Below the pieces are notes generated by a model, which saw only the letters and a list, made by a program, of their open reading frames with translations, ran no database searches and had not been told where the DNA came from. A stretch of DNA of 11,181 nucleotides from IMG/VR virus record IMGVR_UViG_3300045988_085326, positions 128,001-139,181 of that record; one strand, written 5' to 3'. Numbering within the stretch: the first letter of the stretch is position 1; each line of letters starts with the position of its first letter. A program made the position numbers and the translations under genes. Of the stretch, positions 1-11,181 are shown piece by piece. The stretch comes from a virus.

Positions 1-111
1 TGTCAAATTTGCTCAAAATATGACCCTGTACCTGGCGGACAGCCGGCTCGTAAAGACCTAAGGCGAGAAAAAAGAGATAAATATCTCAAAGATAAAAGGA
101 ACTGGGCGTAA
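1..111 (+). CDS. 3' end of an upstream CDS (partial; frame 1 open from window edge to TAA at 109-111)
   Basis: Frame 1 is open from position 1 and ends ...KDLRREKRDKYLKDKRNWA*; the other frames close early. No start in window. Confidence 0.35.
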   Translation, partial: CQICSKYDPVPGGQPARKDLRREKRDKYLKDKRNWA

Positions 112-124
112 GCCTTAGTTCTTC

Positions 125-153
125 TTTACTTTTAGAAAAATTTTTGTTATAAT
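125..153 (+). promoter_or_regulatory. sigma70-like promoter, copy 1 of the repeated cassette (weaker -35 TTTACT; TGtTATAAT extended -10 at 145-153)
   Basis: tttttgTTATAATatttatataagataaag matches the repeated cassette; lies upstream of CDS 187..450. Confidence 0.6.
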
Positions 154-186
154 ATTTATATAAGATAAAGAAAGGAATTGATAAAA

Positions 187-450
187 ATGTTAAAACCGTA
201 TGTTATTACAGCAACACATGGTAAGCATGAACAAAACCTCCCTCATGATTTATATGTTTTAAATCGTGAAGGATATTATATGAATGAAAGAGAAAGACAG
301 TTACAAGATATTATTTTTAAAGTAAAAAATTATCCAGATGATGTAATACCAAATTTGGTTTTTTATGCTATTTGTAAAGAATGCGGAATTTCACCATATA
401 GTATTACTAATGCGGAAATGACGCGTATTCAAAACGCGATTAAAGGCTAG
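187..450 (+). CDS. hypothetical protein (87 aa)
   Basis: The ORF track starts at TTG 178, but ATG 187 sits 10 nt after the purine-rich aagaaaggaa (167-176). Promoter copy 1 is upstream. Confidence 0.6.
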   Translation: MLKPYVITATHGKHEQNLPHDLYVLNREGYYMNERERQLQDIIFKVKNYPDDVIPNLVFYAICKECGISPYSITNAEMTRIQNAIKG

Positions 451-453
451 ACC

Positions 454-482
454 TTGAAAATTTAAAAAATTTTTGATATAAT
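454..482 (+). promoter_or_regulatory. sigma70-like promoter copy 2 (TTGAAA -35, 17-nt spacer, TGaTATAAT)
   Basis: ccTTGAAAatttaaaaaattttTGaTATAATaaatatataagaaataaag. Confidence 0.7.
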
Positions 483-546
483 AAATATATAAGAAATAAA
501 GAAATAAAGAAAAAAAATAATTCAAAGAGAGAAAAGGAGAACTAAC

Positions 547-957
547 ATGGCAGAAGTAAAGGTAACTAAAAAGGATTGGTATGCTCAGATTAGAGCGGTA
601 GTTGAGGCATCTGATAATGAGCAGAAGGAAGGTATTCTTGGTTTTATTGACCACGAAGTTGAATTGCTTGAAGCTAAGGCAGCTAAGGCAGCAGAGAGAG
701 CGGCTTCTAAGAAGGCTGACGGAGATGAGCTTCGTAATGCAGTACAGGCTGTTTTGACTGATGAGTTACAGACTATTGATGCTATTACGGCTCAGATTGA
801 GGGCGAGGATATCACCAAGGCTAAGGTAACTGCAAGACTAACTCAGTTAGTTAAAGCTGGAGTTGCAACTAAAGACATGGTTAAGACCGAGGATGGTCAT
901 AAGGTAACAGCATATAAGCTGGGTTCTGGCGATGTAGAAGAGGAAGTAACTGAGTAG
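547..957 (+). CDS. hypothetical protein, 136 aa, Ala/Glu/Lys-rich, acidic C-terminus
   Basis: Strong RBS aaaaggagaactaac before ATG 547. Codon usage is noticeably GC-richer than the neighbouring genes. A terminator follows. Confidence 0.75.
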   Translation: MAEVKVTKKDWYAQIRAVVEASDNEQKEGILGFIDHEVELLEAKAAKAAERAASKKADGDELRNAVQAVLTDELQTIDAITAQIEGEDITKAKVTARLTQLVKAGVATKDMVKTEDGHKVTAYKLGSGDVEEEVTE

Positions 958-972
958 TAAATAACACCTGAT

Positions 973-1013
973 AAGGTAGAGGGTTAGTTTAAACCTCTAC
1001 CTTATTTTTATTT
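973..1013 (+). terminator. rho-independent terminator (10-bp stem aaggtagagg/cctctacctt, 11-nt loop, then ATTTTTATTT)
   Basis: Perfect inverted repeat 973-982 / 994-1003 followed by a T-run, directly after the stop of CDS 547..957. Confidence 0.75.
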
Positions 1014-1024
1014 GGAGGATATTA

Positions 1025-1849
1025 ATGAAATATTGTATAGATTTTCAGAAAGGTTTTAGATACATTAATGATGTTGATGAAATCACCATTATTTATCGTA
1101 GAAAAGATACTTCTTTAATTGATTTTTTATTAAAACATCAAAAGCAGAGAATTAATATTTATATTAAAGATGAAGAAGATTTCCTTGAGTATAATTGTAT
1201 TAAAATATTTGATGCAATAGCAAAAGAACATCCAGAAATTGATTTTTGTTTTAAATTAAAGAAATATACAGATTCTACTAAAGATATTTTTTCAACTATT
1301 TTAAATAGTGAAGTAAAACATAAATATTTCTTTGAGGATTTTGTACATGATTGGGATACTTTATGGGGATATATTAATTTAAAACCATCAAGTATTTATA
1401 TTACAGAAGAATTAGGATTTGAAATTAAAGCGGTCGCGGAATTACTTCATTCTTTTGGTATCGAAGTTAGATGCTTCCCTAATGTAGCTCAGTCTAGTTG
1501 GACTAAAACTTCAGACTTAAAAAAGTTTTTTATCAGACCAGAAGATACAGTTTTGTATGAACCATATGTTGATGTATATGAATTTTTTGGTAAACCAGAT
1601 TCACTTGAAACATATTATAAAATATATGCAATAGATAAGAAATGGTTTGGTAAATTAAATGAAGTTATTTTAAGTTTTGATGGAGAAATTGATAGTAGAT
1701 TTTTGCTTCCAAGTTTTGCAGAACGTCGTTTAAATTGCGGCAAACGATGCTTGAAGGGGCGTGGATGCAGGATATGCGAAGCTACAGAGCAGCTTTCCGC
1801 CACATTAGAAAAACATAATCTTATGTTCACAGACTTTGAGAAAAATTGA
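1025..1849 (+). CDS. hypothetical protein, 274 aa, with C-terminal Cys cluster C-x3-C-x5-C-x2-C (possible zinc-binding)
   Basis: RBS ttggaggatattaATG; the translation ends ...NCGKRCLKGRGCRICEATEQ... No recognisable family from sequence alone. Confidence 0.7.
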   Translation: MKYCIDFQKGFRYINDVDEITIIYRRKDTSLIDFLLKHQKQRINIYIKDEEDFLEYNCIKIFDAIAKEHPEIDFCFKLKKYTDSTKDIFSTILNSEVKHKYFFEDFVHDWDTLWGYINLKPSSIYITEELGFEIKAVAELLHSFGIEVRCFPNVAQSSWTKTSDLKKFFIRPEDTVLYEPYVDVYEFFGKPDSLETYYKIYAIDKKWFGKLNEVILSFDGEIDSRFLLPSFAERRLNCGKRCLKGRGCRICEATEQLSATLEKHNLMFTDFEKN

Positions 1850-1874
1850 TTTTCTTTTTATTTTATATTATAAT
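1846..1874 (+). promoter_or_regulatory. sigma70-like promoter copy 3 (TTGATT -35, 17 nt, TATAAT without the TG)
   Basis: aaTTGATTttctttttattttatatTATAATatttatataaagtaaagagagg. Confidence 0.65.
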
Positions 1875-1905
1875 ATTTATATAAAGTAAAGAGAGGTACT
1901 AAGCT

Positions 1906-2388
1906 ATGGAATTAAAAGGTGTAATAGCAATTAATAATATATTAAATGAGTTCTTAGAGCAATTTGATTGTTCCGCGGATATTGGCGAGGATTTCTGTTA
2001 CTGGGAACGTACAAACGAAATCAACTATGCTTTTGTTGTAGCTTCAAACAACGATGTATGGTTTAAGGAGTTCGCTCATAGCTTAATGCCGAATCTTAAC
2101 TGTGATATTTTTCTTTTGTCTCTTTTTCATGAGATTGGTCATCATGAAACTATTGATGATATAGAAGATGATGTATTGAGAGAATGTTGGAAAGTTAAAG
2201 GTGAGTTAAATCAGAAGAAGACTTTTACAAAAGAAGATAACTTCAGATATTTTAATTTACCAGATGAAAAAGCTGCAACTGAGTGGGGACTTCAGTATAT
2301 GATTGACCATAAAGCAGAAGTTGCAGACTTGTGGAGAAAATTACAGCCTGCTATACTTAATTTTTACAGGCTGAATGACATCCATTGA
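1906..2388 (+). CDS. putative HExxH zinc metallopeptidase-like protein (160 aa)
   Basis: Contains LFHEIGHHET (HExxH). RBS agagagg sits 8 nt before ATG 1906. Size and motif fit the small phage-encoded ImmA/IrrE- or SprT-like metallopeptidases; the family itself is not established. Confidence 0.6.
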   Translation: MELKGVIAINNILNEFLEQFDCSADIGEDFCYWERTNEINYAFVVASNNDVWFKEFAHSLMPNLNCDIFLLSLFHEIGHHETIDDIEDDVLRECWKVKGELNQKKTFTKEDNFRYFNLPDEKAATEWGLQYMIDHKAEVADLWRKLQPAILNFYRLNDIH

Positions 2389-2413
2389 TTTTTTATAAAA
2401 ATTTTGATATAAT
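2385..2413 (+). promoter_or_regulatory. sigma70-like promoter copy 4 (TTGATT-17-TGaTATAAT)
   Basis: caTTGATTttttataaaaatttTGaTATAATatttatataagaaatgag. Confidence 0.75.
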
Positions 2414-2451
2414 ATTTATATAAGAAATGAGAAAGAAAAGAGGTTAAAGAT

Positions 2452-2766
2452 ATGGCAAGAGGAGCAGCATCTAAAGAGCAAGTAATGGCTGGTATTTTAG
2501 CAGCATTCCCTGGCTCATTTAAGTATGATAAAGAGATTCGTATTCCTATGAATGAGGATGGGGAAATTATTCAGATTAAGTGTGTATTAACTGCGGCTAA
2601 GGTAAATGTTGAAAATGGCGGCGATACTGCGGTGCCTGGTGCAGTAACAGCAACTAAGACTGTAACGGCTTCAGTAAATCCTGCGCCTGCTGGTTTTATG
2701 AATGAGCCTACTGCGGAAGAGAAACAGGCAGTAGCTGATTTAGTAAGTAAGTTGGGCTTGAGTTAA
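2452..2766 (+). CDS. hypothetical protein, 104 aa, Ala/Thr/Val-rich
   Basis: RBS aaagaggttaaagatATG; GC-richer codon usage, like CDS 547..957. Confidence 0.7.
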   Translation: MARGAASKEQVMAGILAAFPGSFKYDKEIRIPMNEDGEIIQIKCVLTAAKVNVENGGDTAVPGAVTATKTVTASVNPAPAGFMNEPTAEEKQAVADLVSKLGLS

Positions 2767-2779
2767 GGAGAAATTATCT

Positions 2780-2905
2780 ATGGAAATGGAAAAGATAGCA
2801 AATGAGTTTTGGAAACAACATAGAGGGCAAGGAAGAGTTGTAAAAGTGAATAGTTATTCGTTTATCTGGGAAACATTACCCGATAAGAATGGCAACACTA
2901 AATAG
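2780..2905 (+). CDS. small hypothetical protein (41 aa) missed by the 60-aa ORF cutoff
   Basis: Strong RBS taaggagaaattatctATG; ORF MEMEKIANEFWKQHRGQGRVVKVNSYSFIWETLPDKNGNTK* fills the gap between two CDSs. Confidence 0.4.
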   Translation: MEMEKIANEFWKQHRGQGRVVKVNSYSFIWETLPDKNGNTK

Positions 2906-2951
2906 GTAACTTATATGCTATCTTATTTCATTGAATTTTAGGAGGGATATT

Positions 2952-3242
2952 ATGGCTCATGTATATAAAGTAGATGAATGGCAGAGTCCAACAGGAAAAT
3001 GGCATTGTAATGATGTTAAAGATTTAGCGGGAGTATCAGGAAAATGGTGGGTTCCTGCTCGTATGTTAGGAATGTCATTAACAGATTATATTCTCTTATT
3101 AAAAGATGAATTTAAAGCTGATATTGAATCATATTATGAGCCTACAGACATACTTCTTTTCTCATGGAAAAAACAGACTGATTGCCATAGATATGTTTTA
3201 TGGATTAATGCTGTGGCAAGAAAGGCTAATTATATTGTGTAA
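2952..3242 (+). CDS. hypothetical protein (96 aa)
   Basis: RBS ttaggaggg 5-13 nt before ATG 2952. The track's ATG 2931 has no RBS. Confidence 0.65.
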   Translation: MAHVYKVDEWQSPTGKWHCNDVKDLAGVSGKWWVPARMLGMSLTDYILLLKDEFKADIESYYEPTDILLFSWKKQTDCHRYVLWINAVARKANYIV

Positions 3243-3463
3243 ATTTTAAAATATCTTATAGACAGTCCAGATGGAGTCTTAAAACTTACTGGTGAGCGTT
3301 TATGGTGATAGGTTGTCGGTGCGGAGTGGCTTCTGCTTAAGGAGATATGTATAGATTGGAAATACCTCCAAGAACGAATACAGACAAAGAACCTTCCTTT
3401 GGCGAAATCCAAAAGAAAAACTACCTTACAAAGATGCGTTTACGACGACGCAGTAGGGACTAT

Positions 3464-3536
3464 GCGGAGGTACCCAAGTGGTGATGGGGCTGTTCTTATA
3501 AAGCAGTTGCCGTGAGTTCGATTCTCACCCTCCGTA
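3464..3536 (+). tRNA. tRNA, 73 nt, anticodon TAT (reads AUA; Ile-UAU type)
   Basis: Acceptor gcggagg/cctccgt (G1·U72). Anticodon stem ctgtt/agcag, loop cTtTATaa. T-arm gtgag-ttcgatt-ctcac. Confidence 0.65.
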
Positions 3537-3538
3537 CT

Positions 3539-3659
3539 AAGAAGGTAGCTCAGATGGGAGAGCGCCTGGATAAAGAAAATGGATTAGATATAATCCGAAA
3601 CTGCAACTCTTTTTTCTAAAGGGACCAGGATGTCGTGGGTTCGAGCCCCACCCTTCTTA
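3539..3659 (+). tRNA. tRNA gene interrupted by a ~48-nt insertion in the anticodon arm (121 nt total; isotype unresolved)
   Basis: Perfect acceptor aagaagg/ccttctt. D-arm tagctcagatgggagagc. T-arm gtggg-ttcgagc-cccac. The anticodon stem halves cctgg (3565-3569) and ccagg (3625-3629) are separated by 55 nt containing the hairpin ggatta-GATA-taatcc. Confidence 0.55.
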
Positions 3660-3662
3660 TTT

Positions 3663-3787
3663 GGCGAGATAGCGGAATGGAAAGACGCACCGGAACCCAA
3701 TCGGGTTTAGGAATAAACCATCGCGGCACTACGGACTTAAAATCCGGCGACTTCAGTGTCATGTAGGTTCGAGTCCTACTCTCGCCA
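3663..3787 (+). tRNA. tRNA-Leu(TAA), type II, interrupted by a 41-nt insertion between the 5' anticodon-stem strand and the loop (125 nt total)
   Basis: Acceptor ggcgaga/tctcgcc, discriminator A. D-arm gcg-gaatggaaaga-cgc. ccgga (3690-3694), then 41 nt (with hairpin ggttta-GGAA-taaacc), then loop cTTAAaa and tccgg. Long variable arm. T-arm gtagg-ttcgagt-cctac. Confidence 0.6.
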
Positions 3788-3879
3788 CTATAAAAATTAA
3801 AGGAGAAATATTATGCGCTGGTTAGGCGGACGAAGAAAATTTGATATATGGTAAATTAACTTTTAAGGAGGAAATTATT

Positions 3880-4473
3880 ATGTATCAAATTGAAAATAAA
3901 AGTGATATTTTTGTAGAACATTATGTAGGACGATTTCGTCGTACATATAAAATTGACCGTATTGGAACTGAAAAAAATCTGATTGTGTATCTTGCAAATG
4001 GGTTTAAATCTTTTAGTTATTATGATAGTTATGATAACTGGAATGATTATGGTTACATGGGATATGGCAATTCTCGTTTTGCTGAGCATTTTTTTGATGG
4101 TTATGGTAGAGATATAAACGGATATGCCTATAAAAAAGATGCTTGGACATATTATTGTCAATATATTCGCGGTAAAGAGACTAAGGTCAAAAAAGATTAT
4201 TCTTATTGGCGTAGAAATCAAACTTATAAAGGCACTTTTAGAAGAACACCAGTAGAAGGAATACATAAATGGCGCGGAGGTCCATCTGTCCGCCCTCGTC
4301 ATATTAAACAGATTAAAGTTCTGTATGCAAATCCTGAATATAGAGAGTTTAATAGAGGCAGCCATAAAGAAGTTCCTAATGGTTGGTGGGATGATTGGCA
4401 TCGTTGCAAAGAGAAAAATTGGAAATCTCAAAGTAAAAGACGCCATCAATGGAAAGGGGATGTTAGTATGTAA
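3880..4473 (+). CDS. hypothetical basic protein, 197 aa, very rich in Tyr/Trp/Arg/Lys
   Basis: RBS ttaaggagg 7 nt before ATG 3880 (the track's ATG 3841 lacks an RBS). Composition resembles CDS 10722..11135 and the split ORF at 4501. Confidence 0.6.
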   Translation: MYQIENKSDIFVEHYVGRFRRTYKIDRIGTEKNLIVYLANGFKSFSYYDSYDNWNDYGYMGYGNSRFAEHFFDGYGRDINGYAYKKDAWTYYCQYIRGKETKVKKDYSYWRRNQTYKGTFRRTPVEGIHKWRGGPSVRPRHIKQIKVLYANPEYREFNRGSHKEVPNGWWDDWHRCKEKNWKSQSKRRHQWKGDVSM

Positions 4474-4500
4474 TACTTTATAAAAGGAGGTATTGCAACT

Positions 4501-4764
4501 ATGTCGAAGTCTTACAAAAGGTTCCCAATAGTAAGATAGGAAACAGAAGATTATCGTTATCTGAACCGGCAACTCAGACATGATAAGCTTGCGGAAATTC
4601 CAAAAGGAAGCTCATACAAGAAACTTAATACAAAAGCACATGAATGGGCATACAGATGGAGCAGAGAACAAGCTATTCAAGATTGGAATGAGAATACTTG
4701 GATAAGAGAAAGATATTCCTATGATGAATGGATGAATTATTGGAATTCTTTTTTAAGAAAATAA
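4501..4764 (+). pseudogene. RBS-led ORF (12 codons) interrupted by in-frame TAG at 4537-4539, then 74 more open codons to TAA 4762-4764. Either a nonsense-disrupted gene or a TAG-readthrough gene.
   Basis: aaaaggaggtattgcaactATG, then MSKSYKRFPIVR-TAG-ETEDYRYLNRQLRHDKLAEIPKGSSYKKLNTKAHEWAYRWSREQAIQDWNENTWIRERYSYDEWMNYWNSFLRK*. The downstream part has no start codon or RBS of its own. Confidence 0.4.
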
Positions 4765-4845
4765 TTTTTGACCATTTGATTATTTTTTACTTGTTCTGAT
4801 AGTTTTTGAGTTTTTCGCAAACAACTAGAAGAAAGGTATGAAAAA

Positions 4846-5691
4846 ATGAAACTAAGAAGAATTATTGCGGCAGGAATTTTAATTTATTCCTTTATTATTT
4901 CGCCTTGTGCGTTAGCCTTAGAAAGTCAACCTGCGGAAGTAGCAGTTGAAAGCGTCTCTATTCCAGATAAAAGTAGAATAGAGACAGCAATTCCACAGAT
5001 AAGAGAAATTGAGACAAATTTGGTTAAACAACAAGAGACAGAAGTAAAAGAAAATGAAACTTATAAAGAGGTGTTTGATTATGTTTATACGACAAAGCGT
5101 GTGAACATACGAACTTATATTGGAACTGAAAGTGATATATTATTAACTGCGGAAGCAGGAACTAAATTACAACGAGTCGGAATTAATGTAACAACTGGTT
5201 GGGATTTAGTAAGAATAAATAATTGTGATTATTATATTTCAAATGAATATATTACGACTGAGAAACCAGAACAATTAGCTGATAGTATAGAACAGCAATT
5301 AGAAGATAGTAAAATTTCAGCATCAGATTTACGCTATATGTCTGCTATAATATGGGCAGAAGCTGGTAACCAATGTGAAGCAGGACAGCAAGCAGTTGGT
5401 ATTGTAGTAATGAATAGAGTAGCATCAGAAACATATAAAGATACTGTTTATGATGTTATTAATGAACCTTATCAATTTTCTCCAGTTAAAAATGGTTCTT
5501 TTGCAAAAGCTTTAAATTATTATGATAGCGGAGAAATGCCAGAATGTGTTATAGATGCAGCTAAATATGCTTTACATAGTAATACAACTGTAAATTATAA
5601 TGGTACAACGTATGACCTTGATGGTTATTTATGTTTTAGTAGATATGTAAAAAATGCTAAACTTACTATTCAAGACCATATGTTTAAGTGA
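4846..5691 (+). CDS. secreted cell-wall hydrolase: signal peptide + SH3b-like domain + SleB/CwlJ-type (Hydrolase_2) domain; probable endolysin
   Basis: N-terminal MKLRRIIAAGILIYSFIISPCALA looks like a signal peptide. The central RVNIRTYIGTESDILLTAEAGTKLQRV...GWDLVRI block resembles SH3b. C-terminal IWAEAGNQ...GQQAVGIVVMNRV...VINEPYQFSPV resembles the SleB-family signature AEARGE...AVA.VV.NRV...QF. Confidence 0.75.
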   Translation: MKLRRIIAAGILIYSFIISPCALALESQPAEVAVESVSIPDKSRIETAIPQIREIETNLVKQQETEVKENETYKEVFDYVYTTKRVNIRTYIGTESDILLTAEAGTKLQRVGINVTTGWDLVRINNCDYYISNEYITTEKPEQLADSIEQQLEDSKISASDLRYMSAIIWAEAGNQCEAGQQAVGIVVMNRVASETYKDTVYDVINEPYQFSPVKNGSFAKALNYYDSGEMPECVIDAAKYALHSNTTVNYNGTTYDLDGYLCFSRYVKNAKLTIQDHMFK

Positions 5692-5705
5692 TACTTGGTT
5701 TTATA

Positions 5706-5745
5706 CTTATGCTCTTATCCGAGTTAAACGGAGCATAAGAATTTT
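5706..5745 (+). terminator. hairpin (9-bp stem cttatgctc/gagcataag, 16-nt loop) + AATTTT; putative terminator / processing hairpin directly 5' of tRNA-Trp
   Basis: Inverted repeat 5706-5714 / 5731-5739 just after the stop of CDS 4846..5691. Confidence 0.4.
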
Positions 5746-5818
5746 AGGTCTCTCGTCTAGTGGTCTAGGATAGCGGTCTCCAAAACCGTTGACCAGGGTT
5801 CGAATCCCTGGGGACCTG
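5746..5818 (+). tRNA. tRNA-Trp(CCA)
   Basis: Acceptor aggtctc/gggacct. Anticodon arm gcggt-cTCCAaa-accgt (ccggtctccaaaaccgg-like, as in bacterial tRNA-Trp). T-arm caggg-ttcgaat-ccctg. Confidence 0.85.
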
Positions 5819-5832
5819 TTTAAACTTCTTAA

Positions 5833-5861
5833 TTGATTTTATATAAAAATTTTGATAAAAT
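5833..5861 (+). promoter_or_regulatory. sigma70-like promoter copy 5 (TTGATT-17-TGaTAAAAT)
   Basis: aaTTGATTttatataaaaatttTGaTAAAATatttatacaaaacaaaagg. Confidence 0.65.
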
Positions 5862-5891
5862 ATTTATACAAAACAAAAGGAAGTGGTAGAA

Positions 5892-6212
5892 ATGAATAAA
5901 GTAAAATATTTTATTTGGGTAGATGATGAAAGAGTTTTACCTCATTATATTGATGGGATAGCAGAAAATTTCATAGTTTGTAAAACTTATAAGCAAGCTA
6001 TTAATGCTCTTGATACTTATTGTGCTATTGGCAATGTATATCTTGATTTAGACCATGATTTAGGTTGCAGACAGAACGGATATGATATTGCAAAATATAT
6101 AGTAGAGAATCAGATGCCTTTATATGGTTTTTCTTGTCATTCATTTAATCCTGTTGGTAGAAAGAATATTGAAGATTTACTCCAGCATTATGGATATAAG
6201 AAAGGAATATAA
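5892..6212 (+). CDS. hypothetical protein (106 aa)
   Basis: RBS aaaaggaag ~8 nt before ATG 5892 (the track's GTG 5883 overlaps the RBS). The YFIWVDDERVLP...VYLDLDHDLG stretch loosely recalls a receiver-like fold; not assignable. Confidence 0.6.
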   Translation: MNKVKYFIWVDDERVLPHYIDGIAENFIVCKTYKQAINALDTYCAIGNVYLDLDHDLGCRQNGYDIAKYIVENQMPLYGFSCHSFNPVGRKNIEDLLQHYGYKKGI

Positions 6213-6216
6213 AATC

Positions 6217-6333
6217 ATGGGGTTAGGCTTGTTTGTAGGCGGGATTGCTTTGGGATTTATTGGTGGTTTTGTTGTAATAACAGTAATTGCTTTTAAGATT
6301 GTAATTAATGATTTTAATGATTTACCTATATAA
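6217..6333 (+). CDS. small hydrophobic peptide (38 aa, single predicted TM helix)
   Basis: agaaaggaatataaaatcATG, then MGLGLFVGGIALGFIGGFVVITVIAFKIVINDFNDLPI*; lies directly downstream of CDS 5892..6212. Confidence 0.4.
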   Translation: MGLGLFVGGIALGFIGGFVVITVIAFKIVINDFNDLPI

Positions 6334-6337
6334 TTAT

Positions 6338-6366
6338 TTGAATTTTTAAAAAATTTTTGATATAAT
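6338..6366 (+). promoter_or_regulatory. sigma70-like promoter copy 6 (TTGAAT-17-TGaTATAAT)
   Basis: atTTGAATttttaaaaaatttTTGaTATAATatatatatgataagaaag. Confidence 0.7.
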
Positions 6367-6374
6367 ATATATAT

Positions 6375-6545
6375 GATAAGAAAGAAATAAGAAAAAGGGT
6401 TGAGAGTATTATTTCTTATAAAGATTTTTCAAACCAGAAACCCTGAGTTTAATAAGGAAGTGTGAGTATTATCACCGCATTCATTTGTTAAGCAACAGAC
6501 CACGGGAAACTAAGAAGTGCTGTATAGGAAAAAATTCTTATCAAA
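6375..6545 (+). ncRNA. candidate short non-coding transcript driven by promoter copy 6 (no ORF; internal hairpins agggtt..aaccct and gtga-gtattat-tcac; GAGTATTAT direct repeat)
   Basis: Promoter copy 6 upstream, promoter copy 7 downstream. No ORF over 10 codons with an RBS. Confidence 0.3.
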
Positions 6546-6554
6546 AGTTTTTAA

Positions 6555-6583
6555 TTGATTTTCAAAAAAATTTATGATATAAT
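6555..6583 (+). promoter_or_regulatory. sigma70-like promoter copy 7 (TTGATT-17-TGaTATAAT)
   Basis: aaTTGATTttcaaaaaaatttaTGaTATAATatatacataaagaaaaag. Confidence 0.75.
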
Positions 6584-6757
6584 ATATACATAAAGAAAAA
6601 GAAAAAAAGATTTTGTAAAGACACTTGTTCCTGCAAATGCGAACAAATAACAGATATTAAAGAAAGTGTTAAAAACACAACGCGGTAGATTTACATATGG
6701 CATATGAGTTGGTATCCGCTATAATAACAAACTCGTTGCTAAGTGTCTTGTTTATTT

Positions 6758-6831
6758 TGGACCGTAGCTCAGCTGGTAGTAGCATCTGACTGTTAATCAG
6801 AGGGTCGTGGGTTCGAGCCCCACCGGTCCAG
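6758..6831 (+). tRNA. tRNA-Asn(GTT)
   Basis: Acceptor tggaccg/cggtcca. Anticodon arm tctga-cTGTTaa-tcaga. T-arm gtggg-ttcgagc-cccac. About 165-nt leader from promoter copy 7. Confidence 0.85.
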
Positions 6832-6857
6832 TTTTATCAATTATTTGATAAAAGTTT
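6832..6857 (+). terminator. hairpin ttttatcaa-TTAT-ttgataaaa (9-bp A/T stem) directly 3' of tRNA-Asn; possible terminator or processing site
   Basis: Perfect inverted repeat; followed by gtttagagttt. Confidence 0.35.
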
Positions 6858-7121
6858 AGAGTTTAAGCTAGAAAAACTTAGGTTTTAGAGATTGCGGAAC
6901 GTGTGTTTCCTCACTTAGTTGACCTGTTAGAAATTGAAAAACTTAAAGATGTCTGCATACGTCGCGAAAGGTTGGTTTTCGAAATGCGTGAAAAAAACAA
7001 AAACAAGTAACTTAGGTACCAAGTTGCGAATCCTGTCAGGCTATGAGAACAGTTGTGAATGGCTGCAAAGAAAAAGCACAATGGGATATGAAGAAAAATA
7101 AAACTGGGAATATTCTTCAAA

Positions 7122-7150
7122 TTGATTTTTTAAAAAAATTATGATATAAT
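7122..7150 (+). promoter_or_regulatory. sigma70-like promoter copy 8 (TTGATT-17-TGaTATAAT)
   Basis: aaTTGATTttttaaaaaaattaTGaTATAATatttatataagataaagatag. Confidence 0.75.
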
Positions 7151-7168
7151 ATTTATATAAGATAAAGA

Positions 7169-7241
7169 TAGTTATTCAGTTGGTGAGCGGCTGATGCTTC
7201 AATTAGCCATCAGCCGAGAGGTTCAATTCTTTAATAACTAC
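7169..7241 (+). ncRNA. non-canonical tRNA-like element at the 5' end of the promoter-8 transcript (8-bp acceptor-like stem, 8-bp internal stem with 11-nt loop containing UCA)
   Basis: tagttatt (7169-7176) pairs with aataacta (7233-7240). ggctgatg-cttcaattagc-catcagcc spans 7189-7215. D-loop-like cagttggtgagc and T-loop-like gg-ttcaatt-c are present, but no canonical D- or T-stem. Confidence 0.3.
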
Positions 7242-7300
7242 TATGGTTTGGCGGTGATGTTCGTCCTCAAACATAAAACCGATGCTACCGCGGCGGATAT

Positions 7301-7374
7301 CGCTCCTTCGTCTAAATGGTAAGGATAGAAGCCTCTCAAGCTTCAGATGCTGAGTTCGAGTCTCGCAGGAGTGA
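7301..7374 (+). tRNA. tRNA-Glu(CTC)
   Basis: Acceptor cgctcct/aggagtg (G2·U71). Glu-type D-arm tc-gtc-taaatggtaag-gat. Anticodon arm gaagc-cTCTCaa-gcttc. T-arm ctgag-ttcgagt-ctcgc (one mismatch). Confidence 0.65.
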
Positions 7375-7444
7375 TTTGTTTTTCTAATTTTTTGTAACCT
7401 CTCTTAATAAGGATTGCGGTTATCCCTTCTAATTAGCCGCCTGA

Positions 7445-7518
7445 CGCCCCATCGTCTAACTGGTCTAGGATATCAGCCTTTCACGCTGGAGATACGGGTT
7501 CGAGTCCCGTTGGGGTGA
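7445..7518 (+). tRNA. tRNA-Glu(TTC)
   Basis: Acceptor cgcccca/tggggtg. D-arm tc-gtc-taactggtctag-gat. Anticodon arm tcagc-cTTTCac-gctgg (the classic CTTTCAC Glu loop). T-arm acggg-ttcgagt-cccgt. Confidence 0.85.
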
Positions 7519-7703
7519 TTTTCTGTAAAGCTACTTAAAGATTTTGTATAGTTGCTAGTGACTTGCTAAACATAAGTAGATAAATCAGAATGACTGTTTT
7601 GCGGCTGCTAGAAAACCGTTTTCTCAATAGGAGGAAAAGCGAGGATAAAATCTCCTATTCTTAGATGAGAGGAAAATGCTAAGCATGTGGCTGCGTTAAT
7701 AGC

Positions 7704-7729
7704 TACTAGAGAGTCATGAATCTCTAGTA
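7704..7729 (+). other. hairpin tactagaga-gtcatgaa-tctctagta (9-bp stem) 7 nt upstream of the tRNA at 7737
   Basis: Perfect inverted repeat. One of several hairpins placed immediately 5' of tRNA genes here. Confidence 0.5.
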
Positions 7730-7736
7730 AAATATC

Positions 7737-7806
7737 GCGGGGTAGAGGAGTGGTTCCTTGCTAGCCTCATACGCTAGAGACGTGGGTTCGAATCCCACCC
7801 ACCGCA
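7737..7806 (+). tRNA. tRNA with anticodon CAT (Met/fMet-like; 5' CGCGGGG motif), imperfect acceptor stem
   Basis: D-arm gagg-agtggtt-cctt. Anticodon arm ctagc-cTCATac-gctag. T-arm gtggg-ttcgaat-cccac. Acceptor gcggggt vs ccaccgc pairs only 5/7; the boundaries are uncertain. Confidence 0.55.
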
Positions 7807-8296
7807 ATCAGAAGTTGACGGATGTAGAGGTTCTGCAGAACGCTTTACATGAAGGCTTCAGAAGTTGCTCAACTTATGAATGAGATACCTTTGGCAGAAG
7901 TTAAAGGGTAACTGCTTCCAGCGGCGGGATAGAGTCGCACTGACATTACTCTTTCGAGGGAGGAGAAAGAGGGCTTGAGCCAGAGCGCATAAACCAAGTG
8001 CCTAAATCTTGGAGCGATAGATACTGGTGCTGTCGCCAACATAAAGTTGTTTATTTCGTTCCATAAAGCGGATTAGTGTAAAATGGTAATTAGCACGATT
8101 GCCTTATAAAGCAATAAACGAAGGTGTACCAATCCTTCATCCGCAGGTATGTAGGAGATATATCGTAGGTTTTACATCTTGTTTGTCCTGTAAGTCGGTA
8201 ACTTAGTTATTTGGTTTCAAAAAACAAGATTATTTTTTCCCCTCTTTCTGCGGAGGCTATATGGTGTAAAAATAACAGCATACCGCTTAAAATATC
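7807..8296 (+). other. ~490-nt non-coding block, GC-richer than its surroundings, with CAGAAGTT x3 direct repeats (7809, 7859, 7895), a 10-nt palindrome TTCTGCAGAA (7830-7839) and several hairpins
   Basis: No ORF over 20 codons in any frame. Bounded by the CAT tRNA and promoter copy 9. Confidence 0.4.
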
Positions 8297-8300
8297 TTAA

Positions 8301-8329
8301 TTGATTTTTAATAAAAATTTTGATATAAT
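8301..8329 (+). promoter_or_regulatory. sigma70-like promoter copy 9 (TTGATT-17-TGaTATAAT)
   Basis: aaTTGATTtttaataaaaatttTGaTATAATatttatataaagaaagag. Confidence 0.75.
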
Positions 8330-8357
8330 ATTTATATAAAGAAAGAGAAAAATATAA

Positions 8358-8429
8358 GCCGATGTAGCTCAGTGATAGAGCAGGCGTTTCATAGGCGCAA
8401 GGTCGTTGGTTCGAATCTAACCATCGGTA
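8358..8429 (+). tRNA. tRNA anticodon CAT (elongator Met or lysidine-modified Ile2 type)
   Basis: Acceptor gccgatg/catcggt (G1·U72). D-arm gctc-agtgata-gagc. gagcaggcg..tcata..gcgcaaggtcg resembles Ile2/Met tRNAs. T-arm gttgg-ttcgaat-ctaac. Confidence 0.7.
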
Positions 8430-8430
8430 T

Positions 8431-8474
8431 TAATCGTCACGCGGAGGTCGCGTCTCTAGCCACGATTACGTTTT
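8431..8474 (+). terminator. branched hairpin (taatcgt..acgatta outer stem, acgcg-gaggt-cgcgt inner hairpin) followed by CGTTTT; putative terminator after the tRNA
   Basis: Inverted repeats 8431-8437/8462-8468 and 8439-8443/8449-8453; T-run at 8471-8474. Confidence 0.4.
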
Positions 8475-8642
8475 CACTATTTAGAATGTCAAATAAATAG
8501 GAGACTGAAGTATAAGGTCTAAGTAAGTTAAGTATAAATGACAGTTTATTAAGACTTACTAAATAAGTTGAGTTCTTTAACGCTCCGGCGGGTTTTACGT
8601 AGAGCCGATAGAAAAAAGTCCGTAAATCTTTTCCAATTATTT

Positions 8643-8725
8643 GGGCAGTTATACCGTAAGTGGTAGCGGGGCTGACTGTAAATCAGCTGCTTTTGGCTCG
8701 GGTGGTTCGACTCCATCACTGCCCA
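8643..8725 (+). tRNA. tRNA-Tyr(GTA), type II
   Basis: Acceptor gggcagt/actgccc. Anticodon arm gctga-cTGTAaa-tcagc. Long variable arm. T-arm ggtgg-ttcgact-ccatc. Confidence 0.85.
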
Positions 8726-8845
8726 CTTGACCGACAAGGTCATTATAGGTTGTACAATCTACTCACTGAACTGACATACTTCATGGGATGCTGATAAAGT
8801 GTATGTCCGAAGATACATGACCTTCGTTAAAAAGGTGTCCCGCGA

Positions 8846-8874
8846 CTCTCGACGGAAGTTCGCAATATCGAGAG
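8846..8874 (+). other. hairpin ctctcga-(15 nt)-tcgagag, 6 nt upstream of tRNA-Leu
   Basis: 7-bp perfect inverted repeat directly 5' of the tRNA at 8881. Confidence 0.4.
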
Positions 8875-8880
8875 AATTAT

Positions 8881-8963
8881 GGGGATATGGCGGAATTGGC
8901 AGACGCATGGGACTTAAAATCCCAAGTCCTCGAGACGTGTGGGTTCGAATCCCACTATCCCTA
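8881..8963 (+). tRNA. tRNA-Leu(TAA), type II, uninterrupted
   Basis: Acceptor ggggata/tatccct (G1·U72). D-arm gcg-gaattggcaga-cgc. Anticodon arm tggga-cTTAAaa-tccca. Long variable arm. T-arm gtggg-ttcgaat-cccac. Discriminator A. Confidence 0.85.
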
Positions 8964-9191
8964 CTTGCTATACATTTAGTTCGCGATAAATGTTAGCAAC
9001 TATGCTCATGAGTTAGTCCTCCAGTAGTTTGAGGGGTGCGTACTAAAACAAATGGAAACCGCGCAGTAAGGCATATACAGCAAATATTCAATAAAGATAA
9101 TCTATTAACCAAGAAGAAAATAGAACAACAAATAGTAAATAACTTTCCCTCCAGTTATAACTATTTCATTGAATGAGTGCCTTGTAAATTT

Positions 9192-9264
9192 AGTCAAGTG
9201 ATGGAATGGCATACATACGAAGCTCAAACCTTCGGTTTTGTGAGTTCGACTCCCACCTTGACTA
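9192..9264 (+). tRNA. class-I (short variable arm) tRNA with Leu anticodon CAA and Leu-type D-arm; 73 nt
   Basis: Acceptor agtcaag/cttgact (perfect). D-arm atg-gaatggcata-cat. Anticodon arm cgaag-cTCAAac-cttcg. Variable loop gtttt (5 nt). T-arm gtgag-ttcgact-cccac. Discriminator A. Confidence 0.7.
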
Positions 9265-9494
9265 CTAAAACCTTCGTTAAAAATACTCAATTATAGACGA
9301 ACTTGTGAATAGTAAGGTAGGACCCCTGTTAGGTTAAGTCTCTGAAAGTAACATTAAGTAGTCTTACGGTAGTCCAAAGTGGGAGAGGTAAGTTCAGCGT
9401 AATGAGTATACGAGACTTACATAGTTACCGCCGCGGCAGTTGGTTTCTGCGAAGGTCACCAACAAAAAGTATTTCTAATGTATTCATACAATTT

Positions 9495-9510
9495 GTCCTC
9501 TTATGAGGAC
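9495..9510 (+). other. hairpin gtcctc-TTAT-gaggac, 3 nt upstream of the tRNA at 9514
   Basis: 6-bp perfect stem with tetraloop. Confidence 0.5.
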
Positions 9511-9513
9511 TAT

Positions 9514-9586
9514 GGGCGGGTGACGGAATGGCATACGTGCTGGTCTTAGAAACCAGATTTTGTGGGTTCGACTCCCACCTCGCCTA
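9514..9586 (+). tRNA. class-I (short variable arm) tRNA with Leu anticodon TAG and Leu-type D-arm; 73 nt
   Basis: Acceptor gggcggg/ctcgcct (two G·U). D-arm acg-gaatggcata-cgt. Anticodon arm ctggt-cTTAGaa-accag. Variable atttt. T-arm gtggg-ttcgact-cccac. Discriminator A. Confidence 0.7.
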
Positions 9587-9753
9587 CTCTGTTAGGGTTT
9601 GGAATCCCTTTAACTCAACCGAGGCAGAACTAGAAGAAACCTTGCAAGGATATATAAATTATTTTATTAAACTTATTTTATGAAATGGGTCGCCGTATTA
9701 ATATTATAGCATATAAAATTTAGAAGACAACGGCGACAAAAAGATTAATTATT

Positions 9754-9829
9754 CGCAGTATAGCTCAATCAGGTAGAGCGCTCCCATTGTGGAGGGAGAG
9801 GCTATGAGGTTCAAATCCCATTGCTGCAA
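9754..9829 (+). tRNA. degenerate tRNA-like gene (good D-arm and T-loop, no clean anticodon arm or T-stem); possible pseudo-tRNA
   Basis: tagctcaatcaggtagagc D-arm and ggttcaaatcc T-loop. Acceptor cgcagta/tgctgca carries a C1·A72 mismatch. The middle (ctccc-attgtgga-gggag) gives an 8-nt loop, and the T-stem tgagg/cccat does not pair. Confidence 0.35.
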
Positions 9830-9964
9830 TTTGACGAACGGTAGGCTGCGGGTCCTGAGTCTTAGACCAAGACCTCGTCCTAGGAAGCGGCGTTCCTACT
9901 AGTCATTATCATAAAAGATATTCCTTTCAAAGTATTTTCCATGCGGAGATTATCTTCGCAATTT

Positions 9965-10036
9965 GGCTCGGTAGCTCAGCGGTAGAACACCTGGTTGAAG
10001 CCCAGGGTGTCGGAGTCTCGGAATCTCCCCGAGCCA
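9965..10036 (+). tRNA. tRNA-Phe(GAA)-like with atypical T-arm
   Basis: Acceptor ggctcgg/ccgagcc perfect. Anticodon arm cctgg-tTGAAgc-ccagg. Variable gtgtc as in bacterial tRNA-Phe. T-region ggagt-ctcggaa-tctcc lacks the TTC motif. D-stem has one mismatch. Confidence 0.55.
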
Positions 10037-10253
10037 TTATAGAACGGACAATCAAAAGAATGAAATCTATTGTTCGTCTAAGAAAGAAGACCAACATCTG
10101 GACAAAAGTGAAAACAAAACCAGTGCGGCAGGCTCTGAATCTCACAAGGAGCCTTATATGGGCGTCAAGTATTCGAGATGGGAAACGCTTCGTATCAAAT
10201 ATGATACATAATGAAGAGAGCAAGGTTCAACGCCTTGGGTGTCCACTAATATG

Positions 10254-10343
10254 GAGTCGTAAGCCTAATTTGGTAAGGCAGGAGATTGCTAATCTCTGAG
10301 TAGTCGTTTCGGCGGTGTGGTGGTTCGAGTCCACTCGGCTTCG
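10254..10343 (+). tRNA. tRNA-Ser(GCT)-like, type II, with a poorly pairing acceptor stem; possibly degenerate
   Basis: D-arm gcct-aatttggta-aggc. Anticodon arm ggaga-tTGCTaa-tctct. 21-nt variable arm. T-arm ggtgg-ttcgagt-ccact. The 3' strand cggcttc pairs with cg(t)aagcc only if a bulge is allowed. Confidence 0.45.
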
Positions 10344-10619
10344 CTAAGATACATTAACAGCAATCTTATATTATTGAGTAAATACTATAATACTGCAAGT
10401 TTACAAGCTGGTTTCTGTGAAATATCTTTTCCGAAGTCATCAAAAAGAAAATATGTATCTTGTTTAAACCTGTTTCTTTTAGCACACTATCTTCACAGGT
10501 GTAGTTAGTAAGAAGGCTAATACCCAGGGTTAATGGTTAAAATTCTACCCATAATGACAGTAAAAACGAACGACATGGTATAAGTCCAAAATGTTAGGTG
10601 GTATTCTGTCTTTAAATTT

Positions 10620-10704
10620 GGCGTCGTACCTTAGTGGGGAGGAGGTCTGGTCTTGAAAACCAGAGTCCCGAAAGGGTCTGCAGGTTCGAATCCTGCCGGC
10701 GTCG
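10620..10704 (+). tRNA. tRNA-Ser(TGA), type II
   Basis: Acceptor ggcgtcg/cggcgtc (two G·U). Anticodon arm ctggt-cTTGAaa-accag. Variable arm with ccc-GAAA-ggg hairpin. T-arm gcagg-ttcgaat-cctgc. Discriminator G. Confidence 0.8.
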
Positions 10705-10721
10705 TTTTAAAAGGAGGTAAT

Positions 10722-11135
10722 ATGGCACTTCACAATAGAAGATATTATCGTATCCAAAGACAAAAGCACATCAATCGAAAGAAAAGAATTATTAAAGAAC
10801 AAAATAATTATTGGCACTATGAACATGAAGGTGTTCTTAATAAAGGAAAAATTCATTGCGGTTGTGGAATGTGTAGAAGCAAAACTAATAATAAAGGTAA
10901 ACACCGTTTAATACATGGAAATTATGCTCCTTCAAAAAATTGGAAACATTCTGATAAACAAAAGATAGAAAGTATGAACACGGCAATCGCTGATTATGAG
11001 CGCGAGATAACTGAAATTGAAGCGCTTGGAGCCTACTTTCCGCGACAGTTCAATGCTTTTGAATATTATGATGATGCGAATTGGGCATATGAAAATGAAC
11101 TTCTTGAAAAAATGATTGCAGATTTACCTGATTAA
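10722..11135 (+). CDS. hypothetical basic protein, 137 aa (Arg/Lys/Tyr/Trp-rich N-terminus, HCGCGMC motif, acidic C-terminus)
   Basis: Perfect RBS aaggagg 5 nt before ATG 10722. The track's ATG 10653 lies inside tRNA-Ser. Composition resembles CDS 3880..4473 and the split ORF at 4501. Confidence 0.65.
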   Translation: MALHNRRYYRIQRQKHINRKKRIIKEQNNYWHYEHEGVLNKGKIHCGCGMCRSKTNNKGKHRLIHGNYAPSKNWKHSDKQKIESMNTAIADYEREITEIEALGAYFPRQFNAFEYYDDANWAYENELLEKMIADLPD

Positions 11136-11164
11136 TTGATTTTTAATAAAAATTATTATATAAT
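11136..11164 (+). promoter_or_regulatory. sigma70-like promoter copy 10 (TTGATT-17-TATAAT)
   Basis: aaTTGATTtttaataaaaattattaTATAATatttatataagaaataa at the window edge. Confidence 0.7.
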
Positions 11165-11181
11165 ATTTATATAAGAAATAA

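What the first reader, a model, noticed from the sequence alone, without database searches (positions are those of the whole stretch)
3539..3787. Two adjacent tRNA genes carry short (41-48 nt) hairpin-containing insertions in the anticodon arm
Both genes at 3539-3659 and 3663-3787 have perfect 7-bp acceptor stems, canonical D-arms and canonical T-arms in the right order, but are 121 and 125 nt long. In the second (tRNA-Leu-UAA by its cTTAAaa loop and type-II variable arm), the 5' anticodon-stem strand ccgga (3690-3694) is separated from the loop and 3' strand (3736-3747) by 41 nt. The insert contains ggttta-GGAA-taaacc and is flanked by a 4-nt direct repeat cgga. In the first gene, the stem halves cctgg/ccagg are 55 nt apart (insert hairpin ggatta-GATA-taatcc), and no 7-nt loop with a sensible anticodon can be reconstructed. 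These inserts are far too small for group I introns, and bacterial hosts lack the archaeal/eukaryal splicing endonuclease. An uninterrupted second tRNA-Leu(TAA) exists at 8881-8963. The inserts could be a new class of mini-intervening sequence, a small mobile hairpin element targeting tRNA anticodon arms, or inactivating insertions.
Basis: seen in the sequence. Interest (0 to 1): 0.85.

Follow-up and report, generated by a model that had tools for sequence, protein, structure and literature searches.

The report
Phage tRNAs carrying a Y-RNA-like module
The two over-long tRNA genes are real. They belong to a large, previously unrecognised family of phage tRNA genes whose anticodon arm carries a conserved 40-55-nt hairpin module, and the same signature marks the small RNAs encoded next to phage Ro60-like RNA-binding proteins, so the inserts look more like protein-docking sites than classical introns.

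Summary
Window 3539-3659 and 3663-3787 are complete tRNA bodies, each with an insert in the anticodon arm. Gene 1 has 55 nt between the two stem halves. Gene 2 has a 41-nt insert.

The inserts are neither chance nor decay:
- They persist in relatives down to 65% protein identity, with fully compensatory changes in the interrupted stem.
- Both share a module: a 6-7-bp hairpin with a GNNA loop, followed by NAACNGCAA.
- Pattern and covariance-model searches found 185 distinct module-bearing tRNA-like genes in 98 loci, of many anticodon types.
- The insert position ranges from 26/27 to 31/32.
- Deleting the insert restores a 5-bp stem in 69% of genes, against 10% in a swapped control.
- About a third have loops without U33.

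In other phage lineages these genes sit directly upstream, on the same strand, of a DUF2828+DUF7788 protein. Its model matches Ro60/TROVE structures.

In cultured phages the same "stem strand + ACAGCAA" signature flanks Y-RNA-like and YrlA-like RNAs beside that gene.

Best reading (about 0.6): the inserts are Ro60-like-protein binding modules, which makes these genes tRNA/Y-RNA chimeras. A true, enzyme-spliced intron remains possible (about 0.2).

In the window's own lineage no Ro-like gene lies within 10 kb. A relative's contig has one 10.4 kb downstream.

The parts
3539..3659 (+). Gene 1: tRNA-like gene of 121 nt. It has a 7-bp acceptor, D arm and T arm, with a module-bearing insert between the two halves of the anticodon stem.
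   Evidence: Sequence. Rfam tRNA at 49.3 bits with a 54-nt insertion. ARAGORN -i. Orthologues in L001, L012, L002, L021, L041, L062, L081 and L085.
3565..3569 (+). Gene 1, 5' strand of the anticodon stem (cctgg). It pairs with 3625-3629.
   Evidence: The stem covaries: cctgg/ccagg in the window, tcagc/gctga in L002, cctgc/gcagg in L021.
3570..3624 (+). Gene 1, the 55 nt between the stem halves. In order: an A-rich linker, the hairpin, the AACUGCAA motif, a U-rich linker, then a purine-rich 7-mer (AAAGGGA) where the anticodon loop would be.
   Evidence: Covariance model R1 hits 3574-3609 at 47.8 bits. No single contiguous deletion gives a U33 loop that is conserved in the L002 or L021 homologues.
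3581..3596 (+). Gene 1 module hairpin GGAUUA-GAUA-UAAUCC (a 7th pair would be U3580-G3597).
   Evidence: Hairpin covariation across 34 sequences: 96% of cells paired, and 43 double-change cells against 12 in shuffles (0 of 500 shuffles reach the observed value).
3599..3606 (+). Gene 1 module motif AACUGCAA, predicted single-stranded, immediately 3' of the hairpin.
   Evidence: C, G, C and A are invariant in alignment A1. The same ACAGCAA signature lies next to Ro-like genes of cultured phages.
3625..3629 (+). Gene 1, 3' strand of the anticodon stem (ccagg).
3663..3787 (+). Gene 2: type-II (long variable arm) tRNA-like gene of 125 nt, with an intact CUUAAAA loop and a 41-nt module-bearing insert in the 5' side of the anticodon stem.
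   Evidence: ARAGORN -i calls Leu(taa) i(33,41). Orthologues in L001, L002, L012, L019, L023, L062 and L064.
3695..3735 (+). Gene 2 insert of 41 nt. Because cgga is repeated (3691-3694 and 3732-3735), the insert can be placed anywhere from 27/28 to 31/32.
   Evidence: R1 hits 3697-3732 at 34.0 bits. The parser gives equivalent placements.
3704..3719 (+). Gene 2 module hairpin GGUUUA-GGAA-UAAACC.
3722..3729 (+). Gene 2 variant of the motif, CGCGGCAC. The GCGGCAC core is conserved in the L002, L012 and L062 orthologues.
3736..3747 (+). Gene 2 anticodon-like loop CUUAAAA and 3' stem strand UCCGG.
   Evidence: In orthologues the loop is hypervariable: GUA, GAA, GGG and AUA.
5883..6212 (+). Context only: a cREC (cyclic-phosphate-processing receiver) domain protein inside the tRNA array. 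It is a predicted RNA-end healing enzyme.
   Evidence: Pfam PF20274, E 2.4e-19. Function predicted in PMC7824862. Conserved in relatives L012, L019 and L020. The link to the inserts is circumstantial.

Best explanation
The two genes encode tRNA/Y-RNA chimeras. Each is a complete tRNA body whose anticodon arm carries a capped hairpin followed by a single-stranded NAACNGCAA motif. This module is the circularly permuted equivalent of the terminal stem plus ACAGCAA motif of the Y-RNA-like RNAs encoded beside phage Ro60-like (TROVE+vWA; Pfam DUF2828+DUF7788) proteins.

Proposed mechanism:
- The transcript is processed at its tRNA ends like any tRNA.
- It folds into the L-shape, with the module protruding from the anticodon stem as a three-way junction.
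- The module docks the phage Ro60-like protein.
- The RNA therefore acts as a tRNA-shaped tether, gate or decoy within a phage RNA quality-control or repair system, together with enzymes such as RtcB, cREC and the CCA-adding enzyme. It does not act as an ordinary decoder.

Shown here:
- The module, its covariation and its spread.
- Its genomic linkage to the Ro60-like gene.
- The Ro60 fold of that protein.
- The shared motif in cultured phages.

Inferred:
- Binding of the protein to the module.
- Absence of splicing.
- The biological role.
For: 1. The inserts are under selection.
- Gene 1's interrupted stem changes cctgg/ccagg to tcagc/gctga to cctgc/gcagg.
- Gene 2's stem changes ccgga/tccgg to gcaga/tctgt to cagga/tcctg.
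- Removing the insert restores a 5-bp stem in 69% of 185 genes, against 10% in the swapped control.

2. The module is shared. Both inserts and about 40 tRNA genes recovered by one pattern carry a hairpin plus AACNGCAA. The outer four hairpin pairs, which the pattern did not fix, covary.

3. The module is linked to one protein.
- A 500-535-aa DUF2828+DUF7788 protein lies 60-500 nt downstream, on the same strand, in most of the 19 loci that carry it.
- In 80 loci chosen by that protein alone, all 51 model hits are upstream and on the gene's strand.
- ARAGORN -i calls one to five long 'intron' tRNAs upstream in about 70 of those 80 loci.

4. The protein is Ro60-like. The nine best Foldseek PDB hits, and the only ones with E <= 0.001, are all Ro60/TROVE structures. 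They include the Thermus phage phiLo Ro60. Depositors of mycobacteriophage genomes call it 'Ro-like RNA binding protein'.

5. Cultured phages carry the same signature.
- Eight loci were examined (Bacillus PBC2, Listeria LMTA-34, mycobacteriophage Lolly9, Campylobacter F368, Escherichia SUSP1, Staphylococcus SEP9, Vibrio phi-ST2 and fecal record MT837221).
- ACAGCAA occurs 2-6 times on the Ro-gene strand in seven of them, against 0.4 expected. MT837221 has none on that strand and the only minus-strand copy.
- In the four loci checked, 14 of 15 copies outside the Ro-like gene (PBC2, LMTA-34, Lolly9, F368) are preceded by a 7-nt strand whose complement lies about 35-110 nt downstream.
- In Lolly9 one such RNA has a permuted tRNA-like core that matches Rfam YrlA (37.7 bits, E 7e-7).

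6. Published precedent. [quoted passage not shown] A phage Ro60 binds Y-like RNAs encoded upstream of its gene (PMC12135203).

7. Features that fit a structural module better than an intron.
- The insert position ranges from 26/27 to 31/32.
- There is no bulge-helix-bulge motif.
- 29% of genes have a perfect stem but no U33, against 4% of ordinary tRNAs in the same loci.
- Several give 8-nt loops.
- Anticodon-like triplets are hypervariable within one orthologous body: UAA, GUA, GAA, GGG and AUA.
- The same array holds an uninterrupted tRNA-Leu(UAA).
Against: 1. In the window's own lineage no Ro60-like gene lies within 10 kb on either side. The nearest evidence is a relative's contig: L002 and L183 come from the same IMG/VR contig, with the Ro-like gene about 10.4 kb downstream on the same strand. 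L057 has the gene 9 kb away. That Ro-like subtype has its own adjacent long-stem RNA without the AACNGCAA module.

2. About 55% of module-bearing genes would yield a fully canonical anticodon arm, with a 5-bp stem, U33 and R37, if the insert were excised precisely. That is what one expects of a real intron. Examples are Thr GGU, Ile GAU, Pro UGG, Lys UUU and an amber suppressor CUA.

3. The motif differs from the published Ro60 contact motifs (GGUCCGA, GNCGAA). Rfam YrlA scores only 28 bits on the window, against a gathering score of 69, and it does so across two adjacent genes.

4. No binding or expression data were available.
Confidence: 0.6

Rival explanations
1. The inserts are true intervening sequences of a new, protein-dependent kind. 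A phage or host endoribonuclease recognises the hairpin+AACNGCAA module and cuts at both junctions. An RNA ligase (RtcB or Rnl, with end-healing by cREC or similar) then joins the exons, giving functional tRNAs. The Ro60-like protein could be the specificity or chaperone subunit, so tRNA maturation would depend on the phage or be timed by it.
For: - Precise deletion restores a 5-bp stem in 69% of genes against 10% in controls, and a canonical U33/R37 loop in about 55%.
- Clean examples: L028 CG|44 nt|GCU-CUGGUAA-AGCCG; L057 Ile(GAU); L072 Arg(UCG); L058 Lys(UUU); L027 suppressor CUA.
- RNA-repair genes are nearby: cREC in the window, RtcB next to the Ro-like gene in Listeria phage LMTA-34 and in MT837221, and a CCA-adding enzyme in 8 loci.
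- Unexplained introns in phage tRNAs have been reported before (PMC6784885).
Against: - No known endonuclease signal is present. There is no bulge-helix-bulge, the inserts are not at 37/38, and their position varies over six phosphodiester bonds.
- About a third of genes would yield loops without U33, or 8-nt loops. Gene 1 of the window is one of them.
- The split stem is equally needed to hold a three-way junction in an unspliced RNA.
- The same motif occurs in RNAs that are plainly not introns: short Y-like RNAs and permuted YrlA-like RNAs.
Confidence: 0.2
2. The insert is a small self-cleaving or self-splicing ribozyme of an undescribed class that removes itself from the pre-tRNA.
For: - The module has a conserved hairpin and an invariant single-stranded motif in a 40-55-nt element.
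- Small ribozymes (theta/HDV-like) are known next to phage tRNAs (PMC10879173). One HDV-like hit was seen in a tRNA array here, at L008 5852-5917.
Against: - No Rfam ribozyme matches even at E<=10 with permissive filters.
- Only one helix covaries. The flanks pair no better than composition-matched shuffles: 4.5 against 4.1 bp.
- The junction sequences are not conserved.
- Two cleavages plus a ligation would be needed.
- The motif also occurs in non-intronic Y-like RNAs.
Confidence: 0.05
3. The inserts are selfish DNA-level insertions (a small mobile hairpin element) that have inactivated redundant tRNA genes. The genes are decaying pseudogenes.
For: - Gene 2 has a 4-nt direct repeat.
- An uninterrupted tRNA-Leu(UAA) exists in the same array.
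- Many loops are non-canonical.
- Relatives L018, L024 and L025 lack both genes.
- Homing-endonuclease traffic occurs in the same array (L001).
Against: - Acceptor, D and T arms remain perfect, with compensatory changes, in relatives at 65% protein identity. The interrupted stem covaries and so does the hairpin.
- The inserts have no terminal inverted repeats, and the direct repeat is not general (L023, gene 1).
- Orientation and linkage to the Ro-like gene are strict: 51 of 51 hits.
Confidence: 0.05

Closest known systems
YrlA / bacterial and phage Y RNAs (Rfam RF02553; Chen et al. 2014, PMC4201824)
   Same: - An RNA with a tRNA-like body (acceptor, D and T arms) joined to a helix with an adjacent conserved motif.
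- Encoded on the same strand next to a Ro60-type protein, often in several copies.
- Associated with RtcB-type RNA repair genes and recognised by tRNA enzymes.
- In mycobacteriophage Lolly9 a YrlA-like RNA beside the same protein family carries the same ACAGCAA motif.
   Different: - The topology is circularly permuted. Here the RNA ends are the normal tRNA ends and the putative Ro-binding helix is capped by a GNNA loop inside the anticodon arm. In YrlA the ends lie in the Ro-binding stem and the acceptor is closed by a loop.
- Most members keep an anticodon-like stem-loop.
- The motif is AACNGCAA, not GNCGAA or GGUCCGA.
- The Rfam YrlA model does not reach its threshold (28 bits against 69).
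- In the window's lineage the Ro-like gene is not adjacent.
Phage Ro60 with Yrl1/Yrl2 (Thermus phage phiLo; PMC12135203)
   Same: A phage-encoded Ro60 homologue (the best structural match of the DUF2828+DUF7788 protein) with small structured RNAs encoded directly upstream. Those RNAs bind it.
   Different: The phiLo Yrls are stem-bulge-stem RNAs with a CGAA motif and no tRNA body. Binding has not been tested for the RNAs described here.
'Enigmatic' introns in Lak megaphage tRNAs (Devoto et al. 2019, PMC6784885)
   Same: Short inserts in phage tRNA genes, detected only with eukaryote or intron settings, conserved between genomes, with no known splicing mechanism.
   Different: No module, protein partner or position rule was reported there. 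Lak phages have 26% GC and infect Prevotella. Whether their inserts carry the hairpin+AACNGCAA module was not tested here.
Archaeal/eukaryal tRNA introns (bulge-helix-bulge, EndA/TSEN plus RtcB)
   Same: Short inserts (tens of nt) in the anticodon arm. Archaeal non-canonical introns also occur at varied positions. RtcB-type ligation is a plausible joining step.
   Different: No bulge-helix-bulge can be drawn, and none of the inserts sits at 37/38. No EndA homologue was seen in any locus. Host MAG titles indicate Firmicutes bacteria.
Group I introns in bacterial and phage tRNA genes (e.g. tRNA-Leu(UAA))
   Same: They interrupt the anticodon arm of bacterial-type tRNA genes, tRNA-Leu(UAA) included.
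   Different: Group I introns are at least about 200 nt, have a P1-P9 core, and sit inside the anticodon loop. Here the inserts are 40-55 nt with one covarying hairpin, lie in or next to the 5' stem strand, and give no Rfam group I hit.

Membership tests
tRNA (RF00005) | 7-bp acceptor stem, D arm, T arm with a TTCRA loop, and a discriminator base | tested here: met
   Both genes by inspection. Gene 1 scores 49.3 bits against a gathering score of 29. ARAGORN -i calls both.
tRNA (RF00005) | Contiguous 17-nt anticodon arm (5-bp stem, 7-nt loop with U33 and R37) | tested here: not met
   In gene 1 the stem halves are 55 nt apart, and no conserved U33 loop can be made by one deletion. Gene 2 has an intact loop, but its 5' strand is separated from the loop by 41 nt. 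Gene 2 is not reported by Rfam at gathering score.
Group I intron | Catalytic core P3-P9 and length of at least about 200 nt | tested here: not met
   The inserts are 41 and 55 nt. No Intron_gpI hit appears even at E<=10.
Archaeal/eukaryal BHB tRNA intron | Bulge-helix-bulge (3-nt bulge, 4-bp helix, 3-nt bulge) at both junctions | tested here: not met
   Inspection of gene 2 and of clean cases such as L028 (CG|intron|GCU). Exon 2 nucleotides next to the junction pair within the anticodon stem, not with the intron. This was tested by eye only.
Archaeal/eukaryal BHB tRNA intron | A splicing endonuclease (EndA/TSEN) encoded by the host or the element | not tested
   Only partial loci were held and only a subset of their proteins was annotated. 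No endonuclease family appeared among the Pfam results obtained for window and locus proteins.
Y RNA / YrlA | Encoded within a few kb of a Ro60-type gene, on the same strand | tested here: inconclusive
   Met for the family: the gene is directly downstream in most of 19 loci, and all 51 hits are upstream on the same strand in protein-anchored loci. Not met for the window's lineage within 10 kb either side. A relative's contig has the gene 10.4 kb downstream.
Y RNA / YrlA | tRNA-like domain | tested here: met
   A full tRNA body is present.
Y RNA / YrlA | Ro-binding stem formed by the RNA's own 5' and 3' ends | tested here: not met
   The helix is an internal capped hairpin, that is, a circular permutation. 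The ends are tRNA ends.
Y RNA / YrlA | Conserved GNCGAA(N)G or GGUCCGA motif, and an Rfam YrlA score at or above gathering | tested here: not met
   The motif is AACNGCAA. YrlA scores 28 bits against 69, spanning the 3' part of the tRNA-Ile gene (3464-3537) and the 5' part of gene 1.
Y RNA / YrlA | Physical binding to Ro60 | not testable with these tools
   Needs EMSA, RIP or a structure.
Ro60/TROVE protein family (for the linked DUF2828+DUF7788 protein) | HEAT-repeat ring (TROVE) followed by a vWA domain | tested here: met
   AF2 model with pLDDT 72. The nine best Foldseek PDB hits, and the only ones with E <= 0.001 (1e-7 to 2e-5), are full-length matches to Ro60/TROVE structures. vWA domains follow. 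Pfam itself reports only DUF2828 and DUF7788.

The most novel reading that the evidence does not exclude
The inserts are true introns of a categorically new, Ro60-guided kind. The hairpin+AACNGCAA module recruits a phage Ro60-like ribonucleoprotein. Together with RNA-repair enzymes (an endonuclease, cREC and RtcB or Rnl) it excises the module and reseals the anticodon stem. Dozens of phage tRNAs, including suppressor and 'mis-anticodon' tRNAs, would then be switched on only in infected cells. This would be the first protein-dependent tRNA splicing pathway in the bacterial world and a first catalytic-pathway role for Ro60.
Probability: 0.15. Interest if true: 0.95.

Novelty: new variant of a known kind. 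Interest (0 to 1): 0.72.

Why it matters
It offers a concrete, testable lead on the unexplained 'introns' reported in phage tRNA genes, though the Lak inserts themselves were not examined for the module. It also widens the Y-RNA concept. So far Y RNAs are known as tRNA mimics. Here real tRNA bodies carry the putative Ro-binding element, and in at least 185 distinct genes.

It defines a simple signature, a stem plus ACAGCAA, for the RNA partners of a Ro60-like protein family found in about 700 cultured phages: Felixounavirus, Listeria P100-like, Staphylococcus, Campylobacter, Vibrio and mycobacteriophages. Those phages make experiments immediately possible.

The hypervariable or non-canonical anticodon loops, together with the frequent Asn, Lys, Tyr and Thr-type loops, hint at a role in the arms race with host anticodon nucleases, as decoys, sensors or repair substrates.

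Practically, standard tRNA annotation misses these genes or misnames their anticodons.

Tried and rejected
- Known RNA families. Hammerhead, twister, pistol, hatchet, HDV and group I gave no Rfam match at E<=10 over 3440-3830. The hammerhead core is absent by inspection.
- Bulge-helix-bulge. It could not be drawn.
- MITE or target duplication. There are no inverted termini, and the cgga repeat is absent in L023 and gene 1.
- Promoter reading of TATAAT in the gene 1 hairpin. Considered, not scanned. Covariation preserves the pairing, not the hexamer.
- AACUG pairing with the D-loop CAGUU. It does not covary (AACAG variants have no matching D-loops).
- A P1 helix between the A-rich and U-rich flanks. 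It is no better than shuffles: 4.5 against 4.1 bp.
- A hidden anticodon loop inside gene 1's insert (UUUCUAA or CUGCAAC). It is not conserved in L002 or L021, and CNGCAA turned out to be the shared module motif.
- The ARAGORN anticodon for gene 1 (AAA, intron at 37/38). It is not conserved in the homologues, which have A33.
- The Rfam YrlA hit in the window (28 bits). It spans two neighbouring genes and is treated as a by-product of tRNA-likeness.
- The 197-aa ORF directly downstream (3880-4473). It has no Pfam family, its AF2 model has pLDDT 64, and there is no fold match. It is also present in relatives that lack the two genes.
- megablast and blastn of the window against GenBank phages. These gave no informative match.
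- Literature. I found no paper describing this module.
Full report
**1. The observation**

The window is a phage tRNA array. ARAGORN finds 15 ordinary tRNAs and Rfam finds 14.

- Both have perfect 7-bp acceptor stems and normal D and T arms.
- In gene 1 the stem halves cctgg (3565-3569) and ccagg (3625-3629) lie 55 nt apart.
- In gene 2, ccgga (3690-3694) is separated by 41 nt from an intact loop CUUAAAA and 3' strand UCCGG.
- Gene 2 also has a long variable arm and a cgga direct repeat.

Rfam's tRNA model accepts gene 1 (49.3 bits) with a 54-nt insertion. ARAGORN finds both genes only with intron search on: Phe(aaa) i(39,48) and Leu(taa) i(33,41). No Rfam ribozyme or intron family matches even at E<=10.

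**2. The inserts are conserved and selected**

The flanking 197-aa ORF led to relatives.

| Locus | Identity on the flanking ORF | Finding |
|---|---|---|
| L001 | 97% | Both genes, essentially unchanged |
| L012 | 89% | Both genes, but gene 2's loop is CUGUAAA (GUA) |
| L002 | 65% | Both genes kept. Gene 1's stem is tcagc/gctga instead of cctgg/ccagg, compensated in every changed pair |
| L021 | - | Gene 1 stem cctgc/gcagg |
| L019 | - | Gene 2 stem gcaga/tctgt |
| L023 | - | Gene 2 stem cagga/tcctg |

Some relatives (L018, L024, L025) lack both genes.

Decaying pseudogenes would not keep perfect arms and compensate an interrupted stem.

**3. A shared module**

Aligning the inserts shows a common element:
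- a 6-7-bp hairpin whose top is UUA-GNNA-UAA;
- then, one or two nucleotides later, AACNGCAA. Gene 2 of the window has the variant CGCGGCAC.

One degenerate pattern, the hairpin top plus the motif with a T-loop required 20-50 nt downstream, was scanned in three collections:

| Collection | Stretches matched |
|---|---|
| IMG/VR | 12 |
| GTDB genomes | 18 |
| Metagenomes | 42 |

About 40 distinct matches are complete tRNA genes (7/7 acceptor pairs, 5/5 T-stem pairs) with the module in the anticodon arm. The rest are chance matches with no tRNA around them.

In the 34-sequence alignment A1 the four outer hairpin pairs, which the pattern did not fix, covary:
- 96% of cells are paired.
- 43 cells show changes on both sides, against 12 in shuffles (0 of 500 shuffles reach the observed value).
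- Slid controls give 29-51% paired.

A covariance model of the 36-nt module (R1) scores 47.8 and 34.0 bits on the two window inserts. It also finds second, adjacent module-bearing tRNAs in many loci. Pairs of such genes, as in the window, are common.

**4. Anatomy across the family**

I wrote a generic finder (T arm plus acceptor plus D arm) and ran it on all held loci. It gives a bimodal length distribution:
- 317 distinct tRNAs of 70-89 nt;
- 188 of 110-139 nt.

Of 206 long genes (105-150 nt), 185 contain CNGCA[AC] in the insert. They come from 98 loci.

Deleting one contiguous segment restores a 5-bp anticodon stem in 69% of the 185. When 3' strands are swapped between genes the figure is 10%.

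The insert usually lies inside the 5' strand of the stem. Its position is spread over every bond from 26/27 to 31/32. Clean examples:
- L028: CG|44 nt|GCU-CUGGUAA-AGCCG
- L057: CGU|...|GA-CUGAUAA-UCACG
- L072: ACG|...|GC

Window gene 2 is compatible with any position from 27/28 to 31/32 because of its cgga repeat. Gene 1 has a contiguous 5' strand.

With the most favourable parse, the loops compare as follows:

| Class | Perfect stem, with U33 and R37 | Perfect stem, no U33 |
|---|---|---|
| Module-bearing genes (185) | 55% | 29% |
| Ordinary tRNAs in the same loci | 74% | 4% |

- Several genes give 8-nt loops (L030, L034, L055, L087).
- Gene 1 of the window belongs to the non-canonical class. 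The 7 nt before the 3' strand are AAAGGGA, and UGGGCAA and GAGGAAA in homologues.
- ARAGORN's AAA anticodon for gene 1 is not conserved.
- Within the gene 2 orthologous group the body is conserved but the 'anticodon' varies: UAA, GUA, GAA, GGG or AUA.
- The A-rich and U-rich linkers on either side of the module pair no better than composition-matched shuffles.

The supported architecture is therefore a tRNA L-shape with a hairpin plus single-stranded motif protruding from the anticodon stem.

**5. The protein partner**

I clustered ORFs from the module-bearing loci.
- A 500-535-aa protein is present in 19 loci of the non-window lineages. In most of them it lies 60-500 nt downstream of the interrupted tRNAs, on the same strand.
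- Pfam gives DUF2828 and DUF7788.
- The family is huge: more than 7,900 clusters at E<1e-10.
- An AF2 model (pLDDT 72) has as its nine best Foldseek PDB hits full-length matches to Ro60/TROVE structures: Thermus phage phiLo Ro60 (9L5Y and 9KOP), Deinococcus Rsr, and Xenopus and human Ro60. vWA domains follow.

The reverse test used 80 IMG/VR loci chosen only by this protein, each with 1.5-kb flanks:
- All 51 R1 hits (E<=0.1) lie upstream of the gene and on its strand.
- ARAGORN -i reports one to five 115-145-nt 'intron' tRNAs there in about 70 of the 80 loci.

Neighbouring genes include a CCA-adding enzyme in 8 loci.

**6. Bridge to known Y RNAs**

tblastn finds the same protein family in 696 GenBank phage records, some annotated 'Ro-like RNA binding protein'. 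Eight such loci were fetched and searched for the heptamer ACAGCAA:
- In seven of the eight it occurs 2-6 times on the Ro-gene strand and never on the other strand. About 0.4 per strand is expected.
- MT837221 has none on that strand and holds the single minus-strand copy.
- In the four loci checked (PBC2, LMTA-34, Lolly9, F368), 14 of 15 copies outside the Ro-like gene are preceded by a 7-nt strand whose perfect complement lies about 35-110 nt downstream. This is the terminal stem of a Y-like RNA.
- In mycobacteriophage Lolly9 one such stem encloses T arm, closed acceptor hairpin and D arm. That core matches Rfam YrlA (37.7 bits, E 7e-7, below gathering).
- In Bacillus phage PBC2 some stems enclose whole tRNA genes.

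Closing the YrlA-type terminal stem with a loop and opening the acceptor hairpin gives exactly the order seen in the window: acceptor, D arm, capped helix, ACNGCAA, linker, T arm, acceptor. The inserts are thus the circularly permuted counterpart of the stem plus motif of these Y-like RNAs.

Published work supplies the precedent:
- Y RNAs are encoded beside Ro60 on the same strand, mimic tRNA, and are substrates of RNase P, the CCA-adding enzyme, TruB and DusA (PMC4201824).
- A phage Ro60 binds two Y-like RNAs encoded upstream of its gene (PMC12135203).
- Ro-type proteins with a tRNA-like partner are regarded as an RNA-repair platform (PMC7824862).
- RtcB lies next to the Ro-like gene in Listeria phage LMTA-34 and in MT837221.
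- The window itself encodes a cREC domain protein, a predicted 2',3'-cyclic-phosphate processing enzyme, at 5883-6212.

**7. The weak point for this particular window**

No Ro-like gene lies within 10 kb either side in the window's closest lineage (L180). The whole genome, about 100-140 kb, could not be read.

In the 65%-identity relative the same contig does carry a Ro-like gene. It is of the L057 subtype and lies about 10.4 kb downstream on the same strand (L183). L057 has the gene 9 kb from its interrupted tRNA-Ile.

In that subtype the gene has its own adjacent long-stem RNA, and R1 finds no module next to it. Genome-level co-occurrence therefore holds wherever it could be checked, but adjacency does not hold in this lineage.

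**8. Interpretation**

- Best supported (about 0.6): tRNA/Y-RNA chimeras whose insert docks a phage Ro60-like protein. Whether the RNA also decodes is unknown.
- Main rival (about 0.2): the same module marks a true intron, removed by a cut-and-rejoin pathway. The canonical anticodon arms of roughly half the family favour this. The six-bond spread of positions, the lack of any known endonuclease signal, the non-U33 and 8-nt loops (gene 1 among them), and the occurrence of the motif in RNAs that are not introns all count against it. The two readings are not mutually exclusive.
- Self-splicing ribozyme, and selfish inactivating insertion: about 0.05 each.

I found no paper describing this module or its link to Ro60. 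The only earlier mention of short phage tRNA introns calls them enigmatic (PMC6784885).

I rate it a new variant of a known kind, a Y RNA / tRNA mimic. It would be categorically new only if splicing is shown.

Noticed in passing
L001 4842-5658 (orthologue of window 3464-3537): In the 97% relative, the tRNA-Ile(UAU) gene that is intact in the window is split in its anticodon arm by about 750 nt. The insertion carries a replacement tRNA-Ile(tat) (4864-4952) and an HNH-like ORF (about 5050-5622). This looks like a homing-endonuclease cassette that brings its own tRNA copy.
   Followed up: no
window 9753-9830: ARAGORN reports a tRNA with an 8-nt anticodon loop (anticodon 'tgtg'). Several module-bearing tRNAs elsewhere (L030, L034, L055, L087) also yield 8-nt loops after removal of the insert.
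   Followed up: no
window 5883-6212: A cREC_REC (cyclic-phosphate processing receiver) domain protein lies inside the tRNA array and is conserved in relatives. It is a predicted RNA-end healing enzyme.
   Followed up: partly
window ~7160-7245: An uncalled tRNA-like piece (agttattc...ggttcaattctttaataact) with a T-loop-like GGTTCAATTCT and matching ends. Neither ARAGORN nor Rfam reports it.
   Followed up: no
L176 (Bacillus phage PBC2) 486-603, 805-927, 1416-1507: A 7-nt stem strand plus ACAGCAA, with its complement downstream, brackets whole tRNA genes or tRNA-sized gaps inside the tRNA array. One example is 805-811/921-927 around tRNA-Ile at 846-920. This is the inverse topology of the window's genes.
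   Followed up: partly
gene 2 orthologues: window 3736-3742, L012, L062, L019, L064: The same type-II tRNA body carries UAA, GUA, GAA, GGG or AUA at the anticodon position in different relatives. If these RNAs are charged by LeuRS, which ignores the anticodon, they would mistranslate. Alternatively the loop is a diversifying recognition or decoy element.
   Followed up: partly
L183 1330-1450: Upstream of the Ro-like gene of the window's 65% relative lies a different long-stem RNA (AAUGCUCUUUUGG...CCAAAAGAGCAUU) without the AACNGCAA module. It is probably that subtype's own Y-like RNA.
   Followed up: no
L008 5852-5917: A match to Rfam's HDV-F-prausnitzii ribozyme (46.6 bits, gathering score 44) sits between two tRNA genes in an unrelated 28-tRNA phage array. 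It resembles the published theta ribozymes.
   Followed up: no
L212 (MT837221) ~1300-1905; L177 (Listeria phage LMTA-34) 5341-6500: An RtcB-type RNA ligase is encoded immediately upstream of the Ro-like gene in MT837221 and 1.3 kb downstream of it in LMTA-34. This echoes the bacterial rsr-yrlA-rtcBA operon.
   Followed up: partly
L044, L045, L048, L051: Clostridia-associated contigs with module-bearing tRNAs also encode a class-I peptide release factor (PCRF+RF-1 domains) close to the Ro-like gene. Another lineage (L027, L035) carries an amber-suppressor-type interrupted tRNA (loop CUCUAAA).
   Followed up: no

Follow-up and report, generated by a model that had tools for sequence, protein, structure and literature searches.

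In gut phages, the reading of the amber codon TAG as glutamine (code 15) has been described for crAss-like phages, Lak phages and phAss-1 of the proposed genus Phassvirus (bioRxiv 10.1101/2021.08.26.457843; PMC9523058; PMC10607447), and has been confirmed by proteomics (PMC9523058). phAss-1 carries TAG in 41 ORFs and encodes three tRNA-SUP-CTA genes (PMC10607447), and in gut-phage groups the recoding status differs between close relatives (PMC10607447; bioRxiv 10.1101/2021.08.26.457843). The locus described here can also be compared with dispensable accessory genes of phages that have become young pseudogenes or carry natural nonsense alleles of the CAG>TAG type. Here as there, a single C>T at a Gln codon truncates the product, the rest of the ORF and the orthologues are intact, and other strains carry different knock-outs; the difference is that the present allele is known from metagenome assemblies alone.

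The locus lies in an 11,181-nt stretch of IMG/VR record IMGVR_UViG_3300045988_085326 (positions 128,001 to 139,181), the whole of which is called the window and whose own positions are used below; its G+C content is 35.7%. The source is an uncultured human-gut tailed phage, which probably uses the standard genetic code, and the contigs of its relatives are 72-144 kb long and contain a large tRNA array. Within the window, an 87-codon gene is interrupted at codon 13 by an in-frame TAG, which is probably a genuine nonsense allele, a C-to-T change having converted Gln13 to a stop so that the gene appears to have just been broken. Of the options raised in the initial annotation (amber readthrough or recoding, a programmed stop, a recent nonsense mutation and a sequencing error), the recent nonsense mutation is best supported, given the presence of CAG in sister strains, the lack of a suppressor, the use of TAG as a stop and the TAA/TGA knock-outs of the same gene. 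The locus resembles the code-15 gut phages in having TAG at a conserved Gln, a human-gut source, relatives with contigs of about 100-140 kb, a large tRNA array and distant, DUF2828-sharing relatives that are recoded and encode tRNA-CUA. It differs from them in that TAG is found in one conserved gene and one tiny ORF (against the 41 TAG-bearing ORFs and three tRNA-SUP-CTA genes of phAss-1), in that the window and its clade have no suppressor tRNA, in that TAG is a true terminator, and in that near-identical strains have CAG. The features of the interrupted gene and its surroundings are as follows.

2780..2905, + strand: small ORF ending in TAG 2903-2905, a second derived CAG>TAG; 41 aa here
3880..4473, + strand: upstream 197-aa Tyr/Trp/Arg-rich gene; syntenic neighbour with no detectable paralogy
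4486..4490, + strand: Shine-Dalgarno core GGAGG, read directly; kept in L001, L002 and L003
4501..4539, + strand: translated stub, ATG plus 11 more sense codons (MSKSYKRFPIVR), then TAG
4537..4539, + strand: premature amber codon, formerly CAG (Gln13), through C>T at 4537
4540..4764, + strand: remnant codons 14-87 plus TAA, read as untranslated; 93% protein identity to P0001
4846..5691, + strand: cell-wall hydrolase gene (Pfam Hydrolase_2) on the downstream side, preceded by an RBS of its own; conserved neighbour

The gene structure given in the initial annotation, namely an ATG at 4501, 12 codons, TAG at 4537-4539, 74 open codons and TAA at 4762-4764, agrees with the sequence. The ribosome-binding site aaaaggagg that it placed at 4486-4494 is present but lies at 4482-4490, with 10 nt between the GGAGG core (4486-4490) and the ATG. 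Its statement that the remainder contains no internal start also holds, as the first in-frame ATG, GTG or TTG is a Met at codon 78 with no RBS, and no ORF of at least 30 aa is listed in the frame of 4501..4764. An open run of 74 codons would be expected by chance with a probability of 0.0023 from base composition, and stayed open at a rate of 0.0016 in shuffles of the region. The N-terminus encoded by the stub is identical or near-identical to those of the full-length homologues P0001-P0005, and the remnant matches P0001 over its full length, synteny included. Since homologues cover the readthrough product from end to end and synteny is kept, 4501..4764 is one gene and not two; the earlier view that the frame after the TAG is real coding sequence of one interrupted gene is thus proved by the full-length homologues, which contradict the scenario of a separate downstream gene with a non-canonical start. 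In the proposed course of events, a single C>T transition at 4537 would have turned Gln13 (CAG) to amber, and ribosomes would start at the conserved RBS and ATG, yield a 12-residue peptide and terminate. As no in-frame restart is available, the remaining 74 codons would be left untranslated, as a very young pseudogene remnant whose still intact state would reflect a recent lesion.

A large protein collection was searched with the readthrough product, Gln being placed at the stop, and 31 homologues of 86-92 aa were found that span the whole 87-aa product. In their alignment, position 13 falls within a conserved N-terminal motif. The initial annotation had proposed this position as a check for a conserved sense codon, and it is Gln in 28 of the 31 sequences, with Tyr, Leu and Thr in one each. 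By itself, this conservation fits recoding and a CAG>TAG nonsense mutation alike. Judged from its sequence, the predicted 87-aa product is a conserved, basic, aromatic-rich phage accessory protein. Pairwise dN/dS values of the gene range from 0.04 to 0.6, which, together with its conservation over 31 homologue clusters, shows that it is normally under purifying selection. Like NinE, a protein of the lambda nin region, it is small, basic and phage-encoded, and its residues 15-58 align to positions 13-56 of the 58 in the NinE profile (Pfam PF05322); however, the match (24.4-24.5 bits, E 2.4e-5) lies below the Pfam gathering cut-off of 25, and E<0.01 is reached by only 5 of the 32 members of the family. 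A PHROG search with the 87-aa protein gave no useful match, a PDB profile search gave a chance-level match only (E = 1), and the AlphaFold model of the family is poor (pLDDT 61.8) and confident only for the C-terminal helices. Neither a nucleotide search of GenBank phages with window positions 3800-5800 nor a tblastn search of them with the 87-aa protein returned a match, and the DUF2828 neighbour finds only Bacillus siphophages among cultured phages, at no more than 46% identity, so that the phage has no annotated close relative. The readthrough product had also been likened to the products of CDS 3880..4473 and 10722..11135. The likeness stands for composition and does not extend to homology, and paralogy with these Tyr/Trp/Arg-rich neighbours was rejected on BLASTP E values of 1.1, 24 and 0.045.

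To place the TAG among its relatives, DNA was compared from eight other lineages, whose nucleotide identity to the window is about 98% for L008, 97% for L100 and 96% for one IMG/VR contig (L007=L101=L110), about 86-88% for L098 and L099, and 85% for L001/L002. Codon 13 is CAG in the seven lineages that are at least 85% identical (L001/L002, L007/L101/L110, L008, L100, L098 and L099), and CAA in L003 and in all distant DNA homologues. Since relatives up to 96-98% identical carry CAG or CAA, the TAG at 4537-4539 is a derived, strain-specific state, produced by a single C>T. A three-way comparison polarises the change at 4537 as window-specific, and it is one of 63 such substitutions. Their spectrum is rich in transitions, C>T and G>A making up 33 of the 63, and is similar to that in sister lineages. 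The second derived CAG>TAG ends the small ORF 2780..2905, whose counterpart is 53 aa long in L008 and L100; strains 96-98% identical to the window have CAG at both the 2903 and the 4537 sites.

Apart from the window, the only sequence found to carry the TAG allele is ENA contig k127_20383 of ERZ919601 (L009), and a degenerate pattern allowing either allele retrieved CAG only, and no TAG, from IMG/VR and the metagenome collection. The ENA contig equals the window sequence except for an 8-nt tandem repeat, GAAATAAA, at about 493-520, which is present in two copies in the window versus three in the contig. In addition, a Logan contig of run ERR414233 is identical to the 3′ end of the window. This difference of one repeat unit and the identical Logan contig indicate that the window, like the ENA contig, probably derives from run ERR414233. 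When exact matches to the hydrolase and to a 160-aa protein were looked up, the sole results were two contigs, the ENA contig of 17.7 kb and a Logan contig of 2.9 kb, and a look-up of the 41-aa product of the TAG-truncated ORF returned no record. The assemblies of this strain break just past the window, the 17.7-kb ENA contig ending 63 nt beyond it, ahead of the stretch in which L001 and L003 have their Gln tRNAs; L093-L097, whose DUF2828 is 84-87% identical, were considered as a continuation of the same strain and rejected as other species.

An intergenic element of about 45 nt occurs in five copies in the window (at approximately 120-195, 2375-2450, 5820-5895, 6545-6620 and 7110-7185) and is also repeated in L001, L093 and L097. 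It carries a near-consensus extended -10 promoter (TTGATTTT…N…TGATATAAT); these elements are probably phage early promoters, and their repetition may explain the assembly breaks in the region. The IMG/VR contig L110 ends about 750 nt past the window in Illumina adapter sequence (AGATCGGAAGAGCACACGTCT), which may represent a physical DNA end or untrimmed adapter. Just past the 3′ end of the window, at L110 10560-11213, some 470 nt with an ORF of about 140 aa are inserted into an apparent tRNA gene and divide it in two.

Whether TAG acts as a stop in this phage can be judged from terminators, tRNA content and long genes. Two TAG terminators of the window can be compared with homologues.

448..450, + strand: TAG terminator of gene 178/190..450; the same TAG stands at the same position in the L001 homologue
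955..957, + strand: TAG terminator of gene 547..957; coincides in alignment with TAA, the stop codon of the 136-aa homologue in L003

The L001 homologue of the first gene ends …RIQNAIEG before its stop, and its sequence past the TAG differs from that of the window. For the second, the initial annotation had held that an ending in TAG-TAA argues against reassignment; the tandem (955-960) is insufficient alone, but the TAG at 955 is a true stop. The same annotation had seen no CUA-anticodon tRNA in the window, and indeed none is present among the 15 tRNAs predicted by ARAGORN and two insert-bearing tRNA-like genes. None of the anticodons CUA, UUA and UCA occurs in the window or in the arrays of L001 (23 tRNAs), L003 (18), L093 (17) and L110 (14), and the 8 tRNAs of L095 likewise include no CUA anticodon. 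The two tRNA-like genes at 3539-3790 were considered as hidden suppressors and rejected: ARAGORN with introns allowed gives the anticodons AAA and UAA, and no splice giving a canonical CUA loop was found. As to protein-coding genes, in-frame TAG in the window is found in one conserved gene and one 41/53-aa ORF, and in none of eight window genes of 103-281 aa. The late genes available from the clade are uninterrupted in code 11 (L040, 2024 and 502 aa; L093, 828 aa; L097, 452 aa), and in clade loci reading TAG as sense lengthens long ORFs no more than reading TGA as sense. The window and clade therefore show, of the marks of code 15, the alignment of TAG with Gln, and show neither tRNA-CUA nor many TAGs nor an avoidance of TAG as terminator; of the marks of a nonsense allele they show relatives one substitution away, full-length orthologues and the lack of an alternative start. 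On these sequence grounds, the clade shows standard-code behaviour.

The tRNA-like genes have several unusual features of their own. They are adjacent (3539-3659 and 3664-3790), carry short insertions, and are kept in L008, L100, L098, L001 and L003. The gene at 3539-3659 has a 48-54-nt insert in the anticodon loop (AAA by ARAGORN with introns), and L003 shows compensatory changes in its anticodon stem. The gene at 3664-3790 is class-II-like, with a 41-nt insert just 5′ of the CUUAAAA loop (UAA) and a U/G switch at position 34 in L100 and L098. Standard ARAGORN misses both genes, and the Rfam tRNA model matches 3539-3659 (49 bits). The tRNA at 9753-9830 has an 8-nt anticodon loop (ARAGORN 'tRNA-???', anticodon tgtg) and varies inside the loop, its counterparts being tatg in L110 and agtg in L001; this expanded loop recalls frameshift-suppressor tRNAs. 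The window gene 6757-6832 is tRNA-Asn(GTT), as in L110, and its counterpart in L001 is tRNA-Asp(GTC). Relative to L007 and L008, this gene has clustered substitutions in the acceptor stem (6761-6763/6825-6827) and the anticodon stem (6787/6789 and 6797/6799), whose positions suggest that they may be compensatory.

A wider view of amber recoding around this phage is provided by DUF2828, which is encoded a few kb downstream in L001 and L003 and through which 80 related IMG/VR loci (L012-L091) were collected. ARAGORN identified 31 tRNA-CUA genes in 28 of the 80 loci, as well as a single tRNA-UUA and ten tRNAs whose anticodon it called as the four bases 'taaa'. In the recoded relatives L015, L019, L021 and L023, reading TAG as sense adds 0.35-0.55 of the locus to long ORFs, and L021 and L012 have tail- or baseplate-sized ORFs of 688-1567 codons with 5-28 in-frame TAGs and no TAA or TGA. 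When late proteins of the clade were compared with the recoded loci by tblastn, no alignment extended across a stop. The wider DUF2828 family includes genuinely TAG-recoded phages, and their tRNA-CUA genes and TAG-rich late ORFs show that recoding is evolutionarily close by, at a DUF2828 identity to the window clade of no more than 68%. Phages from the gut and from the environment make up this large family, most of their contigs measuring 100-200 kb. Standard-code and TAG-recoded members are mixed in it, in agreement with what is published on gut-phage groups (PMC10607447; bioRxiv 10.1101/2021.08.26.457843), and the DUF2828 gene itself is free of in-frame TAG in L012-L091 except for one in L079.

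Evidence of gene decay comes from the same cluster. In L001 and L003-L006, the 87-aa gene sits between the 193/197-aa Tyr/Trp/Arg-rich gene and the Hydrolase_2 gene, inside the large tRNA array. In L008 this gene is broken by CAA>TAA at codon 57, and in the distant relative L105 two stops interrupt the copy, namely TGA at codon 46 and TAG at codon 50. A crude measure of ORF lengthening had suggested L105 as recoded, which was rejected because its real ORFs are free of TAG; since its copy of the gene bears TGA as well as TAG, this copy is a pseudogene. The orthologue of 3880..4473 is a pseudogene in L001 (9379-9984) and L002 (2186-2791), with the lesions TGG>TAG, two TGG>TGA and a 1-nt deletion; the two copies are identical, although they come from two independent samples. 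In the strain of the window, the loss of one nucleotide outside a homopolymer splits an AAA ATPase gene (L009, approximately 1272-2383) that lies some 3.2-3.9 kb before the start of the window; the gene is intact in the 97% relative L100 and in L003 (371 aa). This lesion is a frameshift, for which recoding cannot account. By comparison of these alleles, the 87-aa gene has been knocked out at least three times independently. Such repeated knock-outs imply that it is dispensable or at times counter-selected, and it appears to be one or the other; escape from a host defence that senses the 87-aa protein is a plausible, though speculative, reason.

The region also has an RNA-repair flavour. The window encodes a cREC_REC 'cyclic-phosphate processing receiver' domain protein (5883-6212), L001 has RNA_lig_T4_1 and RNA_ligase genes (6077-8175) in place of window gene 1906..2388, and the DUF2828 gene lies downstream in relatives. 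A weak match to YrlA (Y RNA-like) at window 3493-3592, with 28 bits against a gathering score of 69, overlaps tRNA-Ile and the next tRNA-like gene.

The explanation by a consensus or sequencing error, in which codon 13 would really be CAG and the gene unbroken, is unlikely. C>T is a typical damage or error type, and a consensus of poor quality could be the reason why 17.7 kb hold three disabling lesions, two of them CAG>TAG and one a 1-nt deletion; the spectrum of lineage-specific substitutions is nevertheless normal and resembles that of sister strains. No IMG/VR or JGI contig bears the TAG, and the agreement on it between the window and the ENA contig counts against an error, although both probably come from the same reads of run ERR414233. 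Moreover, the truncated product P0015 has two member sequences, and comparable natural nonsense alleles exist, as the L001/L002 pseudogenes identical in two samples attest. Also to be weighed is a programmed stop, in which a 12-codon leader followed by low-frequency amber readthrough tunes expression. The strong conserved RBS and the frame open beyond the stop are compatible with it; however, no homologue or sister strain stops at position 13, so the stop is not a conserved feature, and the base after it is G, UAG-G not being a notably leaky bacterial termination context. An Rfam search over the window found only tRNAs at gathering score, so that no known recoding signal was found downstream; this explanation is very improbable. 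We infer that translation really stops at the TAG at 4537 and that the strain truly carries this allele, as opposed to a faulty consensus.

The remaining alternative is that TAG is suppressed or recoded, being decoded as Gln by a tRNA-CUA elsewhere in the genome of this strain or its species, in a partial or early-stage form of code 15, so that the 87-aa protein is still made. The TAG falls exactly on a conserved Gln, as code 15 would predict, and a remnant without further decay fits continued translation equally well. The second derived CAG>TAG at 2903 points the same way, no TAA or TGA nonsense codon being seen in this strain; the chance that both nonsense changes are CAG>TAG (2 of 2, over all transition paths) is about 0.03, a post-hoc value from two events. 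The tRNA-CUA genes and TAG-rich late genes of related loci, the variation of recoding status among close gut-phage relatives, and the fact that each of the three TAG terminators of the window is backed by an in-frame TAA no more than 21 codons on are likewise in favour. The mutation pattern gives a rough likelihood ratio of about 3-20 for TAG tolerance, or of about 1-4 if the trait is species-wide, since three sister strains are without in-frame TAG. Against this stand the absence of tRNA-CUA from the window and the clade members examined, the CAG of 96-98% identical strains at both sites, the coincidence of TAG terminators with the stops of homologues and the clade late genes without TAG. In addition, the lesions that break this gene in L008 (TAA) and in L105 (TGA) are beyond the reach of an amber suppressor, and the frameshifted AAA ATPase shows plain gene decay in this very strain; TAA, TGA and frameshift lesions, not being rescuable in this way, speak for ordinary decay. 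Given these lesions and the low prior that follows from the lack of a suppressor tRNA in the clade, suppression or recoding is considered improbable. A special form of it, in which the strain stands at the very start of TAG-to-Gln recoding with a suppressor tRNA off-contig, its own or species-wide, is still less to be expected; if true, the substitutions CAG>TAG at 2903 and 4537 would have drifted into early or accessory genes as the earliest changes of an effectively synonymous kind, in a phage family in whose related lineages recoding has arisen.

A further peculiarity of the 87-aa gene concerns its synonymous divergence. Compared with L001 and L003, nucleotide conservation peaks over the ORF and equals that of the neighbouring tRNA genes, and dS is 5-7 times below that of flanking genes, with similar dN. 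The values are 0.13 against 0.69-0.87 for the neighbours in the comparison with L001, and 0.17 against 0.74-1.38 in that with L003. A nucleotide constraint throughout the family was considered as the cause and found unsupported: distant homologues vary freely at synonymous sites, which makes a family-wide RNA or DNA element unlikely. Recent horizontal exchange among lineages followed by nearly neutral change is the likelier, if speculative, cause of the low dS, and an unrecognised constraint at the nucleotide level is a possible alternative.

Under the preferred reading, that of a nonsense allele, the finding is of a known kind, a small phage gene having lost its function in a single strain. 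It calls for caution in annotation: where a gut-phage family is partly recoded, one isolated in-frame TAG that replaces Gln does not suffice for assigning code 15, and such a call needs the agreement of synteny, sister strains, terminator usage and tRNA content. If the minority reading of recoding were true, the locus would offer a rare view of a genetic code that is beginning to change. The recurrent knock-outs of the 87-aa gene (by TAG, by TAA, and by TGA plus TAG), set against its long-term conservation, make it a candidate for a conditionally costly accessory gene, the cost arising, for example, when the 87-aa protein is sensed by a host defence.

Follow-up and report, generated by a model that had tools for sequence, protein, structure and literature searches.

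A conserved tRNA-sized RNA gene, tRNA-like but not a tRNA, upstream of the tRNA-Glu genes of related gut phages

The 73-nt element at positions 7169 to 7241 of the window, by which we mean the whole stretch of 11,181 nucleotides of DNA from an uncultivated phage that was analysed, is a conserved, structurally constrained RNA gene of tRNA size. It is tRNA-like but not a tRNA, and it is not a decoding tRNA; the family to which it belongs is absent from Rfam and is missed by the standard tRNA finders. A previous sequence-only reading had called it a non-canonical tRNA-like RNA, to be understood as a derived or pseudo tRNA, as a regulatory structure resembling a tRNA or as a processing signal. The tRNA-like part of this description stands, given the position in a tRNA array, the acceptor helix, the T-loop, the D-like GG, the 12-bp stack and the structural constraint, whereas membership among the tRNAs does not. 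The structure of the family is well supported, and what we put forward about its function is a proposal.

Anatomy of the element and of its operon

The features of the region are given below with their coordinates in the window. Those of the element were read from the sequence, and the pairing of its two long helices was confirmed by script.

7122-7150, + strand: promoter found by consensus scan, with the -35 box TTGATT (7122-7127), a 17-nt spacer and the TG-extended -10 box TATAAT (7145-7150)
7157-7168, + strand: presumed 5' leader of about 12 nt, running from a start at about 7157 (some 7 nt past the -10 box, according to promoter geometry) to the first paired base
7169-7241, + strand: the 73-nt element, beginning about 12 nt past the expected transcript start
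7169-7176, + strand: acceptor-like helix, 5' strand TAGTTATT, pairing with 7233-7240 over 8 bp
7177-7188, + strand: D-loop-like single strand CAGTTGGTGAGC, with the pattern A-R-Y-Y-G-G-N-N-A and without a D stem
7189-7196, + strand: central helix, 5' strand GGCTGATG, a perfect inverted repeat with 7208-7215 over 8 bp
7197-7207, + strand: 11-nt central loop CTTCAATTAGC
7208-7215, + strand: central helix, 3' strand CATCAGCC, partner of 7189-7196
7218-7232, + strand: T-arm-like hairpin GAGG / TTCAATT / CTTT, 4 bp including two G-U pairs, with a loop fitting UUCRAWU
7233-7241, + strand: acceptor-like helix, 3' strand AATAACTA, and an unpaired C at the discriminator position
7242-7299, + strand: spacer to tRNA-Glu(CTC), with a small stem-loop GGCGGTGATGTT...AACATAAAACCG that is conserved
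7300-7375, + strand: tRNA-Glu(CTC), called by ARAGORN and Rfam
7376-7444, + strand: conserved spacer between the two tRNA-Glu genes, delimited by the ARAGORN/Rfam gene limits
7445-7518, + strand: tRNA-Glu(TTC), called by ARAGORN and Rfam

Both stems described in the sequence-only reading were recovered, namely an 8-bp terminal stem (7169-7176/7233-7240) and an 8-bp central stem closing an 11-nt loop (7189-7196/7208-7215), the latter extendable to 9 bp by the pair C7188-G7216. The D-loop-like and T-loop-like stretches to which it had drawn attention are also present, the former at 7177-7188 and the latter, GGTTCAATTC, at 7220-7229. In the window copy, a D arm would consist of at most a 3-bp GUU/AGC pairing, which is not conserved in the orthologues. 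Where a tRNA has its variable region, members of the family have a connector of only 1-3 nt. The 3' end (7233-7241) does not encode CCA. Across the family, the size of the element ranges from 70 to 82 nt.

Upstream, the promoter matches the consensus TTGATT-17-TATAAT, and its start would lie near 7157, as had been stated. Eight such repeats (family D1) occur in the window, this being one of them, and the orthologues in L002, L005, L006, L024, L026, L028 and L029 (the L numbers denote related contigs) are likewise preceded by this promoter. The position ahead of two tRNA-Glu genes (7300-7375 and 7445-7518) was likewise correctly described, and these genes are co-transcribed downstream of the element. 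The stem-loop in the intervening spacer belongs to the same transcript and lies outside the element itself; it recurs in L035 and in L020, where a T-A pair has become C-G by a compensatory change. In every lineage, the element is the first structured unit after an early-type promoter, near or upstream of the tRNA-Glu genes. The distances vary widely between lineages, from 12 to about 165 nt between promoter and element and from 2 nt, in L026, to about 300 nt between element and tRNA-Glu(CTC). A terminator scan revealed no intrinsic terminator at the element, the hairpin being followed by GAGAGGTTCAA. A gene flanking the element (5883-6212) encodes a cREC_REC 'cyclic-phosphate processing receiver' domain, and in a relative an RNA ligase family is matched weakly; both observations are in line with a phage that devotes resources to its supply of tRNAs. 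A domain search among the proteins of the window found no transferase, synthetase or recombinase gene.

Although ARAGORN reported 15 tRNAs in the window and Rfam 14, the element was called by neither. It did not match the Rfam tRNA model (RF00005) at the gathering score of 29 bits in the window, nor at E <= 10 when the 221 nt from 7100 to 7320 were searched permissively. The only tRNA-type match obtained at the element in this permissive search was to the tRNA-Sec model, with 12.7 bits and E = 7 compared to a gathering score of 47; we rejected it as chance level, together with matches to T-box (13.7 bits), microRNA and some sRNA models. At the element there was no tmRNA call by ARAGORN and no match to the Rfam tmRNA or mt-tmRNA models, and four orthologues searched in their own contigs (17-kb search) matched no tRNA, tmRNA or other Rfam family. 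The covariance scan with tRNA, tRNA-Sec and tmRNA models that had been suggested as a check thus came out without a tRNA-like score, and for this reason we do not regard the element as a tRNA. Among GenBank phages, no relative of the region other than tRNA-Glu itself, no close protein relative and no hint of the host was found, and a full-text literature search yielded no description of anticodon-less tRNA-like RNAs of phages.

Conservation, covariation and fold

Related contigs were gathered via DNA patterns, the cell-wall hydrolase gene (4846-5691) and homologues of the cREC_REC gene. Orthologues of the element were found in at least 11 further sequence variants, on independent metagenome or virome contigs of related gut phages. 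Their positions in these contigs are as follows, with minus strands marked.

L001/L002: 13171-13243
L029: 820-892, - strand
L028: 3712-3784, - strand
L024/L025: 3720-3791
L005 (identical sequence in L016 and L017): 7803-7872
L026: 4414-4483, - strand
L039: 1053-1125
L006: 11564-11640
L013/L014: 2215-2291
L020 (also L018): 2061-2142

Two further candidates were discarded, as synteny shows that they occupy other slots: L003 12778-12842, a tRNA-model match of 44 bits with a zero-length anticodon loop, and L020 2647-2718, which was dropped from the final alignment. L039 and L020 carry both kinds, an orthologue of the element and a candidate of the discarded type. The related phages L003 and L035 seem to be without a good copy of the element.

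A family covariance model built from ten sequences separated the members, at 49-71 bits, from all other sequences, none of which exceeded 28 bits, with one copy per phage; the next-best matches were ordinary tRNAs, at 14-28 bits. L039, which was outside the training set, was recovered with 49 bits and E = 4e-10. The model gave no hit when applied to 80 unrelated loci of bacteria and archaea (566 kb), a set that served only as a negative control and not as a survey of bacterial genomes, and a scan of viral contigs for the L006-type variant found nothing. Identity to the window amounts to 58-84% for the element and 59-84% for the true tRNA neighbours, while the spacer after the element is at 46-56%, which is the random level. 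Among lineages of the window type, the acceptor stem and the discriminator C are strictly conserved; the discriminator base is T in L039 and A in L020A. The base preceding position 1 of the element is A in all copies.

For the analysis of covariation, ten orthologues were registered to the structure by hand with N-padding; MAFFT alignments misregistered the central stem. Pairing was found in 96% of the pair cells, and 9 of the 20 pairs had changed on both sides. Two-sided changes affect six of the eight pairs of the central helix and three of the eight pairs of the acceptor helix, in which 97.5% of the cells are paired. When the 3' partners were slid by 1-3 columns as a control, at most three pairs were two-sided and pairing was 27-52%, and none of 500 shuffles reached the observed values. 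An earlier alignment had given the same covariation picture, and RNAalifold independently recovered the acceptor and central helices, that is, two of the three helices. Depending on the lineage, the central stem reads GGCTGATG, GGCTGGCG, GGGCGACA, GGGCGGTA, GGCGGAAG, GGGTAAAG or GCGGCGATG, and the partner strand always matches. In the acceptor stem of L039, L006 and L020A, the compensating positions are separated by more than 56 nt. The central stem of L024 and the acceptor of L006 contain G-U pairs, which indicates that the pairing belongs to an RNA of the + strand.

The acceptor and T helices together form a stack of 12 contiguous bp on the 3' strand in all variants, divided 8/4 in the window type, 7/5 in L006 and 6/6 in L020A. 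In L002, T7230 is replaced by C, turning a G-U pair of the T stem into G-C. The T-loop fits UUCRAWU in 10 of 12 variants, the deviants being CTCGGTT (L028) and TCCGATT (L020A). In the D-like stretch, GG is present in every orthologue, and U8 and A-R-Y-Y-G-G in most of them.

The second proposed check, the minimum-free-energy fold, bore out a stable structure: the 73-mer reaches -24.2 kcal/mol in comparison with -13.2 +/- 2.6 for shuffled sequences (z = -4.3), none of 200 shuffles being as good, and the reverse strand folds less well. Since perfect 8-bp hairpins are not rare in the window, which is rich in AT (23 overlapping hits versus about 6 in shuffles), the case against chance is carried by the nesting of two stems and by their conservation in relatives. 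The third helix is ambiguous in these models. For 7 of 11 variants, the prediction prefers a rod-like fold that pairs the D-like stretch to the T-loop and lies 3-9 kcal/mol below the three-way fold with a T arm; the gap is largest in the window copy, at 8.8 kcal/mol (-24.2 versus -15.4). In L039, L006, L013 and L020A, the three-way fold has the minimum energy or is within 1.5 kcal/mol of it. The third helix preferred by RNAalifold joins the T-loop to the 3' part of the D-like stretch over 5 bp; it has no two-sided changes and is broken in 6 of 50 cells. In favour of the T arm, the rod pairing is impossible in L020A and poor in L006.

The sequence-only reading had placed emphasis on the central loop, in which it saw UCA, regarded as opal-reading, and UUA triplets. 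Both triplets are there; the emphasis on opal reading does not hold, since the loop is inverted or variable in relatives and TGA, like TAA and TAG, terminates ordinary genes in the window. L001/L002 are 96% identical to the window over the region, and yet their loop, shared with L028 and L029, is GCTAATTGAAG, the exact reverse complement of the window loop between identical arms. Among the orthologues, loop length is 9, 10, 11, 16 or 18 nt; the loop of L024 (GTTCTGGTAGA) resembles the window orientation, and those of L005/L026 (GCCTATGGAG) and L039 (GCAATGGAT) resemble that of L001. UCA was absent at the equivalent position of the loop in all other variants. Given this inversion among the closest relatives, the triplet is incidental, an accident of hairpin-loop inversion, and selection does not act on the sequence of the loop. 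The pattern fits template switching during replication, a process that can create and repair perfect hairpins and invert their loops without selection (PMC8794818). This makes the covariation of the central stem weaker evidence of function.

Candidate functions and alternative readings

By its architecture, the element is unable to decode, since an 8-9-bp helix with a loop of arbitrary sequence stands in place of the anticodon arm and cannot pair with a codon. The reading we prefer, tentatively and with somewhat less than even confidence, is that it is the gene for a non-decoding, tRNA-shaped small RNA that acts in trans as a tRNA mimic. The element would be transcribed first in an early tRNA operon of the phage, and the host enzymes of tRNA maturation would release it, RNase P by cutting at 7169 and RNase Z by cutting after C7241. 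We infer this maturation from the preserved 12-bp acceptor/T-type stack, T-loop and D-loop-like GG; a 12-bp acceptor/T stack is the length that both enzymes measure. Addition of CCA would then produce a stable RNA of about 76 nt, which, without itself entering translation, may tie up a protein that is directed at the shape of tRNAs or at their acceptor end, the most plausible partner being a host factor of tRNA-directed defence or processing. Anticodon-independent identity is known for alanine (G3-U70), histidine (G-1 opposite C73) and serine (long variable arm). The element, with G3-C70, an A before 7169 and no long variable arm, matches none of these sets, so that the RNA is expected to remain uncharged. 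A histidine identity, suggested by the discriminator C and the 8-bp stem, was discarded on account of the A that precedes position 1 in all copies. Among the points that count against a mimic are the weak T stem of the window copy, the preference of most variants for the rod fold, the deviant T-loops of L028 and L020A, the apparent lack of a good copy in L003 and L035, the registration of the alignment by hand and the lesser weight of the central-stem covariation. Moreover, a stoichiometric decoy is a poor inhibitor of an enzyme, which acts catalytically.

A cis-acting role is a credible, though somewhat unlikely, alternative. The 5' end of the transcript would then carry a tRNA-like fold that serves the operon as leader or processing element: it would recruit RNase P and RNase Z, strip the conserved leader next to the promoter and set off an orderly maturation, or a stabilisation, of the tRNA-Glu precursor downstream, and the excised RNA would have no role of its own. 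Its constant place as first structured unit after the promoter, always upstream of the tRNA-Glu genes, agrees with such a role, as do the 12-bp stack that these nucleases measure and the irrelevance of the loop sequence. However, other promoter copies of the array lead straight to an ordinary tRNA, as does the one at 8301-8329 to tRNA-Met at 8358, so that a sacrificial leader is not needed, the distances to the promoter and to tRNA-Glu(CTC) are not conserved, and retention of the 8-9-bp central helix would be left unexplained. Free spacing on both sides is more in keeping with a gene product of its own than with a partner in cis; this, together with promoters that directly precede normal tRNAs, the retention of a helix as long as an anticodon arm despite its free sequence and loop, and the investment in tRNA supply, is why we favour the mimic acting in trans. 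Quite unlikely, in our view, is a pseudogene, in which template switching has made the anticodon arm a perfect hairpin and keeps repairing it while the remainder is young or harmless. A relic D-arm would agree with it, given that TTC-AGTTGGT-GAGC resembles GCTC-AGTTGGTA-GAGC with the 5' strand of the D stem missing, and so would the loop inversion between 96%-identical phages, which is a template-switch signature, the other damaged-looking tRNAs in these arrays, and the weak T stem of the window copy and altered T-loops of L028 and L020A already mentioned. Decay is nevertheless difficult to reconcile with an acceptor stem that stays identical where the neighbouring protein is only 56-79% identical, with distant acceptor changes compensated on both strands, with a 12-bp stack that holds under three partitions, and with an element as conserved as true tRNAs beside a saturated spacer.

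The remaining readings fare worse. For a non-ribosomal aminoacyl carrier, which would be charged via its acceptor stem and donate to a phage or host transferase, the anticodon would be dispensable, and the strict conservation of acceptor stem and discriminator C in window-type lineages points in this direction; phage enzymes for which aminoacyl-tRNA is a substrate outside translation have been described (PMC13219725). We hold this very unlikely in view of the missing acceptor-based identity sets for alanine, histidine and serine, of the different discriminators of L039 and L020A and of the lack of a transferase or synthetase gene in the window. A site acting at the DNA level (operator, nick site, origin-type cruciform or recombinase switch) could account for a perfect 9-bp inverted repeat whose spacer occurs in both orientations, but the G-U pairs of L024 and L006 would be A-C mismatches on the opposite strand, the reverse strand folds less well and the sequence of the stem varies where that of a protein-binding site would be conserved; we consider it extremely improbable. 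Its variant as a recombinase-driven invertible switch was rejected, an 11-bp segment between arms of 8-9 bp being far too short and a recombinase domain being absent from the window. We give next to no credence to an unusual decoding tRNA, either an opal suppressor reading through UCA or a tRNA with an insertion in its anticodon loop. CUUCAAU within the loop could be taken for an anticodon loop of 7 nt that contains U33 and UCA, and ARAGORN assigns the anticodon TCA to a tRNA-Glu-like gene in the neighbouring slot of L035 (2254-2325); against this stand the reverse-complemented loop of the nearest relatives and its 9-18 nt elsewhere with no shared UCA, the 8-9-bp stem, the lack of an ARAGORN or Rfam call and the use of TGA as an ordinary stop. 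An equality between the central stem GCUGA/UCAGC and the anticodon stem of the tRNA-Tyr of the window fails in other lineages and was dismissed as a coincidence.

Phage tRNA arrays are now viewed as a response to tRNA-destroying nucleases of the host, and to our knowledge only decoding tRNAs have so far been considered in this role. If the mimic reading is true, such arrays also encode RNAs that act by shape only, as decoys, competitors or cofactors, and the element would be a candidate for RNA-based anti-defence. A broader version, which we regard as unlikely, is that this phage lineage carries a purpose-built set of tRNA mimics with deliberately disabled or remodelled anticodon arms, which early promoters would express and which would serve as decoys or cofactors against tRNA-targeting immunity of the host. 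The element would be the first known of a new class of decoy RNAs without an anticodon, and the set might further comprise the 'B' and 'C' elements, variants at the tRNA-Glu(CTC) slot that are loop-less or have a 6-nt loop, and conserved tRNAs with insertions of 40-55 nt. Apart from function, the element is a clean natural case of hairpin-loop inversion between near-identical genomes, and it illustrates how such inversion can mislead a reading of loops from sequence only, here through an apparent UCA 'anticodon'. Similar genes are probably present without annotation in viromes, since tRNA finders and Rfam miss the family.

Comparison with known systems

With canonical tRNAs (RF00005), the element shares its size of 70-82 nt, its site in a tRNA array, the 12-bp stack, the UUCRAWU T-loop, the GG and U8. 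Unlike them, it lacks a D stem, has a stem of 8-9 bp with a loop of 9-18 nt instead of 5 bp and 7 nt, and has a connector of 1-3 nt. The non-canonical 8/4 and 9/3 'allo-tRNAs' and the bacterial tRNA-Sec (8/5) resemble the element in that their acceptor stem exceeds 7 bp and the T stem is shortened in compensation (8/4 in window-type copies). They are, however, decoding tRNAs; the normal anticodon loop and the long variable arm that they possess are both missing from the element.

Other RNAs encoded with tRNA genes do not carry out ordinary decoding either. The 'tRNA-Other' of Bacillus cereus keeps an anticodon-type loop, and the species 1 and 2 RNAs of phage T4, co-transcribed with the tRNA cluster, are much longer. 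Likened by description only, these RNAs and the element have in common the association with tRNA genes, the absence of ordinary decoding and tRNA-like ends processed by the tRNA machinery, the last of which is presumed for the element; the latter differs by having no anticodon-type loop and by being far shorter than the T4 RNAs. In YrlA (RF02553), a tRNA-like module is likewise set on a long helix at the place of the anticodon stem; its topology is nevertheless the opposite of that of the element, as the RNA begins and ends within the long helix and has a closed acceptor-like stem, and at the element the YrlA model gave no match. Weak sub-threshold YrlA matches at window 3493-3592 and at L003 16268-16378 overlap ordinary tRNA sequence.

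The element is not a member of the tmRNA, allo-tRNA, tRNA-Other or T4 species 1/2 groups. Its closest architecture is that of the tRNA-like domain of tmRNA. In this domain, including that of the reduced jakobid mitochondrial tmRNAs without a message part, an acceptor/T stack and a D-loop without a stem are combined with a long helix and no anticodon. The element differs from it by having G3-C70, in 10 of 10 aligned orthologues, instead of the alanine pair G3-U70, by lacking pseudoknots, a tag reading frame and a model match, and by capping its central helix with a short loop. What both share is an acceptor/T arm, a stemless D-loop and a long helix in the position of the anticodon arm.

The tRNA-Glu(CTC) slot and its spacers

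The 73-nt tRNA-like RNA that lacks an anticodon arm (window 7169-7241, +) heads an operon with two tRNA-Glu genes. The slot located about 70 nt upstream of the second of them, tRNA-Glu(TTC) (window 7445-7518), has an anticodon arm that is highly variable among lineages, as can be seen in the following comparison with related phage contigs from metagenomes and viromes (L-numbers).

Occupants of the tRNA-Glu(CTC) slot
Window 7300-7375: normal CTC
L035 2254-2325: Glu-like body with anticodon TCA, labelled 'SeC' by ARAGORN
L024 4008-4081: 6-nt loop CUAAUU
L003 12778-12842: loop absent, tRNA score nonetheless 44 bits
L039 1421-1487: irregular arm

The gene found in L035 is a candidate opal suppressor.

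Both spacers flanking this slot contain hairpins. The one leading from the arm-less RNA to tRNA-Glu(CTC) (window 7242-7299) carries a conserved small stem-loop, GGCGGTGATGTT-N8-AACATAAAACCG, in which a compensatory change from T-A to C-G was observed in L020. The promoter directly precedes this stem-loop in L035. An 11-nt insertion (GCTGACTAATA) lies beyond it in L002 and L029, the latter also being devoid of 5 nt (GATGT) on the 5' side of the stem-loop. The spacer separating tRNA-Glu(CTC) from tRNA-Glu(TTC) (window 7376-7444) shows up to 86% identity to that of the relatives and thereby exceeds the tRNAs themselves in conservation; it includes AACCTCTCTTAA and, after it, a 6-bp hairpin (AAGGAT...ATCCTT).

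Further tRNA-like units in the neighbourhood

Two additional kinds of tRNA-like unit were detected close to the arm-less RNA.

Additional tRNA-like units
L020 2647-2718 and, with identical sequence, L023 2421-2492: second tRNA-like gene, of the same design as the arm-less RNA and non-orthologous to it
L005 ~7875-7985, L016, L024 3792-3885, L028 and L020 ~2380-2470: third conserved tRNA-like unit, named 'B'

The second gene combines a 7-bp acceptor stem and a canonical T arm with a central stem of 8 bp, two of them G-U, which is closed by the tetraloop AACU. In L020 it is placed between both tRNA-Glu genes, and the same phage also carries the orthologue of the arm-less RNA (2061-2142). Unit 'B' is built of a hairpin, followed by TAGAAAGCTAAGATGAAG and a canonical T arm (GTGGGTTCGACTCCCAC); the window appears to preserve no more of it than a residue of the 5' portion (GGCGGTGATG, around 7250).

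Insertions, an intron and other unusual tRNAs

Several other tRNAs of the array depart from the canonical form.

Unusual tRNAs of the array
Window 3539-3659 (counterparts L003 8702-8818, L005 3735-3854, L016 3357-3474, L018 9339-9452): tRNA with an insertion replacing the anticodon loop, Rfam 49 bits
Window 3663-3787 (also L002 8816-8940, L003 8821-8945): tRNA-Leu(UAA)-like gene of 125 nt, conserved in relatives
Window 9753-9830, L002 16146-16223, L006 13734-13811: tRNA with an 8-nt anticodon loop, Rfam 48 bits
Window 8067-8146, L003 13518-13655, L005 ~8873-8950: weak tRNA-model match, 32 bits

The tRNA at 3539-3659, for which ARAGORN made no call, bears at the position of the anticodon loop a conserved insert of about 48-55 nt, in which a small hairpin and the likewise conserved sequence ACTGCAA are found. 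Although its length falls short of that of a group I intron, the insert is retained in all lineages. The tRNA-Leu(UAA)-like gene was called by neither ARAGORN nor Rfam; it shows the acceptor GGCGAGA/TCTCGCC, the anticodon loop CTTAAAA and a long variable arm, and its D-arm region is enlarged by some 40 nt of inserted sequence. For the tRNA with the 8-nt loop, ARAGORN gave a four-base anticodon, tgtg in the window and L006 and tatg in L002. The weak match at 8067-8146 has an anticodon-like loop, CTTATAA, together with an aberrant T-loop (GTGTACCAATCC), and relatives keep it along with the long spacer preceding it (7807-8066).

In two relatives (L003 11768-12578 and L005 6727-7252), the anticodon loop of tRNA-Asn(GTT) is split by an intron, roughly 450-740 nt in length, that contains an endonuclease-type ORF. 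The ORF of L003 was read by eye as HNH-like, and that of L005 matches PDDEXK_5. The tRNA-Asn(GTT) of the window (6757-6832) is intron-free.

Promoter module and similarities to known families

The promoter module, common to protein genes and tRNA operons, is present in eight copies.

Copies of the promoter module
Window 441-499, 2372-2430, 5820-5878, 6325-6383, 6542-6600, 7109-7167, 8288-8346 and 11123-11181

Its conservation reaches into the transcribed leader, to about 20 nt beyond the -10 box (ATTTATATAAGAAATAAAG).

Weak, sub-threshold matches to YrlA, a Y RNA-like family, were obtained in the window (3493-3592, 28 bits) and in L003 (16268-16378, 36 bits), both overlapping ordinary tRNA sequence. 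Just after its tRNA array, L024 encodes a protein of 456 aa with DUF2828 and DUF7788 domains (10434-11804).

Follow-up and report, generated by a model that had tools for sequence, protein, structure and literature searches.

Streptomyces coelicolor has a type-I tRNA-Leu(CAA) that its only LeuRS (ScoLeuRS) charges with leucine at a kcat/Km of about 44% of that of type-II tRNA-Leu, and this tRNA needs a variable loop of at least 5 nt (Fan et al. 2019, NAR 47:6369, PMC6614811). ScoLeuRS does not charge human mt-tRNA-Leu (PMC6614811), and the class-I tRNA-Leu(UUR) and tRNA-Leu(CUN) of animal mitochondria are charged by a LeuRS of bacterial type, for which A73 and A14 are determinants (PMC9976931). 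E. coli LeuRS requires A73, A15-U48, G18G19 and A20a while the variable arm is dispensable, arm-less variants being active (PMC9976931), and engineered E. coli tRNA-Leu molecules without the arm are described there as still being LeuRS substrates (Asahara 1998; Larkin 2002, via PMC9976931). The view in the original prediction that the arm is not read by E. coli LeuRS agrees with PMC9976931, but the same enzyme does not charge S. coelicolor type-I tRNA-Leu(CAA) (PMC6614811), so charging of a short tRNA-Leu by any given host LeuRS is not to be assumed.

Here we analysed an 11,181-nt stretch of viral DNA (positions 128,001 to 139,181 of IMG/VR record IMGVR_UViG_3300045988_085326, hereafter the window) that carries two such short genes, and we consider it likely from sequence comparison that both encode functional phage leucine tRNAs of the short-variable-loop type that would be charged by the LeuRS of the host. 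The class-I (type-I) tRNA-Leu(CAA) gene lies at 9192..9264 and the class-I (type-I) tRNA-Leu(UAG) gene at 9514..9586, both on the + strand and 73 nt long. ARAGORN called them as tRNA-Leu(caa) at 9192-9265 and tRNA-Leu(tag) at 9514-9587, and Infernal with the Rfam tRNA model RF00005, whose gathering score is 29 bits, placed both above that score (48.2 bits and E 1e-8 for 9192-9264; 59.4 bits and E 9e-12 for 9514-9586), each aligned over model positions 1-71 of 71 with a variable region of 5 nt. The gene at 9192-9264 was missed by a whole-window Rfam run with gathering filters and scored well over the threshold when its region was searched alone. Neither ARAGORN nor Infernal recovered an alternative fold with a long arm (a stem-loop of >10 nt) for either gene, so the proposed boundaries hold, and the lengths, the 5-nt variable loops, the CAA and UAG anticodons and A73 were all confirmed by these programs and by direct reading.

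Direct dissection of the CAA tRNA gave an acceptor stem of AGUCAAG/CUUGACU followed by U8 and G9, a D-arm of AUG-G-AAUGGCAU-A-CAU, an anticodon arm of CGAAG-CUCAAAC-CUUCG with the anticodon at 9225-9227, a variable loop of GUUUU (9235-9239) and a T arm of GUGAG-UUCGACU-CCCAC with an A52.C62 mismatch. The corresponding parts of the UAG tRNA are GGGCGGG/CUCGCCU with the wobbles G1.U72 and G6.U67, ACG-G-AAUGGCAU-A-CGU, CUGGU-CUUAGAA-ACCAG with the anticodon at 9547-9549 and A37 where G37 is usual, AUUUU (9557-9561) and GUGGG-UUCGACU-CCCAC. Both tRNAs have A73 as discriminator (positions 9264 and 9586), neither gene encodes CCA, and position 3:70 is U:A in the CAA tRNA and G:C in the UAG tRNA. With the A52.C62 mismatch in one tRNA, two G.U wobbles in the other and the Leu-typical G13.A22 in both, the cloverleaves are not perfect, as they had first been described. 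Direct reading also found U8, A14, A15, a D-loop GG, U48 and the T loop UUCGACU in both tRNAs, which accordingly contain the tertiary-core set of E. coli LeuRS (U8:A14, A15:U48, G18G19 with U55C56, and U54:A58). In the D loop AAUGGCAU, an A lies two bases 3' of G19, but its numbering as A20a is ambiguous given that the loop is one base shorter than in E. coli.

Single-sequence MFE folding did not return the cloverleaf and gave weak z-scores of -1.0 to -1.8. Single tRNAs normally give weak MFE z-scores, and because weak 3-bp D stems are normal for tRNA-Leu, we dropped MFE folding as a test of tRNA reality and used the covariance model and family covariation instead.

The two window tRNAs agree with the published definition of type-I tRNA-Leu, having a Leu anticodon and a 5-nt loop with type-II Leu alongside. 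They share with S. coelicolor type-I tRNA-Leu(CAA) the Leu anticodon, the 5-nt variable loop, A73 and the coexisting type-II Leu isoacceptors, and they also contain U8 and A14, whose U8:A14 contact is important in the S. coelicolor tRNA. They depart from it in the variable loop, which is ACAGC (C48) in S. coelicolor whereas the window family has the consensus RUUYU (U48), and in genomic setting, the Streptomyces gene being chromosomal and a single isoacceptor whereas the window genes are phage-borne and belong to a family with all six anticodons. A73 is no identity element for ScoLeuRS, whereas the window genes keep the E. coli-type A15:U48. The engineered arm-less E. coli tRNA-Leu molecules, as far as they are described in PMC9976931, retain the same set of A73 and D/T-loop tertiary contacts as the window tRNAs, but they are laboratory constructs, some of them also without the anticodon arm, whereas the window tRNAs are natural genes. 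Mitochondrial tRNA-Leu differs from the phage family in its degenerate core and dedicated LeuRS and has no sequence kinship with it. Type-II tRNA-Leu, represented by the gene at 8881-8963 of the window and by the 85-nt tRNA-Leu1(UAG) of T5, shares with the short tRNAs the D-arm with its 3-bp stem, G13.A22, A14, A15:U48, the T arm, A73 and the use of Leu anticodons, but has a variable stem-loop of 12-20 nt in place of 5 nt.

Leucine codons in the local ORFs are mostly TTA (58), followed by CTT (26), TTG (16), CTG (4), CTC (3) and CTA (2). The canonical type-II tRNA-Leu(UAA) gene at 8881..8963 (+ strand, variable arm of 14 nt; ARAGORN, Rfam) has a D-arm of GCG-G-AAUUGGCAG-A-CGC, and its D-arm and T arm match those of both short tRNAs. 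Together with the two short tRNAs (CAA and UAG) it covers all Leu codons with no anticodon overlap, the whole CUN box probably being served by the UAG tRNA.

To find relatives of the phage, we ran megablast with positions 8800-10800 against 50,697 phage records, which gave no match; the relatives that did turn up were all contigs from metagenomes, MAGs or IMG/VR. Two of these match the tRNA region at about 99% identity: one was binned with an Erysipelotrichaceae MAG (L195), and the other is a 102-kb IMG/VR viral contig (L031, IMGVR_UViG_3300045988_106526). The window appears to derive from a large gut phage infecting a member of the Bacillota, a host assignment that comes from MAG binning alone. 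At position 52 of the CAA tRNA, both sister contigs have a G52-C62 pair where the window has A52.C62, and the other variants of the short tRNAs in the sister contigs keep their pairing (A10-U25 to G.U; G49-C65 to G.U), so that the differences among the window and its two sisters comprise only pair-keeping or pair-restoring changes.

We then searched sequenced phages by blastn with the two 73-mers. Near-full-length matches to tRNA-Leu were obtained from Vibrio phage JSF10 and several Aeromonas phages, and half-length matches that run ungapped across the variable region came from Mesorhizobium, Mycobacterium (Wildcat) and Microbacterium (Zooman) phages. The matches totalled 401, with query coverage reaching at least 80% in just 55 records; most of the 401 are probably type-II Leu or other tRNAs that match only in part. 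In the short phage tRNA-Leu genes, which are 73-78 nt long, GenBank records and ARAGORN agree on the anticodons UAG, CAA, CAG or GAG, and the GenBank phage records already label these short-form genes tRNA-Leu. Like the window genes are those of Vibrio JSF10, Aeromonas 4_4572, TS3 and Akh-2, Mesorhizobium Cp1R7A-A1, Mycobacterium Wildcat and Microbacterium Zooman. The Vibrio and Aeromonas phage tRNAs have 80-87% core identity to the window genes and share their D-arm, variable loop and T arm. The short tRNA-Leu genes of these phages belong to different lineages and hosts and mostly encode CCA, unlike the window genes. Their short architecture is not remarked as unusual in the records of those phages, and no paper describing a phage type-I tRNA-Leu family was found in the literature that we searched, though one may still exist. 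We rejected the idea that the short form is general to T5-like phages, since T5 itself has a type-II Leu(UAG) of 85 nt (ARAGORN). A blastn search with one class-I Leu tRNA from a gammaproteobacterial phage against 5,426 complete E. coli genomes returned nothing at E <= 1e-3, a result that is uninformative on E. coli LeuRS.

The wider family was collected with the pattern GGAATN{0,1}GGCATACN{26,28}GGGTTCGA, which places the D-loop and T-loop strings at class-I spacing and leaves the anticodon, variable loop, acceptor stem and discriminator free. Scanning IMG/VR with this pattern yielded at least 119 loci, and all 122 pattern tRNAs among the matches listed had Leu anticodons (tag 50, caa 38, taa 17, gag 6, cag 6 and aag 5 among those matches). 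A scan of 185,579 cellular genomes, one per prokaryotic species, gave 93 loci, with Leu anticodons in 80 of 82 pattern tRNAs. Overall, 202 of the 204 pattern tRNAs (IMG/VR matches listed plus cellular) carried a Leu anticodon, and all six Leu anticodons were used. This near-exclusive use of Leu anticodons indicated that the short-tRNA body is linked solely to leucine codons. A looser scan of one IMG/VR sample with the D-arm only returned 85 unique Leu tRNAs, 12 of them class-I and 73 type-II. Class-I Leu loci were rich in tRNAs, with a median of 10.5 tRNAs per locus compared with 3 for type-II matches.

Among the cellular loci, Tumebacillus avium has a class-I Leu(CAA) within rRNA-linked core tRNA operons (with 16S, 23S, 5S and Bacillaceae-1 RNA nearby), and Tumebacillus lipolyticus and Effusibacillus have class-I Leu(CAA) in similar tRNA clusters, a 5S gene being present also at one Effusibacillus locus and one T. 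lipolyticus locus. About 11 Clostridia genomes or MAGs contain a conserved lone class-I Leu(CAG). Along with Streptomyces (PMC6614811), Tumebacillus and Effusibacillus are counterexamples to the statement, made in the original prediction, that bacterial tRNA-Leu is universally type II.

To assign the isotype of the tRNA body, we compared the D-arm region, T arm and discriminator, with the anticodon arm and variable region hidden, against 1,551-1,595 unique reference tRNAs of all isotypes from the same loci, short Leu excluded, of which type-II Leu made up less than 5%. For the CAA tRNA of the window, 27 of the 30 nearest neighbours were type-II Leu, as were 20 of 30 for the UAG tRNA. Across the family, the top neighbour was type-II Leu for 200 of 238 sequences (84%), by a method whose cross-validated accuracy is 60%, and a Lys tRNA for 13 of 238. 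The D-arm string UG-RYG-G-AAU(U)GGCA(U/G)A-CRY, including G13.A22, is common to class-I and type-II Leu. The combination of A14, A15, U48 and A73 was found in 84-89% of Leu tRNAs and in up to 48% of Lys tRNAs, and is thus enriched in Leu and not exclusive to it; A15:U48 by itself was rejected as a Leu-exclusive mark, since many Arg, Lys and Trp tRNAs from these loci also have it. The D-arm, G13.A22, A14, A15:U48, A73 and the nearest-neighbour test together support the reading, already proposed in the original prediction, that these bodies are Leu-type minus the variable arm.

Conservation was evaluated in 208 unique class-I Leu tRNAs from the IMG/VR matches listed and the cellular loci. Since the sequences are related, covariation counts among them are read as maintained structure and not as independent events, and since the scan pattern was derived from the short tRNAs of the window, conservation of the D-loop and T-loop is partly built in. 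The stems were 94-100% paired at every position (n=208) except for the D-stem pair 11-24 (85%) and the unpaired G13.A22, and most acceptor and anticodon-stem positions showed 4-6 standard pair types (n=208). Two positions that the scan pattern does not fix were nearly invariant, with U48 in 208 of 208 and A73 in 207 of 208. U8, A15 and the UUCGA T-loop motif were invariant among the 208, A15:U48 was present in 207 and G13.A22 in 180, and the alanine mark G3:U70 occurred in none of the 208, one of which has a reverse-oriented U3.G70. As in the UAG tRNA of the window, A37 replaces the canonical G37 in 70% of the class-I Leu tRNAs with NAG anticodons.

We further compared the anticodons of short and long Leu tRNAs locus by locus. 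Among the loci listed, 60 held both architectures, and the same anticodon occurred in both at only 2 of these, compared with 20.2 +/- 2.7 loci expected from shuffling (0 of 5000 shuffles reached 2 or fewer). The window follows this partition, with UAA as type II and CAA and UAG as class I. Such a split of anticodons between short and long Leu tRNAs would be the pattern expected of one isoacceptor set. At the same loci, the long arm was kept by 143 of 146 Ser tRNAs and by 68 of 69 Tyr tRNAs; bacterial SerRS and TyrRS use the long variable arm.

These observations bear on three other explanations of the two genes. An independent origin, in which class-I tRNAs that first belonged to a different isotype (Lys or Gln, for instance) gained Leu anticodons, would fit the Lys top neighbours (13 of 238) and a tRNA-Gln(UUG) of Pseudomonas KPP10-like phages that is 75% identical to the UAG tRNA of the window, but it is very unlikely given that type-II Leu is the nearest neighbour of 84% of the family and that the D-arm string with G13.A22 is common with type-II Leu; it is simpler to derive the Gln and Lys look-alikes from a Leu body, the KPP10 tRNA, for example, having G73 and U35. 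The Leu-type body, with no other isotype apparent in it, also speaks against recoding, in which the short tRNAs would be charged with a non-Leu amino acid and would reassign or blur UUG and CUN in phage proteins. Recoding could draw on the mismatch of anticodon and architecture, and tRNAs whose body and anticodon disagree have precedents elsewhere, but we consider it very improbable: a family that uses all six Leu anticodons in 202 of the 204 pattern matches listed would be pointless for this purpose, G3:U70 for AlaRS is absent from the 208 members, the tRNAs have neither the long arm for SerRS nor G73 (the discriminator being A73), most other synthetases read anticodon bases absent from these tRNAs, and short and long Leu tRNAs split the anticodons within arrays. 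That the genes might instead be non-functional relics or uncharged decoys, either arm-deleted degenerate tRNA-Leu or tRNA-like sponges, would agree with the A52.C62 mismatch in the CAA copy of the window, with MFE folds that are not cloverleaves (z-scores of -1.0 to -1.8) and with the presence of odd tRNA-like genes in the same array. We regard this as highly improbable in view of 208 unique relatives with compensatory stem changes in which U8, A15, U48, the UUCGA motif and A73 are kept, Infernal scores far over the Rfam threshold, pair-keeping microvariation among sister phages, anticodons complementary to those of type-II Leu tRNAs, and copies in the core rRNA-tRNA operons of Tumebacillus. 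Family conservation, Leu-only anticodons and complementarity with type-II Leu thus disfavour both the recoding and the non-functional options raised in the original prediction, and among its three options the comparative evidence favours continued leucylation.

In our preferred reading, that of functional leucine tRNAs, the family looks like type-II tRNA-Leu with the variable arm lost, the elements used by bacterial LeuRS having been kept, namely A73, U8:A14, A15:U48, the pairing between G18G19 and the T loop, and a 3-bp D stem that carries G13.A22. Host LeuRS, which is expected to ignore the anticodon and which in E. coli has no need of the long arm, would load the short tRNAs with leucine, and the CAA tRNA would then decode UUG and the UAG tRNA CUN as leucine beside the type-II Leu(UAA) of the phage. 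We infer both charging by host LeuRS and use in translation from the comparisons above. Annotation pipelines that name these genes tRNA-Leu are very probably correct, and the two genes would be ordinary members of a widespread family and not evidence of codon reassignment. In the literature that we searched, short tRNA-Leu appears as a rarity of Streptomyces and mitochondria, yet it is common in phage tRNA arrays. The collection of more than 200 natural sequences with six anticodons, from phages and cells (the core tRNA of Tumebacillus among them), provides a resource for studying the requirements of bacterial LeuRS, and it could serve to explore why Leu alone of the type-II families can lose the arm and any link to defence.

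Such a link could take the form of counter-defence, in which arm loss would be an adaptation that makes the tRNA a poor substrate for effectors that read the type-II arm while LeuRS identity is kept. This reading is compatible with that of functional leucine tRNAs, since it addresses why the arm was lost, and we consider it unlikely on present evidence. The fuller proposal, that phages favour class-I tRNA-Leu, often with A37 instead of a G37 that can become m1G37, to escape arm-reading effectors of the host or of rival phages and that LeuRS alone among type-II synthetases tolerates the loss, is slightly less likely still; if true, it would represent a second, architectural route of tRNA-based immune evasion besides the known anticodon-loop mutations. 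The location of class-I Leu tRNAs in tRNA-rich arrays (median 10.5 vs 3) and A37 in 70% of those with NAG anticodons are consistent with counter-defence. Phage tRNAs are also known to escape tRNA-targeting defences via sequence changes (PMC10264068), an anti-defence role has been proposed for tRNA arrays (PMC12803027), the bacterial toxin MenT3 has the long variable loop of tRNA-Ser as a determinant (PMC11162799), and PMC13056530 cites SLFN11-dependent cleavage of type-II tRNAs in human cells. MenT3, however, barely acts on tRNA-Leu (PMC11162799). Bacterial Schlafen homologues cleave tRNA in phage defence (PMC13056530); we rejected them as type-II-specific tRNases, no such specificity being reported there. 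The architecture itself is not phage-specific, occurring in Tumebacillus core tRNA, Effusibacillus, Clostridia and Streptomyces, and these cellular copies imply that the short form is simply viable. Type-II Leu(UAA), Ser and Tyr tRNAs are moreover kept in the same phage arrays, which likewise argues against counter-defence, and we know of no bacterial effector that targets tRNA-Leu through its long arm.

The window as a whole is of low GC content (about 30-42%). Default ARAGORN finds 15 tRNA genes in it, each on the + strand and with small ORFs between them, and odd tRNA-like genes are also present in this array. Default ARAGORN and Rfam both missed a second type-II tRNA-Leu(UAA) at 3663..3788 (+ strand), which was recovered by ARAGORN -i and by its fold and which carries a 41-nt insertion in the anticodon arm. 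Its D-arm, at 3672-3688, is GCG-G-AAUGGAAAG-A-CGC, and it is to this insertion-bearing gene that the second of the two D-arms quoted as genuine type-II Leu in the original prediction belongs, while the likeness of the short tRNAs to type-II Leu D-arms was itself verified. A group I intron was considered behind a broken Leu(UAA) in the sister contig L031 and was discarded, there being no Rfam intron match. Running ARAGORN in intron mode on the 119 loci gave 173 calls, many of them resembling mis-parsed long arms, which we take as a hint only. Among the ORFs of the window, one encodes a SleB-type cell-wall hydrolase and another a cREC_REC domain protein, and one window protein is also encoded on a 17.7-kb human-gut metagenome contig.

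Short tRNA-Leu genes were also found in cellular genomes. On the chromosome of Tumebacillus avium, a class-I tRNA-Leu(CAA), with the short variable loop of the two window tRNAs, lies within core rRNA-linked tRNA operons (L149, positions 3185-3261), and class-I tRNA-Leu(CAA) genes occur in similar tRNA clusters in Tumebacillus lipolyticus and Effusibacillus; further loci in this set are L137, L139, L185, L196, L133 and L147. Clostridia carry a conserved single class-I tRNA-Leu(CAG), which we recovered from about eleven genomes or MAGs (loci within L131-L215). The copies in Tumebacillus, Effusibacillus and Clostridia are cellular, non-phage short tRNA-Leu outside Streptomyces.

Position 37 of bacterial Leu tRNAs reading CUN is typically a G, the site of m1G37. 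The UAG tRNA of the window (9514-9586) has A37 (window 9550), and across the IMG/VR and genome loci A37 replaced G37 in 90/128 (70%) of class-I Leu tRNAs with NAG anticodons and in 19/42 (45%) of their type-II counterparts. In the CAA tRNA (9192-9264), T-stem position 52 (window 9243) is an A, giving an A52.C62 mismatch that accounts for the lower Rfam score of this gene. Both sister contigs have a G at this position and a perfect stem. The A of the window may have arisen by recent mutation, or it may stem from the assembly.

Bodies resembling tRNA-Leu were also annotated or called with other anticodons. The annotated tRNA-Gln(UUG) of Pseudomonas phage KPP10 (L008, positions 300-376) and about 30 relatives matches the class-I Leu(UAG) of the window end to end at 75% identity. 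Its D-arm is Leu-like and its variable loop has U48, but it carries G73 and A1-U72, and it may represent an isotype switch out of a short-Leu body. Among the IMG/VR loci L222-L337, seven tRNA calls combine a Leu-type D-arm and a total length >79 nt with a non-Leu anticodon, the suppressor-like CTA and TTA among them; they could be genuine suppressors built on a Leu body, or sequences that ARAGORN parsed wrongly.

Two insertion-bearing tRNA genes of the window directly adjoin on the plus strand. At 3539-3659 lies a tRNA-like gene (Rfam tRNA, 49.3 bits) in which the acceptor stem and both the D and T arms are perfect, but the anticodon loop carries a 48-54-nt insertion, which contains two small hairpins and is bordered on both sides by a TAAAG direct repeat; ARAGORN -i called the gene as tRNA-Phe(AAA) with a 48-nt intron. 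At this length, the insert is much too short to be a group I intron. The neighbouring gene (3663-3788), missed by default ARAGORN and Rfam, is a type-II tRNA-Leu(UAA) whose anticodon loop is interrupted on its 5' side by an insertion of 41 nt; a CGGA repeat flanks the insertion and makes its boundaries ambiguous. Short predicted introns recur in other IMG/VR arrays searched with ARAGORN -i, for example in Phe(gaa) (89-92 nt) and Phe(aaa) (41 nt). In the 99%-identical sister phage L031 (IMGVR_UViG_3300045988_106526), unrelated sequence replaces the 5' half of the homologue of the type-II Leu(UAA) at window 8881-8963, with the break at the anticodon (between CUUA and AAAUCCC); because this homologue gave no Rfam intron match, the break may mark either an insertion or the endpoint of a recombination event.

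Midway through the tRNA array, a plus-strand ORF (5883-6212) codes for a cyclic-phosphate processing receiver domain, cREC_REC (Pfam PF20274, E 2e-19), which hints at a link to RNA repair. Further along the same strand, ARAGORN called a tRNA at 9753-9830 whose anticodon loop, AUUGUGGA ('tgtg'), is 8 nt long. This tRNA has a C1xA72 mismatch, and its anticodon stem ends in three C-G pairs at the bottom; its L031 homologue has AUUAUGGA in place of AUUGUGGA. A similar 8-nt-loop tRNA (tcgg) was called in Aeromonas phage TS3, and another (taaa), at locus L192, bears the class-I Leu D-arm/T-arm pattern.
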